Below, piece after piece: positions 1 to 64,000 of a DNA stretch of 64,000 bases. The DNA is from Candidatus Aenigmatarchaeota archaeon (lineage in GTDB: Archaea > Aenigmatarchaeota > Aenigmatarchaeia > QMZP01 > QMZT01). The DNA is taken from contig JAZDFI010000007.1 in the NCBI GenBank assembly GCA_043808015.1, forward strand, positions 930 to 64,929, written 5' to 3'. A model generated the notes under the pieces. It had not been told where the DNA came from, did no database searches, and saw only the letters and a list, made by a program, of their open reading frames with translations. Both the position numbers and the translations under genes were made by a program. Numbering within the stretch: position 1 is the stretch's first letter; each line of letters starts with the position of its first letter.

Positions 1-2
1 CT

Positions 3-611
3 GCTTTTTACCCGCTTGGTGGCGGCCAAAACAGCGATACTGGGACGCTGAACGGCATACGAGTGACCAGCGTCCAGAAGGATGCGGGCGTGGTCAAGCA
101 CTTCACCGAAGCGCCGGTCCATGAGACGCTCGTAAAAGGCGCGATAGACTGGGACAAGCGCCACACGTTCATGCGCATGCACACGGCCCAGCACCTGCTT
201 TCCGCGATAGTGCTCGACCTTTGGGGTTCGTCGACAGCAGGGAACCAGATAGAGCTCGAATATTCAAGAATCGACTTCACTCCATTAACGCCTCCGACGG
301 ACTTCATAGACGTCCTGACCACGCGCTTCAACCAGGCCGTCGATAGCGCGCTGCCGGTAAAGATATATTTCACCGGACGCGAGGAAGTGCTCAAGTCCGT
401 CGATGAGCGGCGAAGGCGGCTGTTCGCGCGACTTCCGGAAGCGATAAAGGAAATACGCATCGTCGATATCGACGGCGTCGACAAGGTCCCCTGCGGCGGC
501 ACGCATGTCGCGAACACTGGAGAAATCGGCCACATGAAGATAACGAAGGTCGACAACAAGGGCAAGGATACGATACGCGTCAGGTTCGAACTGGAAAAAC
601 CAAAAGTCTAG
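3..611 (+). CDS. alaX: AlaX-like alanyl-tRNA editing protein (5' partial; frame open to window start)
   Basis: Frame from nt 3 has no stop. Carries GGGQ.SDTG, HTAQHLL (HxxxH) and CGGTHV (CxxxH) motifs of the AlaRS editing/AlaX family. Confidence 0.75.
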   Translation, partial: AFYPLGGGQNSDTGTLNGIRVTSVQKDAGVVKHFTEAPVHETLVKGAIDWDKRHTFMRMHTAQHLLSAIVLDLWGSSTAGNQIELEYSRIDFTPLTPPTDFIDVLTTRFNQAVDSALPVKIYFTGREEVLKSVDERRRRLFARLPEAIKEIRIVDIDGVDKVPCGGTHVANTGEIGHMKITKVDNKGKDTIRVRFELEKPKV

Positions 612-627
612 AAATCCAATTCTGATT

Positions 628-1575
628 TTACTTGCCGTGCCTCATGAACTGTGCCAGCAGCGCTTCCAGCTGTATCTCAGGTGAGCCGCCCTGGTTCAGG
701 CGGAACTCGAACTCGCCTATTTTCTCGGCGAGCTGTATCTTCGTCTCCTCGGCAAGCTTCAGGTCGAATATTTCCTTGTGTATCCCTTTTATGACGTCTT
801 CGCCGGAAAGGCCCTGGGTTATGAGCAACTCGTAGAGCTTCTTCCTCGCGTCCATGAACTTGCCGGCCATCGCGCTCTCTATCATGTTGCGGATGTCCTC
901 GGGCTTCGACTGCGCCGCGGCATCGTATACGCTTTCCTTTGTGACCTTGCCCAGCGCCGAGCTCGACTGGAGAAGATTCGTCGCTTTCCTCAGGTCGCCC
1001 TCTGAAATCTCGAAAATCGCGTCAAGCGCGTCGTCATTAACCTGAATCTTCTCTCCGGCCGCGATGCGCTTCATGTATTCCTTGACGCTTTCCTTGTTGA
1101 GGCGTTTAAAACGAAAGACGGAAGTTCTCGACTGAATCGGGTCGATTATCCTGCTGGAATAATTGCATGAGAGAATGAAACGGCACGAATCGGAGAATCG
1201 TTCCATCGTTCGCCTGAGCGCCTGCTGCGCCTCCTGCGTGAGCGCGTCCGACTCGTCGAGAAACACTATTTTGAAATCAGTGCCCATCGATTTCATCCGC
1301 GCGAACTCCTTGACTCGCCCGCGCACGATGTTGATGCCCCTCTCGTCGCTAGCGTTCGTTTCCTGGAAATTACTCTTCCAGTTATTGCCGAAGAGTTCGC
1401 GTGCGAGGCATAGCGCCACCGTCGTTTTCCCGACGCCTGCCGGTCCTGCGAAAAGCATGTGAGGTATCGAGCCGCTCTTGACCCACGCCTTCAGGCGCGA
1501 GACCACGTGCTTCTGGTCCACCACGTCCTCCAGCATCTTGGGCCTGTACTTCTCCGTCCATATCTCTAGATGCAT
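628..1575 (-). CDS. rfcS: Replication factor C small subunit
   Basis: Walker A GPAGVGKTT, DEAD-like FLDESD, SRC-like SCNYSSRIIDPIQSRT. 315 aa, typical RfcS length. Confidence 0.9.
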   Translation of the reverse strand: MHLEIWTEKYRPKMLEDVVDQKHVVSRLKAWVKSGSIPHMLFAGPAGVGKTTVALCLARELFGNNWKSNFQETNASDERGINIVRGRVKEFARMKSMGTDFKIVFLDESDALTQEAQQALRRTMERFSDSCRFILSCNYSSRIIDPIQSRTSVFRFKRLNKESVKEYMKRIAAGEKIQVNDDALDAIFEISEGDLRKATNLLQSSSALGKVTKESVYDAAAQSKPEDIRNMIESAMAGKFMDARKKLYELLITQGLSGEDVIKGIHKEIFDLKLAEETKIQLAEKIGEFEFRLNQGGSPEIQLEALLAQFMRHGK

Positions 1576-1649
1576 AACGACACCATCTCAACCGATATCA
1601 ATCTAATGGTTCCGTGGTTTTTAAGATTTATATTAAACTCTCCGGCTAT

Positions 1650-2396
1650 ATGAAGAGTATGCAAAAGAAAGAGATAAAAAAGATTGTGAGGAAAAGCTAC
1701 GGGAAAATAGCCGAGTCCGGCTGCTCGTGCGGATGCGGCCAGATGAACAGCAGACAGCTCTCGAAACAGCTGGGGTACTCGGAAAAGGAAACGAATCTCG
1801 TGCCTGAGGCGAACCTGGGCCTAGGCTGCGGCAATCCGACGGCGATAGGGGAGATACGCAAGGGCATGACCGTCCTTGACCTCGGATCCGGCGCCGGCTT
1901 CGACTGCTTTCTCGCCGCGGGCAAAGTCGGGAAGAGCGGCAGGGTCATAGGAGTCGACATGACCGAACAGATGATAGCCAAGGCCAGGAAGAACGCGAAG
2001 AAATACGGCTTCTCCAACGTCGAGTTCAGGCTAGGCGACATAGAAAAGCTGCCGGTCGAAAACGAGTCTGTCGACGTGATCATAAGCAACTGCGTGATAA
2101 ACCTCGCTCCAGACAAGCGAAAGGTCTTCGGGGAAGCGCACAGGGTGCTCAGGAAAGACGGCATGATATACGTCTCCGACATCGTCCTGCTCCAGCCGCT
2201 TTCAGCCAGCCAGAAAGATGATGAAAAACTGATAGCAGGCTGCGTCGGAGGGGCGATACTCAAAGAAAAATACCTGAAGATCGTCATGAATGCCGGGTTC
2301 GAAATCAGGATGCTGTCAGATGACAAAAAGATAAGCAAGCTGCAGTATAATAACATTCCCGTTGAAAGCCTTAAGATAGCGGCGGTCAAAAAGTAG
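1650..2396 (+). CDS. SAM-dependent methyltransferase, ArsM/UbiE-like
   Basis: VLDLGSGAGFDCF (motif I), DVIISNCVINL, RVLRKDGMIY, matching the arsenite methyltransferase-like family. Track start 1614 is GTG. ATG at 1650 follows TATA-like tttatattaaa by about 25 nt. Confidence 0.7.
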   Translation: MKSMQKKEIKKIVRKSYGKIAESGCSCGCGQMNSRQLSKQLGYSEKETNLVPEANLGLGCGNPTAIGEIRKGMTVLDLGSGAGFDCFLAAGKVGKSGRVIGVDMTEQMIAKARKNAKKYGFSNVEFRLGDIEKLPVENESVDVIISNCVINLAPDKRKVFGEAHRVLRKDGMIYVSDIVLLQPLSASQKDDEKLIAGCVGGAILKEKYLKIVMNAGFEIRMLSDDKKISKLQYNNIPVESLKIAAVKK

Positions 2397-2414
2397 AACG
2401 GAAAAATCTCACAT

Positions 2415-3191
2415 TCAGATTTTTATTCTGCCTGACTGGAAGTTCTTTATTATCAGCCTGCACATGCGTTCTATGTCGGGAATGCCTCCGCGCAGGAGCA
2501 TGTGCTTCTTGAGAGCGATTTCCTCGATTGTCTTCTGCTTGTCGTCGCTCACGTCCACGCCGAAATAGGCTTCTATCTTCCCGGGATGCTTGCGCATGAG
2601 CTCCGCGACCATGAGGTCCGGGTCGTGCACCTTAGTCGAATCTATCACACTCATCGAGACGTGCTTGACAGCGTCTTTTTCCATGTAGGGTATGACTCCC
2701 GGCGAGTCTATGAAATAAAGGCGGTTATCGCTGCGTATGACCTGGGTGAACTTCGTATATCCGCTGAGGCAGCTGGTCCTGGCGGAATGCTGGCCCTTCA
2801 TGTAGTTGATGAGCGACGACTTGCCCACGTTGGGATAGCCGAGCACGCCGATGTTTATCCTGGCCTTCTTGCCATAGCGCCGCTCGGCCTCGATGATTAT
2901 GCGCTCCTTGAGCTTCGCCCTGCCTGTGTGGTCTTTCGCGGAGATGAAGACACACGGGCTCATTTTGCCCTTGTTCGACTCTGCCTTCCGCTTTTCCACC
3001 ATGTCCGACTTCGTGACGACGTAAATGAGCGGCTTCCTCGCGAGCCTGACCTTGTCCTCTATCTCGATGTTTCTCGATTCGTCCACGAAACGCGCGTCAA
3101 GCAGGAGCAGCAGGACGTCTGCCAGGCGTATTACCTTCTTCACCGAATCCCAGAAGCTCCTCTTCTTGTCTTTCCTGAACATGGTATTCAT
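2415..3191 (-). CDS. Circularly permuted GTPase (YlqF/RbgA/Nug1-like ribosome biogenesis GTPase)
   Basis: Motif order G4 (VVTKSD) - G1 (GYPNVGKSSLIN) - G3 (DSPG) shows circular permutation. Start placed at internal ATG (MNTMFRK), since the N-terminal 20 aa of the track ORF look non-native. Confidence 0.7.
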   Translation of the reverse strand: MNTMFRKDKKRSFWDSVKKVIRLADVLLLLLDARFVDESRNIEIEDKVRLARKPLIYVVTKSDMVEKRKAESNKGKMSPCVFISAKDHTGRAKLKERIIIEAERRYGKKARINIGVLGYPNVGKSSLINYMKGQHSARTSCLSGYTKFTQVIRSDNRLYFIDSPGVIPYMEKDAVKHVSMSVIDSTKVHDPDLMVAELMRKHPGKIEAYFGVDVSDDKQKTIEEIALKKHMLLRGGIPDIERMCRLIIKNFQSGRIKI

Positions 3192-3257
3192 TTGAAGCGC
3201 GAACATTAAAAGCCTGCGCCGCCGCAGGATATAAGAGGGCTGGACGAACATTATTAT

Positions 3258-4265
3258 ATGATAATAGCCATCACGGGCACGCCGGGGACCGGAAAGACTG
3301 AAGTGGCGAAGTCGCTCTCGAAACGCCTGGGCTGGAACTGGTTCTCGCTGAATTACATAGCCGCGGCTAAAGGTCTGTACGAGGGTTACGACAGCGAACG
3401 CATGTCAAAGATAGTCGATATCGCACGGCTGCGCGAGGAAGTCAATCTTCTGGCAACCGAGCACGAGAATTTCATAATCGAGTCCCATTACGCGCACGAC
3501 ATGCCGTGCGACATGGTGATTGTTTTGAGGACCGACACCACCGTCCTTAGAAAGCGCATGCTGAAAAAGGGCTTCCACACCGAGAAAGTCGCGGAGAACA
3601 TCGAGGCGGAAATGATGCAGATCATTATTGACGAGGCCGTGGCGAATCACAAGAACGTCCACGAGATTGACACGACTAGAAAAAAACCGGGAGTCGTCGC
3701 CAAGGAAATCGAGGAGATAATAAACGACCAGAGCTACGTGGAAAAGGATCTGGCCGTGCCCGAGCGGCTGCTCATGGAATTCAGGATGCCCTTCGGCAAG
3801 CTCTATAAAGGAGACAAGACCGGGGCGACCAGAACGGCCGTTAAAGAACTCAGGGGATTCAGGGGCCTGCTCGTGACGGTCGGAGATTCGGCCAGCTACT
3901 CGCTCATAAAAAGCGGCCTGCGCCCTCACATGATAATCGTCGACGGCAAGGAGAAGCGCGGCAAGTTCAAGGATAAAATCCCTTTCAAGGGAACCGAGAT
4001 AAAGGTCAGGAATCCCAAGGCGCACATAACGGCCCGGCTATGGAAAGCTGTCGAGAAGTCGATAAAAACGCTCAGGAAGAAAAAAGTCAGGATTACCGTG
4101 AGCGGAGAGGAAGACCTAGCCGTCCTGCCATGCGCCATCCATCTCCCACTCGGCAGCAAAATCGTCTACGGGCAGTTCGACGAGGGGCTCGTCGTCGTCA
4201 CGCTGGACGAGGCGAAGAAACAGAGAGCCAAGGCGCTGCTCGAGAACATACTGTTCTCGCAATAA
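3258..4265 (+). CDS. Fusion protein: Fap7/AK6-type adenylate kinase domain + DUF359-like domain (candidate GTP-dependent dephospho-CoA kinase)
   Basis: N-terminal ITGTPGTGKTEVAK P-loop and VIVLRTDTTVLRKRMLKKGF resemble AK6/Fap7. C-terminal 160 aa carry TVGD...IVDGKEKRG...SGEEDLAVLP...YGQFDEGLVVV, recalled DUF359 signatures. Single uninterrupted ORF. Confidence 0.55.
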   Translation: MIIAITGTPGTGKTEVAKSLSKRLGWNWFSLNYIAAAKGLYEGYDSERMSKIVDIARLREEVNLLATEHENFIIESHYAHDMPCDMVIVLRTDTTVLRKRMLKKGFHTEKVAENIEAEMMQIIIDEAVANHKNVHEIDTTRKKPGVVAKEIEEIINDQSYVEKDLAVPERLLMEFRMPFGKLYKGDKTGATRTAVKELRGFRGLLVTVGDSASYSLIKSGLRPHMIIVDGKEKRGKFKDKIPFKGTEIKVRNPKAHITARLWKAVEKSIKTLRKKKVRITVSGEEDLAVLPCAIHLPLGSKIVYGQFDEGLVVVTLDEAKKQRAKALLENILFSQ

Positions 4266-4270
4266 AAATA

Positions 4271-4795
4271 TTATTTTCCAATGACTTTCTTCCCGCGCTC
4301 CTGCGGGATGACTGTTTTTTTGGCGCGTGTGAATTTCTTGTCCAGCTCCTTGCTGCAAAAAATCCTGTCGAGAAAAACCGCCAGCGCGGCTATTTCCGAG
4401 TGCGGCTGGCTGGTGACGGAGACGTTGTAATCGGCCATCTGGTACATCTCCCAGGGAACTTTCTCGCCGCCCACGACGACCAGAAGTTTCGCTTTCTTGC
4501 GCAAGCCGATGAGCTTCTTCTGGACGGGCATGCCGTACATGGTCAGGTGGACGATGACGTAACCTTTTCGCCTGTAATCTTTCACGACTTTCTTCCAGCT
4601 CTTCTCGTAAGCAACGGAGAATTTCCCGCCCCAGTCCTCGCGGACGCGGGTCACGCTGTCGAGAATCGCCTGGTCCGGGTCGCCGGAATAAATTATGCCG
4701 TCCGCGCCGAGCGCGCGTGATACGAGGCCGCAGTGCGTCGAGATGCGGTGGTCTCGCGAGATACGATGGCCCAGCCTGAAGACTATGACTTTCAT
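4271..4795 (-). CDS. trm56: tRNA (cytidine56-2'-O)-methyltransferase aTrm56 (SPOUT)
   Basis: MKVIVFRLGHRISRDHRISTH N-terminus and overall SPOUT pattern typical of archaeal Trm56. Start at ATG 4793-4795. Confidence 0.7.
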   Translation of the reverse strand: MKVIVFRLGHRISRDHRISTHCGLVSRALGADGIIYSGDPDQAILDSVTRVREDWGGKFSVAYEKSWKKVVKDYRRKGYVIVHLTMYGMPVQKKLIGLRKKAKLLVVVGGEKVPWEMYQMADYNVSVTSQPHSEIAALAVFLDRIFCSKELDKKFTRAKKTVIPQERGKKVIGK

Positions 4796-4817
4796 GATAA
4801 GAATTGCGAAACGATTA

Positions 4818-5327
4818 TTAAATCTTTTTGAGTTCATCGAAGATTCCGGCCTTCACCAGATTCGTGAGCATCATCGTCTTGACCTTCGTGTGCATGATGT
4901 TCAGCCAGTCCATTTTTTTCCTGTAATCCGCGACTTCCATGTATTTGCCGGATAATGCCAGGACGTCGTTGATTTCATCGGTCGAGGAAAGCCCGGATAT
5001 GCTCATGGCCAGACTGACCTTTTCCGGGGTATGGCTGCCGGAAAGGTCTCTCATAAGCTCTTTTTTGTAAATGGGCGCCAGGGTTTTTCTTACGCCGAGT
5101 ATGTAGCCAAGCGAACCCCATACGCCACAGCACTCCATGTTCTGCGAGAGCAGTGATTCCGAGGCTTTCTCGAGAAGCACGACCGCGTCGCCTTCCCTGC
5201 CTTCGCTCAGGGCCAGGTATCCATTTTCGTAAAACCGGTTGAGCGGGCATTCAGCGCATTTCGGGTTTCCAATCACTCCTGCAAAATCAAGAAGCGTCAT
5301 GTAATTCTTTTTATTAATCCCGTTCAT
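4818..5327 (-). CDS. Hypothetical protein (CxxCP and CC motifs)
   Basis: ORF with codon usage like neighbours. No recognisable family. Confidence 0.4.
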   Translation of the reverse strand: MNGINKKNYMTLLDFAGVIGNPKCAECPLNRFYENGYLALSEGREGDAVVLLEKASESLLSQNMECCGVWGSLGYILGVRKTLAPIYKKELMRDLSGSHTPEKVSLAMSISGLSSTDEINDVLALSGKYMEVADYRKKMDWLNIMHTKVKTMMLTNLVKAGIFDELKKI

Positions 5328-5362
5328 GCTTTAAAATTAGCCGGAACTTTTAAATCCGGAGT

Positions 5363-5776
5363 CTATCCTTCAGGCTTCTGCCAGACGCCCATGAACTTTT
5401 CCCTGGGGTATTTCTTTTCGGCCTTCTTCAGCTTGTCGACCGCGAGCGTCGGGATGTCTAAATCGAGATTGTTGGCGAGGCTGATGCAGTGGTTTATCAC
5501 GTCGGCCAGCTCGCCCCGTATCTTGTCCATGACCTGCCCGTTGTCCTTCACCTTCGCAATTTCGTCGGGCTGCATCCACTGGAATATCTCCAGCAGCTCG
5601 CCGGCTTCGACGGCAATCGAAATCGCAATATCTTTAGGGTTGTGGTATTTCTCCCAGTCGCGCTCGCGGACGAACTTTTTGACTTTGTCTTTCAGCGAAT
5701 CGAAGTCGACGTATTGCTCGCGCTCCTGCTCGGCCTGCTCTTCAGAACCAATCGTTTCATCGTCCACAGTATCCAT
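5363..5776 (-). CDS. MazG-like nucleotide pyrophosphohydrolase (all-alpha NTP-PPase)
   Basis: FVRERDWEKYHNPKDIAISIAVEAGELLEIFQW and ELADVINHCISLAN match MazG/HisE-type EExxE helices. Start at internal ATG (MDTVDDE). Confidence 0.7.
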   Translation of the reverse strand: MDTVDDETIGSEEQAEQEREQYVDFDSLKDKVKKFVRERDWEKYHNPKDIAISIAVEAGELLEIFQWMQPDEIAKVKDNGQVMDKIRGELADVINHCISLANNLDLDIPTLAVDKLKKAEKKYPREKFMGVWQKPEG

Positions 5777-5821
5777 GTTCTTATTTTTGGCCGCGTGGCT
5801 TATATTGTTTTTAAAGCGGTG

Positions 5822-6787
5822 ATGCGAAACATAAACATGCTTGTGAAAAACCTCGTGGCTTACGAGGCGTTCGACGGGAAATACGTCGTGAAATTTAAGA
5901 AGCCCGTCCAGAAATACGCCAAAGGTTACATGTTCCACATCCGTGTCGGCGACGCTTCTGGCGAAGTCGCTGTCAGCTACTGGGGCTCCGACAGCAAGGA
6001 CGAAGTCGAACGCATATACAACGCCATAAAGAAGGACGGAGTAGTTTACGTCTCAGGCGAAACTACCATGTATAACGGCAAGATCGCTGTCAACGTCAAC
6101 CCGCCGGTCGGCAAAATAACCGCGCTAAAGGAAAACGAATACGACAAGGCGGCTTTCGTCCCCGAAAGCGAAAAGGACACGAAGGAAATGTACGCGGAAC
6201 TGACGCGATTGTCGGATTCGATAGGCAACCGCCACCTGAAGGAAGTGGTCGAGGCGTTCATAAGGAACAAAGCGTTCTCCGAAAAATTCGTCAAGCATCC
6301 GGCCGCGATGTACAAACACCATGGCTGGCTGGGCGGACTGCTCGAGCACACGCTGAACGTCGCGAAGATATGCGACTTCCTGAGCAAAATACATCCGCAG
6401 CTCGACAGGGATCTAATGCTCACCGGGGCGATACTCCACGACATAGGCAAGATGCGCGAACTCGAAGTGACGACTCATATAAAGCCGTCCAACGAGGGCA
6501 TGCTTCTAGGGCATCTGGCCATGACATTCGAAGACGTCTCGAAGAAGATGGACCAGCTCAATACTCCTGAAGAGCTCAAGATGAAAGTGAAGCACATGCT
6601 GCTCAGCCACCACGGCAAGCTGGAGTACGGCTCGCCCAAGCAGCCGGCAATCCCTGAAGCGCTCGCGGTATTCATGGCGGACGACATCGACTCGAAGATA
6701 ACAGAGATGATTACTTACATAAGCAAGGCCGAGACGGACGACGATTACATCTTCCTGGGAAACTTCGGCAGCGTTTACCTGAAATAA
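5822..6787 (+). CDS. OB-fold + HD-domain phosphohydrolase (YhaM/Cas3-HD-like, COG3481-type)
   Basis: N-terminal OB-like region. HD motif HDIGK and LLSHHGKLEYGSP. The first 110 aa of the track ORF overlap the divergent MazG gene, so start is set at ATG 5822. Confidence 0.65.
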   Translation: MRNINMLVKNLVAYEAFDGKYVVKFKKPVQKYAKGYMFHIRVGDASGEVAVSYWGSDSKDEVERIYNAIKKDGVVYVSGETTMYNGKIAVNVNPPVGKITALKENEYDKAAFVPESEKDTKEMYAELTRLSDSIGNRHLKEVVEAFIRNKAFSEKFVKHPAAMYKHHGWLGGLLEHTLNVAKICDFLSKIHPQLDRDLMLTGAILHDIGKMRELEVTTHIKPSNEGMLLGHLAMTFEDVSKKMDQLNTPEELKMKVKHMLLSHHGKLEYGSPKQPAIPEALAVFMADDIDSKITEMITYISKAETDDDYIFLGNFGSVYLK

Positions 6788-6796
6788 GACGTTTGG

Positions 6797-7219
6797 TCAG
6801 CGCTCCAATGGGACGTATACTATCTTTTCTTTGCCGCTTCCGAAAACCGCGGAAAAGAAACCGGGAACCTTTGTCACCATCAGTATGTCCTCGGGCCTGA
6901 CTTCTGTGATCTCCCCGTCCATGGGCACTGAACCACTTTCAATTTTTACGGTTTTGCCGTCGATGCCTATCCTCGCGTCTTCTATCACGCCGCCGCATCT
7001 ATTCAAGGCGGAGCTCTTTTTGTCGGCGTTTGGAAAAAACTCGAGCTCTGTGCCACCATGTGAAATGTCAATCGTCGGGAAGCCGCATTTGTATTCCGTG
7101 ACATTGTATTCCCCGTCCCTTACCATGACATTGTATCTGGCTCCCAGCCTGAAAACGCTGGAAAGGTATCTGGCAGCGTCCTTCCATTCCGTAAAACGTG
7201 TTCCTGAGTCTTTTTGCAT
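6797..7219 (-). CDS. Hypothetical protein
   Basis: 140 aa ORF, no family recognised. Confidence 0.4.
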   Translation of the reverse strand: MQKDSGTRFTEWKDAARYLSSVFRLGARYNVMVRDGEYNVTEYKCGFPTIDISHGGTELEFFPNADKKSSALNRCGGVIEDARIGIDGKTVKIESGSVPMDGEITEVRPEDILMVTKVPGFFSAVFGSGKEKIVYVPLER

Positions 7220-7255
7220 AAGAGACTTACACCGCTAAAAAATAAAAACCGCGCG

Positions 7256-8440
7256 TTATCCAGAAACAATCGCCTTCGTTTCCTCGTCCGTCAGCTCCAC
7301 GCCGTTGCCGGCAGATTTTGGGTGATGTTTGAGTATGATTTTGAGGAATGGCAGGTATTCGTTCCTGACGAGCCGCTGGGGACTGTGCGTATACGCCGAA
7401 AGCTTCTCGTAAATCTTGCCCATCTCGGCGTTCCTGAACCTCAGCTGCGCCAGCAGGGCGAATTTCTCCGGCGGCTTGTATTGCACGTACTGGTGCGTCC
7501 CTTCGCCGGCGAGCGATATGCCGGCGAGCATGTCGACCATGTGCGCCTTGAACCTCCAGTTCTGCTGGCGGTGGACTATCTGCCTGAAAATGTCAGCTTT
7601 TGAAAGCATATCAAGCGCATTAGCCAGCGCTTCGCCTTCGAACTCGAGCGGAATGTTGTTCTCTATCCACCAGAACAGGTCATCCGCATCTTTATCGCAC
7701 GTGTTTATCGCGTTCTTCGCCGCGGTGACGTTCTTCGAGCGGAACACGATGGGCAGGACGGAGAACACGTTCGACTCGCGTTCTCGAAACCCGAGCGCAT
7801 CGAAGTCGCGCTCGCTTATCTCCTTGCGGCCCTCGCACATCATCTGCAGGTCGTTTATCGCGGAGCGCATGTCGCCTGCGGACCAGCGCGCCAGATTCTT
7901 CAGAACATCACCATCGAGCTTAATCCCTTCATGCTCGCATATCTCGCGGAGGCGCTTCTCGACGGAACGCACGTCGACCTTGGAAAGCTTGACTATTTTC
8001 GCGCAAGAGCGCAGGGGCTGCAGCTTGTGGATGTACGGGTCATTCGCCGTCACAATGATCGGGAAGCGCGATGCCTTCACTATCCTGACTATCGCCTGTA
8101 TGCCGCCCCTATCGCCGGAAGAGAGGCTGTCGACTTCGTCGATGAGAATTATCTTGCCGCTATGGAATAGGGGCTGGTTTCTCGAGACTTCTGTCAGCGT
8201 CCTCTCGACCGCCTCGGAGTTGCGCTCGTCGCTCGCGTTGACCTGCATGAGCATCCAGCCGCGTTCGCTGGCGACTGTCTCGGCTATCAGAGTCTTTCCC
8301 GTTCCGGCCGGTCCTGCGATTAGCAGCGCTTTTCCGGGCTTCCATGAGGAAAGCCATGCCTCAGCCTCGCTGAGCGCGCTGCCCTGGCTGAGTATGTCGC
8401 TAGCGCGTTTCGGCTTGTACTTGTTCACCCACAGCTCCAT
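7256..8440 (-). CDS. rfcL: Replication factor C large subunit
   Basis: LWVNKYKPK, GPAGTGKT Walker A, ILIDEVD, long C-terminal region typical of RfcL. Confidence 0.85.
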   Translation of the reverse strand: MELWVNKYKPKRASDILSQGSALSEAEAWLSSWKPGKALLIAGPAGTGKTLIAETVASERGWMLMQVNASDERNSEAVERTLTEVSRNQPLFHSGKIILIDEVDSLSSGDRGGIQAIVRIVKASRFPIIVTANDPYIHKLQPLRSCAKIVKLSKVDVRSVEKRLREICEHEGIKLDGDVLKNLARWSAGDMRSAINDLQMMCEGRKEISERDFDALGFRERESNVFSVLPIVFRSKNVTAAKNAINTCDKDADDLFWWIENNIPLEFEGEALANALDMLSKADIFRQIVHRQQNWRFKAHMVDMLAGISLAGEGTHQYVQYKPPEKFALLAQLRFRNAEMGKIYEKLSAYTHSPQRLVRNEYLPFLKIILKHHPKSAGNGVELTDEETKAIVSG

Positions 8441-8506
8441 GCTATCGTTTTCGCCTGCGGGGTTAAAAATGTTTGGAAAAGGCAATGAATTTAAAACTAA
8501 CCACGA

Positions 8507-9250
8507 ATGCTAAAAATGGGCCCAAGACTTTTGCTGCTTTACAAACCGTTGTCTGTGAAATACGACATTCTCATGGAGCATCTTGACAGTGTAATTTCTC
8601 CCGAAGCAACATACGTGGCAAAGAGGGAATGGAAAGCGCTGCCGCCTGAAAGGGTGAGCCAGCTTTACTGGCCGGATCACGGGGACAAGCCATATTTCGG
8701 CAACTTATGCGGCATGATATCCGGAAAGCCCACTACCACTTTCGTGCTCCAGCCGCGCCAGAAACTCAGCTGTGAAAAGGAGCAGAGGCAATGGGTAGAA
8801 TTCATGAGGAACGACAAGATAGGGTACAAAGACCCGGCAAAAGCAAAGCCGGGCAGCTTCAGGTGGCGCGTTCCAGAACTAATCCAAGGTTACGACTACG
8901 CCGCATTTGACCATGACAACGGCCTGCACTTCTCGGATTCCGTCGAGGCTGGAGAGAGGGAAGGCGGCATATTCTTCTGGGACTGGCCGCTCAACAAAAA
9001 GTTGGTGAGCAATCCGGAGGCGCTGAAAGAAGGCAGCCCGCTCCTGGAAGTGGCGAAAATGGGCAAAGGCATTTTTCTGGAGGAAAGAGTGAACAGATAC
9101 CTTCTGGAAAACGGGCTCGTTGACGCCGAAACGCTGGAAAAAACAACAAGCATAAGCGCGTTTAAGGGGCCTGGCGGCAAAGGCTTGTTGCTTAGCATTG
9201 AAATAGAAGAGGGTTATGACACCAGCACGGAATATATCGTAAATCTGTAG
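8507..9250 (+). CDS. Divergent nucleoside-diphosphate-kinase-fold protein with about 70-aa C-terminal extension
   Basis: Blocks align to NDK: YKPLSV (IKPDGV), KPYFGNL...SGKPTTTFVLQ (KPFF...SGPVVAMV), KPGSFRW (APGTIRGDF), NGLHFSDSVEAGEREGGIFF (NVIHGSDSxESAEREIxLFF, catalytic His kept). Confidence 0.5.
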   Translation: MLKMGPRLLLLYKPLSVKYDILMEHLDSVISPEATYVAKREWKALPPERVSQLYWPDHGDKPYFGNLCGMISGKPTTTFVLQPRQKLSCEKEQRQWVEFMRNDKIGYKDPAKAKPGSFRWRVPELIQGYDYAAFDHDNGLHFSDSVEAGEREGGIFFWDWPLNKKLVSNPEALKEGSPLLEVAKMGKGIFLEERVNRYLLENGLVDAETLEKTTSISAFKGPGGKGLLLSIEIEEGYDTSTEYIVNL

Positions 9251-9304
9251 CCACGCCACTGTGTTTTTTAAAGGCGCAAAAGACAATCTATTATAAGTGG
9301 CTTT

Positions 9305-10837
9305 ATGGTCCTGAAATTCTACAACACGCTGACGCGCTCGAAGGACGAATTCGTCCCGCTGCATGCCGGTGAAGTAAAGATGTACTCGTGCGGCCCCACG
9401 GTATACGACTACCCGCACATCGGAAACCTGCGCGCGTTCGTATTCGACGACCTGCTGCGACGCTATTTGAAATACCGCGGATTCAAACTCACTCACGTCA
9501 TGAACTTAACCGACGTAGATGACAAAACGATACGCAACTCGAAAAAAGAGGGCATGACGCTCGCCGAGTTCACGGAGAAATACGCGAAAGTATTCTTCGA
9601 GAGTCTGGAGACGATGCACGTCGAGAAGGTGGAGCATTACCCTCGCGCGACGGAGCACATAAAGGAAATGGTCGAGCTGGTAAAAATCCTTCTCGACAAA
9701 GGCGTCGCTTACAAAGGGACGGATGGTTCTGTTTATTTCAACATAAGGAAATTCCCGGATTACGGGAAGCTTTCTAAGCTCGACGTGTCCGCACTGAAGC
9801 CGGGAGCGCGCGTCTGCCAGGACGAATACGCGAAAGACGAGGCGAGGGACTTCGCTTTATGGAAGGCATGGACCGAAGACGACGGCGACGTGTTCTGGGA
9901 GACGGAGATAGGCAAAGGCCGGCCGGGCTGGCACATCGAGTGCTCGGTGATGTCGTCGAAATATCTCGGAAGGACGTTCGACATCCACACGGGCGGCGTC
10001 GACCTGATGTTCCCCCACCACGAAAACGAGATCGCGCAGTCCGAGGCGGCGTATGGAAAACAGTTCGTGAACTACTGGCTGCACAACGACCACGTCATGG
10101 TCGATGGGCAGAAGATGTCGAAATCGCTCGGCAACTACCTCACGCTCAAAGATCTGCTCGCTCGCGGCCACGACCAGCGAGCGATAAGATACGTCCTGCT
10201 CTCGACGCACTACCGCTCGAAGCTCAACGTGACCGACGAGTCGCTTTGGGCGGCGAAGCAGACGGTCGAGAGATTCGATAACTTTATTGACCTGCTAAGG
10301 GAAGTGAAAGCGACTTCTCATCATGATGTCGACAAGCTCGTCCATGATGTTGAGCACAAGTTCATGGAAGCGATGGACGACGACCTTGACGTAAACACGG
10401 CGCTAGCGACGCTTTTCGACTTCATGAAGGAAATAAACAAGCTTATTGACGCGGGAAAAATCGGCAAGGCAGGAGCGGAAAAATGCATCCATGTCATGCA
10501 GCGCTTCGACAAAATACTGGGCGTGCTGAAGAAGGAAACCAGCGTCCCGAAAGAGCTGGTGGAGAAGGCGCTGAACCTTCTGGTGGAATTTCACGAGACG
10601 CTGAAGACGAAAGACGCCGAGACGGCGAAAAGGCTCGACAAGGACGTCGCGCATCTGAAAGGGAAGGAGTACGACCCGGAGAACTTCTCGGAACTGATGG
10701 CTGTCTTCGTCGACGTGCGCGAGGCGCTGCGCAAGAAGAAGGAATACGCCTTGTCGGACAAGATACGCGCGGACCTGAAAGACGCCGGCATAACGCTGGA
10801 GGACAAGGAAGGCGGCGTCAGGTGGAGAATCGCCTGA
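9305..10837 (+). CDS. cysS: Cysteinyl-tRNA synthetase
   Basis: HIGN (HIGH-type) and KMSKS motifs. Full-length class I CysRS pattern including Zn-binding Cys/His. Confidence 0.95.
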   Translation: MVLKFYNTLTRSKDEFVPLHAGEVKMYSCGPTVYDYPHIGNLRAFVFDDLLRRYLKYRGFKLTHVMNLTDVDDKTIRNSKKEGMTLAEFTEKYAKVFFESLETMHVEKVEHYPRATEHIKEMVELVKILLDKGVAYKGTDGSVYFNIRKFPDYGKLSKLDVSALKPGARVCQDEYAKDEARDFALWKAWTEDDGDVFWETEIGKGRPGWHIECSVMSSKYLGRTFDIHTGGVDLMFPHHENEIAQSEAAYGKQFVNYWLHNDHVMVDGQKMSKSLGNYLTLKDLLARGHDQRAIRYVLLSTHYRSKLNVTDESLWAAKQTVERFDNFIDLLREVKATSHHDVDKLVHDVEHKFMEAMDDDLDVNTALATLFDFMKEINKLIDAGKIGKAGAEKCIHVMQRFDKILGVLKKETSVPKELVEKALNLLVEFHETLKTKDAETAKRLDKDVAHLKGKEYDPENFSELMAVFVDVREALRKKKEYALSDKIRADLKDAGITLEDKEGGVRWRIA

Positions 10838-10866
10838 ACCGGGAATTGCGGAAATCAAACTAAAAA

Positions 10867-11604
10867 CTAAACGGCTTCTTTGGGTATTTTCTTTTTGGCG
10901 ACGGGCTTGGCTTTTTTGGGCGCTGGTTTTGGAATTGCAGCAGGCTTTGTTGACATGGGTTTTTCATTTTCTTTCGCCTTCACCGCTTTCCTGGCGGGCT
11001 TCTTTTTCTGCTTGGTGAACTTGAAGCCGCACTTGTAGCAGAACTTGTCGTCCATCTCGTTCTCAGCGCCGCACTTAGGGCATACGAATATCTTCCTTAT
11101 TCCGGAAGGCTGTTCCGCCTGCGCCTGTTGCGCCGGCTGGACTGGCTGCTGGATTCTTGGCGTTTCGGCCGGCCTCTGCTGGACCGGCTGCGGATATGAC
11201 GGATAAGCGGGGTACGAAGGCAACGTCTGCATCGGCTGCGGCGGCGCGTCCACCGGCCTGATCTGCAGCATCTGGGCAGGGTCGACCACGTAATCCGCGA
11301 CAGCTGTCTGCCCCGCCATTTTGCGCTTGCCGTATATCGAGCCTATGGCCGTGAACAAAAGACCCATGAGCATTATGATGAAGGAGTTGGTCAGCCCCAT
11401 GTCGGGCCTGTATATCAGGCAGAAAAGACCCACGACCGCGAGAACGGCGCCAAGTAAGAACAGCCATATGCATTTTATTACGAAAAGTAGCCCGCCGGAA
11501 TCATGTTCATGATATGCACCCTGGTCAGCAGGTGCCTGCACGGGCTGCTGCGGCTGTGGTCCTGCTGAATTCTGCGGCTCTCCGGTAGCTTCCATATTTA
11601 CCAT
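10867..11604 (-). CDS. Membrane protein with P/Q-rich segments, C-terminal zinc ribbon (CPKCG...CYKCG) and Lys-rich tail
   Basis: Two TM helices then a CxxC-x13-CxxC ribbon and KKxK-rich tail. Start at ATG for MVNMEATGE. Confidence 0.5.
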   Translation of the reverse strand: MVNMEATGEPQNSAGPQPQQPVQAPADQGAYHEHDSGGLLFVIKCIWLFLLGAVLAVVGLFCLIYRPDMGLTNSFIIMLMGLLFTAIGSIYGKRKMAGQTAVADYVVDPAQMLQIRPVDAPPQPMQTLPSYPAYPSYPQPVQQRPAETPRIQQPVQPAQQAQAEQPSGIRKIFVCPKCGAENEMDDKFCYKCGFKFTKQKKKPARKAVKAKENEKPMSTKPAAIPKPAPKKAKPVAKKKIPKEAV

Positions 11605-11645
11605 ATAATTTACCCCAATATAAGTTTTACACATTTAACCGGACC

Positions 11646-12035
11646 TCAAAGTTCGACTGTCTCAGGCGTGCGCTCATCCTTCATCATCTGTCTGCCGAAG
11701 TTCAGGAAGAACAGCGCGCTCGTGTCAAGCGAGACGGCAATCGCCAGCTTGAAGAAGACGTTCGGCGTCACGGGCTTGCTGAAGAAGTCTATCAGCACGT
11801 TCGTCGAGAGGAAGCCGACCGAGAATATGAGCAGCAGGCCGATCGCTATCGCCGTGCGCGACGTGCTCTTCCATTTCGTGCCTATGAACAGGGCGAATGC
11901 CATGACGGCATAAGCGAGCGCGAAGAACGTGTCGGCGAAAAGCTGCTGGCCCTGCACGGCGACGGAGAAGACGAGGATTACGAAAATGACCGCCAGCATC
12001 TTGTAGTATCCCATCGAACCGTACGCAGAACCCAT
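11646..12035 (-). CDS. Small integral membrane protein
   Basis: Four hydrophobic helices, no family assignment. Confidence 0.4.
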   Translation of the reverse strand: MGSAYGSMGYYKMLAVIFVILVFSVAVQGQQLFADTFFALAYAVMAFALFIGTKWKSTSRTAIAIGLLLIFSVGFLSTNVLIDFFSKPVTPNVFFKLAIAVSLDTSALFFLNFGRQMMKDERTPETVEL

Positions 12036-12116
12036 TTATTAAATTTTAGGCGCGCGCCCTAAAAAATGCGAAATCTTTTAAAGCGGCTGCTCTTATATAA
12101 TTTACCCGGTGATATC

Positions 12117-13061
12117 ATGTGGCTTCAGCTTAAGATGTTCCTGCTCACGACCATACTTTTCGGCATACTTTACGCCGTGATAGCAGCTGTAGCGACGTAC
12201 ATGGGCATCGAGGGATTTTTCTTTTACGGAGTTATCGCGATAGGGATAATTTTCATACAGTACATGGTAGGCCCGAAGATAGTCGAATGGTCCATGAAGG
12301 TGCGCTACGTTTCCGAGAAAGACGCGCCCGAACTGCACAAAATGGTCGCCGAGCTGGCGGATAAGGCTGGCATGAAGAAGCCGCGCATAGGCATATCGGA
12401 TATCGCAGTCCCGAATGCCTTCGCTTTCGGGCGGTGGAAGAGCGACGGCCGCGTCTGCGTGACGAGAGGCATACTCAACATGATGAAAGAGGACGAGCTT
12501 AAGGCGGTTCTGGGTCACGAGATTTCCCACATAAACAACCGTGACGTCGCGTTCATAACTCTTCTTAGCGTCATCCCGATGATATGCTGGTTCGTGAGCA
12601 GGGGCACGCTATATTCGTCTGGCAGGAACAAGGGCAACGCCGTGCTGATAGGCATAGTCGCTTTCGTGCTTTATTTCATCACGAACCTGCTGGTCCTTTA
12701 CGCATCGAGGATACGCGAATACGGCGCCGACAAGGGCAGCGTGAAGCTGGGCAACAAGCCTTCTTCGATGGCATCGGCTCTTTACAAGCTGGTCTACGGC
12801 AGCGCAAGGGCCAACAAGGATTCGCTGAAGCAGATGGAGGGCTTCAAGGCATTCTTCGTGAACGACCCGTCAAGGGCTGTAAGCGATTTCCAGAGTTTAA
12901 AGGATCTGGACAGCGACATGAGCGGCACAATAGACAAGAACGAGCTCGAGCGCGTAAGGAACGCGAAAGTGCATGTCAGCGCTGGCGGCAAGCTCATGGA
13001 AATCCTCAGCACGCATCCCAACATGCTCAAGAGGGTGCAGCACCTTTCGACGCTCGAGTGA
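12117..13061 (+). CDS. htpX: HtpX-like M48 zinc metalloprotease
   Basis: HEISH (HExxH) zinc motif flanked by TM helices, as in M48/HtpX. Start at ATG 12117 (MWLQLK). Confidence 0.8.
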   Translation: MWLQLKMFLLTTILFGILYAVIAAVATYMGIEGFFFYGVIAIGIIFIQYMVGPKIVEWSMKVRYVSEKDAPELHKMVAELADKAGMKKPRIGISDIAVPNAFAFGRWKSDGRVCVTRGILNMMKEDELKAVLGHEISHINNRDVAFITLLSVIPMICWFVSRGTLYSSGRNKGNAVLIGIVAFVLYFITNLLVLYASRIREYGADKGSVKLGNKPSSMASALYKLVYGSARANKDSLKQMEGFKAFFVNDPSRAVSDFQSLKDLDSDMSGTIDKNELERVRNAKVHVSAGGKLMEILSTHPNMLKRVQHLSTLE

Positions 13062-13074
13062 GACGGTCGATGAA

Positions 13075-13221
13075 ATGATAAAAAACAAACTTGTCGCGCT
13101 TCTGATACTCGCGGTGCTTATATCAGGCACCGTGCTTTTCGCTTTTTACCAGTCGCCTTTCGGGCCGGTCCTGACGCTGGTCGGGATAGCGGCCTATTTC
13201 ATTTTCAACAAGAAAGACTAA
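13075..13221 (+). CDS. Small membrane protein (48 aa)
   Basis: Short ORF with two hydrophobic helices. Weak. Confidence 0.3.
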   Translation: MIKNKLVALLILAVLISGTVLFAFYQSPFGPVLTLVGIAAYFIFNKKD

Positions 13222-13242
13222 GTTGTTACTAATCTGTTAAAA

Positions 13243-13398
13243 TCAAGCTTTGAACTTGGGGAATTTCCTTTCCACGAACTGGGGACATTTGTCCTGCGGG
13301 TATATGCAACACAGGCAATTGTCAAGCTTGCATCTGCTTATTTGTCCGTAAGCACCGATGTTGTTGTTGCATTTCTTAGCTATGAAATCACCTTGCAT
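13243..13398 (-). CDS. Small Cys-rich protein (51 aa) not in ORF track
   Basis: MQGDFIAKKCNNN...CKLDNCLCCIYPQDKCPQF has 8 Cys in 51 aa and sits in an otherwise empty 215-bp gap. Confidence 0.3.
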   Translation of the reverse strand: MQGDFIAKKCNNNIGAYGQISRCKLDNCLCCIYPQDKCPQFVERKFPKFKA

Positions 13399-13436
13399 TT
13401 ATTTAACACGATGCATTATAAAGGGATATGGAACTT

Positions 13437-14075
13437 TCATTTCAGTTCCAGAACTTCGCTGAGTTTTTTTATCCTGTAGTCCGGCGCTAGCGACCTGTTC
13501 CACGGCGCATCGAGCAGAGCGACGCGTATGCCGCAGTTGCGCGCGAAGTCCGCATCCGAAGCGGTGTCGCCGACCATGAGAATCGCATTCTTGTCCGCTT
13601 TGACGCTTTCCATTATGCAGTCGAACTGGTCCGGGAACGGTTTAGGACGGCTCACGCTGTCAGCTGTGCATATCTTATCGAAATATTTCTGGATGCCTAA
13701 GTGCGGCAGGAGTATATGCGCGTGCCTTGTCATCATGTTGCTGGCGATAGCGAGCCTCACGCCTTTGCTCTTCAGCGCCTCCAGCGTCTCTTTAGCGCCC
13801 GGGTTAAGCATGACCATTGACGGCCCTAAAAGCGCGTAGTTGTCCCATGCCTTCTGCGTAATCTTTTCAGCAAGCTCTGGTGTGTACTTGCCTGCTTCCC
13901 TGAGCAGCGTCTCGGCCCATGCGCGGAAGGGTTTACCGAAGAACCTGGCGATGTCGCTTTCCCATTCGTATGGGCCCATGCCAATTCCTTCGAATGCCTT
14001 GTTGAGACTCCTGAGTATCGCATCCTCCGAACTTAGAAGAGTGCCGTCGAGGTCGAAAATCACGAGTTTGAACAT
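13437..14075 (-). CDS. HAD-superfamily hydrolase (phosphoglycolate phosphatase-like)
   Basis: DLDGTL motif I, ASN motif II, GDTASD motif IV. Confidence 0.75.
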   Translation of the reverse strand: MFKLVIFDLDGTLLSSEDAILRSLNKAFEGIGMGPYEWESDIARFFGKPFRAWAETLLREAGKYTPELAEKITQKAWDNYALLGPSMVMLNPGAKETLEALKSKGVRLAIASNMMTRHAHILLPHLGIQKYFDKICTADSVSRPKPFPDQFDCIMESVKADKNAILMVGDTASDADFARNCGIRVALLDAPWNRSLAPDYRIKKLSEVLELK

Positions 14076-14120
14076 GCAATCACGTAATAATAGCTATTGC
14101 GCGCCGCCGATAAAAAGATT

Positions 14121-14675
14121 TTACTCTTTCTCAACATACCCGGCATACTGCTGCGGGGTTATGAGCCTGCCGCTCGTCGATTCTATCGGGATTTCTGCTA
14201 CCACCCACGCGTGCGGCTCGCCATTATAGTAACCGTGGGCAATGCGTGCATTGTAACCCATATTCTCCAGCTTTTCCACGAGAAGCCCGCTGAAATCGAG
14301 ACAGTTGAAGCCGTCCTCGTCATAAACGCCCGATCTGGCGACTTCCCATGCGGACATCTCGAAGTCGTGTTGAGGCTTTTCGCACTTGTCCAGCACTATG
14401 CTTTTCAGCTCGTCCACGGAGTTCTCGCAGACGGTAAGCTCGCTTCTGCATTGCTCGGTGTCGAAAGTGGTGAAAATGATTTCAGGCTCCTGCGCCTGTT
14501 CGCCTCCGGAAACGTCGGCTTTCTCGCTGCCGCGAGCAGCCATCTGGCCCGTGAACTGCAATGGTACTGAGAAGAAGAGGCCTGCAGCGAAAACCAAAAC
14601 CATGCATGTTAAAACTGCCTCTCGTTTCGAAAAGATTGACCCCACCCGGACAATAACCCTGTTCATATATTGCAT
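14121..14675 (-). CDS. Secreted/membrane-anchored transglutaminase-like cysteine peptidase domain protein
   Basis: N-terminal TM/signal. GFNCLDFSGLLV (Cys), HAWVVAEI (His) spacing typical of the transglutaminase-like core. Start at ATG 14673-14675, so no overlap with the upstream gene. Confidence 0.5.
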   Translation of the reverse strand: MQYMNRVIVRVGSIFSKREAVLTCMVLVFAAGLFFSVPLQFTGQMAARGSEKADVSGGEQAQEPEIIFTTFDTEQCRSELTVCENSVDELKSIVLDKCEKPQHDFEMSAWEVARSGVYDEDGFNCLDFSGLLVEKLENMGYNARIAHGYYNGEPHAWVVAEIPIESTSGRLITPQQYAGYVEKE

Positions 14676-14698
14676 GCGAATTTTTTTATCCTTGACTA

Positions 14699-15100
14699 TC
14701 AATGCAGGAAAACCTCTTCCATTAGGCCGATTTCGCCTATGTACCTGTAAAGGTGCGTTTTTTTGTTGGGCATGACTCTTTTGAACCTGATGAGCCGACG
14801 TCTTGCTTCGCCTATCCTCCTTGGACTGCATTTTACCTCGACGCATATGACATAGCCGCTATTAGTTATTCCCACCAGGTCGAACTCGTTCTCTTCCGTG
14901 TAAAGGTTTATGCCTATTTCTTTCATCATGAAGCCGTTGTTCATGACTTCTAAAACGGCTTCCTTGAGGTAGTCTTCATGTCTGGTCATCTGCGGGTTGG
15001 AATGGTATCTTCCCTCTAACTTTTCGTATTCGCCTGCGGGGATAAGGAGGTTCATGTCCCGCCAGTAATCGAGGAGCTTTCTGCCTTTAAGCGTGCGCAT
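14699..15100 (-). CDS. PD-(D/E)xK nuclease, Hjc-like (candidate Holliday junction resolvase)
   Basis: FDLVGITNSGYVICVEVK aligns with Hjc VDLVAGNGKKYLCIEVK (D...E-x-K), followed by KTHLY like Hjc KDHLY. Longer N-terminus than canonical Hjc. Confidence 0.45.
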   Translation of the reverse strand: MRTLKGRKLLDYWRDMNLLIPAGEYEKLEGRYHSNPQMTRHEDYLKEAVLEVMNNGFMMKEIGINLYTEENEFDLVGITNSGYVICVEVKCSPRRIGEARRRLIRFKRVMPNKKTHLYRYIGEIGLMEEVFLH

Positions 15101-15199
15101 TGCAAACCTCCGGGAATACGTATGCCTCAGAAAAAGCGTGACGGCAAGCGCAATCAGGCATATGATTCCTTGGTTCTAAATTTTTTAAAACAGTATTGT

Positions 15200-15778
15200 T
15201 CACAGGTTTTTGCCGCCGAATTTGCCGAAGAAGAAATTTTCGCCGGGCTCCTTTCTTGTGCGCGGTTTGGCGAGCTTGTCTTTGATGCGCTCCTCTAACT
15301 TGTCGAAAATTTTCTTTACGTCCGCTTCGTAGCCGAGCGCGAAAACGACAACCACCCGAAAGTTCTCAGGGAATCCAGCGGCTTTCCTCGCCTTCGCCTC
15401 GTCCCATCCCGCCATCTGGTGGACCCGCAGACCGAGATGCTCCGCTTCGATGGTCAGGTTCATCACGCTCAGACCGAGGTCATACGCATAGTAAGGAAGG
15501 CTGTTGGTCTTGCATCCCTTGTCGGGATCCGCGCCCACGGCGACGATATAAGTCGCTTTCTTCGCCCAGCCGTTGCCCATCGATAGCGCATCCTCCATCG
15601 ATTTTCTCGTATTGTCGTTCCTGCCGAAAAAAACGTAGTTCCATTCCTGATTGTTGAAGCACGATGGCGCCCAGCGAGCCGCCTCGATAAGCGTGTCGAG
15701 CTTCACCTTCTCGACGTCTTTCGTTTCGTCGAAAACCAGCGGGCTTTTCCTTTTGGCTATTTCCGGCAGGATGTCCAT
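15200..15778 (-). CDS. Nitroreductase-family protein
   Basis: RWAPSCFNNQEW and overall nitroreductase fold pattern. Confidence 0.7.
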   Translation of the reverse strand: MDILPEIAKRKSPLVFDETKDVEKVKLDTLIEAARWAPSCFNNQEWNYVFFGRNDNTRKSMEDALSMGNGWAKKATYIVAVGADPDKGCKTNSLPYYAYDLGLSVMNLTIEAEHLGLRVHQMAGWDEAKARKAAGFPENFRVVVVFALGYEADVKKIFDKLEERIKDKLAKPRTRKEPGENFFFGKFGGKNL

Positions 15779-15820
15779 GCATTAGTCTTGAATATGGATT
15801 TTATAAAAATTAATCGCGGT

Positions 15821-16345
15821 TTATGTGCTGGGGCATTCCCCGTGGCTCCACAGGGTTATGTTATTGCTCGCGCAGGCCGAACAATCGTTTCCGTATGTTA
15901 CGCCGTTGTCTCCGCACACAGGTAAGTATTCCATTGTACATGCCTCCGCGGCTTTCTCTTCATCCGTGCAGATGTGCCTGTAAGGAGGGCATTCTCCCCT
16001 GAAATAAGTCCATTCCTCGCACGCAAAGCCGTCCTCAAAAGTGCACATGCCGCTCTGGCTGCCATCCTCGGCAGTCACGATTTCAAGCTTTCCGCCGTTG
16101 TTGATGCAGTTCACAGAAGCGGGGTTCGCTATCTGCACGCTGTCGCCATTGCTGCAGTTCTCTTCCCATGCGCGGATGCATTTCTGCTCTGCGTCGCACC
16201 AGCTGTATCCCGCCGCGATAAGGCAGCCGTGCTCGTCCTTGTCACCGCCTATTATCTGATCATTTGCCGTCACGCAGCCGGCGACACCGACGGTTATTAT
16301 TATCAGTATCATGAACAGCCCGTAAACAGGAGTTTTCCTTTCCAT
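15821..16345 (-). CDS. Secreted lipoprotein-like protein with DUF333-like and Kazal-type inhibitor domains
   Basis: Signal/TM then GC (lipobox-like). NPASVNCINNGG...CTFEDGFACEEWTYFRGEC (DUF333-like). CTMEYLPVCGDNGVTYGNDCSACASNNITLWSHGEC is a canonical Kazal C-x-PVCG-x-DG-x-TY-x-N-x-C pattern. Confidence 0.6.
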   Translation of the reverse strand: MERKTPVYGLFMILIIITVGVAGCVTANDQIIGGDKDEHGCLIAAGYSWCDAEQKCIRAWEENCSNGDSVQIANPASVNCINNGGKLEIVTAEDGSQSGMCTFEDGFACEEWTYFRGECPPYRHICTDEEKAAEACTMEYLPVCGDNGVTYGNDCSACASNNITLWSHGECPST

Positions 16346-16439
16346 AATAATAATCAGCCGAGCCGTCTTATAAACCGGCCGCTTTTTGTGCGGCAAAAAC
16401 CGAAAATCTTTTTTAAATTATGAACAACAAAACTAGTCC

Positions 16440-17363
16440 ATGAAAAACCTCACTGTCGGCGTTTTCCATGACGAGACGCTAGCCGACGAGATCGCGAAGA
16501 AAGGAACCGTCAGCGACATACGCATGTTCAACCGCAAGACAGACGATGCGATATTCACCTTTTTGCAGCCCGTGGACGACAAGCTCACAGCGAAGGCGCA
16601 GATAATGGGATGCATAGACGTCGCCGTAGTCTCGTTCGCCAGCATGACTCCTGACGTCGGCGAGACGATACTCATGCTGGACGCGATGGGAATAAAGAAA
16701 GGCATATGCATCGTGCCCGCGGGAGCCGATATCTGCCAGGCGATAAAGCTGACCAAAGACACGTCTCTGGAATCGTTCGTGGTCAAGCAGCGCAACGCGC
16801 TCGAGATAATGGCTACTCTGGAGAAGATTGACGTCGTGAGAGACGTCGCCCTGCCGACGCTGGTCACGATAGACCATTCCTTCGCAGTAAAAGGCGTCGG
16901 CGAGGTCATACTCGGTTTCGTGAAGAGAGGCGTGCTAAAAAAGCATGACAAGCTCATGCTCATGCCCGCAGGCAAAGATGTCATCGTCCGCTCGATACAG
17001 ATGCACGACAAGGATTTCGATTCTGCGGACGCGGGTTCGCGAGTCGGCCTCGCGCTCAAGGGCGCGTCCATAGACGAGCTGAGGCGAGGCGCTGTTCTTT
17101 GTGTCCCGGGAAGCGTGAAAACCGGGACCAGGGTGAAGCTGTCGTTCGAGAAGAGCAAGTTCTACGCGGAAAAGCTAGCAGAAGGGACGCTCCACGTTTC
17201 CGTGGGCATGCAGACAGTTCCCGTGAAAGTCTCTGAGATCGCTGAGAACTCGCTGGTCATAGAGGCCGAGAAGCCGCTTGCATACACGGGGAGCGACGTG
17301 TTCCTGCTGCTCGACCTGAATGCCAAGAAACTGCACCTCATCGGGAAAGGCCACGCCATCTGA
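16440..17363 (+). CDS. EF-Tu/EF-1alpha-like protein with degenerate G domain (pseudo-GTPase) and intact beta-barrel domains II/III
   Basis: N-terminus NLTVGVFHDETLADEIAKKGT replaces the GHVDHGKT P-loop. Middle region VTIDHSFAVKGVGEVILGFVKRG...DAGSRVGLALKG is the classic EF-Tu domain II. Confidence 0.55.
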   Translation: MKNLTVGVFHDETLADEIAKKGTVSDIRMFNRKTDDAIFTFLQPVDDKLTAKAQIMGCIDVAVVSFASMTPDVGETILMLDAMGIKKGICIVPAGADICQAIKLTKDTSLESFVVKQRNALEIMATLEKIDVVRDVALPTLVTIDHSFAVKGVGEVILGFVKRGVLKKHDKLMLMPAGKDVIVRSIQMHDKDFDSADAGSRVGLALKGASIDELRRGAVLCVPGSVKTGTRVKLSFEKSKFYAEKLAEGTLHVSVGMQTVPVKVSEIAENSLVIEAEKPLAYTGSDVFLLLDLNAKKLHLIGKGHAI

Positions 17364-17404
17364 GGCAACGGCTTGCTTAAAAAACTTTTTATCGAAAGCT
17401 TTTC

Positions 17405-17713
17405 ATGGCAGTGATTTACACGACCCGTGAAATAGATGATATAAGATACGCCATACATATGTCACTACCGTTTGAGTGCCTGAAAGCCTGCCTTGACATG
17501 ACGAACCCGGATGGCCAGAGGAAGGCATATGGCGTCTTTAATTATCTCGTCAGGCTCTCGAAAAGCGATCCTGAAACATGGGCAACACCGGAGGTCATGG
17601 AATACCGCAAGCTGCTCAAGAAATACTGGTATGATCACGAGGCTGGCAATGCCTATGCGCAAATTCGATACGCAATACACAAAAAGGCAGATGGAAGATC
17701 GGCCAAAAAATGA
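17405..17713 (+). CDS. Hypothetical protein
   Basis: 102 aa ORF, no family recognised. Confidence 0.35.
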   Translation: MAVIYTTREIDDIRYAIHMSLPFECLKACLDMTNPDGQRKAYGVFNYLVRLSKSDPETWATPEVMEYRKLLKKYWYDHEAGNAYAQIRYAIHKKADGRSAKK

Positions 17714-17715
17714 TT

Positions 17716-18177
17716 TTACAATTTTTCCGAGAACTCTTTTATCTTCCGGGCGCTATCGCCTTTTTTGATATCAGCTGCTGACAAGCCGAGCGTCGCTACC
17801 GGCGGCTTGCCGCAGACCTTGCTCATGTCCGGGAATATTTTGTCGTTCTGGCTGCCTGCGGTGTAGAATAAGGCGACTTTCTTGAAATTATCCTTCTTAA
17901 GATGCAGGTATGCCCTGACGGGGACCGACATCTTGCCTGCCCACACGGGAGTGCCTATTACGACGAGGTCGTATTTGGAAGGGTCTTTTTTCGGCTCCAC
18001 GAGGGTCGTTAGCGCCTCCTTCTGGGCGTCGCGGCCCGAGGAAAGATAATGCAGGATGCCTGCCCTCTTCTTGGTGTCCGCGATTTCTTCGGTCTCGCAG
18101 TTAAGCGCTTTCGCTATTTCATCAGCGACCTTCCTAGTGGTGCCCGTGCGGGAATAAAAAACGACCAGGGTTTTCAT
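17716..18177 (-). CDS. Flavodoxin-like protein
   Basis: MKTLVVFYSRTGTTRKVA (FMN phosphate-binding loop T/SxTGxT) and GTPVWAG. Confidence 0.7.
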   Translation of the reverse strand: MKTLVVFYSRTGTTRKVADEIAKALNCETEEIADTKKRAGILHYLSSGRDAQKEALTTLVEPKKDPSKYDLVVIGTPVWAGKMSVPVRAYLHLKKDNFKKVALFYTAGSQNDKIFPDMSKVCGKPPVATLGLSAADIKKGDSARKIKEFSEKL

Positions 18178-18215
18178 GAAATAATTATTGAGGTCCGAAT
18201 ATTTAAAATGAAGCG

Positions 18216-18941
18216 TCAGACGAAATCGAAAAGGTTGTTTTTCTTATCCGTTTTTTGCGCCTGTTTTTCTTCTTTATAATTCAGCTTCTCCGCCCACTGG
18301 CAGAAACCGCATTCGCTCGCTGGTTTCGGCTCTGCTCCGTTAATGCATGCAACCGCGGACAGGAAAAGCTTCTCGCCGCGCGCGCGGTCTACCGCGACTT
18401 TCACCGGGTCCGCGTCAAAGATGACGTTATGTCGCTCGTCTACGCCTGTCGGGTGGAAGAATATGAGTATCGCGAAATCCGCAGGCGCTAGCGCATTCTT
18501 CTCCAGCAGGAACGAGTATATGTCCATCTGGTGCTGGTAATACGAATGAGTATCGTCCTTCCTCGGATAGCCGCGTGTCTTGAAATCAAGCGGCGCGTAC
18601 TTCCCTTCGCTGGTCACAAACAGGTCGTCGAGCGCTCCCATCAGCATCGCGCCTGTAGCTACGTCCTTGTATCGCAGGCCCTTGTAGTTGTTGCGCCATA
18701 TTTCCATGAGTTTGAAGTCATCGAACAGCGAGCCCTGGAACTTGCCGTGCAGTTCTTCCGGAAGCGGGCGGTCCTGCCTGTGCCTGTCGAAGTGCGTCTT
18801 TAGTATCCGGTCCATGCCAGCGGGAAGCGAGGGGAAAATCGTGTCCGGCCTCTTTATGCCGCGGTTGAACCGCAGCCAGAAGCAGCGCGGACATTCCCTG
18901 AAAAGCGATATGGAAGACGGCGACAATGTAAGCGGCTTCAT
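18216..18941 (-). CDS. Cas4/RecB-like PD-(D/E)xK exonuclease with Fe-S Cys cluster (stand-alone, no CRISPR)
   Basis: N-terminal CPRCFWL Cys plus C-terminal CINGAEPKPASECGFCQW (C-x11-C-x2-C) give the four-Cys signature of Cas4/AddB-type nucleases. Confidence 0.6.
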   Translation of the reverse strand: MKPLTLSPSSISLFRECPRCFWLRFNRGIKRPDTIFPSLPAGMDRILKTHFDRHRQDRPLPEELHGKFQGSLFDDFKLMEIWRNNYKGLRYKDVATGAMLMGALDDLFVTSEGKYAPLDFKTRGYPRKDDTHSYYQHQMDIYSFLLEKNALAPADFAILIFFHPTGVDERHNVIFDADPVKVAVDRARGEKLFLSAVACINGAEPKPASECGFCQWAEKLNYKEEKQAQKTDKKNNLFDFV

Positions 18942-19002
18942 GATGTTAATAATGAATTCCGGCTTAATATGGATTTATTTCCGCCGCCCGCAAATAATAT
19001 GC

Positions 19003-19197
19003 ATGGACTACGAAAAAGAGCGCGACCTGAACTTCATGATAATACTGGTTCTGGTATCCGTCATAATGGTGCTGTGGTTCGGCTCGACGCTCGAAACGTT
19101 TCGCCAGTTTGCTCCGGCGTTTTTCGCCATAATGATGATTGCCGTCTGGATGGTCGCGATGAACGTGGGACGATTCGGAAAGAAGTGGAAAAAATAA
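19003..19197 (+). CDS. Small membrane protein (64 aa)
   Basis: Only the C-terminal ATG-initiated part of the track ORF 18688-19197 is plausible. Two TM helices, basic tail. Confidence 0.35.
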   Translation: MDYEKERDLNFMIILVLVSVIMVLWFGSTLETFRQFAPAFFAIMMIAVWMVAMNVGRFGKKWKK

Positions 19198-19224
19198 GAA
19201 AAGGCCGGAAACAAAAAAACCGGC

Positions 19225-21444
19225 TTATTTGTAAAGCATTGGCCCGTTCTCGACTGGTTTCTTTGAGAAGACCAGCTGCTTTATCTCGGACACGTCGTCC
19301 AGCGAATTCAGCTTTATCTTCATGCCGGATATGGTGTAGAGGATGTTGTCTATGTAGAGACTTCGCTTTACGGAATAGTCGTCGCCGAAGTAATAGTATC
19401 CGGCCTTCTTGAACGTGTCGTCGCTGTCGTAGTGCGTTATGCGCCCTTTAAGCTGGAAGCCATTCTCCAGCGAGATGTCGTAGACGTACGCGCCCTGGTA
19501 TGTGTACTCGCCGTATGGCATGCCCCATCCTGGCTTTAGCGCCTGCTGTTTCTGCTCCTCGCTGATTTCCGCAAGCAGTACGGGAATGACCAGCAGGTTC
19601 TTCTCCCTGTCGAACAGGAAAGCCTTGTGGTCCTGAAGCGCATATGAATCCGTTCCCCTGTCGCCTATCACGACCTTGTACATTTCTACCGGATTCGCAA
19701 CGTCAGTCACGTCGAAAATCGCCATTTTCACTCCCTGATACCATGCGAAATCCGAAGGCATGCCCTCCTGTGATTCCGCATCGACTGCTTCTTTTCCTAT
19801 GCCTATGATGTGGTTCTCGTCATACGGGTGGAGGTAGTCTGAATAACCCGGGATTTTCAGTTTGCCCAGTATCCGCGGATTCGAATGGTCGGAAAGGTCG
19901 AGCACGAAGAACGGGTCGATTTTCTTGAAAGTGACCAGATACCCTCGTCCGCCCATGAATCTCGCTGAGTAAATCGTTTCGCCGGGAGCGATGTCCTCGA
20001 GCTTGCCGGTCATCTTGAGGTCGCTGCCGAATACGTAGATGTTGTTCTTACTCTTTTCGGTCTGCTGGCCCATGCGTGACCATGTCTGGCCTATGGTCGT
20101 GGCTATGCGGAAGTGACTATCGTACTCGTCCATGGAGAACTGGTTGAGTATGTGACCGGGCGCCTCCATGTGGCCGATGTGCGTTATCTGTCCGTCGCTT
20201 AGGGCGAACTGATGAATAAGAGTCGTCTCGGTCGGCGTGACCGGGTTCGTCTCGTCGTAAGTCATCCACATCGGGTAGCTGGTCTCGGCTATGTATATGT
20301 TCGAAAGCGAGGCGTAAACGCTCTGGCCCGAGCCCATGATGACCTGCTTAGCCACGTCGGCCTGAGGATCGTCCATCGAAATCGAAGCGATGGTTATGAA
20401 GTTCTCGGGGTTGACCGGCTCGAAGTAAGCGACTTCGTTGCAGTCAACAGTGTTTACCATCCCGGTGTCTTCAGCGACTTCGCCGGCTTTTCTGTCCCTG
20501 AACTCGGGCAATATGTCTTCCGCGGTCACGGTAGCGGAAGCCTGGCCGGCGTCGGTCGCAGTCGCTCCGCTGTAGAGCACTGGCATTATGCCATAGTTCG
20601 GGTAGGAGTTAACGATGAAATAAACGTATGAGCCAATCTTCCTCGATGAAAGGTAATTGCCCTCGAAATCGACCGAGCGGACCAGCGACGGGCTGGTCCT
20701 GTCCGCGACGTCGTATATCCTCACGGTCGCTAGCTGTATATATCTGTAAGGCTGATAATAATACGGCGGCGCAACCATTTTTTCCGATGCAGTAGAGTCT
20801 GGCACTGGAGCGCCGGATGAGCCTGAACTGCCCGAGCCGCCATATGCGGCCATTTCTTCCTCAGTGAACGGAATCTGCTTGTTCGTGCTGCCGAATATGA
20901 GAACGTAATTGCCCTGTATGAACATTTCCTGCGGGTAGAAGTCGCCAAGGTCAAGCTCGCTCAGTATTGCGGCTTCCTCGGCAGGGTATGCTTTTGCTAT
21001 AACAAGAGTGCTGTTGCTTCCACCGTAATAGTACCCGGTGGTGAGGGTGTAAATATACTGGCCGTCATTCTTGACTATGTCAGCTTCGTCGACTCCCTCG
21101 ACCTGGACATTCGTCTCGGAGTAAGCGACGCCGCCGCCACCGGCGCCGTTCGCACTCGAATCTTTGGATGCGCTCTCGGCCAAGGCCATCGGAGCGCCGG
21201 CTGCGCCGAAAGTCCTCATAAGGCCGCCCTGAAGCGTGTAATAATTCTGAGTTCTGGTCTGGATGTCTTTCAGCTTGTCGGTTATCGCGTTGCACGAGCC
21301 AAACGTTTGCAGCCGTTCGACCGGCTGCGGGTTGGAAGTGTACGCATAATACGAAACCGCGCCGCTTACCAGAAGAGCCAAAACAAAAAAAACAGCTATT
21401 CCTGCGAAGCCTTTTTTTGAGCCAAGAACCATTTTGCCATTCAT
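19225..21444 (-). CDS. Large secreted beta-propeller-domain protein (COG4880-like)
   Basis: N-terminal signal/TM anchor. 739 aa, rich in Y/G/T/N with repeated blade-like segments. Recalled similarity to archaeal secreted beta-propeller proteins. Confidence 0.45.
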   Translation of the reverse strand: MNGKMVLGSKKGFAGIAVFFVLALLVSGAVSYYAYTSNPQPVERLQTFGSCNAITDKLKDIQTRTQNYYTLQGGLMRTFGAAGAPMALAESASKDSSANGAGGGGVAYSETNVQVEGVDEADIVKNDGQYIYTLTTGYYYGGSNSTLVIAKAYPAEEAAILSELDLGDFYPQEMFIQGNYVLIFGSTNKQIPFTEEEMAAYGGSGSSGSSGAPVPDSTASEKMVAPPYYYQPYRYIQLATVRIYDVADRTSPSLVRSVDFEGNYLSSRKIGSYVYFIVNSYPNYGIMPVLYSGATATDAGQASATVTAEDILPEFRDRKAGEVAEDTGMVNTVDCNEVAYFEPVNPENFITIASISMDDPQADVAKQVIMGSGQSVYASLSNIYIAETSYPMWMTYDETNPVTPTETTLIHQFALSDGQITHIGHMEAPGHILNQFSMDEYDSHFRIATTIGQTWSRMGQQTEKSKNNIYVFGSDLKMTGKLEDIAPGETIYSARFMGGRGYLVTFKKIDPFFVLDLSDHSNPRILGKLKIPGYSDYLHPYDENHIIGIGKEAVDAESQEGMPSDFAWYQGVKMAIFDVTDVANPVEMYKVVIGDRGTDSYALQDHKAFLFDREKNLLVIPVLLAEISEEQKQQALKPGWGMPYGEYTYQGAYVYDISLENGFQLKGRITHYDSDDTFKKAGYYYFGDDYSVKRSLYIDNILYTISGMKIKLNSLDDVSEIKQLVFSKKPVENGPMLYK

Positions 21445-21511
21445 GCACTAATCTTGGCAGGCCTTATTAAATAGTCTTGCGTTTTTGTTCGGCTTTGACC
21501 GAAAGCCCGGT

Positions 21512-22081
21512 TCAGAACTTCACTTCCACGTCGCGCTTCTCGGCTTCCGTCGCCTTGAAAAGTTCTTCAGGCGTGTAGCCCAGCATGCCCGCGACGAATC
21601 TATCAGGGATTGACTGTATGCGGATGTTGTACGTATTGACGGAATCGTTGTAGAATTCGCGTCGGTCAGCGAGCTCGTTCTCGATGCCGCTTATCCTCGT
21701 CTGGAGCTGTGCGAAGTTCTCGTTCGCCTTGAGGTTCGGGTAGTTCTCCGCGACCGCGAATATCGTCTTTAGCGCGCCTGATATGATGCCGTCCGCCTTC
21801 GCTTTCTCGGGCAGAGTCTTCGCGTTCATGAACTCCGTGCGCGCTTTCGTCAGTTCGGTAAGCGTGCCGCGCTCGTGTTTCATGTACCCTTTGACGGATT
21901 CGATAAGCTTCGGCAGCTCGTCGACCCTCTGCTTCAATAAGACTTCGATGTTCGAGAGCGATTTCTTTATGTTGTTCTTCAGGCGCACCAGCCCGTTGAA
22001 AACGGAAACCACATAGAAAACAATGACTAGAGCTACAAGACCGAGCACGACCATGATTATCAATTCAAGACCGAAAGCCAT
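21512..22081 (-). CDS. lemA: LemA family protein
   Basis: N-terminal TM plus conserved LemA core (NYPNLKANENFAQLQ...ENELADRREFYNDSVN..YN). Confidence 0.85.
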   Translation of the reverse strand: MAFGLELIIMVVLGLVALVIVFYVVSVFNGLVRLKNNIKKSLSNIEVLLKQRVDELPKLIESVKGYMKHERGTLTELTKARTEFMNAKTLPEKAKADGIISGALKTIFAVAENYPNLKANENFAQLQTRISGIENELADRREFYNDSVNTYNIRIQSIPDRFVAGMLGYTPEELFKATEAEKRDVEVKF

Positions 22082-22150
22082 ACGGCATCACCATCCTTGT
22101 GTTATATTATTGCAGATATATTTTAAGCTTTTGGCCGCGTTTAAACATAT

Positions 22151-22981
22151 CTACAGAAAACCTGTCTGGAAGAAAATGACGAAAAGCCCGATGGCGACGA
22201 GCGCTATGCCGCCGAAAATGCCGCCCAGCGACTTCCATCTCAGGCTCGATACGATGTCCTTCTCCTGCTTGTCCGATATGTAATAGAACTTGTCGTTTTT
22301 GCCTTTCTGTATCATGACGTCGTCCACGCTGTTCTTCGCCGTGAGTTCGTCCACGAACGGGTTGTCGCCAGCGGTGCCCATTATGTAGAGCTTGTCTTTC
22401 GGGGCTACGTAGTATTCCCGGTATCTCATGGTCTTGTTGAGGCCGAAGAAACTCTCGTGGCTGACGCCCTGGCTTTTGAGGAAATTGGTGACCTGCAACG
22501 GCGGATCCCTGCCGAAGCCCGAACTATATTCCGCGTCCTTGGGTATGTCCACTTTCGCGCCGTCCGGGTCGACCAGAACGAGAGCAGTCTCGTCCTTCAG
22601 GAAGAACTGCGTCCTCTCCTCGCCCTTGCGCACGACCGCCCACGAGCCGTTCGTGGCGAAGCCGGATGGATTCTCGCCCATGACTATGCCGCCGGGTATG
22701 CCCGGCATCCCGCCGCCCTTGCCTTTTCTCTGCTCCTCTATAGTGTATCTGTAATATACGCAGTCGTTTTCAGTGAACGGGCTTTTCAGAATTCGCCCTT
22801 TCGCCGCCACGACCTCGCCATAAATTTCGACGAGGCCCATCGCTAGCGAGCGAATCTTCGAAGTCGGCGTGTTGTCCATGAGCTGCTTCTGCCTGAACCA
22901 CTTCAGGCCAAGGATAAAAAGCACGAGCCCTCCTACAAGCCCTGCCAGTGCATAAAAGAAAACGTCCCCTTCGAGCGCCAT
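22151..22981 (-). CDS. Membrane protein flanked by TM helices, GIDE-like (common LemA partner)
   Basis: TM at both ends with about 200-aa soluble core. Immediately upstream of LemA on the same strand. Confidence 0.4.
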   Translation of the reverse strand: MALEGDVFFYALAGLVGGLVLFILGLKWFRQKQLMDNTPTSKIRSLAMGLVEIYGEVVAAKGRILKSPFTENDCVYYRYTIEEQRKGKGGGMPGIPGGIVMGENPSGFATNGSWAVVRKGEERTQFFLKDETALVLVDPDGAKVDIPKDAEYSSGFGRDPPLQVTNFLKSQGVSHESFFGLNKTMRYREYYVAPKDKLYIMGTAGDNPFVDELTAKNSVDDVMIQKGKNDKFYYISDKQEKDIVSSLRWKSLGGIFGGIALVAIGLFVIFFQTGFL

Positions 22982-23161
22982 GATTATCTTATTGGGCCTT
23001 TATTTAAAAAACGAGACAATTAGAGAATATGGTGGACGCGGACGATGGCAGGATTGAATTCTTCGAGAGCAAAAAGCGCAAGAAATACAAGGCCGTTTAC
23101 ATGAAAAAAGTTAAATACAGAAAAACTCCAATAGGTTAAATGCCGGTTTCATGGTGTCGCA

Positions 23162-23758
23162 ATGAATAACATGCTGAGTCCGTTCGATTTCACGAGGCAG
23201 GAGATAAAGGAGATACTGATATCGCTGGTCGTGCTGGCCTTCGTTTTCGCCTATCCGGAAATCCTGACTAACCCGATATTCATCCTCACGTCGCTTCTCG
23301 GAGTCGGCATAGCCTTCTTCGGCCACGAGATGGCACATCGCTACGTGGCGAGGAAGAGGGGCTTCTATTCGGCATACAAGATGTGGCCACAGGGCCTGCT
23401 GCTGGCGCTGGTCATGGCATTCGCGACCAACGGCAACATGGTCTTCGCCGCGCCGGGTGCTGTCATCTTCGCGGGCTACTGGATGTTCAGGAACCCGACC
23501 ATCGAGGACATAGGCATAATAGGCATCGCTGGCGTCGTGTTCAACCTCACCGTCATGTATTTTTCGCTGTCGCTTTACTTCTGGACCGGCTTCCCGCTGT
23601 TCTCGTTCATCGGGACCATCAATGGATGGCTGGCGATATTCAACCTCATCCCTTTCGGGCCGCTTGACGGCAAAAAAGTGATGGACTGGAACTTGAAAAT
23701 CTGGCTCGCGGCGCTGGCTCTGGCTATCACGGGCTTTGCGGCACTGCTTTTCTTCTAG
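23162..23758 (+). CDS. M50-family (site-2 protease-like) zinc metalloprotease
   Basis: HEMAH (HExxH) within TM helix and NLIPFGPLDG (LDG motif) in a later TM helix. Confidence 0.8.
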   Translation: MNNMLSPFDFTRQEIKEILISLVVLAFVFAYPEILTNPIFILTSLLGVGIAFFGHEMAHRYVARKRGFYSAYKMWPQGLLLALVMAFATNGNMVFAAPGAVIFAGYWMFRNPTIEDIGIIGIAGVVFNLTVMYFSLSLYFWTGFPLFSFIGTINGWLAIFNLIPFGPLDGKKVMDWNLKIWLAALALAITGFAALLFF

Positions 23759-24155
23759 AAACGGCTGGCTTGTAAGGCGAGTCTCTCAACAATATCTCCA
23801 CGCCGCCTTCTTCGTGCATGGCTATGGGAAGTATGGTTTTCCCTCGGCGGTTGGCCTTCATTTCAATGGCGAAAAGTTCCACGCTTGTCAGGTCGTCCAG
23901 AACAAAAACTTCCTCCATGCACAGGCCGGCTTTCTTCAGGCCTTCCAGCATATAACCCGGCATCTGTGAAATCCCGTCTTCTCCGCCGGGAACCGTTATT
24001 GTCATCGTGTTTCCTTTGACGGAAACGCCATAGCCGTGGTTCTTGCGCAGGTCGCCTGCCATTAAGTTTATCATATAGACGTTAAGCTCCTCCGGCTTAA
24101 GCGCGGAATAATCCATGGGCAGGCTTGCCCTGTAGAAGGTTTTGAGCGCCTTCAT
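23727..24155 (-). CDS. Hypothetical protein
   Basis: 142 aa ORF. 3' end overlaps the M50 gene by about 30 nt. Confidence 0.35.
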   Translation of the reverse strand: MKALKTFYRASLPMDYSALKPEELNVYMINLMAGDLRKNHGYGVSVKGNTMTITVPGGEDGISQMPGYMLEGLKKAGLCMEEVFVLDDLTSVELFAIEMKANRRGKTILPIAMHEEGGVEILLRDSPYKPAVSRRKAVPQSP

Positions 24156-24210
24156 GCTAAAATCTTCGCTGCAAGCTTTTAATCATTTATTAGGGTTCAA
24201 CTAATTAGGA

Positions 24211-24816
24211 ATGATGAGACATATTTTTTTCGCGGCCGCTGTTATAGTGGTTGTTGTATTTGCCAGCGGCTGCGTCGGCAGAGGCGTCAAGGATTTCAAC
24301 GAGACGACTGAATACGAATACTATAACAGGACGCTCGACGGTTTGGGCAATTCCACCAACGGCTCGCAGATATCCGTATCGAAAGACTTCACCTTCAAAA
24401 TAAACGGCGACGGCGTGTTCTGGCTCAAAGCGAATGATACTATCGGGTTCGACGTCGTCTTCAACAACGTCGCGGACAATCAAGAGGCGCACATGTTCGT
24501 CGCCAGAGTCTTCCCGTCCGCCGCGGATTTCGACGTGATGGCGGCTTACCAGTGCCTGCACTTCACGACGTGCGACTCGCTCCTCACCCGCATGCGGGTG
24601 ATGATTGACCAACCGGAGAACTCGACGCTCGTTAGTTACGGCTACATAGACCTTTACTCCATAAACATACGCGTCCCCGACGGCACGCCTGCCGGGACGT
24701 ACATGTACAACGTCGTCGCCTGCAAGGACATGCGCTTCGGCGAATGCCTGGAAAACACGACTAATTTCGGCCCCAACGTGCCGATAACGTTACATATTCT
24801 TAAGCCCGATGCATAA
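24211..24816 (+). CDS. Secreted protein with signal peptide/lipobox-like ASGC and many N-x-S/T sequons
   Basis: Hydrophobic N-terminus, Cys after signal. 9 N-glycosylation sequons. Confidence 0.45.
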   Translation: MMRHIFFAAAVIVVVVFASGCVGRGVKDFNETTEYEYYNRTLDGLGNSTNGSQISVSKDFTFKINGDGVFWLKANDTIGFDVVFNNVADNQEAHMFVARVFPSAADFDVMAAYQCLHFTTCDSLLTRMRVMIDQPENSTLVSYGYIDLYSINIRVPDGTPAGTYMYNVVACKDMRFGECLENTTNFGPNVPITLHILKPDA

Positions 24817-24944
24817 TCTTTATATACCAGTTAATGTATAAGATTATACATTATAGTATCAAACATTATCATCAAAATATGATAGTCATTCACTGAGAGC
24901 GCTTAACATTCAAAGCAGATAACTGGAAATTAACGTGACCGGAT

Positions 24945-25172
24945 ATGAAACGAGACCCGCTGGAAATAATGAGGGAGATACTGACGCTCCTTGAAAAGCA
25001 AGGGAACGCGGCGATGAGCCTCAACGCCATATCGGAGAAAACCGGGATTCACAACGTGACCGTGCGGCGCTACGTCGAGATAATCCAGCTGGTCAGGGAC
25101 GAGCCGGAAATCGAGGTCATCAGGACGGGCCATTCGATCATAGTCAGGATAAGAAAGGAGAAGAGAGAATGA
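24945..25172 (+). CDS. Small winged-helix DNA-binding protein (75 aa)
   Basis: HTH-like segment MSLNAISEKTGIHNVTVRRYVE then beta-hairpin wing. AT-rich promoter region upstream. Confidence 0.55.
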   Translation: MKRDPLEIMREILTLLEKQGNAAMSLNAISEKTGIHNVTVRRYVEIIQLVRDEPEIEVIRTGHSIIVRIRKEKRE

Positions 25173-25393
25173 TGCAATTGTTCGGAGGTAGTGTTATGAG
25201 AACGTTTGAGATTTTTGGTTTAGAGGCCGTGACTGGAGACAGACCGGAGAGGCCGTTCCCGCTCAGGCCCGGAACCGGGTTCGACAAGTTCCCGGTGCAG
25301 GACGCTGACCAGCTGTTATATACTATTGCAGCTAGCGCGTCCACTGCGTTTAATGATGTTTCAGGCATTCAGGGAATGCCTTATGGAGGGTGA
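25169..25393 (+). CDS. Small protein (74 aa) ending in Gly-Gly, translationally coupled between the wHTH gene and cdc48
   Basis: ATGA overlap with upstream stop. SD-like aggagaagagag. Its stop lies 5 nt before the cdc48 ATG. C-terminus ...GMPYGG*. Confidence 0.4.
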   Translation: MMQLFGGSVMRTFEIFGLEAVTGDRPERPFPLRPGTGFDKFPVQDADQLLYTIAASASTAFNDVSGIQGMPYGG

Positions 25394-25398
25394 TTTTC

Positions 25399-27822
25399 AT
25401 GGCAGAGAAAGACATATCGTTGAGAGTGGGAGAGCTGACTGACAGGAGCGAATCCGGCATGAGTATGGTAAGGCTGGAATCCAAGATGATGACCGAGCTC
25501 GGCATACGCGAGGGCGACGTCATCGAGCTCCAGGGCAAGAAGAAGACCGGAGCTATCGCCGTGCGCGCGTATCCGGCAGACATCGGACTGGGACTCGTGC
25601 GCATGGACGGCATAACCAGAACGAACATCGGCGTCGGCGTGGGAGAAACGGTCAAAATCGCGAAAGCGGACGTCAAAGAGGCGAAGAAAGTCGTCATCGC
25701 GCCAGCGCAGAAAGACGAAGTGCTGGAAATATCACAGGGCGTCGCCGACCTGCTCAGGCAGAACCTTATGGGCAGGCCGCTGATGAAAGGCGACGTGATA
25801 TCGCCGTCTCCCGCATCGAGAGGCAGGCCGAGGCAGCAGCAATCATTCGGCAACGACGACATGGATCCTTTTTTCGACATTTTCAGGAGCATGGGCATAA
25901 ACATCCAGGGAGGCGACTTCACGCCTTTCATCCCCATGCAGAGCGAGACGCGTTTGGCGATAGTTGCGACGCAGCCGGAGGGCAGCATAGTCAAGATAGC
26001 TCCGACGACGCAGATAGAGCTGCGCAAGGAAGCGGTTGATATCGACGCAGCTGGCAGGGTACCTACGATCACGTACGAGGACATAGGCGGCCTGCACGAC
26101 ATGCTGGTCAAGATAAGGGAAATGGTCGAGCTGCCGCTGCGCCATCCGGAGCTTTTCGTACGCCTGGGCATCGACCCGCCGAAAGGCGTTTTGCTCTACG
26201 GCCCGCCGGGAACCGGTAAAACATTGCTGGCGAAAGCCGTCGCTAACGAAAGCGGCGCGAACTTCTACTCCATCGCCGGTCCGGAAATAATGAGCAAGTG
26301 GTACGGCCAGACGGAAGAGAACCTGCGCAAGCTTTTCGAGGAAGCGCAGAAAAACGCGCCGTCGATAGTTTTCATAGACGAGATTGACGCCATAGCTCCT
26401 AAGAGGGAAGATGTGACAGGCGAGGTGGAGAAGCGTACGGTATCGCAACTGCTTGCGCTCATGGACGGCCTGAAGGCGCGCGGAAAAGTCATAGTCATCG
26501 CCGCGACCAACATGCCCAATTCGCTCGACCCCGCCCTCAGGAGGCCCGGGCGTTTCGACCGTGAAATCGAGATCGGAGTTCCGGACACAAGAGGACGCAA
26601 GGAAATTCTGCAAATACACACGAGAAACATGCCGCTCGAGCCCGACGTAGACCTGGACTTCCTTGCAGGCAGGACATACGGCTTTGTCGGCGCCGATTTG
26701 GAAGCGCTCGCCAAGGAAGCGGCTATGTCCGCGCTGAAGCGCCTTCTCCCCCAGATAACCTGGAGGAAAGAGGAGGAAATCCCGCAGGACGTGCTCAAGA
26801 AGCTGAAGGTCGGCAAGAAGGATTTCGATAACGGCCTTAAGATGGTCGAGCCGTCCGGCATGCGCGAAGTGATGATAGAGATTCCCAACGTTAAATGGAA
26901 CGACATCGGAGGCCTCGAAGGAGTGAAGCAGTCGCTGAAAGAGATAATCGAGTGGCCGCTCAAAAATCCAGAGGTCTTCACGAACATCGGCGTTTCGCCG
27001 CCGAAGGGAATCCTTCTTTACGGCCCGCCGGGAACCGGTAAAACATTGCTGGCGAAAGCCGTCGCCAGCGAGAGCGGCGCGAACTTCATATCGGTGCGCG
27101 GACCCGAGGTCCTTAGCAAATGGGTCGGCGAGAGCGAGAAGCACATACGCGAGATATTCAAGAGGGCGAAACAGGTCGCGCCGAGCATCATCTTCTTCGA
27201 CGAGATGGACGCGCTCGTGCCGCGAAGGGGGACGGACATGGGCACGCGCGTGGCAGAGAACGTGGTGTCGCAGATCCTCACCCACATGTCCGGCGTGGAA
27301 GAGATGCACAACGTCGTAGTCATCGGTGCGACGAACAGGCCGGACATACTCGACCCCGCGCTGCTGCGGCCAGGCCGCTTCGACAGGCAGGTGCTCGTGC
27401 CGGCTCCGGACGAGAAATCGAGGCTCGAGGTGCTCAAGATACACACCAAAAAAATGAAGATGAAGGACGTCGACCTGAAGAAGTTCGCGAAACTGACGGA
27501 CGGTTATTCAGGCGCTGACCTTGAGGCGCTCGTCAGAGAGGCCGGCATAAACGCCATAAGGGAGATAATGGCGAAGGAGAAGCCAGTCGAAACTGCTGTC
27601 AAAACGGCCAAGACCAAGAAAGCGAAAACCGAGAAGCCCGCCGATAATAAGGAAGAATACTTCGTGACCAAAAAGCATTTCGACGAGGCGCTGAAGAATT
27701 CGCGGCCTTCGATAACGCCCGACATGCTACGCTACTACGAGAAGATAATCGAGAGCTTCAGGAGCAGGGGCATGGAGATGAAGAAAGGCAGCAAAAAAGA
27801 GGACACCGACTATCTCGAGTAG
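25399..27822 (+). CDS. cdc48: Cdc48/VCP-like AAA+ ATPase (two AAA domains)
   Basis: N-domain plus two Walker A sites ([15 protein letters not shown] x2), Walker B DEIDA/DEMDA, SRH regions. Start at ATG 25399 (track 25390 is GTG). Confidence 0.95.
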
Positions 27823-27893
27823 CCGCTGTCAGCGAAAACTCTGGTTACAGAAGGGGAAATTGGTTTTTAAAATTCCCCGCTTAATTATTTAAC

Positions 27894-28286
27894 ATGAGGA
27901 TGGTCTACAACCCGCACGGCATAGGCGACAAAAAGCAGGCGTGGAAATGTTTCCTTACGGGCAGCCTTGTAACGTCCTCGTTCATTTATCTCGCGCTGAC
28001 CGAAAGCGTGATTGCGTTTTTCTGCTGTCTCGCGCTGATAGCCGCCGGCATCATACTTTTCATAGACACTAACATCAGCTACCGCAAAGAAGTGTTCCTT
28101 TTCCAGAATTTCGTTTTCGCTGGTCTGGGCCTGGTCTTGTCGCTGGTCCTCCATGTATGGGGCTTTTTGCTTTTATGGCTGGGCGTAACGGCCATTCTTG
28201 TCCTGGTCACGTGGCTGCAGAAGTTCATGGCCGGAGGCAAAAGCAAAAAGGAAAAGCGCGAGGAAAAAGAGCAGCACAAGCAGTGA
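27894..28286 (+). CDS. Integral membrane protein with Lys/Glu-rich tail
   Basis: Four hydrophobic helices. Confidence 0.4.
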   Translation: MRMVYNPHGIGDKKQAWKCFLTGSLVTSSFIYLALTESVIAFFCCLALIAAGIILFIDTNISYRKEVFLFQNFVFAGLGLVLSLVLHVWGFLLLWLGVTAILVLVTWLQKFMAGGKSKKEKREEKEQHKQ

Positions 28287-28333
28287 GACTGACGCCTGAC
28301 GCGCTTAAAACGGAAAAATAAAGTAAGGGATTC

Positions 28334-28504
28334 TACGTCTTGGATTTCTCCGGGCTGGCCCACTTTATGTTTTTCTCCGCCCTGCCCATTTTCCAGTTCT
28401 TATGGCACTTGGAGCCACAGAAGTAAAATATGCGTCCGTCGTTGCGAACGTACATCTTTCCCGTCCCTCTCGCCATGTTTGTCTTGCACATCGAGCATTT
28501 CATG
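28334..28504 (-). CDS. rpl24e: Ribosomal protein L24e
   Basis: MKCSMCKTNMARGTGKMYVRNDGRIFYFCGSKCHKNW is the C4 zinc-ribbon L24e signature. Not in ORF track (56 aa). Confidence 0.8.
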
Positions 28505-28520
28505 TTTTCACTTTCCCGGC

Positions 28521-28718
28521 TTAACCGGACATCCTGCCTGAGGCGTCCATCTCGGTGTCTTTGAGCAATATGATGTCGCCTTTCCTTATCGGGCCGGAGA
28601 CGTTGCGCATCAGAACCTTGCCTTTATCCCTGCCTTCAAGGACTTTGCAGCGGACTTTGGTTACGCCTTTTACTCCAAGCTTCTCCAATACCTGAATGAT
28701 TTCAGCAGTAACTACCAT
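28521..28718 (-). CDS. rps28e: Ribosomal protein S28e
   Basis: [48 protein letters not shown] matches S28e throughout. Confidence 0.9.
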
Positions 28719-28729
28719 GGTTCATCCTC

Positions 28730-29107
28730 TTAAGCCTGAACGGCGTGTCCTTCAAGCTTCCTTTTTATGTCGTCGACGAGCTTCTTCGAGTCTCCCACCT
28801 CTTCGATGGCGATGCTCGAGGTGCCGACTTCAAGGCCCGCGGCCTTGCCAAGTTCGAGTTTAGAAGGCACTTCAACGCAAAGAACTTTCTTCTCGTTGCA
28901 AATCACGGGAAGGTGCATTACGACTTCTTCTGGCGTCACATCCGTCGCGAGTATGACCATCTTGGCCATGCCGCGCTCTATGCACTTTGTCGTCTCATTG
29001 ACGCCTTTTCTCAGTTTGCCCGTGCTGCTTGCAGCTTCTATCGCTTCGTAAATCTTGTCCGTAAGATCCTTGGATATCTCGATTTTCACGAATTTTGCCA
29101 TATTCAT
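28730..29107 (-). CDS. rpl7ae: Ribosomal protein L7Ae (K-turn binding)
   Basis: GKLRKGVNETTKCIERGMAKMVILATDVTPEEVVMHLPVICNEKKV is the L7Ae/L30e/Nhp2 core. Start may be 29101 (MAKF). Confidence 0.9.
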   Translation of the reverse strand: MNMAKFVKIEISKDLTDKIYEAIEAASSTGKLRKGVNETTKCIERGMAKMVILATDVTPEEVVMHLPVICNEKKVLCVEVPSKLELGKAAGLEVGTSSIAIEEVGDSKKLVDDIKRKLEGHAVQA

Positions 29108-29287
29108 CCCTCCTCGCTGCCCGCTTTCTTCGACAGACGGCTTGGATTTAAGTCCCAGGCCGTCATACGCCAGCGAACAACTCAGTCATATATTAATACA
29201 CTAATTAATGCTGTATTGTATTTAAATATATCGCCCTACAATTATTGTAAATCACCGGTTAGCGTTACCGGACCAGAGAGGATAAAT

Positions 29288-29473
29288 ATGAAAAGCGAAA
29301 CCAGCGCGGATTCAATGAAATGCTCAAGCTGCGGCGTCAGGATAGAGAACCAGAAGAACTGGGTCCAGTTCGAGTGCCCCGGCTGCGGCAAGGCGAAGAT
29401 AATAAGGTGCGAGAAGTGCAGGAGCCTCATGAACGTTTACGAGTGCTCGAACTGCAGTTTCAGGGGCCCTTAA
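29288..29473 (+). CDS. Zinc-ribbon protein (61 aa), conserved partner of EF-1beta
   Basis: Three CxxC pairs (CSSCG, CPGCG, CEKC...CSNC). GAGG SD 6 nt upstream. Confidence 0.6.
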   Translation: MKSETSADSMKCSSCGVRIENQKNWVQFECPGCGKAKIIRCEKCRSLMNVYECSNCSFRGP

Positions 29474-29521
29474 GCGCTCGCGCCTGAATTCGGATTTTAT
29501 AATACTTGTGAGGTGTTTCAG

Positions 29522-29773
29522 ATGGGAGACGTAATAGTTGTTTTCAGGATAACGCCGGATGACATGATTCATTTCGATAAAATTAAGCACGAGCTGGAGA
29601 AGTTCAAGCCGCAGCGCCTCGAAGAGGAGCCGCTTGCCTTCGGCATCAAGGCGTGGAAGTTCACAATAATAATACCCGACGCAGAGGGGACGCTTCCGGC
29701 CATGGAAGAAAAGCTCGCGAAAATCAGCGGCGTGCAGAACGCCGAAACCGTCGAGATTTCAAGAAGCCTTTGA
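29522..29773 (+). CDS. ef1b: Translation elongation factor 1-beta (aEF-1B)
   Basis: MGDVIVVFRITPDD...EEEPLAFGIKAWKFTIIIPDAEG matches aEF-1beta (89-aa family). Start at ATG 29522 (track 29513 is GTG). Confidence 0.85.
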   Translation: MGDVIVVFRITPDDMIHFDKIKHELEKFKPQRLEEEPLAFGIKAWKFTIIIPDAEGTLPAMEEKLAKISGVQNAETVEISRSL

Positions 29774-29840
29774 GCCACGCTTAGACTTTATCGCGGCATT
29801 TTTCTGCTTTTTTAAACCCACTTGAACCAATATATTCTAT

Positions 29841-30785
29841 ATGAAATTCAGTAAAATCTCAGGCATGATATTGTTCATCCTTGCTCTTAATTGTTTCATC
29901 TTGCCTGTAAATGCTTTAAACCTAGATTACTATGGCATAGAGAGCCGCGTTCAGGAAGATACGACCGTTTCGAACGTCGTTACGCTTACGATGGACCAGA
30001 ATGTCACCAATTTCGAATACAAAATGAAATACATGGCGTTAAACCTAAATTTCGAGTCCGACCAGTCTCCAATCGACTGCCAGACCAAGGTGACGGACAC
30101 GACGCTCATCTCGTGCAGTTTCGTAAACCCCAGGCCGGGTGTGAAGGCGAACGTCAGGATAACTTTCGAGGCGACAGGCCTCGTGGAAAAGAAAAACGAT
30201 GATTACCAGTTCTCCAATTTCGTCTCGATGGATGCGAACGCGAAAAGGTTCTTCAACGTTATCTACCTGCCGACGTCGTCGTCGCTCGCTACAGACATCT
30301 CGAACGAATCGTTCTCGCCGCGCAACGGCAAAACGCTTAGCGACGGCAAGCACATAATGGTCTACTGGGACAAGGAGAACGTCGAAGCGGGCGATGACCT
30401 GTATTTCTCCGCGACCTACAGGACAGCGGCCGCCAACATGATGGGCGTTTACGGCGTGGGCATAATGGTCGTGATAGCGGTCGTGATAATCGCTTCGCTG
30501 GGCATGTATTACGTGCGCTCGATCCGCAGGCAGGATTCCGTAAAGGTGGTCATGCCTCTGCTCAAGAGGGACGAGAAGATGATCGTCGACATCATGAGAA
30601 AGCACGGCGACACCGTCAACCAGAAGATCATCGTGCGCGAAAGCGATTTCTCGAAGGCCAAGGTTTCGAGAATAATCGCCGACCTGAAGGAGCGCGAAGT
30701 CGTCGAAGTGGAAAGCATGGGCAGGACCAACAAGATAACGCTGAAAATAAAGAAGTGGACAAAAGAAGACAATAAGCCGCAATAA
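29841..30785 (+). CDS. Membrane-anchored putative transcription regulator: signal peptide, extracellular domain, TM, cytoplasmic winged-HTH
   Basis: Signal ILFILALNCFILPVNA. TM GVGIMVVIAVVIIASLGMYY. C-terminal EKMIVDIMRKHGDTVNQKIIVRESDFSKAKVSRIIADLKEREVVE is a MarR/TrmB-like wHTH. Confidence 0.5.
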   Translation: MKFSKISGMILFILALNCFILPVNALNLDYYGIESRVQEDTTVSNVVTLTMDQNVTNFEYKMKYMALNLNFESDQSPIDCQTKVTDTTLISCSFVNPRPGVKANVRITFEATGLVEKKNDDYQFSNFVSMDANAKRFFNVIYLPTSSSLATDISNESFSPRNGKTLSDGKHIMVYWDKENVEAGDDLYFSATYRTAAANMMGVYGVGIMVVIAVVIIASLGMYYVRSIRRQDSVKVVMPLLKRDEKMIVDIMRKHGDTVNQKIIVRESDFSKAKVSRIIADLKEREVVEVESMGRTNKITLKIKKWTKEDNKPQ

Positions 30786-30787
30786 AA

Positions 30788-31657
30788 CTATTTGCTTTTT
30801 TCCTTCATGCTCTTGACGAGATCCGCCAGCGAGCGCATCGATTCGAGCATCGGTGACAAAGAGTCTTTAAGTGCCTTCTCCATCGATTCCATCCGGCCGT
30901 TTATCTCGTCCATGTTCCTGGAGTAGCCGTCTATCTTGCCCTCGATGCCCTTTACCTCATTGCTCTTTTCCATGCGCACCCTGTTCATCTCATCCGAAAT
31001 CGAGTCGACTTTTCTGGTCACCTGCTGGAACTGCATGTCTATCGCCTTGAAGTGTTCCTTGAGCTCGCGCAGCTTCTCCTCGACTATGACTTCGGCGAGC
31101 TCCTCGATTTCGCGCCTGTCAACACCCTTCGTCTGGCCTCTCATGCCCATTGCCGGCGCGGGCCTTCTCGGGGCGGGCTCGTTGAAGTAATCGCCTTCCG
31201 GCATGTCAGGGTATTGCGGCTCTCTCTGTTCCGCCGGCGAATCGTAAGGCGGCGGCGTTATGTCATCATCGTCCATGTCGGCTCCCGGATAGGCAAGTCC
31301 CTTGGGTATTTCCTCCCTTTCCGGCGCCTCTTCCGGCGGAGGCCCTAATGACGCCTCGCCGTATTCGTTGACCATGGGTTTGTTGTTGTAGAAGTTGCCG
31401 GAGACCCTGCTGCGCAGCGCCTCCTTCATGGCCTGGTCTATCTCGCCCGTGGCATACCCTTCTCTTCGAAGATTCCTTATTATGTCGGGCTCCGACATCC
31501 CCCTCGACGACCATGCCCTCACCTCATCGGTGGGTACGATGCGCCTTTCGGGGGGACCTCTCGCAGGGGCCGGCGGACCGAAAGCTTCGCCACCCATGCC
31601 CGGTGGGCCTTTACTCTTTTTTTTGCCGCCAAAAGGATTAAGATTCACTGCGAACAC
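30788..31657 (-). CDS. Pro-rich / coiled-coil protein
   Basis: N-terminal G/P-rich low complexity, acidic middle, C-terminal about 110-aa heptad-repeat region. Track start is GTG. ATG alternatives at 31597 and 31498. Confidence 0.45.
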   Translation of the reverse strand: MFAVNLNPFGGKKKSKGPPGMGGEAFGPPAPARGPPERRIVPTDEVRAWSSRGMSEPDIIRNLRREGYATGEIDQAMKEALRSRVSGNFYNNKPMVNEYGEASLGPPPEEAPEREEIPKGLAYPGADMDDDDITPPPYDSPAEQREPQYPDMPEGDYFNEPAPRRPAPAMGMRGQTKGVDRREIEELAEVIVEEKLRELKEHFKAIDMQFQQVTRKVDSISDEMNRVRMEKSNEVKGIEGKIDGYSRNMDEINGRMESMEKALKDSLSPMLESMRSLADLVKSMKEKSK

Positions 31658-31695
31658 CCCGTCTATTATATTCTTTGTAGCATCCTCTTAAAATA

Positions 31696-32094
31696 CTATT
31701 TTGAAAGCTTTTCCTCGACAAACCTTTCCATCTCTTCCCTGGTGACGAAACTCGATTTCATCGGGTCGTATATCGAGACGAGCTGCTTAAGCTCATCGAG
31801 ATTCGCCCTGGTGGCGACGAGCTTCAGCTGCTTGAGTATCTCCTTGTACGCGGTCTCTATCTTCTCTATCCTATCGTCTATCTGGGATATGGTCGTGTTC
31901 TTGTCCGAGAGCTCCTTCTGCATGTTCTTGGTGTAAGAAACGACGTTCTGCTCGGCGGAATTTATCCTGAGGTCGGCCGCCTGCATCTTTTGCTCTATGA
32001 CCCTCAGCCGCTGCACGTTCTCGTTGACCCTGTTTATCAGGTCCACCATTATCCTTTCCTGTTTCTCGTCTGGCGATTTGCCGAAAACAGCCAT
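31696..32094 (-). CDS. Coiled-coil protein (132 aa)
   Basis: Heptad-rich throughout. Start at internal ATG (MAVFGKSPDEK). Tandem with the preceding coiled-coil gene. Confidence 0.45.
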   Translation of the reverse strand: MAVFGKSPDEKQERIMVDLINRVNENVQRLRVIEQKMQAADLRINSAEQNVVSYTKNMQKELSDKNTTISQIDDRIEKIETAYKEILKQLKLVATRANLDELKQLVSIYDPMKSSFVTREEMERFVEEKLSK

Positions 32095-32184
32095 ATTTAG
32101 ATTATATCCCGGTTTATTAATAAATCCGGAAAAAGGCGGGTTATGACAATACGCAAATAAAAAATTACATGCGAGTAGTTGTAA

Positions 32185-32448
32185 ATGGACGTTTTCATCC
32201 ATTCCAATAGCGACTTGAAATGCCTGGGAAAATACACAGGCTACAACGCCGCCTTCAACTACAAGCCGCCGTTCGCGAAAGAAATTAATGTCGAGGGAAG
32301 GCTGCTTGGAGCGGGCAGGTCTTACAATCCATTCAGAAAATACCCGGCGCTCAGTGTCGAGATGAAGGATGGCGGCACCAGAAGGTTTTACGCCGGCCGG
32401 ATAAAGGACAGCGGCTTATATTACATGAGCCTCTGGAGCGGCTTCTGA
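32185..32448 (+). CDS. Hypothetical small protein
   Basis: 87 aa ORF, no family recognised. Confidence 0.3.
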   Translation: MDVFIHSNSDLKCLGKYTGYNAAFNYKPPFAKEINVEGRLLGAGRSYNPFRKYPALSVEMKDGGTRRFYAGRIKDSGLYYMSLWSGF

Positions 32449-32461
32449 CACAACTAGCGAT

Positions 32462-33409
32462 TCACTGGAAATAAACTATCTTGTGTATTTTGGAATAGAT
32501 GAAATAGTTGACTTCTCTTATCTCGTCACCGAAAAGCGACCTCATCTCCTTGAGTATGTTCTGGAAATCTATGTGGTTCGCCACCAGAATCTCGACTTCA
32601 AAATCCGCAAAGACGACAGTTTCATCCATGTAAACAATGTTCGGATGGGCGTTGGCGTACTGGACCATCTCCTCGTATTTTTCGCGGTCCTTGAGTTTCA
32701 GGTTCAGCTTATAGAGGCAGTAGCCTATTTTCTCTGAGTTTATTTTGGCCCTGAATCCCTTTATGACGCCGTCCCTCACCAGCTTCTGTATCTGGTATCT
32801 CACTATGCCCGGAGTGTATCCCGTCGCCCTCGCAATCTCCGTCTCGGAAAGCCTGGCCTTCGCGCCCAGTATCCTGAGTATATTTTCCGCCTTCGCGTTT
32901 ATGTGGACTTTGCCCTGGTTGCTGCCTATCTGACTGATTATCTTTCTTTCACCGTTGAGGAAGCCGTAGCTGTGGTCGTAAGCCCTGGTATACGGCGTGA
33001 GTATGTAACGGTTGACATGTCTCTGGTAAATGGACATGAAGCTTATCCAGAAGTCCCTCAGCTCGTAAATGTTTTTTGTCCACAGGACGAAGCCCAGGTC
33101 CCATTCCCCGTCAATGCTGCCGGCCCACCAGACGCAGTGGTTTCTGACCAGAAAATTTATCATTTTCTTCTCGAGCTCGGGGTTCACAAGATGCCACTTG
33201 AAATAACCCTTGTATCCCTGATATCCGAGCCTCGTTGTATCTATGACCGTGAAGAAGCCTTCTATTATCCCGTTTTTCAGCATATTCTTGATTCTGTAGT
33301 TGACTATCGACTTGTTTATTCTGAGTCGTCGGGCTATGTCCGTGTTGGTCCGCCTGCAATTGCGGTCCAGTTCGAACAGTATCTTTTTGTCCGTGGCGTC
33401 GAGCTGCAT
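32462..33409 (-). CDS. Tandem Lrp/AsnC-type HTH transcriptional regulator
   Basis: Two HTH_AsnC-like segments (KKILFELDRNCRRTNTDIARRLRINKSIVNYRIKNM and ENILRILGAKARLSETEIARATGYTPGIVRYQIQKL). Divergent from the radical SAM gene. Confidence 0.65.
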   Translation of the reverse strand: MQLDATDKKILFELDRNCRRTNTDIARRLRINKSIVNYRIKNMLKNGIIEGFFTVIDTTRLGYQGYKGYFKWHLVNPELEKKMINFLVRNHCVWWAGSIDGEWDLGFVLWTKNIYELRDFWISFMSIYQRHVNRYILTPYTRAYDHSYGFLNGERKIISQIGSNQGKVHINAKAENILRILGAKARLSETEIARATGYTPGIVRYQIQKLVRDGVIKGFRAKINSEKIGYCLYKLNLKLKDREKYEEMVQYANAHPNIVYMDETVVFADFEVEILVANHIDFQNILKEMRSLFGDEIREVNYFIYSKIHKIVYFQ

Positions 33410-33500
33410 ATTAAATAATTGAAAATGGTATTTAAATGTTTTTAGTTTTGATGCAAAAAATGGCTTAAAAACTTATTAATTTTTAAAAAATAGCCTAACA

Positions 33501-34886
33501 ATGAAAGTGCTCGCCGTCAACGCGCCGAACGTTCCCAACACCGACCGCGACATCCTGATGCCGCAGATAGACCTGATGCAGGGAGCGGGCCTGCTCGAAA
33601 GGCTGGGCCACGAGGTCGCTTTCTACGACATGGATGCCAAGAGGCACGACGAGGCGGACCTGCAGAATAAGCTCGTGGATTACAAGCCGGATTTCATGTA
33701 CATGCTTTTCGACGAGGTGGTGCAGATACATTCCCACGAAGGCCTCGACGAGGCGATGAAGATGTCAAAGGCCGCCAGAAAGACCGGGACAAAGGTGCTG
33801 ATGGGCGGCACGATACCGAGCTTTTTTCACGAGCGCATACTCGGGCGCGGCGAAGCCGACGCGGTCCTCATAGGGCCGCCGGGGCCGGCGCTGCTCGAGC
33901 TTTTTTCAGATTCGAAGGCTGGATTCGAAGGCAAGCGCAGGCTGGCCCGCCTACAGAACGGAAAAGTTGCGGGACCGGGCATAATGGAAAAATGGCTCAC
34001 CGAAGGGTTCACGCTGGACGAAAGCTACGGCCTCGCCGCGAGGCATCTCGTCGACGAGTCGGACTATCCCATCGACGTGAGATCCATCGCGACCAGCAGG
34101 GGATGCAGGCCGAGGGGCAAAGGCTGCAGCTTCTGCCCTTATTCGACTTTCTGGGGAGCGAGAAAGGAGTTCTCTACAGAGCACGTCCTCCGCGACATAG
34201 GCCAGGTCCTGGAGCGCGGCCATGGAAAAATAATTTTGCTCGATTCCACATTCACGTACAATCCGGAGAGCATGAAAAGGATGGCGGAAGGCATAGTTGA
34301 AAGGGGCTACAAGGTAAAATTCGGCGACCTCAGCAGGGCGGACATGGACCTCAGATACCTTGACGCGCTGCAGAAAGCCGGCCTGTCGTTCATACACTAC
34401 GGTGTGGAATCAGGAGACGACGCCACTCTTTACGAGCTGAGAAAGGGCATCACGACGGACCAGATAAGGCACGCGTTCGACGAGGCGAAGCAGAGGGGCC
34501 TCCGGACAAGAGCCTCCATAATAATAGACGCCGGCAAAACCAGAACGTCCGTGGACAGAACCGTCGACCTGATGCTGGAAGTGAAACCCGATGAAATAAA
34601 GGCGCACTTCCTTTCGCCGCGCATCTATTCAGAGCACGGCAAGGAAATAACGTGGGACAGGCAGAGCATATTCGGCGACAAAACAACTGTGGAAAACCCG
34701 ATAAAGGAATACGCCCGCGAAAGGCTTGACGGCATGTGCAGCGAGCTTGGGAAGGAAGGCTATGTCCAATTGCTTGATTCTTATGCTGCCCCGGGGTTCT
34801 GGAAAGGCCTCTGGGAGAAGGGGGAGATGGGCGAAAATGTCAGGTTCATATCCGTTGCGCCGGCAAGATACGGCATCTGCTGGTAG
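33501..34886 (+). CDS. B12-binding-domain radical SAM protein
   Basis: N-terminal Rossmann-like B12-binding-type region. Cys cluster CRPRGKGCSFC (Cx6CxxC variant of the rSAM motif) followed by TIM-barrel-like rSAM core. Confidence 0.7.
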   Translation: MKVLAVNAPNVPNTDRDILMPQIDLMQGAGLLERLGHEVAFYDMDAKRHDEADLQNKLVDYKPDFMYMLFDEVVQIHSHEGLDEAMKMSKAARKTGTKVLMGGTIPSFFHERILGRGEADAVLIGPPGPALLELFSDSKAGFEGKRRLARLQNGKVAGPGIMEKWLTEGFTLDESYGLAARHLVDESDYPIDVRSIATSRGCRPRGKGCSFCPYSTFWGARKEFSTEHVLRDIGQVLERGHGKIILLDSTFTYNPESMKRMAEGIVERGYKVKFGDLSRADMDLRYLDALQKAGLSFIHYGVESGDDATLYELRKGITTDQIRHAFDEAKQRGLRTRASIIIDAGKTRTSVDRTVDLMLEVKPDEIKAHFLSPRIYSEHGKEITWDRQSIFGDKTTVENPIKEYARERLDGMCSELGKEGYVQLLDSYAAPGFWKGLWEKGEMGENVRFISVAPARYGICW

Positions 34887-34979
34887 GCGAATCGCCAAAA
34901 AGAAGGAAGACAAGTGGGAAACGTGCTATTTTTTCATGTGAGCTGCTTTTTGGCGTGACCGTGAAAATATAAAAAGTCA

Positions 34980-35136
34980 TGCGGGAGCAGGGATTCGAAC
35001 CCTGGAAGCTACTAAAGCACTAGGCTTTTCCATGGCTTTTTCAGCCACACCTGAACTTAGCCATACCTAAACTTGGCCATACCAGTCGAAGCGAACTTAG
35101 GTATTCTAGCCCCTTTGACCGCTTGGGTACCCCCGC
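34980..35136 (-). tRNA. Intron-containing tRNA (157 nt), probably type II Leu-like (GCGGGGG acceptor, A73, 3-bp D-stem with GGUCAAAGG loop); anticodon unresolved
   Basis: Perfect acceptor stem GCGGGGG/CUCCCGC, T-arm CAGGG-UUCGAAU-CCCUG, D-arm CCC-AAGCGGUCAAAG-GGG. About 70-nt insertion containing a tandem repeat GGUAUGGCYAAGUU x2. Confidence 0.5.
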
Positions 35137-35178
35137 GATTGTTTCGAGTGATTTTTCACATGGCACATTCGATGCGTC

Positions 35179-35340
35179 TTACTTGAGCCACATTTTTCTG
35201 AGTTTCGCTTTCCTCGTGAGCTCCTCGTCCTCTTCGAAATGCACGCCGCGGCACTTGGCGCATATCATCCTGCCGTTGACGTTCTTGAGGCTCGTGGAAG
35301 GCTCTCCGCACTTGTCGCAGTATTTTTCAAACACGGGCAT
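35179..35340 (-). CDS. Small zinc-ribbon protein (53 aa) not in ORF track
   Basis: MPVFEKYCDKCGEPSTSLKNVNGRMICAKCRGVHFEE has CxxC-x15-CxxC. It is antisense to a spurious track ORF. Confidence 0.45.
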   Translation of the reverse strand: MPVFEKYCDKCGEPSTSLKNVNGRMICAKCRGVHFEEDEELTRKAKLRKMWLK

Positions 35341-35406
35341 TTGCTATCACTGTAGAATACATAGTATTTCACAGTTTAAAAACTTGAGCGCCCGTGACCA
35401 GCGACG

Positions 35407-36174
35407 CTAGAATCTCTTGGCGTTCCACTCGAAAAAATGTTTCGCAAGCGACTTCGCGTCGCGCGGCTCCGCGTCCTTTATCGCGTAGAAATACGCCAGC
35501 AACATCTCGGGCAGATTGTGGTTGCGGCCCTCGCCCTTCAGAAGCATTGAGCGCAGCTCGCCGATGAAAGCGGCCGAGTCAAAGTTTTTTCTTTTCTGCA
35601 CCGCGGAGAATTCCGCGATGTCGTCGCTCCTGACTTTCGCCCTGGCCAGTTTTATCGCACTTCTCCTCGCGAATGCTTTGCGCAATTCAGAATGATGCTT
35701 GTTGTCATTGTAATTGAACGTGTCTATGTAGGACGCTTTTTGTTTTCTCAGCTTCTCAAGGCGGAAGAGAAGCGACTTGAAAAGCTCGCTTTCATGGACG
35801 TTTTTCATCGACGCCAGGATATTGGCCAGCACGTCGCGCGAAAGCGTCTTGCCGCCGTATTTGAAGAATCTGTAATCCCTTTGCCCGAGGGTTTCGGATG
35901 TTATCTTCGGGTAATGCCTGCACGTGTGGGGCTTCGCCGCGTGGCCGTGGCGGCTGTGTATGACGCATAGGTTTTTGCGGTCGAGAAAAATGCATCTCCT
36001 CTTGCCCGGGCTCGTCTTAAGGATTGGCACGTGCCTTGTCTCCAGAAAATCGTCGAGCTTGTAGCCCAGTGAAACGAGCGAGCGGATGTCCTCTTTGGAG
36101 AGCTCGATGTCCAGGCCCGTGCAGCATGCGCCGCAGTTGGTGCACCTGTCGCGACTGCCGCAGCCGTAGTTCAT
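35407..36174 (-). CDS. YkgJ/UPF0153-family Fe-S/Zn-chelating protein (CxxCxxCC)
   Basis: CTNCGACC motif and further Cys/His (CIFLDRKNLCVIHSRHGHAAKPHTCRHYP). Confidence 0.6.
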   Translation of the reverse strand: MNYGCGSRDRCTNCGACCTGLDIELSKEDIRSLVSLGYKLDDFLETRHVPILKTSPGKRRCIFLDRKNLCVIHSRHGHAAKPHTCRHYPKITSETLGQRDYRFFKYGGKTLSRDVLANILASMKNVHESELFKSLLFRLEKLRKQKASYIDTFNYNDNKHHSELRKAFARRSAIKLARAKVRSDDIAEFSAVQKRKNFDSAAFIGELRSMLLKGEGRNHNLPEMLLAYFYAIKDAEPRDAKSLAKHFFEWNAKRF

Positions 36175-36213
36175 GTAATATTATTGTCGTCAAATTTTAA
36201 AAAGAATAAAACA

Positions 36214-36358
36214 TGCCCCGGCCGGGATTTGAACCCGGGTCACCGGCTTTCTTCGTGAAGTCATTGTCTCGCATGGGTCATCCAGCGAAACTCTTACCTT
36301 TCGAGACTTCGAAAAGCACCCGAAAGGCCGGTATCCTTGGCCACTAGACTACCGGGGC
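36214..36358 (-). tRNA. tRNA-Glu(UUC) with about 72-nt intron after position 37
   Basis: Acceptor GCCCCGG/CCGGGGC+A, T-arm CCGGG-UUCAAAU-CCCGG, anticodon stem CCGGC/GCCGG, loop CUUUCG|intron|A. Confidence 0.75.
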
Positions 36359-36444
36359 GTGCCTGATAACAATAATCACTGTGTCTTTTATTTATATATT
36401 GATAAGAGGCGCTGGAAAAAAGCACGTCAAAGCTTTGGAAAAAG

Positions 36445-36517
36445 ATGGGTCCAGCCGGACTCGAACCAGCGATCTTCTGCACGTCAAGCAGACGTCATAG
36501 CCACTAGACCATGGACC
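36445..36517 (-). tRNA. tRNA-Val(GAC), no intron
   Basis: 73 nt cloverleaf: acceptor GGGUCCA/UGGACCC+A, anticodon arm UCUGC-UUGACGU-GCAGA, T-arm GCUGG-UUCGAGU-CCGGC. Confidence 0.8.
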
Positions 36518-36608
36518 CGTGACCAGCGAAGGACGCAGGCAAGCCCGCGTCGAAATGCCGCCGGTTTACAACATATTATTCCAATGCGTTTTTATAAATT
36601 CGGCGTGA

Positions 36609-36680
36609 TGGGCCGGAAGGGAATTGAACCCTTGATCTTCGCCGTGTGAAGGCGACGTCATGCCACTAGACCACCAGCCC
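36609..36680 (-). tRNA. tRNA-Val(CAC), no intron
   Basis: 72 nt: acceptor GGGCUGG/CCGGCCC+A, anticodon arm UCGCC-UUCACAC-GGCGA, T-arm AAGGG-UUCAAUU-CCCUU. Confidence 0.8.
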
Positions 36681-36694
36681 GCCGGCACTATCAA

Positions 36695-37375
36695 TTATTG
36701 CAATTTATCTTTTAAAAGTAATTCTCCGTTGGCTTCTGTCCTGATCCTGACCAGATCCTTGAGCTGATCCCTGGTGACAATGCTTATCATGGCTCCGCTG
36801 CTGCCAGGCAAGAGAAGTTCCATGTCAGAGAAATCGAGGCCTTCGGCTATTTTCCTGAATTTTTCCACGTATGCATTTTTTTCCTCGGGTTTTTTGTCGG
36901 AGAACCCCCAGAACGGGTCAAAAACGAACCAGCTGCCGTCGTCCATGGAAACTTCATTTAACGCATGAAACCTGAATCTATTCTTTGTGATAAGCCTTTC
37001 AAAGTCCACGTTTTCGGTATATTTTACCGGAATATCAAAGGCCCTGATAAGCGTGGCGGCAAGCAGCGCGTAATCCAGGCAGTTATGGGCAAAGCCTCTC
37101 GGCGTTCCCGGCTCGCCGTATTTGCCGGCAGACTCTATCACCTGCGAGATTGTCCTTTCCCTGCCGAGTCGACCGCCTATGTTGTTTTTGGTCTCGAAAT
37201 TCCGGCCCATAAAACTTCTAACGCCCGCCATAACGGCGCGCTTGTGCGACAGGCCTGAATCGCTTTTGCTCCTGTAAGAAGTGTTATATATGTAGTCTGC
37301 CGCACGCTTCACTACCTCGTCTCTCTGCGAAAATCTTCCCTCGCCGAGATAGTAAGATGCGTTGTATGGACTCAT
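36695..37375 (-). CDS. Transglutaminase-like cysteine protease-fold protein
   Basis: GFAHNCLDYALLAATLIRAFDIPV (Cys), HALNEV (His), FDPFW (Asp) with the spacing of the transglutaminase-like superfamily. Confidence 0.6.
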   Translation of the reverse strand: MSPYNASYYLGEGRFSQRDEVVKRAADYIYNTSYRSKSDSGLSHKRAVMAGVRSFMGRNFETKNNIGGRLGRERTISQVIESAGKYGEPGTPRGFAHNCLDYALLAATLIRAFDIPVKYTENVDFERLITKNRFRFHALNEVSMDDGSWFVFDPFWGFSDKKPEEKNAYVEKFRKIAEGLDFSDMELLLPGSSGAMISIVTRDQLKDLVRIRTEANGELLLKDKLQ

Positions 37376-37455
37376 ATTACTACTTATAAGTTAATAATTT
37401 ATAAACACTGTTTTGGCTGAAATCCGGCTAAAATTCAGCCATGAAAAAGAAAATA

Positions 37456-37577
37456 CGCTGGGAGCAGGATTTGAACCTGCGCGGGCAGAAGCCCAATGGA
37501 TTTCACGCAATCACAGGCTTTCGCCTCTTCTTATCCATTCGAGTCCATCGCCTTGAACCTAGCTCGGCCATCCCAGC
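37456..37577 (-). tRNA. tRNA-Ser(CGA) with about 36-nt intron in the anticodon loop
   Basis: Type II: acceptor GCUGGGA/UCCCAGC+G, D-arm GCC-GAGCUAGGUUCAAG-GCG, anticodon stem AUGGA/UCCAU with loop CUCGAA(U), variable arm GGGC-UUCU-GCCC, T-arm GCAGG-UUCAAAU-CCUGC. Confidence 0.7.
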
Positions 37578-37644
37578 ATTGTTTAGTGTTATGCTCCAGT
37601 TTGCAGTTTTACAGTATTTATTATAAATCTCTTTTATATTAGTT

Positions 37645-37845
37645 ATGAAAATCATCGCCGAGTTCCAGGGCAGGAAACACACGCTCGTCCTGCCGGATAA
37701 AGCGAAAGCGATAGACGCCGTGCAAAAGCTCGGCGTGAACCCGGAAACAGTCCTCGTCAAGCGCGGCAGGGAGATAATAACTGACGACGAGCCGCTGGCG
37801 AACAACGATAAAATAGAGCTGATAAAAGTCGTTTCAGGCGGATGA
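37645..37845 (+). CDS. samp: Ubiquitin-like small archaeal modifier protein / MoaD-ThiS-like sulfur carrier (C-terminal GG)
   Basis: 66 aa, beta-grasp-like pattern, ends ...ELIKVVSGG*. TATA-like cttttatatt upstream. NcsA/TtuA homolog two genes away. Confidence 0.75.
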   Translation: MKIIAEFQGRKHTLVLPDKAKAIDAVQKLGVNPETVLVKRGREIITDDEPLANNDKIELIKVVSGG

Positions 37846-38796
37846 TTGCCCGGCCATGAAGCCGAGCGCCTTTTCAGCGAGCGTGTTGTAAATCCTGATC
37901 TCGTCTTTTGTAAGCTCGTAAATCCGCCCTCCGGGCAGATACATTTTGTTGGCGAATCTTTGCTCGTATATGGGGTGGCACGTCTCGCCGAAAAGATCGT
38001 CGAGGAAGCTGTATATGCCAAGCACCTGGAACGAAACCGGATCCTGCGGTGAATACTCCAGTAGCGTGTTTCTGATGTCAACTTTGTGGTGCGGGTATGG
38101 CTTTTCCTTGTATTCGAGATGTGGTTGGTCAAGTTGTCTCATCACTATGTTTGCTCTGCCCATCTGTCGTTCTCGTCTGCTTTCGTCTCCCATGAGCACG
38201 AGCCTTATCTTGGCCCAGTCGTTTATCGAGGCCACGTTTCTCACGTAGTCCCTGATTGCCTTCGGGTCCTCGAGGCCTTCTGCCGGCGCGCTTTTGTAAT
38301 GGGCTACTCTTTTGGCCACCTTGCGCACGCCCCTGTCCGTCATCTTAAGGCCTGTGAAAATCATCATGTTCTCCTTTGCAGGCACGCACAATTTCAGGTT
38401 GAGGTTTTCCCCGGAAAGGTAAGGTGTTTTTTCATTTTTCATTCTTGCCTGTTCGTCATCGAGAAGCCTCTTGTAGTGTGAAAGGTCCGCGTCGAGGTTG
38501 TACGCAGTTTTGCCTATCCTGTCAATCATTCTCTTTCTGAAAGCGTGATAATTGGCGAATTTTTCTTCTTCCTTGGATGCACAGTGGTTGCCCATGAGCA
38601 TGCCGCCGATGCGCTGCACGTTTTCCAGGTTCTCGTGCCTCCTTTCTTCGAGCTGCTTTCTTATGATATCACCGTGGGACGAAGCGATGCCTATGCCCCA
38701 AGGGTCCATTACCTCCATCATGAGCTGGGACGTGTTGAGCGTTTCGAGGTATTTCTTCACGTCTTCCTCATGCCTAGGTAGTTCTATTTCTGACAT
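37834..38796 (-). CDS. Hypothetical protein (320 aa), convergent with samp and divergent from ncsA
   Basis: Long ORF with native codon usage. No family recognised. Confidence 0.5.
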   Translation of the reverse strand: MSEIELPRHEEDVKKYLETLNTSQLMMEVMDPWGIGIASSHGDIIRKQLEERRHENLENVQRIGGMLMGNHCASKEEEKFANYHAFRKRMIDRIGKTAYNLDADLSHYKRLLDDEQARMKNEKTPYLSGENLNLKLCVPAKENMMIFTGLKMTDRGVRKVAKRVAHYKSAPAEGLEDPKAIRDYVRNVASINDWAKIRLVLMGDESRRERQMGRANIVMRQLDQPHLEYKEKPYPHHKVDIRNTLLEYSPQDPVSFQVLGIYSFLDDLFGETCHPIYEQRFANKMYLPGGRIYELTKDEIRIYNTLAEKALGFMAGQSSA

Positions 38797-38879
38797 AATT
38801 TTAGTATGTTTTAGTAGTTAATAAAGCTTCATTTTAGCTTCGGGGCGGCATTTTTATATAATCCGCGCCTTCTCTAATT

Positions 38880-39830
38880 ATGGCCAAAATAAAGAGCGGA
38901 TTCGCATCCGCAACATGCACAAAATGCGGGAAAAAAGCGGTATACCACAGGCGATACGAGGGGACGTATCTCTGCCGCGGCCACTTCATCCAGAGCGTGG
39001 AAGACAAGGTGCGCAAGACCATGCGCAAGGGCAGGATGATAGGGCACGGAGAGACTGTCGCCTTCGCCGTTTCAGGAGGCAAGGATTCGACGGCCGCGTT
39101 GTACATGCTGCACAAAATCCTGCGCAAGCGGCGAGACGTAGCGATGTTTGCCATAACCATAGACGAGGGCATCCCCGGTTACCGCGACGAGAGCCTGAAA
39201 ATCGCGGGCAAGCTGTGCAAAAAACTCGGCATAAAGCATCATGTTTTTTCATTCGAAAGCGAGTTCGCCAGGCCGCTGAGCGACGTCGTCAAGGGTCTTA
39301 AAAAATCCGGCAAGTGGGAGGGGACGGCATGCACCTATTGCGGGCTCGCCCGCCGCTGGCTGCTGAACAGGAAAGCGAGGGAGCTTGGGGCGAACAAGAT
39401 CGTGTTCGGCATGAACCTCGACGACGAGGTGCAGGGCATAATGATGGACTACATACGCGGCGACCTGATGCGCCTGGCGCGCATGGGAGGCGAGCCGCTG
39501 GTCCAGAGCAGGCTTTTCGTGCCGCGCATAAAGCCTTTCCGCGAAATCCCGGAGCGCGAGATCGGGCTTTACGCCATACTAAACGGACTCGAAATACAGG
39601 AGAACGAGTGCCCTTATATCGAAGGGCCGCGGTTCAAGGTGCGCGACTTCCTGAACACGCTCGAATCAGAGAGCCCGGGCACGAAATTCTCGGTGCTCAA
39701 CACGTTCCTGCGCTTGGCTCCTGGCATACGAGACGTCATAAAGCGCGACGGCTTCGAGCTGCTGCGCTGCGAGAAGTGCGGCGAGCCCAGCTCGCAGAAG
39801 GTATGCAAGACGTGCGAGCTGTGGAGATAG
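38880..39830 (+). CDS. ncsA: NcsA/TtuA/Ncs6-family tRNA 2-thiolation protein (PP-loop ATPase with Zn fingers and Fe-S Cys)
   Basis: N-terminal CTKCG...CRGH zinc finger, PP-loop SGGKDS, CTYCG Fe-S ligands, C-terminal CEKCG...CKTC. Confidence 0.8.
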   Translation: MAKIKSGFASATCTKCGKKAVYHRRYEGTYLCRGHFIQSVEDKVRKTMRKGRMIGHGETVAFAVSGGKDSTAALYMLHKILRKRRDVAMFAITIDEGIPGYRDESLKIAGKLCKKLGIKHHVFSFESEFARPLSDVVKGLKKSGKWEGTACTYCGLARRWLLNRKARELGANKIVFGMNLDDEVQGIMMDYIRGDLMRLARMGGEPLVQSRLFVPRIKPFREIPEREIGLYAILNGLEIQENECPYIEGPRFKVRDFLNTLESESPGTKFSVLNTFLRLAPGIRDVIKRDGFELLRCEKCGEPSSQKVCKTCELWR

Positions 39831-39900
39831 CCGCCTGAACGGTCAAAAACGGCTAAATAACCTTTTTAAATATATTTTCACTATTTAATGATGATAACAT

Positions 39901-40179
39901 ATGGACACGATGAAAAAATACAGAATGCCCAATAATTTAACACAAATAACAATCAATGGCATCACGATACCGCTGAACCAAGAAGCGAATATGCTGATTT
40001 TGCAGTATGATGATGTTTCAATCGGAATATATCAGCAGAGAGTTGTAGACCATCCGGAAACAGGAAAGATAGATGGCGTTGCCCAGAATTTCGGCCACAA
40101 CGTAAGGAAAATCGGCATTGAATACAAAGAAAATCTTATGCAATTTCTCAGAGAGAATGAATTCGTAGAAATAATATAA
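39901..40179 (+). CDS. Hypothetical protein on an AT-rich islet
   Basis: 92 aa ORF in an about 380-bp segment of markedly lower GC than flanks. Confidence 0.35.
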   Translation: MDTMKKYRMPNNLTQITINGITIPLNQEANMLILQYDDVSIGIYQQRVVDHPETGKIDGVAQNFGHNVRKIGIEYKENLMQFLRENEFVEII

Positions 40180-40213
40180 GCAACTTATTAAATCATCGTT
40201 TAATCTTATTCTC

Positions 40214-40849
40214 ATGCAATACGAAGATGCGAATGCGTCCAGTAAAAAAATAATCCAGCGGGGCGCTGAGGCGATTCTCTACATGAGAGACGGCGAGCTG
40301 GTGAAGGAGCGCGTCGCCAAAGGCTATCGAATAGCACAGCTCGACGTGAAGATACGCAGACAGCGGACGCGCGCCGAAGCGAAGCTCATGGAGCGGGCGA
40401 GGACGAGCGAGGTGAAGGTCCCGCACGTGCGCATCGAGGGCGACTACTCGCTCGTCATGGATTACATAAACGGCAGGAAACTTAAGGACGTTCTCAACGC
40501 GATGGACACGGAGACGCGCAGTAAGACGTGCGAGGAAGTCGGCGCGCTTATCGCTGGCCTCCACATCGCGGGCATCATACACGGCGACCTGACGACCTCG
40601 AACATGATTCTGAGCGGAAGCGATAACCGCGTTTACCTTATAGACTTCGGCCTCGGGAAATTCTCGCAATCGGCCGAGGACCGCGCGGTAGACCTTTTCC
40701 TGCTTTATGAAGCGCTGAAATCCACGCATTTCGTCATTCTCGACGAATGCTGGGAAAGCGTGCTGGCCGCTTATGTGGATTGTTTTACTGCTTCGAAAGA
40801 CGTCCTGGCGAGGATGGAAACTATTAAAAAAAGGCGAAGATATAAATAA
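40214..40849 (+). CDS. bud32: KEOPS kinase Bud32 (RIO-type)
   Basis: IIHGDLTTSNMIL (catalytic loop) and YLIDFGLGK (DFG). Short 211-aa atypical kinase as in archaeal Bud32. Confidence 0.8.
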   Translation: MQYEDANASSKKIIQRGAEAILYMRDGELVKERVAKGYRIAQLDVKIRRQRTRAEAKLMERARTSEVKVPHVRIEGDYSLVMDYINGRKLKDVLNAMDTETRSKTCEEVGALIAGLHIAGIIHGDLTTSNMILSGSDNRVYLIDFGLGKFSQSAEDRAVDLFLLYEALKSTHFVILDECWESVLAAYVDCFTASKDVLARMETIKKRRRYK

Positions 40850-40926
40850 GTATCCTTTTATATAATGTGTATATCTATAATAACCAATAAAATTATCATT
40901 TAGGATTCAGGATTGCAGGTGGAAAA

Positions 40927-41811
40927 GTGACTAAAAAGAAACTCAAGCATGAAGAAACCGGAGCGGAAATGGAGAAGAAGGAAGAAAACCTGGAAGACGC
41001 AGCCCAGGAAACTGCCCAGACCGAACTCGAAGTTGCAGAGGAGAAAGTCCAGGAAGCTGTCGAGGGAACGGCCGAGAAAAAGGAAGCCGTGACCGAAGAG
41101 GTTGAGGAGCAGATAAAGAAAGGCCCCGAATACGATTCGCCGCAGAGGCGAAGGGCTGTGGAAAGGGTTTCCTCATGGATGCCGAGGACTGAACTGGGAA
41201 AAGAAGTGGTCAGCGGCAAGTTCAAGGACATCAAAGACCTGCTTTCAAAAGGCAAAATAATTCTCGAGTCACAGATTGTCGATTATCTTGTTCCGGACCT
41301 GCAGGAAGAGCTTATTCACATAGGCGGCACGCCCGGCAAGGGAGGCGGTATTCGCAGGACGCCTACCAGAATGACAGCCAGGATGCACAAATCGGGCAGG
41401 AGATTCAAGCTCACAGCGGTCGTCGCAGTAGGGAATGGCGACGGTGTTATAGGCATAGGCAAGGCCTCGTCAAACGAACACAGGACTGCTATCGAAAAAG
41501 CGTTGCAACAGGCGAAACTGAGCGTCATAAGCGTCCGCAGGGGCTGCGGCTCGTGGGAGTGCAACTGCGGCGGGGCGCATTCTATTCCTTTCAAGACGAG
41601 GGGCAAGACAGGCTCCGTCGTGATAGTGCTCACGCCCACGCCGATGGGTGTAGGCATAGTGGCCGACAAGGAAAGCAAGAAGATGCTCAAGCTCGCCGGC
41701 GTAAAAGACATCCGCTCAAAGATTTCAGGCCAGTCGTGCACGAGGATAAACCTCGCACTGGCTATGTTCGAGGCCCTGAAGAACCTGAGCAGGACGAAGG
41801 GTGATATCTGA
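40927..41811 (+). CDS. rps5: Ribosomal protein S5 (uS5) with acidic N-terminal extension
   Basis: GGIRRTPTRMTARMHKSGRRFKLTAVVAVGNGDGVIGIGKAS...GSVVIV. GTG start at 40927 preceded by aggtgg SD. ATG alternative at 40969. Confidence 0.9.
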   Translation: MTKKKLKHEETGAEMEKKEENLEDAAQETAQTELEVAEEKVQEAVEGTAEKKEAVTEEVEEQIKKGPEYDSPQRRRAVERVSSWMPRTELGKEVVSGKFKDIKDLLSKGKIILESQIVDYLVPDLQEELIHIGGTPGKGGGIRRTPTRMTARMHKSGRRFKLTAVVAVGNGDGVIGIGKASSNEHRTAIEKALQQAKLSVISVRRGCGSWECNCGGAHSIPFKTRGKTGSVVIVLTPTPMGVGIVADKESKKMLKLAGVKDIRSKISGQSCTRINLALAMFEALKNLSRTKGDI

Positions 41812-42242
41812 TGATGATAGCTGTCATAAGGGTCCGCGGCACAGTCGACAAGAAAAAGGAAATCAACGACACGATGAAGATGATGCGCCTCACGCGCGTG
41901 AACCACTGCGTCATCGTCAGGAAAGAGCCGCAGATCGAGGGTATGATAAAAAAGGTCAAGGACTTCGTCACGTGGGGCGAGATCAGCGAGGCGACGCTCG
42001 AGAAGCTGGTCGCTGCCCGCGGCCGCATGGAAGGCGACAGGAAGCTTGACGAAACAACTGCGAAAGAAATCGCCGGCACTATAAAGAAAAATAAAAACAT
42101 GAATGGTATCAAGGGTTTCAAGCCTCTTTTCAGGCTCAGCCCGCCGAAGAAGGGATACGAAGGCATTAAGCGCGCGTTCCCGAAGGGCGCGCTGGGCTAC
42201 AGGGGCGACAAGATAAACAAGCTTATTGAAAGGATGATGTAA
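41811..42242 (+). CDS. rpl30: Ribosomal protein L30 (uL30)
   Basis: IAVIRVRGTVDKKKEINDTMKMMRLTRVNHCVIV... as in the archaeal L30 family. Starts directly at the S5 stop. Confidence 0.85.
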   Translation: MMIAVIRVRGTVDKKKEINDTMKMMRLTRVNHCVIVRKEPQIEGMIKKVKDFVTWGEISEATLEKLVAARGRMEGDRKLDETTAKEIAGTIKKNKNMNGIKGFKPLFRLSPPKKGYEGIKRAFPKGALGYRGDKINKLIERMM

Positions 42243-42668
42243 ATGGCGAACAGGAAAAAGAAGATAGAAAAGAAGCGCGGCACGCGCACATGCGGCTACG
42301 GCGGCATGCGCAAGCGAAGGGGTAAAGGCGTGCGCGGCGGCAAGGGTTACTCCGGCGGTTTCAAGCACATGAAGTCATGGCTTCAAAAGCATGAGCCGAA
42401 CCATCTCGGCAAGCGCGGCTTCACGCCCAAGAGCGACAAATGCGTCAAGGAAGTGAGGTTCATCAACCTCAGCAGCCTCGAAGATCTGGCGCTGAAAAAC
42501 GGCAAGACCGAGATAAACCTGGCTGAATTCGGCTTCGACAAGGTCCTCGGCTCCGGCTTGATAACAAAGGCTTTGTCAGTGACGGCGAAGGCGTTCTCGG
42601 TGCACGCGAAGGAAAAGATAGAGGAAGCCGGCGGCAAGGCCATCGCAGAAGGCGAAGGCAGCGAGTGA
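42243..42668 (+). CDS. rpl15: Ribosomal protein L15 (uL15)
   Basis: KKKRGTRTCGYGGMRKRRGKGVRGGKGYSGGFKHM... is the Gly/basic-rich L15 N-terminus. Confidence 0.9.
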   Translation: MANRKKKIEKKRGTRTCGYGGMRKRRGKGVRGGKGYSGGFKHMKSWLQKHEPNHLGKRGFTPKSDKCVKEVRFINLSSLEDLALKNGKTEINLAEFGFDKVLGSGLITKALSVTAKAFSVHAKEKIEEAGGKAIAEGEGSE

Positions 42669-42678
42669 TTTTTTCATA

Positions 42679-42819
42679 ATGCACGCCAAGAAATGCCCGG
42701 TATGCGGGTCGGATGACATAACTTTCTGGATGGGCGCGAAGCTGGGCGTCCAGTACGCGTGCAAGAAATGCGGTTACCACGGACCGCTGATAGTTGAAGA
42801 AGACCTCCGCGAAAAATGA
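42679..42819 (+). CDS. Small zinc-ribbon protein (46 aa) between rpl15 and secY, not in ORF track
   Basis: MHAKKCPVCGSDDITFWMGAKLGVQYACKKCGYHG has CxxC-x17-CxxC. Confidence 0.45.
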   Translation: MHAKKCPVCGSDDITFWMGAKLGVQYACKKCGYHGPLIVEEDLREK

Positions 42820-42916
42820 ACAAAACCTATTTTAGCAAACCTTATAAATATATTTATCAATTTAACAGAATAATTGAATTTAACTTAATCAGTAAATACT
42901 TGATTTAGGTTTTTGC

Positions 42917-44464
42917 ATGGGACTTGAAGATGGATATATCGGCGTGCTGAAGAGGCTGCCAGGCGTATCAGAGCCTCTGAAGCGACAGAGTTTCAAGGAA
43001 AAGCTGAAGTGGACGGGCATCGCGCTGCTGATTTACTTCGCGATGACGCAGGTCACCATCTTCGGCATATCGAAGACGAACTACGAATATTTCAAATACC
43101 TTGAAATCCTGCTCGGCTCGACCTTCGGCTCGCTGGTCACCTTGGGTATCGGCCCCATAGTCACGGCGTCCATTATTCTTCAGCTGCTTGTCGGCTCCAA
43201 GATAATACCATGGAACCTCGCGGAGCAGAAGGGCAAGACTCTTTTCCAGGGCACGCAGAAGCTTCTCGCCATAGCGCTCTGCCTCATAGAAGGTTATGTT
43301 TACGTAGCCTTCGGCGCGATAAGCGCTGCGTCCGGAATGGCTCCTCTGGTTGTGTTACAACTAGCGATGGGCGGATGGATAGTCCTGTTCATGGACGAGG
43401 TCGTCTCGAAATGGGGCTTCGGCTCGGGCATAAGCCTTTTCATAGTCGCCGGCGTAGCGAAGACGATGGTCATCCGCGCCTTCAATCCCCTCACGTCGGA
43501 CGGCTCGATTTCGACGGGCATCCAGAACCCGCCGTCTGGAGCGATACCCAACGCAGCCGTCCTCATGGGCGCGGGCGAACCGCTCAGCGCGTTCTTAGTC
43601 CTTCTTCCCGTCATAGCGACGGTGATCGTTTTCCTGTTAGTCGTTTACGTTCAGGCTATTCGCGTCGAGATTCCGCTCGCTTTTTCGACGGTGCGCGGCT
43701 TCGGCAGGCGCTGGCCTCTCAAGTTCCTTTACACTTCAAACATCCCGGTCATACTCATAGGCGCGCTGCTGGCGAACGTGCAGGTGTTTGCTAAGATGCT
43801 CGCGCAGCAGGGCGGCAACGAATGGCTCGGCACCTTCGATACGAGCGGCCAGATAACCGGAGGCCTGATATTTTTCCTTTCACATCCGCGAACGACCGCG
43901 ATTGCGGGCACGATGATATCAATAGGCCTTTTCGCTTTGCTCGGGGCGCTGCTCGTTTATTACACCAAGAAGAAGATGAGCGCCGGCATTAAGATAGTGT
44001 TCGGCTTCGGCGTGCTGGGTGCGCTTGTGTGGTATTTCTCCATGCTTTCCATGGGTCTGACGTCGCTGGTCAACATAGCCCCCATAGACATAGTCAGGCT
44101 CATAACGTACGCGCTGTTCATGATAGTCGGCTCGGTCATATTCTCGTATTTCTGGGTCAGCACTGCGGGCATGGACTCCAAGACAGTCGCGTCGCAGATA
44201 GAATCGACGGGCATGCAAATCCCGGGCTTCAGGCGCGACATCAGGATTATAGAAAAGGTGCTGGACCGTTACATACCTGCGCTTTCCGTGCTTGGTGGTG
44301 CGACTGTCGGGTTCCTTGCTTCGTTCGCCGACTTCACAGACGCGCTCGGAACTGGAACCGGCATACTTTTGGCAGTCATGATAATATACCAGCTTTACGA
44401 GCAGATATCGATGCAGCACATGGAAGACATGCACCCGGCCCTCAAGAGATTCTTCTCGAAGTAA
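42917..44464 (+). CDS. secY: Preprotein translocase SecY
   Basis: 10-TM topology with conserved SecY segments (GIGPIVTASIILQLL, plug region, C-terminal half). 515 aa. Confidence 0.95.
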   Translation: MGLEDGYIGVLKRLPGVSEPLKRQSFKEKLKWTGIALLIYFAMTQVTIFGISKTNYEYFKYLEILLGSTFGSLVTLGIGPIVTASIILQLLVGSKIIPWNLAEQKGKTLFQGTQKLLAIALCLIEGYVYVAFGAISAASGMAPLVVLQLAMGGWIVLFMDEVVSKWGFGSGISLFIVAGVAKTMVIRAFNPLTSDGSISTGIQNPPSGAIPNAAVLMGAGEPLSAFLVLLPVIATVIVFLLVVYVQAIRVEIPLAFSTVRGFGRRWPLKFLYTSNIPVILIGALLANVQVFAKMLAQQGGNEWLGTFDTSGQITGGLIFFLSHPRTTAIAGTMISIGLFALLGALLVYYTKKKMSAGIKIVFGFGVLGALVWYFSMLSMGLTSLVNIAPIDIVRLITYALFMIVGSVIFSYFWVSTAGMDSKTVASQIESTGMQIPGFRRDIRIIEKVLDRYIPALSVLGGATVGFLASFADFTDALGTGTGILLAVMIIYQLYEQISMQHMEDMHPALKRFFSK

Positions 44465-44509
44465 AAGCAACCGGAACGCCGTGTTTTTAGCGGTTGCGGA
44501 TTTGATAGA

Positions 44510-44974
44510 ATGAAAAAACCAAAAATAGCCATCAAGAATCCCCGCGATGGAAAAATCGCCGAACTAGCAAAGAAGACCGGCCACAAGGTGCTGGCAACGT
44601 GGGCCCTTGACTGCGCCGAGCGCGTATTGCCTTATTTTGAGAGCAAGTATCCGGAAGACGAACGTCCGCGGACCGCGATTGAAGCGGGCCGGGCCTGGGT
44701 CAGGACGGGTGTGTTCAGTATGGCGGTAATACGCAAGGCAGCGCTTGATTCGCATGCCGCGGCACGCGAGGCGAAGGATGATGCAGCCCACTCAGCCGCC
44801 CGCGCCGCAGGACAAGCCGTCGCGGCAGCGCACGTCCCTGCTCACGCTCTCGCCGCCGCAGCATATGCGGCCACTGTTATTCGTGACGCCGAACCAGCGG
44901 GTGACGCTGCTGTGGCCAAAGAACGGGAATGGCAGTATCAGCATTTGGTAAAACTTGGAAAAATAAAAAAATAA
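44510..44974 (+). CDS. Ala-rich all-alpha protein resembling bacterial Imm5-like putative immunity proteins
   Basis: LATWALDCAERVLPYFE...DERPRTAIEAGRAWVRT...AAHSAARAAGQAVAAAHVPAHALAAAAYAATV pattern recalled from the actinobacterial Imm-5-like family. About 68% GC, Ala-rich, atypical for this window. Confidence 0.4.
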   Translation: MKKPKIAIKNPRDGKIAELAKKTGHKVLATWALDCAERVLPYFESKYPEDERPRTAIEAGRAWVRTGVFSMAVIRKAALDSHAAAREAKDDAAHSAARAAGQAVAAAHVPAHALAAAAYAATVIRDAEPAGDAAVAKEREWQYQHLVKLGKIKK

Positions 44975-44977
44975 TTA

Positions 44978-46888
44978 TCACGCGAACTTATCGAGGTCGT
45001 CGACGTCTTCGGAAACGACCGTCGTCTTCCTGAACTTGAAGTACCAGAGGAAGACGCCTGCGACCACCACGATCACGGTTATGATGATTATCCACGTGAG
45101 GTCAATCGCTGGAGCGGCTCCGCCAGCTTCGAGCATGTCCATTTTAGCCTGCGCCTTCTGGTAGTATTCGTTCGCCTGGGCGTAGTTGCCCAGCACCAGG
45201 GCGCTTTCAGCCTTGGAAATGTCCGAGCCGATATCGCTTCTCACGGTTTCGGAAATGCTCTTGCCCGCAAGCGCGTAGGAAAGGTCTGTTATGTCCCCGG
45301 AAATGTTGTCGTAGCAGTTGAGAACCACCAGTACGCTAGCAGTCTCGCCTCCTGCCTTTATGTTTATCAGGCCCTCGTATTTTCCGGCGCCGGACGGGGT
45401 GATGGATATCTCGACTGTCTCGTAATCGCCTGCCGCGACGGAAAGATCGGAAACAGGGACGTCAATGTAGCCGCTCATATCGAGCGTCTCGAGGTACTGG
45501 TCGCCGCCTCCGGTGTCCTCCACGTCGTAGCTGAAGCCCGTGAGGCCGGCAGCGCCGCTGTTGCTGACGCGGATTTCGTGATAAACAGGATCGCCGTCTA
45601 TGCAATCCCTGGAGAGAATCATCGTCTCTTTGCTGATAGACAAACTCTTGCTGCCCGTGCATGCCTGCCCGGGTTTCATCACCGTTATTGAAACGGGTAT
45701 CGCGAGTTCGAGGCCGTCACCGGATTTGACCGTCACCTTGCCATCGACATCCGCTTTGATGTTAGGCACGTCTATGCTTATCGTCGTGGCTTCGAGCGGG
45801 CCTAAAGACGATTTACCCAGGTCGACGTAGCTGTCCTTCAGGTCGCCTGACACGGAAACTGATATGTTCGTCGAGTTCTGCCTGAGATTCCTTATTTGTA
45901 TGGTTTGCGAGAAATCTTTAGACTCGTTGACGACGGCATAAATGGAATCCGGTATGAGCTCGAAGAATTCCACTATCGAAAATTTCGCCGTCTTGGCAAG
46001 CGGGCTGAGCGTGCGGATCTCGTATTCGCCCTCGGGCCAGTTGCCCTCGGACACGAAATCGTAAGAGAACGTGTGGTCGGAAGCGACTGAAACAGAAAAA
46101 TCTTTCGCCTTTTTCCCGTCCGGGTAACGTATTTCTCCCGTTACGCTGGCGGCGCTTGACGTGCCTGTCACAACGACCTTCTCCCCGGTCCAGTATTCAG
46201 CCTTGCCGGCTTGCATGGTGAGATAGTCGCCTGAAGGGATCTCGATTCTTTTTAACGTGCTGCCATACGTTCCGGACTCGTTGACCATGAACGTGAAGTA
46301 GTATACACCCGGGTTGAGCGTGATGTTGCCGGCATAGCGGGCCTGGATGACATCGTATTCTAGCGGGCGCTCGGTCTGGTATATGCTCAGGTCCTCCTTG
46401 TATATGCTGTATTTCATCCAGGCTTTCTGGGCCATGTAGAAGAACATGTATACGGTGTTGTCCACCTTGTTCACGCCCGTGAGCGGGACTGAGACTGTCG
46501 ATATGTTAAGCGGGATGGTCTTGTTAGTCGCGCCGCTGGGTGTTATGACGTTGATATACATCTCGGTCGGGCCCGCATTGAAGAAGGGCGACGGTCCGCA
46601 GGTCGCGTTGCCGTCGCTGTTGGAGAAATAACAGAGTCCCTTGCCGTCCGTTGTTGTCGGGAAAGAGCCGAGGCCTATGCTGCCCGTATTATATACTGAC
46701 CACGTGATGCGCATCGGCTTTTCAGTCGTCTTCGGATCGACTTTTATCAGGACCGCCGAGTTGACGGAAAGCACCTTCTCGTCAGGCAGTATGATGACAT
46801 CGGGGCTGTCGGCGCGGGCAAAACCCGGCACCAGCAAAAAAGCAACGGCTAAAAGTAAAACTAACCCAAAAATCCAACCCCTTTTCAT
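44978..46888 (-). CDS. Large cell-surface (S-layer-like) glycoprotein with N-terminal signal peptide and C-terminal TM anchor
   Basis: Signal GLVLLLAVAFLLVPGFARA. Over 20 N-x-S/T sequons. C-terminal TM WIIIITVIVVVAGVFLWYF plus short cytoplasmic tail. Confidence 0.55.
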   Translation of the reverse strand: MKRGWIFGLVLLLAVAFLLVPGFARADSPDVIILPDEKVLSVNSAVLIKVDPKTTEKPMRITWSVYNTGSIGLGSFPTTTDGKGLCYFSNSDGNATCGPSPFFNAGPTEMYINVITPSGATNKTIPLNISTVSVPLTGVNKVDNTVYMFFYMAQKAWMKYSIYKEDLSIYQTERPLEYDVIQARYAGNITLNPGVYYFTFMVNESGTYGSTLKRIEIPSGDYLTMQAGKAEYWTGEKVVVTGTSSAASVTGEIRYPDGKKAKDFSVSVASDHTFSYDFVSEGNWPEGEYEIRTLSPLAKTAKFSIVEFFELIPDSIYAVVNESKDFSQTIQIRNLRQNSTNISVSVSGDLKDSYVDLGKSSLGPLEATTISIDVPNIKADVDGKVTVKSGDGLELAIPVSITVMKPGQACTGSKSLSISKETMILSRDCIDGDPVYHEIRVSNSGAAGLTGFSYDVEDTGGGDQYLETLDMSGYIDVPVSDLSVAAGDYETVEISITPSGAGKYEGLINIKAGGETASVLVVLNCYDNISGDITDLSYALAGKSISETVRSDIGSDISKAESALVLGNYAQANEYYQKAQAKMDMLEAGGAAPAIDLTWIIIITVIVVVAGVFLWYFKFRKTTVVSEDVDDLDKFA

Positions 46889-47006
46889 AATAATAATTGT
46901 CTTACAGAGGTTAATAAATGGCGCGAGGAATGACGCGAGCCGGTGGATGCCCGGACCCCGCTCAGCAATTTAAATCGGGCCGCCACCCTATTATTGAGGG
47001 GATTTT

Positions 47007-47330
47007 ATGGAAATTGAAATGAAAGATTTCGAGAAAATCGAACTGAAAGTTGGGGAGATAATAAGGGCCGACGAGATAGCGGGTTCGGACAAGCTTTACA
47101 AGCTCGAAGTCGACGTTGGCGGCAAGCAGATAACCTTGGTGGCCGGCGTGAAGAATCATTACGAAAAAGAGAAGCTGGCCGGCAAGAAGATAGTCGTGCT
47201 CACCAACCTCAGGCCGACGCTCATAAAAGGCGTGACGTCCGAGGGCATGCTGCTCGCGGCTGTCAAGAACGACACGGTCCATCTCGTCACCGTCGACAAA
47301 GGCGCCGAGGTCGGAGCAGACGTCGCATAA
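47007..47330 (+). CDS. tRNA-binding domain protein (Trbp111/CsaA/EMAP-like OB fold)
   Basis: IELKVGEIIRADEIAGSDKLYKLEVDVGG...IVVLTNLRPTLIKGVTSEGMLLAA is the MetRS C-terminal/Trbp111 family signature. Confidence 0.75.
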   Translation: MEIEMKDFEKIELKVGEIIRADEIAGSDKLYKLEVDVGGKQITLVAGVKNHYEKEKLAGKKIVVLTNLRPTLIKGVTSEGMLLAAVKNDTVHLVTVDKGAEVGADVA

Positions 47331-47396
47331 AGGCGCGCGAAAACCTGGCTAACCATCCGTTTTTAAAATTTATTCTTATCGTATTCTTTGGTGCAC

Positions 47397-48077
47397 ATGC
47401 ATACAGCACAAGATGCGTTGAAAGTCGCGAAGGATGTTTTTCTGGCGACTTACGATTTTGGGGACAGAAACCTGGATTTCGGCCTCAACGCGAACCTGAT
47501 GAGAGAACTGGGCTATAAAGGAACGCTTAGCCTGAGGCAGATGTCTTACACGCCAGAAAACCGGCTGAGAATGGGCCTGATTTTTTCCGAAGGCGAGCCG
47601 CTCGGCCTCACCCTTCTCGACAGCTATAATGACTGCGATGGCAGGACTGTACTGCGCACAGACGAAAGGGAAGCTGTTCAGGGCAGGTGCCATGAGGGAA
47701 ACTGCGACCTGGGTATTTATGCGATTACATGGATTCCCGGCGGGCAAGACTGTGGGAGTGTTTACATGGCTTCTCGCTTCCAGAAAAGCACTGTCGAATT
47801 CATCAACGGAATGTTGTTATGTCCGGATGGGAGCCTGAAAAAAATCAGCAGCTACCGCAGGACCAGCGAAACCCCGGAATGCATGGTCGATTCCGGCATG
47901 GCGCTGGACTGGACAGGCCGGGACATGAGCGCTAAAAGATTCATTGAACTCATGGACACGCAAGATCTTAGCGTGGTGGGCGATTCCAGCAAAAGGCAGC
48001 AGGAAATGTGCTTTGCCATGTCATCCATTCTAAAAGGATATTTTAACGGCAGGCCGGGCAAACCGCTGCACGAGTAA
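47397..48077 (+). CDS. Hypothetical Cys-rich protein immediately upstream of hydrogenase large subunit
   Basis: About 10 Cys (NDCDG, GRCHEGNCD, QDCGS, LLCPDG, PECMVD, EMCFAM). No NuoB/NuoC motifs. Track start 47388 is TTG; ATG at 47397. Confidence 0.4.
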   Translation: MHTAQDALKVAKDVFLATYDFGDRNLDFGLNANLMRELGYKGTLSLRQMSYTPENRLRMGLIFSEGEPLGLTLLDSYNDCDGRTVLRTDEREAVQGRCHEGNCDLGIYAITWIPGGQDCGSVYMASRFQKSTVEFINGMLLCPDGSLKKISSYRRTSETPECMVDSGMALDWTGRDMSAKRFIELMDTQDLSVVGDSSKRQQEMCFAMSSILKGYFNGRPGKPLHE

Positions 48078-48118
48078 GCCCGGTAAAATTACTTATAACA
48101 GAAGAGCAAAATAATTAT

Positions 48119-49330
48119 ATGCATGATTTTGTTCTGCCGTTCGGGCCGCAGCATCCCGCGCTGGTCGAGCCGGCGCACATAAAGCTGCGCGTCGAGGGCG
48201 AAACGATAAAAGGGGCGGAGCTCGTCCTTGGATACAATCACAAGGGCATCGAGAAGTCGTTCGAGAACAGGCCGTGGGCGAAAGGCGTCTTTCTGAGCGA
48301 GCGCGTGTGCGGCATATGCGGCCACTACCACACGGCGTGCTACTGCCAGGGCATCGAGCAGATGCTCGGCATCGAGATTCCGGACCGCGCTAAGCACATA
48401 CGCACGCTCGTCAGCGAGCTGGAGCGCATGCATTCGCACATGCTCGCGCTGGGCCTGGTTGCATGGGAAGTGGGCCTCGATACACTGTTTCATTATCTGT
48501 TCCGCGACCGCGAGCTCGTCATGGATATGCAGGAGGCGCTTACCGGCGGACGCGTGCACTTCGCGATGAACGTGATAGGCGGCGTACGAAGGGACGTGGG
48601 TCAGGAAAACTACGGCAGGATGGCCAAAAACCTCGACGCGCTTGAAGAGCGCATGAAACATTATCTGAGCGTTTTCAGGAATGATTCTTTGATGAAAATC
48701 AGGACCAGAAACGTGGGGCATCTGTCTCGAATGAAAGCGAAGGAGCTGAACCCGGTCGGCCCGAACCTGCGCGCTTCCGGAATCGATTACGACGTGCGCG
48801 AAACCGGCTACATGGCATACAAGGACCTCAAGTTCAGGGCCGTGACCGGCGAGGGCGGCGACGCGCAGGAGCGCTGCATAGTCCGCGTGAAGGAATGCCT
48901 CGAATCGATACGCATGATCCGGCTGTCGCTGACTACTCTGACTGAAATAAAGGGCGACATATCGCTCAAGCTCCCGGCAGCCGTAAGCGTAAAAGAAGGC
49001 CTCGAAACCGTGTCGCGGGTTGAGGCACCGCGCGGCGAGCTGTTCTATTATCTGCAGTCCGCAGGCGCGAAGCCGTCGAGGGTGCGCATACGCACGCCTA
49101 CATACCAGACCTTCCACGTCCTGGAGGAAATACTGAAAGGCCACACGATATCCGACGTGCCCGTAATAGTCGCATCGCTGGATCCATGCTTCTCGTGCAC
49201 GGACAGGATGACCATAATCGACACTAAATCGCGCAAGGAGAAAATAATAACCAAGCACGAAATCCTGCACATGCGAGACGACGCACACGGAGCGCATGAA
49301 CACAGCCACGGAGGCCACAAGCATGTTTGA
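48119..49330 (+). CDS. Group 4 [NiFe]-hydrogenase large subunit (Ech/Mbh/HycE-like) with His-rich C-terminal extension
   Basis: L1 motif RVCGICGHYH (RxCGxCxxxH) and L2 motif DPCFSCTDR (DPCxxCxxR), followed by 38-aa tail MTIIDTK...HGAHEHSHGGHKHV, a putative HycI-cleaved extension. Confidence 0.8.
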   Translation: MHDFVLPFGPQHPALVEPAHIKLRVEGETIKGAELVLGYNHKGIEKSFENRPWAKGVFLSERVCGICGHYHTACYCQGIEQMLGIEIPDRAKHIRTLVSELERMHSHMLALGLVAWEVGLDTLFHYLFRDRELVMDMQEALTGGRVHFAMNVIGGVRRDVGQENYGRMAKNLDALEERMKHYLSVFRNDSLMKIRTRNVGHLSRMKAKELNPVGPNLRASGIDYDVRETGYMAYKDLKFRAVTGEGGDAQERCIVRVKECLESIRMIRLSLTTLTEIKGDISLKLPAAVSVKEGLETVSRVEAPRGELFYYLQSAGAKPSRVRIRTPTYQTFHVLEEILKGHTISDVPVIVASLDPCFSCTDRMTIIDTKSRKEKIITKHEILHMRDDAHGAHEHSHGGHKHV

Positions 49331-50249
49331 ATCGCTTTTGACGCCTCAGCTGGCGCAGAATGTTTTCAATATGCTCGTCTTTCCGGGATTCCTCGCCGCC
49401 TTCATAATCGGCTTCCTTTACATGGGCATAGTGCGCAAGGTCAGCGCCCGCATGCAGCATCGGGTCGGACCGCCGTTGTGGCAGCCGTTCTTCGACTTCT
49501 TCAAACTGCTTTCCAAGGAGAACATAACCACGCGCGACGCGACGGGCGCGCTAGCTACGCTCTGCCCGGTGGTCTCGTTCGCGTCGCTGATGACGGTCGC
49601 GCTTTTCATACCCATCGCCGGTATTCCCGGTTTGTTCAGCGTCGAACCCATATCGTTCCAGGGCAGCCTTTTTGTCGTGCTTTACTTCCTGATAATGTCT
49701 TCCGTATTTTTCGCTGTCGCCGGTTTCGCTGCCGGCAATCCTTTCGCTTCGCTCGGCAGCATACGCGAGCTGACGCAGCTGTTCGCTTACGAATTCCCCT
49801 TCGTCATTTCCCTGGTCACGCTGGGCATATTCACGGGCTTTCGTATCGTGCCGCTTTTCGCCCTGCAGCTGCCGTTCGCGTTCTTCGCATTTCTCATGGG
49901 CGTGCTGGGAAAACTCTCGCTTCCTCCGTTCCACATACCGGACGCGGAGCAGGAGATAGTCGCAGGCCCCACGACGGAATACAGCGGTCCCAGACTAGCG
50001 ATGTTCGAGCTGGCCAAAGCGGCGGGATTCTGGGTGCTGATATCGCTGGGCGCGGTCCTTTACCTCGGAGCGGACAGCCTTCTCGCCTTCGCAGTTTATT
50101 CGCTCGCGTTACTGGCGGTACTGATCGTATTCCGCGTCGTGTTCGCCAGGCTGCAGATAGCCCAGGCTTTCAGGTTTTACTGGTTCGTCGTAGGGCCGCT
50201 TGCGCTCATCGACCTCGCCAGGGTCCTGCTCGGATATTATGTTATGTAG
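49323..50249 (+). CDS. Hydrogenase membrane subunit, NuoH/HycD/EchB-like
   Basis: 8 TM helices, RKVSARMQHRVGPP...PFFDFFKLL is NuoH-family. Start taken at ATG 49323 (8-nt overlap with upstream stop). Confidence 0.7.
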   Translation: MFESLLTPQLAQNVFNMLVFPGFLAAFIIGFLYMGIVRKVSARMQHRVGPPLWQPFFDFFKLLSKENITTRDATGALATLCPVVSFASLMTVALFIPIAGIPGLFSVEPISFQGSLFVVLYFLIMSSVFFAVAGFAAGNPFASLGSIRELTQLFAYEFPFVISLVTLGIFTGFRIVPLFALQLPFAFFAFLMGVLGKLSLPPFHIPDAEQEIVAGPTTEYSGPRLAMFELAKAAGFWVLISLGAVLYLGADSLLAFAVYSLALLAVLIVFRVVFARLQIAQAFRFYWFVVGPLALIDLARVLLGYYVM

Positions 50250-50260
50250 GTGTATGTGAA

Positions 50261-50599
50261 ATGAATCTGCTACCAGAGGCGTTGCAAAGGCTTTTTTCCA
50301 GGCCTGCGACCAGGCGCTATCCGAAACAGCATGCGTCGCTAGCTCCTGGCTTCAGGGGCAAGGTGGAATGGAAAAAGGAAACGTGCATCTTCTGCATGCT
50401 CTGCGCCATAAACTGTCCCACAAACGCGATAGTCGTCGACAGGGAGCATAAGACTTGGACGATAGACGTCGGCAAGTGCATCTTCTGCGGCAAATGCCAC
50501 GACGTCTGTCCGACGAAACCGAAGTCCGTCGATAATTCGAACAAGTTCGAACTCGCCGGCCCTGACAAGGACAGGTTCAAAGAAACGCACAAGAAATAA
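50261..50599 (+). CDS. 2x[4Fe-4S] ferredoxin subunit, NuoI/HycF/EchF-like
   Basis: CIFCMLCAINCP and CIFCGKCHDVCP (two CxxCxxCxxxCP motifs). Only the last 112 codons of the track ORF 49478-50599. Confidence 0.75.
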   Translation: MNLLPEALQRLFSRPATRRYPKQHASLAPGFRGKVEWKKETCIFCMLCAINCPTNAIVVDREHKTWTIDVGKCIFCGKCHDVCPTKPKSVDNSNKFELAGPDKDRFKETHKK

Positions 50600-51307
50600 T
50601 TATCCATCTTTATGTTTGCCGTTTTTCCCACCAGAGAAAGCGCTCCCTATTCTACTGATGGCGCTTGACTGGCGCTCGAATTCCTTCTCCAGCATGGTGC
50701 CGAGCATCTTCTTTTTGTAAAGGCTGCTTATGATTTCCGCTACCTTGTCGCCAGCGGCTCTGGCCTCGCTGCCGAGGGGCTGGCCGAACTCGTTGCTTTT
50801 CTTCTGTATGCCGATTATGGTGACCGGGCTTTTCACCGGCTGGTCGGCATTGTAAAGGCGCAGGAAAATGCTGAGCGGCGTGATGTGCGTCGACATGGCC
50901 GTGTCGCTTAACTCGTAGTCCCTTATCACTTTAAGGCTTCCGGGCCTCCTGCCGAAATCCGCGGCGTCGACGATTATGAGAAGCGTGGGGGTGAACGCCT
51001 TCAGCTCGCGTACGTGATCTTCGGGCATCGCCGTCTTTATGAAAAGGAAATATTCGTCTTTGCCTATCAGTTTCTTTAGTTTTTCAGCTACGTACGGGCC
51101 GACGCCATCGTCGCCTTTCAGGTCGTTGCCAACGCCGAGAATGGCGAAGCGCTCCTTGCGCAGCTTATCCTCCTTGAAATTCCTGTATATATCGTTTATG
51201 GACTCGATGAATTTCTTGTCTTCGGCTGGCTTGCCGTCCTTCGCAGGCGCCTTAGCGTCCTTAGAACCCCTGTGAAAAATGTTCCTGCCTGGCTTCGGGA
51301 ACTTCAT
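50600..51307 (-). CDS. hycI: Hydrogenase maturation endopeptidase (HycI/HyaD family) with N-terminal Lys-rich extension
   Basis: ILGVGNDLKGDDGVG (conserved GxGNxLxxDDGxG) and downstream D/H residues. Confidence 0.7.
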   Translation of the reverse strand: MKFPKPGRNIFHRGSKDAKAPAKDGKPAEDKKFIESINDIYRNFKEDKLRKERFAILGVGNDLKGDDGVGPYVAEKLKKLIGKDEYFLFIKTAMPEDHVRELKAFTPTLLIIVDAADFGRRPGSLKVIRDYELSDTAMSTHITPLSIFLRLYNADQPVKSPVTIIGIQKKSNEFGQPLGSEARAAGDKVAEIISSLYKKKMLGTMLEKEFERQSSAISRIGSAFSGGKNGKHKDG

Positions 51308-51393
51308 GATTATATTCTGCCTGCCCGGCCTTAAATCGCTTCAGACGACGCTAGCGAACAACAGATTAAAATGCATGCGGCCATAATAATATT

Positions 51394-52212
51394 ATGCTCG
51401 AGTCAATCCTCAGCTTCAGGGAAGTCGATAAGTCCCCTTACCTGACGTTCATCTGGGCGCTGCTCATAACGACGGTGGGCGTGCTTCTCTCGACGCAGCT
51501 TTTCTACAAGGTTACGATTTCAGGCGTGTCTTTCAACCTGACGGGCATGTTCGCGGTCATATTCACCATCATGCCGTCGGTCTACTTCCTGACCAGGGTA
51601 ATAATGAAGGAAGAAAAAATGGAGGAAGATGCATGCATAAACCATTACAAAAAGGACTTCTTCAAGCGCCACGAAAAGGACATACTGATGTTTCTTTTCT
51701 ATTTTCTCGGCGTGACCGTCGCTTTCGCCGCGTGGTCCTTCATCCTGCCGCAGGATTTCTTCCAGGTGCAGCTCGTAAAGATAACCGAGATACGCGCTGC
51801 GGTCTCGGGCCAGTTCACGGGCAGGATAATAAAAGGCAACTTCGACTCGTTCCTGGCGGTGTTCGCGAACAACATGGAAGTGATGATATTCTCCTTCATA
51901 TTCTCGCTGCTCTACGGAGCGGGCGCAGTGTTCATAATCGTGTGGAACGCTTCCATCCTGGGCACGTGCATAGGCGAGCTGTCGAAGTCGATAACAGACA
52001 TTCCCATGGTCACGCTATCGTTTCTCCCGCACGGCATACCCGAGGTCGTCGGCTACCTTTGCGCCAGCATCGCGGGCGGACTGCTGTCGGCAGCGATACT
52101 CAGGTGCAGGAGCACGAAAGTCATGGAAATCATATTTCTCGACTCGTTAAAGATAATAGCCATAGGCGCGTTGTTCATTCTCGTCGCCGCAGGCATAGAA
52201 GTCTATTTATAA
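51394..52212 (+). CDS. SpoIIM-like (DUF95) membrane protein
   Basis: 6-TM topology with the conserved pattern of the stage II sporulation protein M family. Confidence 0.55.
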   Translation: MLESILSFREVDKSPYLTFIWALLITTVGVLLSTQLFYKVTISGVSFNLTGMFAVIFTIMPSVYFLTRVIMKEEKMEEDACINHYKKDFFKRHEKDILMFLFYFLGVTVAFAAWSFILPQDFFQVQLVKITEIRAAVSGQFTGRIIKGNFDSFLAVFANNMEVMIFSFIFSLLYGAGAVFIIVWNASILGTCIGELSKSITDIPMVTLSFLPHGIPEVVGYLCASIAGGLLSAAILRCRSTKVMEIIFLDSLKIIAIGALFILVAAGIEVYL

Positions 52213-52285
52213 ACATGCGAGCCGCCAGACTCAGGCGAGGATTTATATTGGGGTCGGGACCAATTATTTAACAAGGGGTGTTCAA

Positions 52286-52552
52286 ATGATAGACATATGG
52301 CTTGCCATTGCAACGCTGCTAACACCAGTTTTTGCAGAGTACGCGAAAATCAGAAGTAAAGCAGAGCGACAGTTCAACTTCATAGCGGCCGCGGGGGTTT
52401 TCTTCCTCGTATCGATAGCATTTACAGCGAGTTTGTTCACTAACATGCTTGGAAGCTCTTACATATTCGGAGTATACATATTCGAGTTTCTTGGCTGGCT
52501 TTTCTTGGTGGTTGGTGCAGTGTGGGCAGTGTTCAGTGGCCTAATAAAATAA
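52286..52552 (+). CDS. Small membrane protein (88 aa)
   Basis: Three hydrophobic helices. SD aaggggtg 6 nt upstream. Confidence 0.35.
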   Translation: MIDIWLAIATLLTPVFAEYAKIRSKAERQFNFIAAAGVFFLVSIAFTASLFTNMLGSSYIFGVYIFEFLGWLFLVVGAVWAVFSGLIK

Positions 52553-52629
52553 AGTAACCAAGAATTGGGAAGCATTTTAACACTTCCCATTTTTCTTTTT
52601 ATTCCCTTCCGAGAAACCTGCATTCTACT

Positions 52630-53151
52630 TTACAGTCTTATGGTCTCGATGTAGCAGGAGCTCGGGACTTTCGAAGAAGCGATTTTCAGGGCGTGCCTGC
52701 ACGCAGCCTCGTGTATGGGGGCGACTTTCGCCTCCAGAATGCGCTGGTTCTTCTTGGTGCGCGCGGCCGTGCCTATGGGCCTGCCAAACGCCTTGCGCAT
52801 GCCCGTCTGGAATCTGTCGGCGCCTGCGCCCGTCGCTAGAGGGTTCTCCCTTAGAACATGATGGGGGAATATGAGAATCTTGGCAAAGAATCCGTCAACT
52901 CCGGCCTTCTTTTCAAGCTCCTTCGTCGCCGACAGCCTCATCGCCTCGAGCGCGTTGTTCCTCATCTGGACCGCGTTCTTGATGACGAGATACATCTTTA
53001 TCGTGAATTCCGGCTTGTCGACGCCTGAGTTGAACCTGTGTATCTTCGAAGGGGGGACGCCTTTCACGTAGCTTTTCCTGGGCTTGCTTATCGAGATGCG
53101 CGTGTTCGGCCTCTCAAGCTTTCTGTAGCATTTTGCTGGTCTCAATCCCAT
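52630..53151 (-). CDS. rpl10e: Ribosomal protein L10e (uL16)
   Basis: MGLRPAKCYRKLERPNTRISISKPRKSY... matches L10e/L16 over its full 173 aa. Confidence 0.9.
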   Translation of the reverse strand: MGLRPAKCYRKLERPNTRISISKPRKSYVKGVPPSKIHRFNSGVDKPEFTIKMYLVIKNAVQMRNNALEAMRLSATKELEKKAGVDGFFAKILIFPHHVLRENPLATGAGADRFQTGMRKAFGRPIGTAARTKKNQRILEAKVAPIHEAACRHALKIASSKVPSSCYIETIRL

Positions 53152-53243
53152 GATATCACTCTGTCAATCGGATATTATATTCCTTATATATAATCATAAT
53201 GGTTTAAATACGTGCTATATGGGCTTACCTGCTTTTAAATTTT

Positions 53244-53825
53244 TCACGTACCGATTACCATGTAATCGCCCTCGCACGCTGAAGCGTAGCCGGCCTCTTT
53301 CATGCTATCTTCGAGCGGGATTTTTGCCAGAACGGCCTGCGAATCGCCGTCCAAGTATGCCACAGGACACAGACTTTTACCGGCCTGCGTGAACGCGGCG
53401 TTGCCGGAAAACCCCCAGTGCATGCTTCTGGCATAACCTATAATTTCGCCTTTCTTCACAACCTGACCTTCAATCACAAGCGACTTGTGCAGGTAATAAT
53501 ACATCGTGGTATAGGCGCCGTGGTCGATTTCTATCTTAAAATTGGTTTCCTCGGAAAACTTCATGTACGCAACCTTTCCGTCCGCCGAAGCCATTATTTT
53601 ATTGCTGGTGTTGTTGCCCCACGCGAAGTCGATGCCATTATGCCCACCTTTCACCATTTCAGCCGGATGATTGAGCGTTTCTCCCATAGGCACCAGAAAT
53701 AAAGGTGTGTTATCTGTGTCGAACGGCAGTCTCAACGTGACTGCTGAAGAAACGCAGCCGCTCGTGAAAATGACTGATGCTAAAACCAGAAATAACAGCG
53801 CATTGCCAATGAAATGCGTCCTCAT
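53244..53825 (-). CDS. Secreted M23-family metallopeptidase
   Basis: Signal/lipobox (SGC). HNGIDF (HxxxD) and IEIDHGAYTTMYYH (HxH). Confidence 0.75.
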   Translation of the reverse strand: MRTHFIGNALLFLVLASVIFTSGCVSSAVTLRLPFDTDNTPLFLVPMGETLNHPAEMVKGGHNGIDFAWGNNTSNKIMASADGKVAYMKFSEETNFKIEIDHGAYTTMYYYLHKSLVIEGQVVKKGEIIGYARSMHWGFSGNAAFTQAGKSLCPVAYLDGDSQAVLAKIPLEDSMKEAGYASACEGDYMVIGT

Positions 53826-53871
53826 GATTCTAAGTTATTATTTTATTTAAAAAGACTTTTAACTTGGAGCT

Positions 53872-53927
53872 TACTCCGTCCTGACACCCTTCCAGTATGT
53901 TGTATGCTCATTCTGGATATTTAAAAC
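53872..53927. repeat. Direct repeat copy A (att-like core tactccgtcctgacacccttcca plus conserved 33-nt extension with hairpin and TATA-like box)
   Basis: 56/58 identical to copy B. Core 23 nt matches the 3' end of the nucleotidyltransferase gene at 54778-54800. Confidence 0.75.
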
Positions 53928-53946
53928 TAGCATTTTGATAACAATC

Positions 53947-54264
53947 ATGGAGAAGTATTTGAAGGTTGATGTTGATAAAATAAAGGCTTATTTCGAGGCG
54001 AAATTCGAAGGCCTCAGGGATTATATAAAACAAAATCCGCCCACGAATATGAACGCCAATAAACTTGACGATGAAATTGAACAGACTAAACTCTGGTGCG
54101 GAGGTAACGTGGAAAAATTCAGGCACGGAATTCTCGCGCTGCAGCAATTCGAGCTCGAGCCATCAAAGGAAATGGAAATGATTTTTGGACTGAAAAGGCA
54201 CATCACATACGCCAAAAATAACTACGCGATCATGGAAAGGCTGGTTCACGACGAATGCGGGTAG
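53947..54264 (+). CDS. Cassette ORF A, hypothetical protein (105 aa), lower GC
   Basis: ATG about 25 nt downstream of TATA-like atatttaaaa inside repeat A. Track start 53935 is TTG. Confidence 0.45.
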   Translation: MEKYLKVDVDKIKAYFEAKFEGLRDYIKQNPPTNMNANKLDDEIEQTKLWCGGNVEKFRHGILALQQFELEPSKEMEMIFGLKRHITYAKNNYAIMERLVHDECG

Positions 54265-54270
54265 AAATTG

Positions 54271-54330
54271 TTTCTACTCCGTCCTGACACCCTTCCAGTA
54301 TGTTGTCTGCTCATTCTGGATTTTTAAAAC
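54271..54330. repeat. Direct repeat copy B (tttctactccgtcctgacacccttcca + extension)
   Basis: 27-nt core matches copy C with 1 mismatch (A/G). The further 33 nt match copy A. Confidence 0.75.
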
Positions 54331-54349
54331 TTCTTTTCGGACGTCTAAT

Positions 54350-54790
54350 ATGGAAAGCCAAATGCTCGGGAAAATACCTGAAGAATGTGAGATGCGATGC
54401 TTGGGGCTTTCGAAAGCCAATTACATCAGAGAGACAATAAAGGTCATAGGCATAGACATATCTGATGCCAAAAAAATATACAAGAGTGTCCGAAAAAATT
54501 TCAATGACGAAGAATGGCGTCTTACAGGAGAAAATTTTATTCACATCGGAGATTATTTAAGAGGTTTGAAGGTTTATGCAGAAGCCAGAGAAGTCATAGA
54601 CCGCGGCTTCATTACACCCGAGACGGAGGATAAAGTCGGTGTATTATTTCTTGGTTGTATAAATGGAAGGGAAAAACTGGCACGCTTGAATTATGGAATC
54701 AGGCGCCATATTTTAGGCATACGGGAATTGTACAACGGAATTAAACCCATTCTGGAAAAATACGACCCTGCAATTTCTACTCCGTCCTGA
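54350..54790 (+). CDS. Cassette ORF B, hypothetical protein (146 aa)
   Basis: ATG about 22 nt downstream of tttttaaaac in repeat B. Its last 5 codons and stop lie within repeat copy C. Confidence 0.45.
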   Translation: MESQMLGKIPEECEMRCLGLSKANYIRETIKVIGIDISDAKKIYKSVRKNFNDEEWRLTGENFIHIGDYLRGLKVYAEAREVIDRGFITPETEDKVGVLFLGCINGREKLARLNYGIRRHILGIRELYNGIKPILEKYDPAISTPS

Positions 54791-54800
54791 CGCCCTTCCA
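54774..54800. repeat. Direct repeat copy C (native copy inside the 3' end of the nucleotidyltransferase gene)
   Basis: tttctactccgtcctgacgcccttcca. On the minus strand it encodes ...WKGVRTE* of gene 54777-55619. Confidence 0.75.
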
Positions 54801-55619
54801 CGCCTTGAGCGCGTGCTCGTAGCGCTCCATCGTGCCCGTGTCGAACCACTGGCCGCTGAAAGGGAAACCGAAAAGCCTGCCCATCTTCGCGAGCTTTGGG
54901 AATATCTCCTTCTCGAGCGAGCACTGGCCCTTGGGAATCATCTCGACGACTTCGGGCTCCATTATGTAGAAGCCGGCGTTTATCAGGTTCGTCGGGGCCT
55001 TGCCCTTCTTTGGCTTCTCCACGAACTCGAGTATGCGTTCTCCCTCGAGCTTGGCCACGCCGTACTGGCTGGGGTCATCGACAGTCGTGAGAGCGATGGT
55101 GACCAGCGCGCGGTTCTTCTTGTGCGCCTCGTACATGTCGACTATGTTTATGTCCTTCAGCTCGTCGCCGTTGGAAACTATGAAAGTCTTGGTAAGCCTG
55201 TCTTTCGCGAACCGTAGCGGTCCGCCGGTCCCCAGCGGCGTGTTCTCTTCGACATACGAGATGTTGAGTCCCAGCTTGGACCAGCCGTTCTTCTCCGCTA
55301 TTATCTTCTCCTTCAGGTAGCCTACCGAGATTATGACGTCGTTTATGTTGTATTTCTTGAGCAGGTCGAACATGTGCTCTATGAGCGGCTTGCCCTGGAC
55401 GGGGACCAGCGCCTTAGGCGTCTCGTATGTTATCGGCCTCAGCCGCGTGCCCTCGCCTCCGCAGAGGATGAGCGCCGTCTTCAGTTCCCGCATGCTCAGG
55501 AACTTGGAAAGCACGAGCTCTATCGCATGCGAGCGGTTGCGCACGTCGAGCCCGTCGACCATCGTGTCTATCTTCTCGAGAATGTGCCTGTCTATCGTGA
55601 GCGTTATGCGTTCCTTCAT
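54777..55619 (-). CDS. Ribbon-helix-helix (CopG-like) domain fused to sugar-phosphate nucleotidyltransferase (G1P thymidylyl/uridylyltransferase-like)
   Basis: N-terminal RITLTIDRHILEKIDTMVDGLDVRNRSHAIELVLSKFL (RHH). Then ILCGGEGTRLRPIT (GxGTRxxP) and NTP-transferase core. Confidence 0.75.
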   Translation of the reverse strand: MKERITLTIDRHILEKIDTMVDGLDVRNRSHAIELVLSKFLSMRELKTALILCGGEGTRLRPITYETPKALVPVQGKPLIEHMFDLLKKYNINDVIISVGYLKEKIIAEKNGWSKLGLNISYVEENTPLGTGGPLRFAKDRLTKTFIVSNGDELKDINIVDMYEAHKKNRALVTIALTTVDDPSQYGVAKLEGERILEFVEKPKKGKAPTNLINAGFYIMEPEVVEMIPKGQCSLEKEIFPKLAKMGRLFGFPFSGQWFDTGTMERYEHALKAWKGVRTE

Positions 55620-55681
55620 AACATCATACCGGGTATTATTTGCTCATACGATATAAAAAGATTTCCTACGCCTTCGCTGGC

Positions 55682-56137
55682 CTACTTCCTCGCCTGAAAA
55701 ATGTTCTCTATTTCCGCGAGCTTCTTTAGCCGCTTGATGTGGCGCTCTTCGTTGCTGAACTTCGTCTCCAAAAACGCCTTCACTATCTTCTTCGCTTCGA
55801 TGTCCGTGGTGAACCTCGCGGCGAGCGTGAGGATGTTCGCGTTGTTGTGCTCGCGGCTCGCCACAGCGAGCGCGTGGTTCATGCAGAAGGCCGCGCGGAT
55901 CCCGGGAAACTTGTTAGCCGCGATGGACATGCCAATCCCGGAACCGCAAATAAGGATGCCGAACTCGAAGCCGCTGATCACGGCCTCGGAGACTTTCTTG
56001 GCGTACTCCGGGTAGTCGGCCGATTCTTCAGAGTTCGTGCCGAAGTCCTCGAAGTGGTAGCCGTTCGCCTGTAAAAACTCCTTGAGCTTCTCCTTCAGCT
56101 CGAAGCCCGCATGGTCAGAACCTATCGCAACTTTCAT
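55682..56137 (-). CDS. rpiB: Ribose-5-phosphate isomerase B
   Basis: KVAIGSDHAGFELK, ICGSGIGMSIAANK, RpiB/LacAB signature. 151 aa. Confidence 0.9.
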   Translation of the reverse strand: MKVAIGSDHAGFELKEKLKEFLQANGYHFEDFGTNSEESADYPEYAKKVSEAVISGFEFGILICGSGIGMSIAANKFPGIRAAFCMNHALAVASREHNNANILTLAARFTTDIEAKKIVKAFLETKFSNEERHIKRLKKLAEIENIFQARK

Positions 56138-56194
56138 AATTATGATTATCGCTGGCCGGTATAAAAATATAAAGCGTGAAGCTAAATCTTCAAA

Positions 56195-56851
56195 ATGGTT
56201 AAGATTTCGCCTTCCATCCTTTCAGCCAATTTCGCCTGCCTGCAGAGCGAGCTGGAAAAGGTCAGCGAGGCAGAATGGATTCACGTCGACGTGATGGACG
56301 GCCGCTTCGTGCCTAGCATAACCATAGGCCCGCTCGTAGTGAAGGCTCTGCGCAAGATAACGCAACAGGTTCTCGACGTCCACCTCATGATAGAGCACCC
56401 GGAAAAGCACGTGGCGGCGTTCGCGGAAGCGGGCGCGGACATAATCGTCGTGCACGCTGAAGCGTGCAAGGATATTGGCGCTGTCATGGAGCAGATAAAG
56501 GGTCTCGGGTGCAAAGCGGGCGTTTCGATAAAACCGGGAACCAGCGTTTCTGAAATAGAGCATGTTTTACATCTGGCGGACGTCGTGCTGGTCATGACGG
56601 TCGAGCCGGGCTTCGGCGGCCAGAAGTTCATGCCGCATTCGCTAGCTAAGGTGACGCAGCTCAAGGAAATCGCCCTGGAGAAAAATCTCCACTTCGAGAT
56701 AGAAGTCGACGGCGGCATAAACAAGGACAACTGCTTCGACGTCGCTAGCGCCGGAGCGGACGTGCTCGTGGCGGGCTCTGCGATATTCTACAGCGATGAC
56801 CCGGCAGCCATGCTGAGAACGATAAGGGAAAAGGCCGACGCATCGGCTTGA
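56195..56851 (+). CDS. rpe: Ribulose-phosphate 3-epimerase
   Basis: SPSILSANF, HVDVMDGRFVP, DVHLMIE, VMTVEPGFGGQKF. Confidence 0.9.
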   Translation: MVKISPSILSANFACLQSELEKVSEAEWIHVDVMDGRFVPSITIGPLVVKALRKITQQVLDVHLMIEHPEKHVAAFAEAGADIIVVHAEACKDIGAVMEQIKGLGCKAGVSIKPGTSVSEIEHVLHLADVVLVMTVEPGFGGQKFMPHSLAKVTQLKEIALEKNLHFEIEVDGGINKDNCFDVASAGADVLVAGSAIFYSDDPAAMLRTIREKADASA

Positions 56852-56875
56852 GAGTCTAAACGGAATGGTGATTTT

Positions 56876-57700
56876 ATGAAAATTTTTGTGGATTCAGCGG
56901 AAATCGACGAGATAAACAAGGCGAAGGAATACGGCATGTGCGACGGCGTGACTACGAACCCCTCGCTCATAAAGAAAGCGGTAGACAAGCTGAAAATCGC
57001 TGGTAAAAAAGTCGACATGGTGAATTACATTTCAGACATATGCAAGATCGCCGGCAGGGACAGCCCTGTAAGTCTCGAGGTTGTCAGTCTCAAGGCGGAG
57101 GACATGGCCAAGGAAGGCGTGATGCTTTACGGCAAGTTCAACGGCCTCATGGGCAACGTCGTGATAAAGGTCCCGATTAGCACTTCCCGCGACGATACAG
57201 GAGAGCATTACGAGGGGCTGAAAGCGATAAAGGATCTCAGCCGCAGGAAAATCCCGGTCAACGCCACGCTTGTAATGACGCCGGAGCAGGCGCTGCTCGC
57301 GGCGAAAGCGGGAGCGGCGTACGTAAGCCCTTTCGCCGGCAGGATTGACGATTATATAAGAACGGGAATGAACGAGAGCTTCGGCAAGGCGGACTATTTC
57401 CCGGCGGAGGGGAAGCACAAGGACAATTCGCTGGTTCACGACAAGGGCATAGCGAGCGGCGTCGAGCTGGTCAAAAGGACGATGGAAATACTGGAGAAAT
57501 ACGACCTCAAAACCGAAGTCATCGCGGCTTCGCTGCGCAACGCCAGGCAGGTGCGAGAGGTCGCGCTCGCCGGGGCTCACATAGCTACCATACCTTTCGA
57601 CGTGCTCGAGGAAATGATAAAGCACCCGAAGACGTTCGAGGGCATAGTCAAGTTCTCGGAAGACGTCGTGCCCGAATACAGGCGGATTTTCGAGCAGTAA
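56876..57700 (+). CDS. tal: Transaldolase / fructose-6-phosphate aldolase family (archaeal TalC-like, extended)
   Basis: MKIFVDSAEIDEINKA...GVTTNPSL and Schiff-base Lys region IKVP. Confidence 0.85.
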   Translation: MKIFVDSAEIDEINKAKEYGMCDGVTTNPSLIKKAVDKLKIAGKKVDMVNYISDICKIAGRDSPVSLEVVSLKAEDMAKEGVMLYGKFNGLMGNVVIKVPISTSRDDTGEHYEGLKAIKDLSRRKIPVNATLVMTPEQALLAAKAGAAYVSPFAGRIDDYIRTGMNESFGKADYFPAEGKHKDNSLVHDKGIASGVELVKRTMEILEKYDLKTEVIAASLRNARQVREVALAGAHIATIPFDVLEEMIKHPKTFEGIVKFSEDVVPEYRRIFEQ

Positions 57701-57749
57701 GCCGTTTCCGGGGCAAAAGCATAAATTTAAGCAAAACAATCTGTTTTCT

Positions 57750-59042
57750 ATGAAAATCTCCATAATGGGCACGGGTTACGTCGGTCTCTCGACCGGCGTG
57801 GGCTTCGCTGTCAAAGGCAACGACGTCATCTGCGTCGACATAGACCATAAGAAAGTCGAGACCATAAACAGCGGCGTCTCGCCGATATTCGAGCCTCACC
57901 TCGACGGCCACCTCAGGGAAGCGCTTAAGAAAGGGAATCTCAAGGCAACGACGGACGTGAAAGGCGCGGTAGAAGCGACGGAAGTCAGCTTCATTTCTGT
58001 CGGCACGCCATCCAGCGAGGACGGCTCCATAGACCTGAGCTTCATCGAAACGGTAGCGAGGCAGATAGGAGAAGTCCTGAAGACGAAGGATGAGTATCAT
58101 GTCGTCGTCGTAAAGTCGACAGTCGTTCCAGGCACGACCGAAGGCATTGTCAAGCACAACATAGAAAAGGCGTCGGGCAAGAAGGCCGGAAATGATTTCG
58201 GCCTGTGCATGAACCCCGAGTTCCTGCGCGAGGGCCGCGCTATCGAAGACTTCCTCAAGCCAGACAGGGTAGTCATAGGCGAGTCCGACAAGAGAGCGGG
58301 CAACGTCATAGAGAAATTATATTCCAATTTCATGGCGCCGGTCCTCAGGACGGACCTGAAGACGGCGGAAATGATAAAGTACGCGAGCAACGCGTTCCTC
58401 GCGACGAAGATTTCCTACACGAACGAGATGGGCAACATATGCAAGCGCCTTGGCATCGACGTGAACGAAGTGATGAAAGGCGTCGGCATGGACCACCGCA
58501 TCTCACCGCACTTCCTCAACGCGGGCGTCGGCTACGGTGGCTCGTGCTTCCCCAAGGACGTGGAAGCGCTGATATGGAAGGCGAGGGACGCTGGTTACGA
58601 ACCGAAGCTGCTCGAAGAGGTCCATCGTTTGAACGACAGGCAGAAAGTCATGATAGTCGAACATCTCGAAAGGCGGATCCCGAACCTTAAAGGTAAGACG
58701 ATCTGCCTGCTCGGGCTCGCGTTCAAGCCCGACTCCGACGACATCCGGGAGGCGTCGTCGATATACATAATAGAGCGACTCTTGCAGAAGGGCGCGAAAG
58801 TCAAAGCATACGACCCTCAGGCGATGGAGCACATGAGGAAGATACACCCGTCCGTCGACTACATGAAGAGCGCGCAGGACGCGCTCGATAACAGCGACGC
58901 TTGCATAGTCGTGACCGAGTGGAACGAGTTCAAACGCCTTACGGATGCGGATTTCTCGAAGATGAAAAGCAGGGTCATTCTCGAGGGCAGGCGCATCCTC
59001 GACCGGGATAAAGTCTCGAAGTTCGAGGGCATCTGCTGGTAA
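57750..59042 (+). CDS. ugd: UDP-glucose 6-dehydrogenase
   Basis: N-terminal GTGYVGL Rossmann. Catalytic GGSCFPKD. C-terminal UDP-binding domain. 430 aa. Confidence 0.9.
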   Translation: MKISIMGTGYVGLSTGVGFAVKGNDVICVDIDHKKVETINSGVSPIFEPHLDGHLREALKKGNLKATTDVKGAVEATEVSFISVGTPSSEDGSIDLSFIETVARQIGEVLKTKDEYHVVVVKSTVVPGTTEGIVKHNIEKASGKKAGNDFGLCMNPEFLREGRAIEDFLKPDRVVIGESDKRAGNVIEKLYSNFMAPVLRTDLKTAEMIKYASNAFLATKISYTNEMGNICKRLGIDVNEVMKGVGMDHRISPHFLNAGVGYGGSCFPKDVEALIWKARDAGYEPKLLEEVHRLNDRQKVMIVEHLERRIPNLKGKTICLLGLAFKPDSDDIREASSIYIIERLLQKGAKVKAYDPQAMEHMRKIHPSVDYMKSAQDALDNSDACIVVTEWNEFKRLTDADFSKMKSRVILEGRRILDRDKVSKFEGICW

Positions 59043-59118
59043 AAGGAAAATTGCAGAAATTTTTTCTGGAAAATTTAAAAGAAAAATGAAGGCCTGAAAA
59101 ACCAGGCCCGAAACGAAC

Positions 59119-59406
59119 TTAAATCTTGTTGACTTTCTCTATGCCAACCTTCTTGACGAATGCCTTCTTAATCCTTGCAGGCAACCACTCCGGCCTCTTC
59201 TCGGGGGCGTCCACAACCTTCACGCTTCCCTTGAAGACGTGGATTGTGTAAGTTCTGTCCTTGTTTCTCCTGCCTCTTTCGCGGAGCTTTATGTCAGCTA
59301 TGCCCCTCGCCGCGGCCTTAAGAGCGGCCTGTCTCGGAGACCTGCCTGTGAATACAGACACGTTGTTGCCTTTCTTAAGAAGGTAATACTTTTTTCTCGA
59401 AGCCAT
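59119..59406 (-). CDS. Chromosomal protein MC1
   Basis: VFTGRSPRQAALKAAARG, IKLRERG, HVFKGSVKVVDAPEKRPEWLPARIKKAFVKKVGIEKV align block for block with Methanosarcina MC1. Confidence 0.8.
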   Translation of the reverse strand: MASRKKYYLLKKGNNVSVFTGRSPRQAALKAAARGIADIKLRERGRRNKDRTYTIHVFKGSVKVVDAPEKRPEWLPARIKKAFVKKVGIEKVNKI

Positions 59407-59599
59407 CCGGACACCTCCACTTAGCTAACCCATTTTTTTGAAAACCTGTTCGCGTTTGTGTGTTTTCTGTTTAAATTAGTGAAGGAGTATTTAAATCTTT
59501 TTCCCGAAAACCGCTCGATATTGCTCGAATTGCGCAATTTTATCGCGGGTTTTATGCTGCACAGAACCAACTTTTAAAACTTATTCTCTTCGTTTAAAC

Positions 59600-59983
59600 A
59601 TGAATGAAGCGACGCGCGAGGCAATGAGGAACGGCAATTACATTTTCGTGAACGAGAAGAAAGATGATAATTTTTACCGCTTTCTCAACGCAATCACGAA
59701 TAACCCGGCGGCAATACTGAGGGCCCTTGACAAGTACTGGAACGACGCGCATGAAATCGATGGAAAAATAAATCAAATACAGCAGGAAGTGGGAATAAAA
59801 GTGGAAGACTTGTACGTGCCTTCGGTGGCATTCACGTGCATCGTGCCAAACCTCAAGGAAATCGGAAAGGTGGCGGAAAGGATTAAAATGGACGACTTCG
59901 GCTATGACGCAGCGCTCACGGCCGCGCGCCTCAGGACAGTGAAAGACTGCGTGACAAGCATGAAAAAAAAGTTCGGGCTGTGA
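59600..59983 (+). CDS. Hypothetical protein upstream of pilin cluster
   Basis: 127 aa ORF, no family recognised. Confidence 0.4.
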   Translation: MNEATREAMRNGNYIFVNEKKDDNFYRFLNAITNNPAAILRALDKYWNDAHEIDGKINQIQQEVGIKVEDLYVPSVAFTCIVPNLKEIGKVAERIKMDDFGYDAALTAARLRTVKDCVTSMKKKFGL

Positions 59984-60025
59984 AAAATCAGATGGTTTTT
60001 ATTCGGGCTCCAACATTAATTAACT

Positions 60026-60700
60026 ATGGACTTCGACTGGATAATAGGCGTTTTCGTGTTCATGGTTTTCATCGGCTGGTCTTTCTCGTATTATTTCGCC
60101 ATGTTTCAGGTACAGGGCTCCAGCTTCGAGCTCGCCGCGGACAGCGGCCAGCAGAAGGTCATGGACTTCCTGGCAGTCGATGTATACGAAGCGCCGGTTA
60201 AGTATTATTCATCCGGCACCGTCGCCGATGGTGTGCTTAAAGCGAAGTCGCTGTGGTATGCGGGCGAGCGCAACTCGACGATAGTTTTCGGCGGCGGCTC
60301 GCTGCCGTGCAGACTCGATGGGAATGACGTCTACTGGCAGGCTAACGTCGGAGCCGGATACAACTATTACACCATAATGTTCGCCGATGTCAACACGACG
60401 CTGAACTGCACCGGCACATTCGCCACGACCGGAGCGAACCTCACGTCGCCCTGGGCGCTTGAGAAGAGAGAGATGATTTCAACGGCGAAGATAAGCGAGA
60501 TGGAAGGCATGAGCTACAGCAGCTTCCGCAATGGCATCTCGCTGAGGCACAATTTCATGATAACGATAGAGAAGACGTCTGGTAACGTGGAATACGGGAA
60601 GGCGATTCCTTCCGGACCAGTTAATGTAAACAGCAGGAAGACGGAGCGCAAGGTCTTCGAGACGGGCGAGCTGGCGAATATTACGATAGCTGTGTGGTAA
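60026..60700 (+). CDS. N-terminally membrane-anchored extracellular protein (pilus-cluster member)
   Basis: N-terminal hydrophobic IIGVFVFMVFIGWSFSYYFAMF, then Thr/Asn/Gly-rich extracellular region with N-x-T sequons. Confidence 0.4.
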   Translation: MDFDWIIGVFVFMVFIGWSFSYYFAMFQVQGSSFELAADSGQQKVMDFLAVDVYEAPVKYYSSGTVADGVLKAKSLWYAGERNSTIVFGGGSLPCRLDGNDVYWQANVGAGYNYYTIMFADVNTTLNCTGTFATTGANLTSPWALEKREMISTAKISEMEGMSYSSFRNGISLRHNFMITIEKTSGNVEYGKAIPSGPVNVNSRKTERKVFETGELANITIAVW

Positions 60701-60701
60701 C

Positions 60702-61070
60702 ATGAAGGGCTTCTGGAGGATAGTGGAAAGCGTGATGGCGGTCATCATAGTCATGGGTTTCCTCTTGTCGGCCGGGTCCGTTTATCTCAGCAGGACTGAT
60801 CCGCAGGAGCTGGTCCCGGCCGGTTACGAGCGATTGAAGGACCTGGATGCGCGCGGCCTGCTGCGGTCTCTAGCGTCAGCGAACGACTACGAAGGGATAA
60901 GCGCGCTGGTCGAGATGCCTGGCTACAGCCACGCTGTCCAGTTATGCGGCTTCGACGGCGCATGCACCGGCAATTACACGGAGGGCAGCAACGTTGCGGT
61001 CTCGACTTACATCATTGCCGGACACGGGTCATACAGCCCGCAAGAGATAAGGCTTTACATGTGGAGATGA
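60702..61070 (+). CDS. Pilin-like protein with class III (type IV prepilin-like) signal peptide
   Basis: MKG|FWRIVESVMAVIIVMGFLL has KG then hydrophobic helix, with Glu at +6. Confidence 0.5.
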   Translation: MKGFWRIVESVMAVIIVMGFLLSAGSVYLSRTDPQELVPAGYERLKDLDARGLLRSLASANDYEGISALVEMPGYSHAVQLCGFDGACTGNYTEGSNVAVSTYIIAGHGSYSPQEIRLYMWR

Positions 61071-61642
61071 ATATGAGAACGACGAAAAGAATGAAAGGAC
61101 AGTTCTTCTTAATCGGAGCTTTCCTCATACTCCTGCTTTTCTACATGGGCATATCGACTTTTTTCGCGCCCGCCTACACGCAGAAGGGCATAAAGGGCGA
61201 GATGGCTAACTTTTTTTCTAACGTGAGAGACGAATACCCGGCGGCGCTGAACCTTGGGCTTAATTCGACTGGAGGCGCGCAGGCGCTCGTAAATTTCACG
61301 GGCATAGTCGTCAATGCCTCCAAGAGCAGAGGAGCGTCGCTAGCGGCGCTGTGGATACTCACCCAGAACTCCAGCGACAATCTTAACGTAACCATCGGCA
61401 ACTACATGGGCGCGGCGCTGAACGTCACGCTGAACGTCTCTGACGAGATGAGCACGCTGGAAATTGGCGACGGCGAAACTGCGTCGGTGGTATTCGCTTC
61501 GCCGCTGTCGGAACTGGATTTCCGGGCAAGCTTTAATACGACCGAAAAGAATCTATTATTAGAGAAATACAAGACAAACCTCTATGTTTTTCTAGACATG
61601 AGGAAGGGCAGCGACAAGATAACGGGGGAGACTGTTGCATGA
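61067..61642 (+). CDS. Archaeal type IV pilin-like protein
   Basis: MNMRTTKRMKG|QFFLIGAFLILLLFYMGI is a class III signal peptide with KGQ cleavage context. ATGA overlap with upstream gene. Confidence 0.6.
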   Translation: MNMRTTKRMKGQFFLIGAFLILLLFYMGISTFFAPAYTQKGIKGEMANFFSNVRDEYPAALNLGLNSTGGAQALVNFTGIVVNASKSRGASLAALWILTQNSSDNLNVTIGNYMGAALNVTLNVSDEMSTLEIGDGETASVVFASPLSELDFRASFNTTEKNLLLEKYKTNLYVFLDMRKGSDKITGETVA

Positions 61643-62349
61643 AGGGCATCAGCCTGATCTCAGGCGTATTGTTCATGGGCTTCCTGATAGCCGCTACTAG
61701 CATAGTCTACTGGACTGCGCTGCCTACGATTCAGAAAATGCAGTGTTCGATAACTATGGACAAGATGAAATCGACGTTCACGAGCCTCGACGGCGTCATA
61801 CAGACCGTCGCTTCCGAAGGCGAAGGGTCGAAGCGCACGGTCTCGCTCAACGTGGAGGACGGCGAACTGCACGTCGACGGCGACAACGACACGATTTACT
61901 GGGAATACGAGTGCAGCGCCCCCATCATTTCGCCGAGGACGTTCCAGACTTTCGGCAACGTCATATTCGGAGCGAACCTCGACACCAGCGCACAAGAAGC
62001 GACGTGCGGCGGACAAGCTGGATTCCTGCTCGAGAACGAGCACCTCACAGTCTGCCTGAGGAAAATCGGCTCCGCGGGCAACAACACGGCCTACAACATA
62101 TCCAGCGTTCTGGTCTCGGTCTACCAGAAGGACCTTGAACAGGCGATGCCCATAGAGTATCTTGAGATAACGCTCGACAACAACGCGACGTCGTCGACCG
62201 GCGAGGGTTACACGCAGCTCGAGCGGAGCGGCATGCACCTGCCTTACGGAGAAGTCACGGCGCACATGGAATCGGACTACGGTATAACATACGACATAAA
62301 ATTCATACTCGAGTCGGGAGAGGACTTCCTCATCATAAAAGGTGAGTGA
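61639..62349 (+). CDS. Pilin-like protein with class III signal peptide
   Basis: MKG|ISLISGVLFMGFLIAATSIVYW. ATGA overlap with upstream gene. Confidence 0.5.
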   Translation: MKGISLISGVLFMGFLIAATSIVYWTALPTIQKMQCSITMDKMKSTFTSLDGVIQTVASEGEGSKRTVSLNVEDGELHVDGDNDTIYWEYECSAPIISPRTFQTFGNVIFGANLDTSAQEATCGGQAGFLLENEHLTVCLRKIGSAGNNTAYNISSVLVSVYQKDLEQAMPIEYLEITLDNNATSSTGEGYTQLERSGMHLPYGEVTAHMESDYGITYDIKFILESGEDFLIIKGE

Positions 62350-62359
62350 CACAGGTGAT

Positions 62360-62887
62360 ATGATGAAATACCGCACGAAATTCCACACGAGAAAGGGCAT
62401 TTCACCGCTGATAGCGACGGTGATGCTCATAGGCATAACCATTCTAATGGCCGTCGCTGTCGGACCGTGGGCCATGAAACTCGCGACCGACGCGACCCAG
62501 GGAGCGACGAACAGCGCGAACCAGGACATGCTATGCAGGTCGACGGCGTATGGCTTCGATTCAGATTACGGCAACTCCGGTGTTTCGTGGAACTTCAACG
62601 GCACCAACGGCACGGTCACCGTGAAAATAATCAACACTGGCTCGCAGAACCTCTACAACTTCTCGCTCGAGCTGACCATGCAGACGCCCACAGGGACGAA
62701 ACTTATAGTCTATCCCGAGATAAACATAACGTCCGAGACGCAGCGCACGCTCACGAACCCGCTCAAACCCGGCTACGACTGGATAATCGAGGCGGAAGTG
62801 GAAAGCATAAACGACACGTGGTCGCTGACCAAGGTGAAGGTGATAAACGAGGTATGCCCGCGCATATCGCCTTCGGCGGACGTGTGA
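62360..62887 (+). CDS. Archaeal type IV pilin (DUF361-type N-terminus)
   Basis: MMKYRTKFHTRKG|ISPLIATVMLIGITILMAVAV is the canonical archaeal pilin N-terminal domain. SD aggtga upstream. N-x-T sequons in the body. Confidence 0.75.
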   Translation: MMKYRTKFHTRKGISPLIATVMLIGITILMAVAVGPWAMKLATDATQGATNSANQDMLCRSTAYGFDSDYGNSGVSWNFNGTNGTVTVKIINTGSQNLYNFSLELTMQTPTGTKLIVYPEINITSETQRTLTNPLKPGYDWIIEAEVESINDTWSLTKVKVINEVCPRISPSADV

Positions 62888-62937
62888 AATTTAAGACTTA
62901 TATGACCAGTGACAATATTTAATTAGACGTGGTGTTA

Positions 62938-64000
62938 ATGGACGAAGATTCAAATTTGACAAAGGACCTCACGGATAAGCTATCGACTCTCGAGGACCTG
63001 CAGAACCTCACGCAGCTCGACATACTCAACATGAAGAACGAGGTCGAGAAGCTCAAGCTCACTTCGTCGTCTCCGCTTCCCAAGGAAACCGAGGAAAGGA
63101 TAATGATGCTCCAGTCCATCGCTAAAGACGTAGAGATGTTCAAGCGGTGGAAGCAGACGGTCGAGGAAGTCAAGTTCCTGCGCGACAGGCTGATGGGCAT
63201 TTCGCCTGTCAATGTCACGCCAGAGGACGCCGGAGACTTCGAACAGATGAAAAGGAGCATAGAGGAAATGCGCGCCGAGATCGCCTCGAAGAAGAGCGCG
63301 CCAATCGACCTGGACGACATAAAGCTGGCCATACAGGAGAACAGGAAGGCCGTGGAGAATCTCAAGTTAATGATAACCGACAAGCCGAAGGGCGCGATGC
63401 CCGACGCCGAGCCGCTGAGGAAGATGGTGACCGAGAACAGGAGAATCGTCGACGACCTCAAGATGAAGATGGACGTTTCCAATTTCGAAGTCCCGGCAGG
63501 CATGCGGCGGGATATCGAAAGCCTTCACGCTGAAATAAACAACCTCGAGGGCGAGGTCAGGAAAATCAAAACCGACAAAATCGTTCCTCGCTCGAATGAC
63601 GACATGGACCACCTGAGAAACGAGCTGTTCAGCAAGCTGGACGATCTCAACGTCAAATTCGGGCCGAAGAGCTCAGAAGAAGTGAAAAAGGCGATGGAAG
63701 CCAACAAGGCGAGCATCGACAAGCTGAAGGCGCTCATATCCGGGGAGGAGATGAGCATCGAGAGCCTGAAGCAGGAGATGGGCGAGAACAGGAAGTTCAT
63801 GACGGAGATAAAGAGCGTCCTGCTTTCCAAAAGCGCGACTACAGGCAAGAAAATCACTCTTACGCAGGACCCTGACATAAAGACCAAGCTTTCGAAGATG
63901 GAGCAGAGAATCGAGATGCTGGCCGCCAGGATGGAGAAGCTTAACGACCTTAAGCCGATAAAGCTGCCCGACTTCGAGCCGTCTCCAGCGGCGGCGAAGG
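62938..64000 (+). CDS. Long coiled-coil protein (3' partial; open to window end), not in ORF track
   Basis: ATG at 62938. 354 codons with no stop through nt 64000. Heptad-rich (LEDLQNLTQLDILNMKNEVEKLKL..., repeated K/E-rich segments). Confidence 0.55.
   Translation, partial: MDEDSNLTKDLTDKLSTLEDLQNLTQLDILNMKNEVEKLKLTSSSPLPKETEERIMMLQSIAKDVEMFKRWKQTVEEVKFLRDRLMGISPVNVTPEDAGDFEQMKRSIEEMRAEIASKKSAPIDLDDIKLAIQENRKAVENLKLMITDKPKGAMPDAEPLRKMVTENRRIVDDLKMKMDVSNFEVPAGMRRDIESLHAEINNLEGEVRKIKTDKIVPRSNDDMDHLRNELFSKLDDLNVKFGPKSSEEVKKAMEANKASIDKLKALISGEEMSIESLKQEMGENRKFMTEIKSVLLSKSATTGKKITLTQDPDIKTKLSKMEQRIEMLAARMEKLNDLKPIKLPDFEPSPAAAK

Follow-up and report, generated by a model that had tools for sequence, protein, structure and literature searches.

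An uninterrupted gene in the window (the whole stretch of DNA analysed here, 64 kb from a small DPANN archaeon) joins a Fap7/AK6-type P-loop kinase to a DUF359-type dephospho-CoA kinase (DPCK), and the single polypeptide probably carries two complete, catalytically competent enzyme domains that have kept separate jobs. The fusion is real and conserved in one sublineage of Aenigmatarchaeota, where it is a new domain architecture built from two known families (Table 1). As far as the literature was searched, this fusion is undescribed, and an exact look-up of the 335-aa protein sequence matched no record. The present finding corrects database names such as 'DUF359 domain-containing protein' and 'adenylate kinase', each of which covers half of the protein. 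JGI gives some members the name 'broad-specificity NMP kinase'.

Table 1 Coordinates (positions in the window) of the fusion gene, its domains and motifs, and two neighbouring genes
Feature	Positions	Strand	Basis
fap7::DUF359 fusion gene, complete	3258..4265	+	Single ORF, ATG start, 335 codons and TAA stop; no internal stop; two-domain calls; 92%-identical orthologue L011 equally long
Fap7/AK6-type P-loop kinase domain, residues 1-158	3258..3731	+	NCBIfam PRK03839; 4cvn sequence match; Foldseek
Walker A / P-loop GTPGTGKT, residues 7-14	3276..3299	+	G7, P9, G12, K13 invariant in 33/33; K13 in 61/61
Walker-B-like ESHYAH, residues 75-80	3480..3497	+	H77 = aFap7 H73 / human H79; H77 and H80 in 61/61; position 75 E46/D9/Q6
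LID region, about residues 91-118 (R91, R98, R100, K104, K110, E113, N114, E118)	3528..3611	+	R91 58/61; R100 60/61; K110 and E113 61/61
Junction, kinase core to DUF359 N-terminal helix, residues 159-166	3732..3755	+	Gap between two HMM matches
DUF359 / arCOG04076 GTP-dependent DPCK domain, residues 167-330	3756..4247	+	Pfam DUF359; NF041125; 8jvc; Foldseek
Asp210 (GAT) = TK1697 Asp48	3885..3887	+	Alignment to 8jvc; 61/61 Asp
Asp229 (GAC) = TK1697 Asp67	3942..3944	+	Alignment to 8jvc; 61/61 Asp
Asp286 (GAC) in GEED = TK1697 Asp125	4113..4115	+	Alignment to 8jvc; 61/61 Asp
RFC small subunit, conserved divergent fap7 partner in Aenigmatarchaeota	628..1575	-	Pfam Rep_fac_C/AAA; beside fused and standalone fap7 in most loci checked
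Circularly permuted MMR_HSR1/RsgA-type GTPase, divergent from fusion	2415..3251	-	Pfam MMR_HSR1 4.3e-16, RsgA_GTPase 4e-05

The identity of the two domains is supported by the agreement of Pfam, NCBIfam, PDB sequence searches and a Foldseek search with the AlphaFold model. Pfam places AAA_18 at residues 3-121 (E 1.5e-23) and DUF359 (PF04019) at residues 213-330 (E 2.7e-33; 114.7 bits against a cutoff of 25; profile positions 2-124 of 126), the same pair of families that the first-pass annotation had named. The NCBIfam model for Fap7-type kinases, PRK03839, matches residues 1-158 (6.4e-38; 130.5 against a curated cutoff of 152), while NF041125, the model for the Thermococcales GTP-dependent DPCK, matches residues 167-329 (6.6e-30; 103.9 bits, below its cutoff of 300). 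Cutoffs of NCBIfam equivalogs are set for narrow clades, and because NF041125 is specific to Thermococcales, a score below its cutoff is expected for a DPANN sequence and has little bearing on function. Among PDB sequences, the N-terminal half matches Pyrococcus abyssi Fap7 (4cvn, 4e-30) and human AK6 (1rkb and 3iij, about 1e-20), and the C-terminal half matches the DPCK of Thermococcus kodakarensis (8jvc, about 1e-20 to 3e-21). The motifs initially quoted are all present, namely GTPGTGKT in the P-loop, VIVLRTDTTVLRKRMLKKGF, which aligns to human AK6 (phmmer against 1rkb), and TVGD, IVDGKEKRG, GEEDLAVLP and YGQFDEGLVVV, which all lie inside the DUF359 match. Both original domain assignments hold, but their boundaries (residues 1-175 and about 180-335) were slightly off: the kinase core stops at about residue 158, and DUF359, counted with its N-terminal helix, begins at about residues 163-167. 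In all fused proteins the linker between the two HMM matches measures 6-13 residues. The AlphaFold model (mean pLDDT 87.7, pTM 0.57) is confident inside each domain and not in their mutual orientation, which fits two self-contained domains.

The N-terminal half resembles Fap7/AK6 proteins (COG1936-type atypical adenylate kinases), with top PDB sequence matches of 4e-30 to 2e-12 and Foldseek TM scores of 0.72-0.79, rather than the classical adenylate, cytidylate or dephospho-CoA kinases (classical kinases E > 0.3; TM 0.52-0.61 for classical adenylate kinases). It is 38% identical to archaeal Fap7 of P. abyssi (PDB 4cvn/4cw7) over 158 aligned positions, with a target-normalised TM of 0.76-0.79, and has the fold, the P-loop, the Walker-B histidine and the Arg/Lys residues of the LID in common with both archaeal Fap7 and eukaryotic Fap7/AK6/hCINAP (1rkb, 3iij). 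ATPase/AK activity and 20S processing require a Walker A motif, GxPGxGK[TS], present here as GTPGTGKT, and the Walker-B-like acidic-x-His motif (D82/H84 in yeast, H79 in human), whose role is described in PMC4019466; in the fused proteins the acidic residue of the latter is mostly Glu instead of Asp. Residues K13, H77, H80, K110 and E113 are invariant in the 61 fused sequences. The basic LID residues R87, R96, R100 and K106 of aFap7 are matched by R91, R100, K104 and K110, of which K104, the equivalent of aFap7 Arg100, is Lys in 45 and Arg in 16 of the 61 fused proteins. R98 is conserved in 97% and N114 and E118 in 100% of them, and the LID region has the lowest confidence in the model (pLDDT 64-71).

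In Fap7, an acidic RNA-mimic surface and a C-terminal extension bind Rps14 (uS11), and the residues of that surface are conserved in part. The equivalents E113 (aFap7 E109) and E126 (aFap7 E122) are conserved and E116 mostly so, while four contacting acidic residues of P. abyssi Fap7 are replaced here (E49 by M, E51 by K, D117 by Q and D125 by A) at positions that vary within the family. The C-terminal extension that contacts Rps14 measures 15-40 residues; this is absent from the fusion protein, which has the DUF359 domain in its place. The substitutions, together with the missing extension, suggest that uS11 binding may differ. Standalone Fap7 proteins nearest to the fused group end 1-10 residues past the core, compared with 13-40 residues in other archaea. 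The divergent RFC-S/fap7 gene pair, which occurs with standalone and fused fap7 alike, argues for orthology between the N-terminal half and ordinary fap7.

For the C-terminal half the reference is TK1697 of T. kodakarensis (DUF359 / arCOG04076 / UPF0218), whose role as a DPCK is established by genetics and biochemistry: its knockout leads to CoA auxotrophy, and mutagenesis has shown the importance of D48, D67 and D125 (PMC6650551). Over residues 171-327 the domain is about 30-32% identical to residues 11-167 of TK1697, and the three aspartates, whose numbering was checked against the mutagenesis primers in PMC6650551, correspond to D210, D229 and D286. With Asp at these positions in all 61 fused proteins, the earlier proposal of a candidate GTP-dependent DPCK is reasonable. 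G283, E284 and W262 are likewise invariant. Foldseek matches to 8jvc, 8jvg and 8jvf reach E values of 3e-16 to 4e-12 and target-normalised TM scores of 0.83-0.89. The fold of the T. kodakarensis enzyme is a thiamine-pyrophosphokinase-like variant of the Rossmann fold. TK1697 is a standalone protein of about 177 residues with homologues in the Spt4-S24e-S27ae cluster, whereas the DUF359 domain of the fusion is a C-terminal half at another locus.

DUF359 is also found fused to phosphopantetheine adenylyltransferase (PPAT), an architecture that led to the discovery of the archaeal DPCK (e.g. AIF21550.1; PMC6650551). In the PPAT-DUF359 proteins compared here (P0106, P0379, P0390), DUF359 is again C-terminal, with the join falling just ahead of its N-terminal helix (KDLxxP...PFGxL) as in Fap7-DUF359; the overall lengths are similar as well, at about 330-340 aa. 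Based on this comparison, DUF359 behaves as a portable C-terminal cassette. The logic of the PPAT fusion is obvious, since PPAT acts one step earlier in CoA synthesis, whereas Fap7, an ATPase of ribosome biogenesis, has no substrate in common with DUF359. Eukaryotic COASY, also a fusion protein (PMC6650551), and bacterial CoaE perform the same final reaction of CoA synthesis as the DUF359 DPCK, but through a P-loop kinase that has no relation to DUF359. In the present fusion the P-loop domain is of the Fap7 type, and the Pfam CoaE match covers its P-loop only (E 0.055).

The same architecture is found in about 60 protein clusters from independent assemblies (JGI, ENA, NCBI, Logan), with 38-92% identity and lengths of 325-349 aa, a few being longer. 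All reliably named members are Aenigmatarchaeota; the scan of genome contigs used patterns of the Fap7 half only, so divergent fusions may be missed and second DUF359 copies lie outside its scope. This distribution qualifies the first description of the fusion as unusual: clustered at 50% identity, it accounts for only about 10 representatives in 1.84 billion, but within part of Aenigmatarchaeota it is the normal, selected state. Both halves are under purifying selection, with dN/dS values against L011 of 0.23 for the Fap7 half and 0.14 for the DUF359 half.

No other Fap7-type or DUF359 copy is present in the 64-kb window. Unless a copy lies outside these 64 kb, the fusion gene would therefore have to supply both functions. 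Of the standalone DUF359 proteins found, the nearest (P0122, 42% identity) belongs to the cluster L7Ae-S28e-L24e-NDK-aIF5B-S6e-aIF2g-PIN-RpoE-Spt4-DUF359-S24e-S27ae-Kae1. Among the standalone-fap7 loci, fetched with up to 5 kb per side, DUF359 occurs in one (L055: NDK / DUF359 / two genes / RFC-S / fap7 / M48), 3.5 kb from fap7; a fused locus for comparison reads RFC-S / His_Phos / fusion / M48 (L003). A simple read-through of long-adjacent genes was rejected on this ground, as L055 alone has DUF359 near a standalone fap7 and there 3.5 kb off. The shared fap7/RFC position, the P0122 operon and the state of L055 suggest instead that DUF359 probably moved to fap7 and was then fused.

The fusion probably arose in a sublineage of Aenigmatarchaeota in which fap7 stayed at its ancestral site, divergent from the RFC small-subunit gene, and in which the C-terminal extension of Fap7 had already been lost. 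DUF359 probably left its Spt4/S24e home, landed near fap7, as in L055, and was then appended, in frame, to the end of the fap7 coding sequence by the short linker. With respect to a single origin, neither domain tree shows or refutes monophyly. The neighbour-joining tree of the Fap7 domain mixes fused proteins with eight standalone ones from Aenigmatarchaeota, on very short internal branches (0.001-0.02). In the DUF359 tree, the smallest split with all fused halves held only three nested 'standalone' extras in 8 of 200 bootstrap replicates. These extras were rejected as evidence of fission, two of them (P0290 in L093 and P0348 in L094) being fused genes cut by contig ends; the third is P0339.

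In functional terms, the N-terminal domain would be the organism's Fap7, an AK6-type ATPase/adenylate kinase that chaperones uS11 into the small subunit, and the C-terminal domain would be a DUF359-type DPCK that transfers a phosphate to the 3'-OH of dephospho-CoA to yield CoA. In TK1697, the DUF359 enzyme studied, the phosphate donor is GTP (PMC6650551). The two domains likely act independently, each with the function of its family, and the Fap7/AK6 and DPCK reactions have no common substrate or product (PMC4019466; PMC6650551). The benefit of the fusion could then lie in co-expression and compaction in a genome of about 1 Mb, rather than in substrate channelling. Two observations sit less easily with independent enzymes. 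DUF359 is linked to translation genes in three independent ways (the Spt4/S24e operon, the fusion and the Lys/Arg-rich tails described below), which is beyond pure chance co-location. In addition, PPAT was found neither in the window nor at the fused loci, and DPANN archaea reportedly have little cofactor biosynthesis (PMC8407392). The PPAT HMM had been built from a PPAT homologue search, in which the best 120 of 4,052 homologues were all from Archaeoglobi, Methanocellales and similar groups and none of these 120 was tied to a fusion contig; across the window and the fused-locus flanks (830 kb in total, including the loci), its sole match was the known gene of L023.

Perhaps DUF359 and Fap7 cooperate on the small subunit while it matures, through a link to CoA/GTP status or through an adenosine-containing RNA or nucleotide substrate that replaces dephospho-CoA or is used alongside it. 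Such coupling would fit the position of standalone DUF359 inside a translation/transcription superoperon, flanked by Spt4 and S24e/S27ae, its fusion to a 30S assembly factor in this lineage, the ribosome-biogenesis-type circularly permuted GTPase that is the divergent neighbour in the subclade of the window, and the lack of a detected PPAT both within the window and close to the gene. Some of the fused proteins (P0043, P0044, P0037, P0061) end in long tails rich in Lys/Arg, as is typical of RNA-binding extensions, but only a minority of members have them. Co-location with ribosomal genes in operons is, however, common for unrelated housekeeping genes, the pTM of the model does not point to a fixed interface between the domains, and the three catalytic aspartates and the whole fold of a validated DPCK whose loss causes CoA auxotrophy (PMC6650551) are retained, which together make coupling rather unlikely. 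A more specific version, in which the DUF359 kinase is recruited via Fap7 to small-subunit biogenesis so that CoA/GTP status gates 30S maturation, or so that an adenosine 3'-OH other than that of dephospho-CoA (on an RNA-linked or salvaged nucleotide) is phosphorylated, is unlikely, but if true would also account for the Spt4-S24e/S27ae placement in other archaea. Alternatively, the P-loop half could have left its Fap7 role to serve the DPCK in a CoA-pathway enzyme, for example by managing nucleotide pools or binding the adenylate of dephospho-CoA. Adenylate or broad NMP kinase activity is indeed known from AK6-type proteins (PMC4019466) and is echoed in the JGI name, several Rps14 contacts and the extension are not kept, and in L055 DUF359 adjoins NDK, which would regenerate GTP. 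An adenylate kinase reaction, however, does not regenerate GTP from GDP, and the nearest standalone Fap7 proteins have lost the extension too, so that its loss is not specific to the fusion. As the half in question also occupies the same RFC-S-adjacent locus as the standalone fap7 of sister lineages, is the sole Fap7 in the window and keeps K110 and E113 (equivalent to the Rps14-contacting K106 and E109) invariant, a purely auxiliary kinase is decidedly unlikely.

A reading in which one of the halves no longer works, the DPCK domain having degenerated into a structural appendage or the Fap7 having decayed, could draw on the two NCBIfam equivalog scores below curated cutoffs and on the tendency of DPANN genomes to lose pathways. 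It is highly improbable given that the cutoffs are tuned to narrow clades, every catalytic residue tested is invariant in 61 of 61 proteins, both folds are confidently predicted and the dN/dS values are low in both halves. The chance that an assembly or frameshift artefact has joined neighbouring genes is negligible. A relative (L007) does have the halves as separate overlapping ORFs, but it equals the fused gene of the same species (L012) except for a 1-nt deletion and two substitutions clustered at one spot; as a natural split form it was rejected, being probably an assembly or consensus error. P0290 and P0348, the apparent standalone DUF359 proteins inside the clade, run into contig ends as noted above. 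A frameshift or chimera is excluded because the continuous ORF is reproduced in about 60 independent clusters, which also bears out the single-ORF reading of the first-pass annotation.

Since both families are individually well understood, the fusion of a Fap7 with a DPCK reveals no new enzyme. With PPAT-DUF359 and DUF359-DHH it makes three DUF359 fusion architectures, and it is the only one of them with a partner outside CoA and nucleotide metabolism. Together with the conserved Spt4-DUF359-S24e-S27ae arrangement, it offers a second, independent hint that ties the expression or function of the archaeal DPCK to the translation apparatus. Strong selection maintains the last step of CoA synthesis in at least one DPANN sublineage, despite the reported lack of most cofactor pathways in such organisms; this suggests that they salvage dephospho-CoA or 4'-phosphopantetheine supplied by a host or by the environment. 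A naturally tethered Fap7 without its C-terminal extension could also help in studying how archaeal Fap7 handles uS11.

The GTPase gene divergent from the fusion has this arrangement, among the loci compared, only in L001 and L011. Its true start probably lies about 20 codons inside the ORF given in Table 1, because the L001 orthologue is 257 aa long.

The Fap7-DUF359 fusion is a new, lineage-restricted domain architecture of known families. The only fusion of the DUF359 family described in the searched literature is PPAT-arCOG04076 (PMC6650551, PMC6393860), no mention of a Fap7-DUF359 fusion was found there, and the database names of the fused proteins are half-names ('DUF359 domain-containing protein', 'adenylate kinase', 'broad-specificity NMP kinase/UPF0218').

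Features of the window discussed in the text
Feature	Position	Strand	Remark
RFC small subunit	628-1575	-	Beyond the GTPase as seen from the fusion
Circularly permuted MMR_HSR1/RsgA-type GTPase	2415-3251	-	'50S ribosome-binding GTPase' family; divergent to fusion
Fusion gene	3258-4265	+	ATG-initiated single ORF, 335 codons, no internal stop
Cdc48-type AAA ATPase	25390-27822	+	
L7Ae, S28e, L24e genes	28336-29185	-	

The gene is the single-ORF fusion proposed in the first-pass annotation, and all motifs quoted there were found where they had been placed. Pfam assigns residues 3-121 of the product to AAA_18 (1.5e-23) and residues 213-330 to DUF359 (2.7e-33; 114.7 bits vs. a gathering score of 25), and in NCBIfam residues 1-158 match PRK03839, a Fap7-type 'putative kinase' (6.4e-38), and residues 167-329 match the Thermococcales model of GTP-dependent dephospho-CoA kinase (DPCK; 6.6e-30). 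Among PDB sequences the N-terminal half matches P. abyssi Fap7 (4cvn, 4e-30) and human AK6/hCINAP (1rkb and 3iij, ~1e-20), and the C-terminal half matches T. kodakarensis DPCK (8jvc; 1e-20 with the full-length query, 3e-21 with the half alone). AlphaFold2, run on an alignment of 33 family sequences, gave a model with a mean pLDDT of 87.7 but a pTM of 0.57, which means two well-folded domains with an undefined mutual orientation. The top Foldseek matches in the PDB were TkDPCK for the DUF359 half (target-normalised TM 0.83-0.89) and Fap7 for the kinase half (0.76-0.79), with classical adenylate kinases far below both. Pfam, NCBIfam, PDB sequence matches and Foldseek thus uphold the annotated Fap7/AK6 and DUF359 identities. 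The two-domain layout also stands, although its exact limits (1-175 and about 180-335) had to be moved, the kinase core covering residues 1-158 and DUF359 starting at ~163-167. Judged by sequence, both domains appear to be true members of their families by what can be tested, save for the narrow NCBIfam equivalog cutoffs, under which both scores fall, and for the uS11-contact surface of the kinase half, which is conserved in part; their activities are predicted.

The fusion is neither unique to the window nor an artefact, an explanation of practically negligible probability. Among 5.8 billion clustered proteins, ~66 clusters were found with both PF13238 and PF04019, mostly 325-349 aa long and 38-92% identical to the window protein, from JGI, ENA, NCBI and Logan assemblies. 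The named clusters are almost all 'Candidatus Aenigmarchaeota/Aenigmatarchaeota', a DPANN phylum (kingdom Nanobdellati). HMMER, run exhaustively on 1.84 billion representatives clustered at 50% identity, gave only 23 proteins at E <= 1e-30, ~10 of them full-length fused representatives, and all weaker matches were standalone proteins of one family or the other (Fap7, DUF359). The full fusion is present in seven genomes among the GTDB species representatives (loci L011-L017; the protein of L011, from LacPavin_0920_SED3_MAG_50_31, is 92% identical to that of the window), and more than 15 other Aenigmatarchaeota genomes carry standalone fap7. The deep branches are very short in both the Fap7-domain and the DUF359-domain tree, which are compatible with one fusion event as well as with several.

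Several sequences depart from this picture at first sight. In locus L007 the two halves are separate overlapping ORFs; compared with fused L012, the same species assembled twice, it shows a 1-nt deletion and two substitutions at one linker spot (L007:1640-1665), and it was rejected as an exception: the consensus probably went wrong there, at a site that is polymorphic or of low quality. Two 'standalone' DUF359 proteins (P0290, P0348) nest within the fused clade with 97-100% bootstrap and were likewise rejected: contig ends cut fused genes, and the upstream frame enters the end of the Fap7 domain. A fused gene on a 1.2-kb contig (L094:1-125) has one in-frame stop in its Fap7 part, 20 nt from the edge, which may be an error near the contig end or a sign that the Fap7 half is decaying. 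Two archaeal genes lie in bins labelled bacterial, namely a fused protein (P0026, MCK5016617.1) labelled 'Candidatus Peribacteraceae bacterium', probably from a misbinned contig, and a standalone Fap7 (L054, JAIVYO010000044.1) on a probably misbinned contig labelled 'Campylobacterales bacterium'.

The gene order of the window, with aTrm56, a hypothetical gene, a MazG-like protein, an OB+HD protein and the RFC large subunit 3' of the fusion, recurs in a 69%-identical relative (L001). The fusion and the GTPase lie at most ~70 bp apart, a pairing found only in the closest relatives (L001, L011), and a divergent RFC small subunit (RFC-S)/fap7 pair is a constant feature across Aenigmatarchaeota. 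Since RFC-S adjoins both fused genes (L001, L003, L005, L007, L010-L012) and standalone fap7 (L018-L022, L024-L026, L028, L030, L031, L034, L035, L053, L059, L066, L086), fap7 kept its place and DUF359 was added to it. In all fetched standalone-fap7 loci, up to 5 kb each side, no DUF359 was found except in L055 (341-5495), where a standalone DUF359 lies 3.5 kb from the RFC-S/fap7 pair with NDK divergently adjacent to it. The order there, NDK(-), DUF359(+), two unknown genes, RFC-S(-), fap7(+) and peptidase M48(+), looks like an intermediate state; fused L003 reads RFC-S, His_Phos, fusion, peptidase M48. The fap7 stop codon would have given way to a linker, 6-13 residues long in fused proteins, leading straight into the N-terminal helix of DUF359, and the junction of a PPAT-DUF359 fusion (P0106) falls at the same point (KDLAITP...PFGKL vs. 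KDLAVPE...PFGKL in the window protein).

The closest standalone DUF359 found (P0122, 42% identity) belongs to a 14-gene archaeal information-processing cluster (L091:1834-10065, JGI Ga0314843_0000002) ordered L7Ae-S28e-L24e-NDK-aIF5B-S6e-aIF2gamma-PIN-RpoE-Spt4-DUF359-S24e-S27ae-Kae1. A CoA enzyme is flanked here by a transcription elongation factor on one side and two ribosomal proteins on the other, and NDK, present in L055 and in this cluster alike, would regenerate the GTP used by a DUF359-type DPCK. In this genome the cluster is fragmented, and the window keeps only its L7Ae-S28e-L24e head. Neither NDK nor aIF5B onward through Spt4, S24e and S27ae follows L24e in the window; its lower-coordinate side, where NDK would be expected, holds a 130-aa ORF and the Cdc48-type AAA ATPase.

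The protein is probably bifunctional, with two domains of predicted activity that act independently, as these have no common substrate or product, the model has no fixed interface and DUF359 is portable. The Fap7 half would hydrolyse ATP and thereby load or release uS11 in 30S maturation (PMC4019466), the DUF359 half would phosphorylate dephospho-CoA to CoA, probably with GTP (PMC6650551), and the advantage may be that two housekeeping functions are expressed together and an intergenic region is saved in a genome of ~1 Mb. Across 61 aligned fused sequences the kinase half keeps G7, P9, G12 and K13 of the P-loop, H77 (human H79, yeast H84) and H80 of the Walker-B region, and D85, K110, E113, N114 and E118 invariant; the Walker-B acidic position is E/D/Q in 46/9/6 and the LID sensor Arg100 equivalent K/R in 45/16. 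Invariant in the DUF359 half are G209-D210, D229, W262, G283-E284, D286, P291 and Y304-G305. D210, D229 and D286 equal TK1697 D48, D67 and D125 (numbering checked against published mutagenesis primers and the alignment), whose replacement by Ala impaired complementation of a CoA-auxotrophic knockout (PMC6650551). By the Nei-Gojobori method, comparison of the window gene with that of L011 yields a dN/dS of 0.23 over codons 1-160 and of 0.14 over codons 161-335. Neither half looks relic-like, and an inactive half is very improbable. Among the residues of P. abyssi Fap7 that touch Rps14 (PMC4019466), K106, E109 and E122 (P. abyssi numbering) are kept; E49, E51, D117 and D125 are replaced by M, K, Q and A in the window protein and are variable in the fused family. 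The C-terminal extension of P. abyssi Fap7 also touches Rps14, and the Fap7 half of the fusion lacks it. Binding of uS11 (Rps14) by this half is less certain. As the nearest standalone Fap7 are also short, with 1-10 residues past the kinase core (L018-L024, L027, L028, L055) vs. 13-40 more residues in other archaeal Fap7, the extension probably disappeared before the fusion or independently of it. That the protein is instead a DPCK with an auxiliary nucleotide kinase is decidedly unlikely.

The main rival, a genuine coupling of DUF359 to ribosome biogenesis, is unlikely. It is favoured by three independent ties of DUF359 to translation genes (the Spt4/S24e operon, the Fap7 fusion and Lys/Arg-rich tails), by a search for PPAT, which precedes DPCK in the CoA pathway, that covered 830 kb (the window plus related loci) and gave no gene bar that of L023, and by the reported lack of most cofactor synthesis in DPANN (PMC8407392). 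The tails follow DUF359 over 10-95 residues (~95 in P0043 and P0044, the latter at L010:1448-2734; 10-30 in P0037 and P0061), are of low complexity without a Pfam match and resemble RNA-binding extensions. Against a change of function, TK1697 is a validated DPCK and its catalytic residues are perfectly conserved here. Recruitment of DUF359 to ribosome biogenesis, quite unlikely as it seems, would be considerably more interesting if true. No PPAT was found in the window or the fused loci; the sole one in any fetched locus (L023, Ca. Mnemosynella bozhongmuii) is a standalone gene ~3 kb from a standalone fap7 (1595-2233, 4992-5513), which may be coincidence.

DUF359 resembles a portable C-terminal module, occurring also behind PPAT and, with another partner, in front of a DHH/DHHA1 phosphoesterase. 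The latter is the architecture of P0324 (494 aa), with DUF359 at the N-terminus, and L003 has a separate DHH/DHHA1 gene ~2 kb 3' of the fusion. At 37645-39830 of the window, going by N-terminal sequence only, a candidate ThiS/MoaD-like small ORF adjoins a candidate TtuA/NcsA-type tRNA thiolation ORF, and a possible DHH gene on the opposite strand would match the DHH-ThiS-TtuA trio of L003.

Follow-up and report, generated by a model that had tools for sequence, protein, structure and literature searches.

The DNA analysed here (the window) is a 64,000-nucleotide stretch from a Candidatus Aenigmatarchaeota archaeon (GCA_043808015.1, JAZDFI010000007.1:930-64929). The feature under study is a plus-strand open reading frame that begins with ATG at 16440 and ends with a stop codon at 17361-17363, encoding 307 amino acids plus the stop. 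These are the coordinates that had been given in the initial annotation, and every sequence string quoted there was found in the protein. An in-frame TAG is present at 16434-16436, two codons before the ATG, and a longer N terminus or a P-loop hidden upstream is excluded for this reason. The upstream gene is divergent (15821..16396, minus strand) and leaves a gap of only 43 bp. The presence of an archaeal TATA-box-like element, TTTTTAAATTA, about 25 nt before the ATG, together with this short gap to a divergent gene, suggests transcription from a dedicated archaeal promoter into a leaderless or short-leader mRNA. It appears to be transcribed alone, without a conserved partner gene. The features of the locus are collected in Table 1.

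Table 1. Features assigned at the aSelBL locus (window coordinates; residue numbers are those of the encoded protein)
Feature	Coordinates	Strand	Basis or remark
TATA-box-like element (archaeal), TTTTTAAATTA	16410..16420	+	Read from the sequence
aSelBL CDS, complete, divergent type (SelB-like pseudo-GTPase)	16440..17363	+	ORF, homologues, best PDB match 3wnb, AF2, Foldseek, dN/dS
Domain I, residues 1-135, G-domain-like alpha/beta fold without nucleotide motifs	16440..16844	+	AF2 secondary structure
P-loop remnant GVFHDET, residues 7-13	16458..16478	+	Profile alignment to 3wnb
Switch-I-derived beta-hairpin motif KKGTVSD, aSelBL-specific, residues 20-26	16497..16517	+	Equivalent to MM1309 residues 23-29
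G3/switch II remnant QPVDDK, residues 43-48	16566..16583	+	Q43 in place of the Mg-binding Asp; 'YP' of YPEK deleted
Domain II, residues 136-225, EF-Tu domain-2 beta-barrel	16845..17114	+	Pfam GTP_EFTU_D2; pocket residues and latch R216
Domain III, residues 226-307, beta-barrel	17115..17360	+	H299 where the family has a near-invariant Arg (MM1309 R342)

The family assignment was deduced from searches at the level of domains, single sequences, profiles and predicted structure. The only Pfam family found was GTP_EFTU_D2 (PF03144; residues 154-221, E 3.5e-15, above the gathering score), and GTP_EFTU (PF00009) gave no match to the query even at E ≤ 1. The selB, EF-1alpha and EF-Tu families of NCBIfam gave partial matches that were far under threshold and covered domains II and III only; the scores were 74.4 bits against a cut-off of 242.25 for selB (TIGR00475, residues 124-297 only) and 56 against 540 for EF-1alpha. 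In a phmmer search of the PDB, the best matches were 3wnb, 3wnc and 3wnd, all structures of MM1309 (E 1.2e-32, query residues 13-284). The next-best chain was at 1.2e-16, and the other EF-Tu, SelB and EF1A chains matched domains II and III only. The same ranking was produced by a family alignment of 141 sequences (A2), which was used both as a profile and for the counts of residue conservation: searched against the PDB, it matched 3wnb at 2.7e-77, archaeal SelB (aSelB, 4ac9) at 2e-46 and EF1A/EF-Tu at about 1e-24 or weaker. Since phmmer, the family profile and Foldseek all ranked MM1309 above aSelB and EF1A/EF-Tu, the product was assigned to aSelBL (= aEF-X), divergent branch, within the EF-Tu/SelB/aIF2-gamma group. 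Its lineage is that of SelB and not of EF-Tu/EF-1alpha, which corrects the EF-Tu paralogy proposed in the initial annotation. The description of domains II and III as intact and of EF-Tu type was borne out by the GTP_EFTU_D2 match and by two beta-barrels in the AlphaFold2 (AF2) model. A genuine SelB was rejected on the basis of the selB score, the absence of a C-terminal SelB domain and the length of only 307 residues.

More than 1000 homologues of 305-320 residues were obtained at E ≤ 1e-3, the best with 93% identity, and when the representatives of 50%-identity clusters were searched exhaustively, 116 clusters matched at E ≤ 1e-30. The closest genome record (93% protein identity, synteny kept) is a MAG from Lake Pavin sediment that carries the label Candidatus Aenigmatarchaeota, while other relatives with 50-58% identity bear the labels Thermoplasmatota/Thermoplasmatales, Bathyarchaeia or Aenigmatarchaeota. 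The profile search also recovered proteins labelled Methanococcus sp. CF (309 aa) and Methanomicrobiales, lineages that are listed as aSelBL carriers (PMC3037878). The family is not new, having been published in 2011. The divergent aSelBL branch was defined by Atkinson, Hauryliuk and Tenson in 2011 by a P-loop deletion of 4-5 residues, a second deletion in the G domain of 10-14 residues covering a stretch retained by conservative aSelBL, aSelB and EF1, the replacement of RGITI by 'KGTxx' and of DxPGH by 'E/D-P', and the lack of the catalytic His (PMC3037878). The query agrees with this description in its three domains, in its length (about 300-320 aa in the branch), in the lack of the SelB C-terminal extension, in the P-loop deletion and in a second G-domain deletion of 10-14 residues or more. 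It also carries K21-G-T-V-S at the 'KGTxx' position and Q-P at positions 43-44 where 'E/D-P' is expected, the equivalent of His84 is deleted, and the D-H...R aminoacyl pocket of aSelB and the unconserved gene context are shared as well. It differs in that the subclade to which it belongs was not singled out in PMC3037878.

The loss of the GTPase motifs was read from the profile alignment to MM1309, the conservative aSelBL of M. mazei that was once proposed as 'EF-Pyl' and is also called aEF-X (PDB 2ELF, 3WNB-3WND; Yanagisawa et al. 2015, PMC4329189). MM1309 binds GTP with a Kd of 0.43 µM (PMC4329189). It retains a variant P-loop (GTEKSGRT), a G4-like TRSD and the G5 Thr, whereas all three are deleted in the query; the two proteins also differ in length (350 aa in MM1309, 307 aa in the query) and share 26% identity over the structural alignment. 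In the profile alignment, the family segment 'ltvavlgde.....elakeLGKkgt' stands opposite MM1309 'ANVAIIGTEksgrtSLAANLGKKGT', so that the Walker-A core K11-S-G-R-T15, of the form xSG(K/R)T, corresponds to a five-residue deletion in the family of the query. Residues 7-14 of the query do read GVFHDETL, as had been noted initially. The further claim that this segment replaces G1 did not hold, as the core has been lost and not exchanged for other residues, and the first Walker-A Gly (MM1309 G8) aligns with H10 and not with G7. Among 132 full-length cluster representatives, GxxxxGK[ST] was found in none and the MM1309-type GxxxxGR[ST] in one.

The remaining motifs gave the same result. The nine-residue MM1309 segment SDSTHMHAI, which holds the G4 Asp (D103), and an 18-residue stretch, LNTNKSAKNPFEGVDELK, which holds the G5 Thr (T136), are both insertions relative to the family profile. 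No NKxD was found after the beta-5 strand of the query, in agreement with the initial annotation; ICIVPAGAD stands there, the G4 Asp loop being deleted, and D97 of its PAGAD is kept in only 32/141 sequences of A2. The G3 Asp, a Mg2+ ligand (MM1309 D46), aligns with Q43. The query has Q-P at positions 43-44, where E is found at the first position in 44/141 and P at the second in 122/141 sequences of A2. An hhalign comparison with E. coli EF-Tu placed the Tyr of the family motif YPEK opposite the catalytic His84 of EF-Tu, with 'YP' deleted in the subclade of the query. The residues of MM1309 that contact GMPPNP are K11-S16, D46, R101/D103 and T136 (PMC4329189), and S16 is the only one of these with a conservative counterpart in the query, T13. 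It is concluded that domain I is without any canonical GTP-binding element and that the protein is a pseudo-GTPase. This had been claimed initially and was supported by the lack of a PF00009 match and by the deletion of the G1 core, the G4 Asp and the G5 loops. Taken jointly, membership of aSelBL and loss of canonical GTP binding are held with high confidence. The initial annotation had allowed that a shifted alignment might be hiding G1 to G4. Its register was indeed off by three residues, but no canonical motif was revealed on correction, and since deletions appeared instead, the correction strengthens the pseudo-GTPase conclusion.

The structure prediction that had been recommended was run with AlphaFold2 and A2 and gave a mean pLDDT of 97.1 and a pTM of 0.93. 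The model consists of an alpha/beta domain I (1-135) and two barrels (about 141-221 and 227-306). The SelB C-terminal (SECIS-related) extension is absent, as nothing follows the domain III barrel, with which the model stops at residue 306, and the alignments to 3wnb and 4ac9 reach the C terminus of the query. Foldseek against the PDB returned 3wnb first (TMq 0.88) and then aSelB (0.81). Values of about 0.8 were obtained for GTP-analogue structures of EF-Tu, aIF2-gamma and SelB (1exm, 1eft, 2c78, 6r8t), compared to about 0.5 for GDP-form EF-Tu (1d8t, 7vok), and the model was therefore deduced to be closed and GTP-like, in contrast to the open GDP form, although this closed conformation could simply be the dominant state that AF2 has learnt for the fold. 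MM1309 itself is closed whether crystallised with GMPPNP, with GDP or in the apo form, and its switches I and II make domain-domain contacts in place of nucleotide contacts (PMC4329189). The latch between its domains I and II is formed by T26, S28, D29, H179, R234 and R249 (PMC4329189), which map to T23, S25, D26, H146, R201 and R216 of the query and are conserved in the family (R216 in 125/141, A2). Conservation of the KKGTVSD motif (A2) is 138/141 for K20, 107/141 for G22, 92/141 for T23 and 128/141 for D26. The query thus shares with MM1309 the closed three-domain arrangement and the latch residues.

Among solved structures, archaeal SelB (M. maripaludis, 4AC9/4ACB) is the second-closest relative of the query by both profile and structure and shares the pocket residues described below. 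It differs in having canonical G1-G5 motifs and, for SECIS-dependent recoding, a C-terminal domain IV, neither of which is present in the query. The profile alignment to 4ac9 begins at profile position 19 and chain residue 55, leaving the N-terminal stretch outside it. Such a start would fit some 20 additional residues at the N terminus of aSelB, the stretch itself being unaligned, and aSelBL has been reported to lack about 15 residues that true aSelB has between G1 and G2 (PMC3037878). EF-Tu and aEF1A have in common with the query the overall fold, the closed GTP-form geometry (TMq about 0.8), the Pfam domain II and the pocket positions, whereas identity to them is only 16-19% and the query is without the nucleotide site, the catalytic His and the 5'-phosphate contacts.

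The SelB-type aminoacyl pocket comprises D145, H146, F148, L158 and R201 of the query, to which domain I adds G22, T23 and M29. Conservation in A2 is 139/141 for D145, 141/141 for F148, 140/141 for L158 and 139/141 for R201, while H146 is found in 82/141, with Gln or Asn in most of the others. The pocket residues Asp191, His192 and Arg247 of aSelB (PMC3037878) correspond to D145, H146 and R201 and are conserved, and in the hhalign comparison E215, D216, F218 and N273 of EF-Tu align with D145, H146, F148 and R201. The MM1309 pocket includes G25, T26 and S27 of the switch-I-derived hairpin (PMC4329189). Six of its positions were compared (G25, T26, S27, M32, H179 and L191), and five are identical in the query (G25/G22, T26/T23, M32/M29, H179/H146 and L191/L158, MM1309 residue first), the exception being S27/V24. 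Met178, a pocket residue according to PMC4329189, was omitted from this comparison, the aligned residue being Asp in both MM1309 and the query. The residues of EF-Tu that hold the tRNA 5'-phosphate were not conserved in the hhalign comparison, with K89 opposite T50 and R288 in a gap. Since both the pocket and the latch residues are conserved, binding of tRNA by the query is plausible. The only substrate shown for any member of the aSelBL family is Cys-tRNACys, the half-life of which was raised from 80 to 300 min by MM1309 (PMC4329189). MM1309 was assayed as a GTP-binding protein, however, so the Cys-tRNA result may not transfer to proteins that have no nucleotide site. A literature search for later functional work on aSelBL returned nothing beyond the 2011 and 2015 papers, and no assay of a divergent aSelBL was found.

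Constraint on the gene was estimated against the orthologue in a close relative (L001), which gave a dN/dS of 0.054 overall at a dS of 0.57 and values of 0.054, 0.043 and 0.068 for domains I, II and III, respectively. The gene is under strong purifying selection, of equal strength in all three domains including the motif-less domain I. Positions that are near-invariant in domain I (A2) are K20, K21, G22, T23, D26, P44, K48, D60, G74, E75, D81, G88 and T108.

Within the family, the query belongs to a subclade marked by H10 in place of the family Gly (G[IV]FHD), by a switch II that is two residues shorter through the loss of YP, and by K52 in place of Leu, with E155 in place of Thr and mostly H299 in place of Arg as further marks. 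This signature co-occurs strictly in 13/141 sequences of A2, and G[IVL]FHD is present in 115/120 close matches. Most known members of the subclade come from MAGs with the labels Thermoplasmatota, Bathyarchaeia or Aenigmatarchaeota. In MM1309, R342 contacts switch II, and P51, L54 and R342, equivalent to P46, L52 and R299, together form the contact between switch II and domain III (PMC4329189). Because the equivalents of P46, L52 and R299 form that contact, the subclade was deduced to have remodelled the switch II-domain III interface as a unit. The G[IV]FHD subclade is a refinement inside a known family, and no new kind of system is revealed by the query gene.

Gene context provided no clue to function. 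The neighbours in the window are a HAD hydrolase, a transglutaminase-like protein, a nitroreductase, a DUF333+Kazal secreted protein, a 102-aa ORF, a flavodoxin, a PD-(D/E)XK nuclease and a beta-propeller protein. When the window was compared with 21 genome loci, synteny was kept in L001 alone. Clustering of ORFs from 100 loci (about 870 kb) showed no neighbour common to more than 13/100, the most-shared ones being large promiscuous families, and adjacent genes at related loci lay on either strand about equally often; an operon or neighbourhood clue was rejected on this basis. The lack of a conserved context agrees with that reported in 2011 (PMC3037878). A CysRS gene lies 5.6 kb upstream of aSelBL on the same strand of the window, and one adjoins aSelBL in a Micrarchaeota MAG (L015). 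As CysRS was near aSelBL in 0/80 metagenome loci, its proximity was treated as coincidence and rejected as a functional clue. Links to a pyridine-nucleotide disulfide oxidoreductase (adjacent in 6 loci) and to ThiI (in 5) were rejected as lineage-local and too few, and the downstream orf102 (17405..17713) was rejected as a conserved partner since it has no Pfam family and was found only in L001.

The best explanation of these data is proposed to be a nucleotide-independent, permanently closed aminoacyl-tRNA binder of the divergent aSelBL type, which we regard as probable by a modest measure. The nucleotide switch would no longer be used, the protein would be held permanently in the conformation that binds aminoacyl-tRNA, and the cleft separating domain I from domain II would receive the aminoacylated 3' end of the tRNA. 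This end probably carries a small or thiolate-bearing amino acid, and the ligand is possibly Cys-tRNA. In such a role, the protein might shield the labile aminoacyl ester and the side chain, or it might pass the tRNA on without GTP hydrolysis. For the claim that binding of aminoacyl-tRNA is the function of the query, which draws on the residue comparisons and the predicted fold, the chances are judged to be about even. The altered switch II-domain III interface of the subclade, the change of the pocket residue S27 to V24 and the lack of the EF-Tu residues for the tRNA 5'-phosphate count against the proposal.

It is rather unlikely, though it is the strongest of the alternatives, that the query acts away from aminoacyl-tRNA altogether, as a regulator at the ribosomal factor site, as a binder of uncharged or precursor tRNA in processing, or through a protein partner. 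A regulator that binds tRNA or the ribosome had been suggested in the initial annotation, its regulatory role being speculative. Action away from aminoacyl-tRNA would fit the reported conservation in aSelBL of those patches of domain II through which EF-Tu contacts 16S rRNA (PMC3037878), the lack of conservation of the EF-Tu 5'-phosphate-binding residues, and the tRNA-modification (ThiI/THUMP) or disulfide-reductase genes that adjoin the gene at some related loci. None of these neighbour associations is general, however, the commonest being found at 13/100 loci, and because the catalytic His is missing, no response to the ribosomal sarcin-ricin loop is possible. The most conserved residues of the family line the aminoacyl pocket, and as no fewer than 139/141 sequences retain each of D145, F148, L158 and R201, an aminoacyl ligand is hard to do without.

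As a second alternative, which we consider improbable, the query could still be a nucleotide-dependent switch that binds GTP, another nucleotide or a phosphorylated ligand at a non-canonical site made of the conserved G[IV]FHD loop and other conserved residues of domain I (K20, K21, D60, E75, D81 and T108). The constraint on domain I, as strong as that on domains II and III, and its near-invariant charged residues are consistent with such a site, as is the G[IVL]FHD loop that is fixed in nearly all close relatives, and an unknown mechanism of nucleotide hydrolysis was explicitly allowed for in PMC3037878. Against this, the MM1309 contacts to GMPPNP are deleted or replaced except for S16, which is T13 in the query, and H10 is specific to the subclade, most of the family having Gly. 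Furthermore, the conserved KKGTxSD and E75 regions of MM1309 are used for packing of the domains and for the aminoacyl pocket and not for the nucleotide (PMC4329189).

The two weakest alternatives were given almost no probability. A decaying or non-functional remnant of an elongation factor, to which the loss of all GTPase motifs and the failure of Pfam to recognise domain I might point, was rejected as a pseudogene on the selection and conservation data: the ORF is intact, dN/dS is as low in domain I as elsewhere, full-length homologues of equal length number in the hundreds across several archaeal phyla, and the AF2 model has a pLDDT of 97. With more than 1000 homologues and a dN/dS of 0.054, neither chance nor decay accounts for the protein. 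A genuine SelB, EF1A or aIF2-gamma whose canonical motifs were missed through a shifted alignment is just as remote and was likewise rejected, for although the by-eye register was off, the correct one gives deletions in the profile alignment and not motifs, the NCBIfam scores fall far short (74 against 242 for selB, 56 against 540 for EF-1alpha), there is no C-terminal SelB domain in the 307 residues, and the in-frame stop lies two codons before the ATG.

A more specific role for the subclade features may also be proposed, with little probability attached. The fixed His-Asp pair in the former P-loop and the remodelled interface (YP deletion, L52K, T155E, R299H) might form a new site for a ligand, metal or partner that gates the binding of aminoacyl-tRNA, so that the subclade would be more than a passive variant that has lost the GTPase. 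Alternatively, the protein might be a truly GTP-independent carrier that delivers or shields a specific aminoacyl-tRNA. If true, either would represent a way of handling tRNA that has yet to be demonstrated in archaea.

The aSelBL proteins are the only paralogue of the translational GTPases that archaea have added after the split from the eukaryotic line (PMC4342817), and the divergent branch is strongly conserved and occurs in several archaeal groups. To this branch, the query gene adds a well-defined and abundant subclade from uncultured archaea, for which the high-confidence AF2 model predicts a permanently closed EF-Tu fold without nucleotide. The question of whether a protein of the EF-Tu type can hold aminoacyl-tRNA without a GTP switch is thereby made directly testable.

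The aSelBL gene, at 16440..17363 (+), lies downstream of a class-I cysteinyl-tRNA synthetase (CysRS) gene on the same strand, at a distance of 5.6 kb. In a Micrarchaeota MAG locus (L015), a CysRS gene (1507..98) likewise precedes aSelBL, at ~740 bp and in divergent orientation. The proximity is notable because the sole known ligand of the aSelBL family is Cys-tRNACys. CysRS was found in none of the 80 metagenome loci, and its proximity in the window is therefore probably coincidental.

Two other genes were found to recur beside aSelBL in related loci. A pyridine-nucleotide disulfide oxidoreductase of ~447 aa adjoins the aSelBL match in L010, L011, L013, L014, L050, and L074 (identity checked against Pfam in L010, L011, and L013), being divergent and upstream in some loci and convergent and downstream in others. 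A gene for a ThiI/THUMP tRNA-thiolation protein lies 85 bp upstream, divergently, in L002, L003, L005, L025, and L035 (Pfam-checked in L002). The former loci are some of the Thermoplasmatales type, and the latter form another group; both neighbors are thiol or tRNA related, yet lineage-local.

In the window itself, aSelBL is flanked by a divergent gene for a small Cys-rich protein with a hydrophobic segment at its N terminus and, downstream, by a 102-aa ORF (features are listed in the table). The combination of DUF333 and a Kazal-type inhibitor in one protein is unusual for an archaeon. The ORF matched no Pfam family, has an A/T-rich element of its own upstream, and has a counterpart, at 80% identity, only in a close relative (L001) among ~100 related loci.

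Comparison with this closely related MAG locus also revealed a segment of ~886 bp that has no counterpart in L001, while its flanks are 84 to 88% identical. The segment, which spans most of a nitroreductase gene and the N-terminal part of the ORF at 14699..15100, is an indel between near relatives.

Within the protein family, the G[IV]FHD subclade signature consists of H10, K52, E155, H/R299, and a switch II shorter by 2 residues, features that strictly co-occur in 13 of the 141 representatives in the family alignment. The signature positions map onto the contact between switch II and domain III in the M. mazei protein MM1309, which involves P51, L54, and R342 (PMC4329189).

Features of the window
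Feature	Position	Strand	Remarks
RFC-like clamp-loader subunit	7256..8485	-	
Class-I CysRS	9305..10837	+	tRNA-synt_1e, E 1.9e-115; DALR_2
ORF	14699..15100	-	
Segment without L001 counterpart	14814..15699		
Nitroreductase	15200..15778	-	
Cys-rich DUF333/Kazal-type protease-inhibitor protein	15821..16396	-	43 bp from aSelBL start
102-aa ORF	17405..17713	+	Starts 42 nt after aSelBL, same strand
Cdc48/VCP-like double AAA ATPase	25390..27822	+	
HVO_2753-like zinc finger protein	28745..29473	+	
tRNA	36214..36358	-	Rfam; 145 nt
tRNA	36446..36518	-	Rfam
tRNA	36609..36680	-	Rfam
tRNA	37456..37577	-	Rfam; 122 nt

The four tRNA genes are clustered (36214-37577). Only the two short ones were recovered by ARAGORN, both as tRNA-Val (GAC, CAC), and the 145-nt and 122-nt genes probably contain archaeal introns. 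The Cdc48/VCP-like, RFC-like, and HVO_2753-like genes are housekeeping genes typical of archaea, consistent with an archaeal chromosome.

Follow-up and report, generated by a model that had tools for sequence, protein, structure and literature searches.

The window analysed here, a 64,000-nt stretch of an Aenigmatarchaeota (DPANN) genome, carries three tightly packed ORFs on its forward strand, where the oriented elements described below also lie. The ORF list and the sequence place a wHTH (winged-helix) protein of 75 aa at 24945–25172, a small ORF of 74 aa with the C-terminus ...QGMPYGG* at 25169–25393, and a Cdc48 of 807 aa at 25399–27822. The stop codon of the wHTH gene overlaps the start of the small ORF in the tetranucleotide ATGA (25169–25172), and the small-ORF stop (TGA, 25391–25393) is separated from the cdc48 ATG at 25399 by five nucleotides (TTTTC, 25394–25398). 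Mechanical ORF calling also gives cdc48 an in-frame upstream start at GTG 25390. The arrangement in the preliminary description (coordinates, overlap, gap and C-terminus) was reproduced in full, with two corrections. First, the Shine–Dalgarno (SD) sequence quoted there for cdc48, aggagaagagag (25156–25167), sits before the small ORF's own ATG and begins with an SD-like AGGAG (25156–25160) inside the 3′ end of the wHTH gene; the SD of cdc48 is GGAGGG at 25385–25390. Second, the small ORF has a further in-frame start, ATG 25196, which has its own SD (GGAGGT, 25184–25189) and yields a 65-aa product, the version annotated by NCBI (P0001). Both starts (25169 and 25196) are kept in the five closest loci.

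The family assignments of the two flanking genes were upheld. Cdc48, with its CDC48_N, CDC48_2 and two AAA domains, scored 1067.9 bits against TIGR01243 (cutoff 802.65; domains also from Pfam), and orthologues in Aenigmatarchaeota were 62–96% identical. An insertion in its N domain is present in DPANN generally. The wHTH protein matched Pfam HTH_11 with 25.0 bits, exactly at the cutoff, and its AF2 model (pLDDT 87) had the order H-H-H-E-E (H5–19, H26–33, H37–52, E56–60, E65–69). All Foldseek neighbours of this model were winged helices (ScpB, ArsR, BirA; probability about 1.0, TM about 0.5), the best being ScpB winged helices solved with a partner peptide. Homologues of the wHTH protein fell into 35 clusters, all from Aenigmatarchaeota and 59–100% identical, with a pN/pS of 0.13, a mean column identity of 71% and an invariant recognition helix, HN-TVRRY.

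A TATA box (TTTATATA, 24819–24826), the putative promoter of the unit, directly follows the stop codon of the upstream gene (24814–24816) and aligns with a conserved (C)TTTA(A/T)ATA block in 18 of 20 related loci, being missing in L087 and L088. A perfect palindrome, TAATGTATAA-GA-TTATACATTA (24832–24853, 10-nt arms 100% complementary), begins 6 nt downstream of the TATA box and should therefore cover the expected transcription start. It is unique in the window (0.06 expected by chance), and the palindrome block is conserved in all 20 aligned loci. Its position beside the TATA box and the invariant recognition helix make it a candidate operator for sequence-specific binding by the wHTH protein, which may be an autoregulator. 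As the pattern for a regulon search the palindrome proved too unspecific and was set aside; a metagenome scan returned at least 120 unrelated AT-rich loci, with the wHTH gene or small ORF in none among the matches listed. At the other end, a hairpin read from the sequence (GGGGAA...TTCCCC around a T5 tract, 27853–27878) probably marks where the transcription unit ends; archaeal transcription termination occurs at oligo-T tracts. With a conserved TATA box, a palindrome and junctions in the range of termination-reinitiation, the unit resembles an autoregulated operon.

The length of the small ORF says little about whether it is a gene: 9 kb of the window contain 69 ORFs with 40 aa or more, and a 74-codon ORF is by itself not significant. 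ORFs of this size being common by chance in the window, the small ORF could be a fortuitously open stretch in a non-coding spacer or in the 5′ leader of cdc48; it carries no family annotation (no Pfam or NCBIfam match at E ≤ 1 for the window's microprotein), and one relative, L088, has a 122-nt non-coding spacer at the same place. The small ORF stands above chance because it is conserved across relatives. Conservation upstream of cdc48 was one of the checks proposed in the preliminary description. Of 23 related loci, 21 have an in-frame homologue of the middle ORF in the same position, flanked by the orthologues of the wHTH gene and of cdc48 and carrying an RP(F)PLxP(E/G)P motif. Measured from the stop of the wHTH gene, every related locus has an in-frame ATG at −4 to +6 nt. 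Indels are all multiples of three, third-position substitutions are in excess, and pN/pS is 0.30–0.48 in all five segments of the ORF (0.10–0.16 in the neighbouring genes, which evolve 3–4 times more slowly). In the window, the motif reads RPERPFPLRPG (residues 25–35, 25241–25273), with P31, L32 and P34 nearly invariant across the family, and 19 loci together spell P-L-x-P with 3, 5 and 4 synonymous codons at its three fixed positions. An Rfam search of 24700–25500 found no known RNA family. An amino-acid motif kept through synonymous codon changes, indels that preserve the frame, a pN/pS below 0.5 and an ORF open in 21 loci leave a chance-open spacer very improbable. Judged from these alignments, the small ORF is a genuine, fast-evolving gene confined to one Aenigmatarchaeota clade.

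Searches with the family matched only proteins of 54–70 aa, all from Aenigmatarchaeota, and its profile gave nothing but noise against PDB sequences and Pfam, with no relative. The length of the ORF ranges from 29 to 93 aa across loci, and its C-terminus is highly variable; the window's subclade is linked to the main clade as homologous by synteny, length, the short motif and the bridging members P0074–P0076, and not by a strong pairwise score. Conserved blocks extend beyond the proline motif (KQTNLKDFN, NVMExLDVD), and the motif itself is lost in one member (L005/P0017). The microprotein was found only where the wHTH protein was found. The wHTH protein is unchanged in L088 and in L015, which has an unrelated 127-aa ORF in the microprotein's place; neither has the microprotein, and L088 shows that at least one relative can do without it.

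The AF2 model of the microprotein, built on a 34-sequence alignment, had a pLDDT of 54 and a pTM of 0.20, with one helix at residues 46–57 and no strands, which agrees with the earlier remark that no beta-grasp pattern is obvious. Confidence this low in itself fits a disordered chain, and a compact beta-grasp fold usually predicts well; the microprotein is predicted to be mostly disordered. In our reading, the 74-aa (or 65-aa) ORF encodes a real lineage-specific, largely disordered microprotein, the middle cistron of a conserved wHTH–microprotein–cdc48 operon. Two other roles for the nucleotides of the small ORF were considered. A cdc48 promoter embedded in it (CTTAAAGATTTTAATATAA in the main clade; TTATATAC, 25316–25323, in the window) is unproven: codons that are invariant there coincide with the AT-rich preferred ones, and the two clades do not share the element. 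A programmed frameshift fusing the microprotein to Cdc48 was ruled out, as the junction has no slippery heptamer.

The Gly-Gly end of the small ORF had drawn attention as a possible mark of a small archaeal modifier (SAMP). In this explanation, a SAMP/Urm1- or Pup-like protein would be activated at Gly-Gly and conjugated to substrates that are passed to Cdc48 or the proteasome. The likeness to SAMP/Urm1 consists of small size, a C-terminal Gly-Gly in the window's copy and the link to an AAA+ unfoldase and the proteasome, the gene lying directly upstream of cdc48. The size of 65–74 aa and the predicted disorder also resemble what we know of Pup of Actinobacteria (about 60–70 aa, intrinsically disordered, encoded beside AAA+/proteasome genes). 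PYGG or PCGG is kept in the four closest clusters (P0001–P0004), the window's immediate subclade, and L086 also ends in YGG, via a different overlap. These are the only Gly-Gly ends in the family; about 50 other members lack it and end in DEEE, KR, WFL, LL and similar.

The ribosome-binding region of cdc48 (25382–25401) accounts for this distribution. It comprises the SD GGAGGG (25385–25390), which forms the codons of Gly73 and Gly74, the small-ORF TGA (25391–25393) and the cdc48 ATG (25399–25401), so that GGA-GGG-TGA is the cdc48 SD read in the microprotein's frame. An SD (GGAGGGTGA, GAGGTGGT or GGGGTGAT) occurs at the same place in all loci, and relatives cross it in other frames, giving the ends MEGDFYGR*, ERGDVYDEEE*, ERWFL* or EKR*. 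The first of these belongs to L002, the next relative after the Gly-Gly subclade, which reads the same nucleotides. The Gly-Gly end is incidental because it is encoded by the cdc48 SD and read in other frames in relatives: by this comparison of loci, it is a by-product of packing against that SD and not a family trait. As a caution for similar cases, a G-rich or Gly-Gly C-terminus at the SD of the next gene is expected by construction and is not a ubiquitin-like signature.

Other evidence points the same way. No beta-strands are predicted, and neither ThiS/MoaD, Urm1, ubiquitin nor Pup occurred among the profile matches of 34 family members at E ≤ 10. The 47 ORFs scanned, part of the 64-kb window, included no E1 (ThiF/UbaA), JAMM or ThiS and no PafA or Dop. 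The microprotein thus differs from SAMP/Urm1 in lacking a beta-grasp fold, a profile match, a conserved Gly-Gly and an E1 found nearby, and from Pup in lacking a Pup profile match and a GGQ/GGE terminus, in its phylum and in its variable C-terminus. The modifier lead is accordingly unsupported, and we rate this explanation as having hardly any chance of being right.

The tight packing of the unit bears on how it may be translated. Termination-reinitiation needs overlaps or gaps below about 20 nt, and gene pairs with such junctions disproportionately often encode subunits of heteromeric complexes (PMC6728339, PMC10666635). Both junctions in the window have the geometry associated with coupling (a 4- or 1-nt overlap, or a gap below about 20 nt), the first with its ATGA overlap and the second with its 5-nt gap. 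They resemble the coupled pairs of Huber et al. (PMC6728339, PMC10666635) in the ATGA overlap and in a second junction of −20 to +16 nt with the SD inside the upstream ORF; that likeness is to a generic mechanism and not to a functional family, and coupling here is deduced from geometry only. The three genes form a compact, conserved unit that is probably translationally coupled, as the preliminary description had it.

Translation of the small ORF could matter for cdc48 in a way that leaves its product without a role. As a coupling leader similar to a uORF, the small ORF would bring ribosomes to the cdc48 SD and AUG, where they would melt an SD–AUG hairpin or reinitiate and so set Cdc48 output; slower elongation across the proline-rich motif could render the coupling dependent on conditions. 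A weak hairpin that pairs the cdc48 SD with its AUG and holds the small-ORF stop in the loop is indeed predicted (z = −2.95 for 25340–25430), and a further RNA hairpin, AGGCAUUC-AGG-GAAUGCCU (25363–25381, encoding GIQGMP), is present in the four closest relatives only. The stop of the small ORF keeps close to the cdc48 start, at −20 to +16 nt in 19 of 21 loci, irrespective of reading frame and C-terminal sequence. The wide variation in length and C-terminus and the fast evolution of the ORF also fit such a leader. The pattern of constraint fits it less well. An arrest peptide would have its constraint confined to a motif at a fixed distance from the start, whereas purifying selection acts on all five segments, conserved blocks exist beyond the proline motif, and the stop follows the motif after anything from about 15 to about 65 codons. 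Most members lack a PP or PPP stalling run, the ORF of L003/L085 ends 102 nt before cdc48, and cdc48 has a strong SD of its own. We regard a leader whose product is irrelevant as possible, if rather unlikely.

If the product does matter, the neighbour it serves could be the wHTH protein and not Cdc48. The microprotein would then be a co-repressor, an anti-repressor or a sentinel substrate that alters operator binding, its turnover by Cdc48 or the proteasome reporting proteolytic load. In every locus, the microprotein start runs into the wHTH stop or lies directly beside it, and heteromeric complexes are over-represented among overlapping pairs (PMC10666635). The ScpB neighbours with their partner peptide offer a precedent for peptide binding, and the microprotein occurs only with the wHTH protein. 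Against this stand L088 and L015, where the wHTH protein persists unchanged with this microprotein missing. Tight co-evolution of the two is moreover not evident, because the wHTH protein is extremely conserved and the microprotein is not. This partnership seems doubtful to us.

A more specific proposal is that the microprotein is the first dedicated archaeal Cdc48 cofactor, whose basic polyproline motif (of the [KR]xxPxxP type) would attach to the N domain of Cdc48 or bring the wHTH repressor to it. We are aware of no description of a dedicated substrate adaptor for Cdc48 in archaea. The presence of the microprotein showed no correlation with visible features of the Cdc48 N domain, including its insertion. 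We consider this proposal improbable and speculative.

Operons that join a regulator to an unfoldase are known elsewhere. In ctsR-mcsA-mcsB-clpC of Bacillus and other Firmicutes, a winged-helix autorepressor, small modulators and a double-ring AAA+ unfoldase share one operon. The unit described here is alike in architecture, with a winged-helix repressor candidate, a small modulator candidate, an AAA+ unfoldase and a putative operator overlapping the promoter; it has no sequence or fold relationship to that operon, and its unfoldase is Cdc48 and not ClpC. By this analogy of architecture, the microprotein would work like McsA/McsB, which are a zinc-finger activator and an arginine kinase, whereas the modulator here would be a roughly 65-aa disordered protein with a proline motif. 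Among archaea, the HSR1 gene of Archaeoglobus lies directly upstream of an AAA+ ATPase gene, in the order HSR1-cdc48-hsp20. Phr is about 200 aa long, and we know of no middle microprotein in Phr or HSR1 operons. Unlike these, the wHTH protein, at 75 aa, is a winged helix and nothing more, and no similarity to Phr was detected (Phr was absent from its PDB sequence search at E ≤ 10 and from its top 50 Foldseek hits), and no hsp20 gene follows here. The likeness is that of an archaeal wHTH regulator associated with a Cdc48-type AAA+ ATPase gene: the heat-shock regulators Phr (Pyrococcus) and HSR1 (Archaeoglobus) control such an AAA+ ATPase gene, along with sHSP targets (PMC10653856).

With the microprotein as a product in its own right, the operon might work as follows. 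Transcription would start at the conserved TATA box, and a wHTH dimer would repress its own operon via the palindrome over the expected start site. The three cistrons would be translated by termination-reinitiation or by local SD-driven initiation, with the wHTH stop overlapping or abutting the microprotein start and the microprotein stop on, or a few nucleotides from, the cdc48 SD and AUG. Both junctions are tightly packed, and microprotein output would therefore be tied to Cdc48 output. Within the microprotein, function would reside in the basic proline-rich linear motif [KR]-x-R-P-(F)-P-L-x-P-[EG]-P and in a few downstream acidic or hydrophobic positions. It would act as a stoichiometric modulator of its neighbours' proteostasis circuit, either docking on Cdc48 as an adaptor or regulator or adjusting the wHTH repressor as its partner. 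Its most likely role, as we infer it, is to serve the proteostasis circuit of the wHTH protein and Cdc48 as a disordered modulator or adaptor, in line with the adaptor or regulator that the preliminary description offered as its alternative. We hold this account as a whole to be somewhat more probable than not.

The control of Cdc48 expression outside Phr-containing Euryarchaeota is poorly known. The operon offers a compact candidate circuit in which regulator, operator, microprotein and unfoldase are defined to the nucleotide, and which could be rebuilt in vitro with no need for a culture of the organism. Should the microprotein indeed be a first dedicated Cdc48 cofactor, a genome-reduced DPANN archaeon would hold a self-contained feedback loop of repressor, adaptor and unfoldase in a single operon.

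The three tightly packed ORFs of the preliminary description were all present on the forward strand as claimed: a 75-aa winged helix-turn-helix (wHTH) ORF (24945-25172), a small ORF of 74 aa ending in ...GIQGMPYGG-TGA (25169-25393), and cdc48 (25399-27822). Read directly from the sequence, the TGA stop of the wHTH ORF overlaps the small-ORF ATG (ATGA, 25169-25172), and the cdc48 ATG lies 5 nt (TTTTC) beyond the small-ORF stop. The identity of Cdc48 was unambiguous (TIGR01243, 1068 bits; CDC48_N, CDC48_2, and two AAA domains). Its CDC48_2 subdomain carries an insertion of ~25-45 aa (window 25800-25960, Cdc48 residues ~137-185) that is common to DPANN Cdc48s and missing in a Methanomassiliicoccaceae homologue, and its C-terminus (...EDTDYLE) does not resemble an HbYX motif. 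The wHTH ORF matched HTH_11 exactly at threshold; a confident AF2 model (pLDDT 87, H-H-H-strand-strand) confirmed the winged helix, with ScpB, ArsR and BirA-type winged helices as structural neighbours.

The Shine-Dalgarno (SD) sequence formerly assigned to cdc48, aggagaagagag (25156-25167), serves the small ORF instead, the actual cdc48 SD being GGAGGG (25385-25390), 8 nt upstream of the cdc48 ATG. A second conserved small-ORF start, at 25196, has its own SD, GGAGGT (25184-25189), and was the choice of the NCBI annotators, giving a protein of 65 aa (P0001). Because the five closest loci all keep both an in-frame ATG, located -4 to +1 relative to the wHTH stop, and the SD with its ATG further inside the ORF, and small ORFs of the main clade (a larger set of other Aenigmatarchaeota loci) begin 1-6 nt past the wHTH stop, both starts are plausible, 25169 as the coupled and 25196 as an independent one.

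The window MAG belongs to the Aenigmatarchaeota (DPANN). By tblastn against the genome collection, the wHTH gene was found directly upstream of cdc48 at 16 loci and also in six further contigs. The conservation check suggested earlier came out positive: at 21 of the 23 wHTH-cdc48 loci, a small ORF of 29-93 aa with the motif [KR]-x-R-P-(F)-P-L-x-P-[EG]-P fills the gap. Profile searches covering 5.8 billion proteins, and HMMER run exhaustively against 1.84 billion representatives, matched only 54-70-aa members of the small-ORF family; those with a named source were all from Aenigmatarchaeota, and all were labelled 'hypothetical'. The window subclade is linked to the larger clade by intermediate family members, P0074-P0076 (RERPFPIGPQP, KERPVPLGPEP) among them; the consensus of the larger clade is MKxxILKMFGKYRKRPLxPEPKLExKQTNLKDFNIxxxNNNxxxNVMExLDVDxISLERGDVYDEEE. 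In locus L005, the small ORF has lost the proline motif. Locus L088 has no small ORF despite possessing wHTH and cdc48 genes; its 122-nt non-coding spacer (3232-3353) includes an inverted repeat, TTACCTTG...CAAGGTAA.

Other ORFs were seen before cdc48 elsewhere in the phylum. Locus L015 keeps the wHTH gene, and its slot holds an unrelated 127-aa acidic ORF (3537-3920, ending ...EEFPDEDQNYFG) with no Pfam match. This site is possibly a hot spot of small, lineage-specific proteins associated with Cdc48. The wHTH gene was missing in more distant Aenigmatarchaeota, where a conserved uncharacterised ORF of 110-122 aa (..AVLISFD..ERN+FF.ELYG..Q..) lies directly upstream of cdc48 in its place (L016:3646-3993, L017:3650-3982, L019:3621-3971, L021:227-577, L022:3601-3969). 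L025 and L026 have another, different ORF of 135 aa upstream of cdc48. A Pfam scan of the upstream ORFs of L016, L017, L022, L025 and L026 yielded no significant match, that of L016 having a sub-threshold DUF3303 match only.

The small ORF is protein-coding and under purifying selection. All its indels within both subclades were multiples of three, third codon positions showed a roughly two-fold enrichment of substitutions, and pairwise dN/dS was 0.2-0.6. The pN/pS ratio was 0.30-0.48 in each of five segments, in the motif and beyond; the flanking wHTH and cdc48 genes showed 0.10-0.16 at similar synonymous divergence. The small ORF evolved three to four times faster than these neighbours, and fast evolution is typical of disordered microproteins. 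Across 19 loci, the nearly invariant Pro-Leu-x-Pro positions were encoded by 3, 5 and 4 synonymous codons, and therefore the amino acids are constrained rather than a DNA or RNA element; an Rfam search of the region found no family match. TATA-like AT-rich stretches in the small ORF (window 25313-25327; 'CTTAAAGATTTTAATATAA' in L006-L010) showed zero synonymous changes within each subclade; they may act as a promoter for cdc48 within the ORF or just reflect a preference for AT-rich codons.

The Gly-Gly end had prompted a comparison with SAMPs, small archaeal ubiquitin-like modifiers, a lead that did not survive. The window's TAT-GGA-GGG-TGA reads Tyr-Gly-Gly-stop, and GGAGGG(TGA) is the cdc48 SD. 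This SD (GGAGGGTGA, GAGGTGGT or GGGGTGAT) lies at a constant distance from the cdc48 start in 21/21 loci; the small-ORF frame across it differs among loci, resulting in different C-termini. The window, L001, L081 and L084 end in ...GG, and L002, the next-closest genome with nearly identical nucleotides, in ...MEGDFYGR. In L086 (...MEGDFYGG), the GG arises from overlap with the cdc48 codons ATG-GCG-GAT. The main clade ends in ...ERGDVYDEEE, loci L012, L023 and L035 in ...ERWFL or ...ERWCS, and L013 in ...EKR; the terminal GG was absent in ~50 family members. As first remarked, there was no obvious beta-grasp pattern: with a 34-sequence alignment, AF2 predicted zero beta-strands and one short helix (residues 46-57; pLDDT 54, pTM 0.20). 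Neither the ubiquitin, ThiS/MoaD, Urm1 and Pup profiles nor PDB sequences matched the microprotein, and no E1, ThiS or JAMM was found among the 47 ORFs scanned, which cover part of the window, itself a fraction of the genome. Because the defining features of SAMP/Urm1 and Pup were tested and not found, membership of these families was rejected, and we regard a ubiquitin-like modifier as highly improbable.

At 19/21 loci, the distance between small-ORF stop and cdc48 start is -20 to +16 nt. Termination-reinitiation works at distances of this range, and subunits of heteromeric complexes are over-represented among gene pairs of this kind (PMC6728339, PMC10666635). Of the translational coupling first proposed, the three-cistron unit proved conserved; coupling itself is compatible with the junction geometry at these 19 loci. 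The main rival to a functional microprotein is that the small ORF is mainly a coupling leader for cdc48, which agrees with a stop that tracks the cdc48 start and with the variable C-terminus, but sits poorly with selection spread across the whole ORF, a varying motif-to-stop distance, and the 102-nt gap between small ORF and cdc48 in L003 and L085.

A TATA box, TTTATATA (24819-24826), immediately follows the stop of the preceding gene, and six nt further on comes a perfect palindrome, TAATGTATAA-GA-TTATACATTA (24832-24853), present as a single copy in the window (chance expectation 0.06). Of the 20 aligned loci, all retain the palindromic block and 18 the TATA box, a conservation reaching loci with Cdc48 identity as low as ~63%, and the wHTH recognition helix was invariant (HN-TVRRY). 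Operators of archaeal repressors are usually located just downstream of the TATA box, and we naturally infer wHTH autorepression through this candidate operator. An RNA hairpin, AGGCAUUC-AGG-GAAUGCCU (25363-25381), was predicted at the small-ORF 3' end in the window and its three closest relatives, together with a weaker stem pairing the cdc48 SD with the AUG and placing the small-ORF stop in the loop (z = -2.95). A hairpin with a T5 tract (27853-27878) lies downstream of cdc48.

Gene order around the operon was conserved between window 21512-24816 and L081 and L085-L088: LemA, a GIDE-domain protein, a called 34-36-aa ORF, an M50-like peptidase, two unknown proteins, and wHTH-small-cdc48. Beyond cdc48 come a 130-aa membrane protein and, on the opposite strand, L24e/S28e/L7Ae genes. 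The ORF at 29288-29473, adjoining an EF-1beta-like gene, encodes a zinc-finger microprotein resembling HVO_2753 (PF07754, 59.6 bits); the mechanical ORF containing it (28745-29473) was dismissed as spurious, being mostly antisense to the L7Ae gene. The ORF at 15821-16396 combines DUF333 with a Kazal-type serine protease inhibitor domain, unusual in an archaeon.

The ctsR-mcsA-mcsB-clpC operon of Firmicutes, which comprises a winged-helix autorepressor, modulators and an AAA+ unfoldase, is the closest analogue by architecture. The closest archaeal analogues are Phr and HSR1, regulators with an AAA+ ATPase in their regulons (PMC10653856). The wHTH-small-cdc48 unit has no homology to either system, and Phr was absent from the PDB sequence search and the best 50 Foldseek matches for the wHTH protein. 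The small ORF represents a new, narrowly distributed microprotein family in a well-defined, probably autoregulated cdc48 operon. Its motif fits [KR]xxPxxP, a generic pattern of PPII ligands. In the proposed mechanism, the wHTH protein would repress the operon via the palindrome, and the microprotein would be produced at a constant ratio to the proteins encoded beside it, with the basic polyproline motif and a few acidic or hydrophobic positions downstream of it mediating its action. The microprotein would modulate either the wHTH repressor or Cdc48, for which the adaptor or regulator role suggested earlier is possible. Should the microprotein prove to be a Cdc48 cofactor, the finding would be of greater interest.
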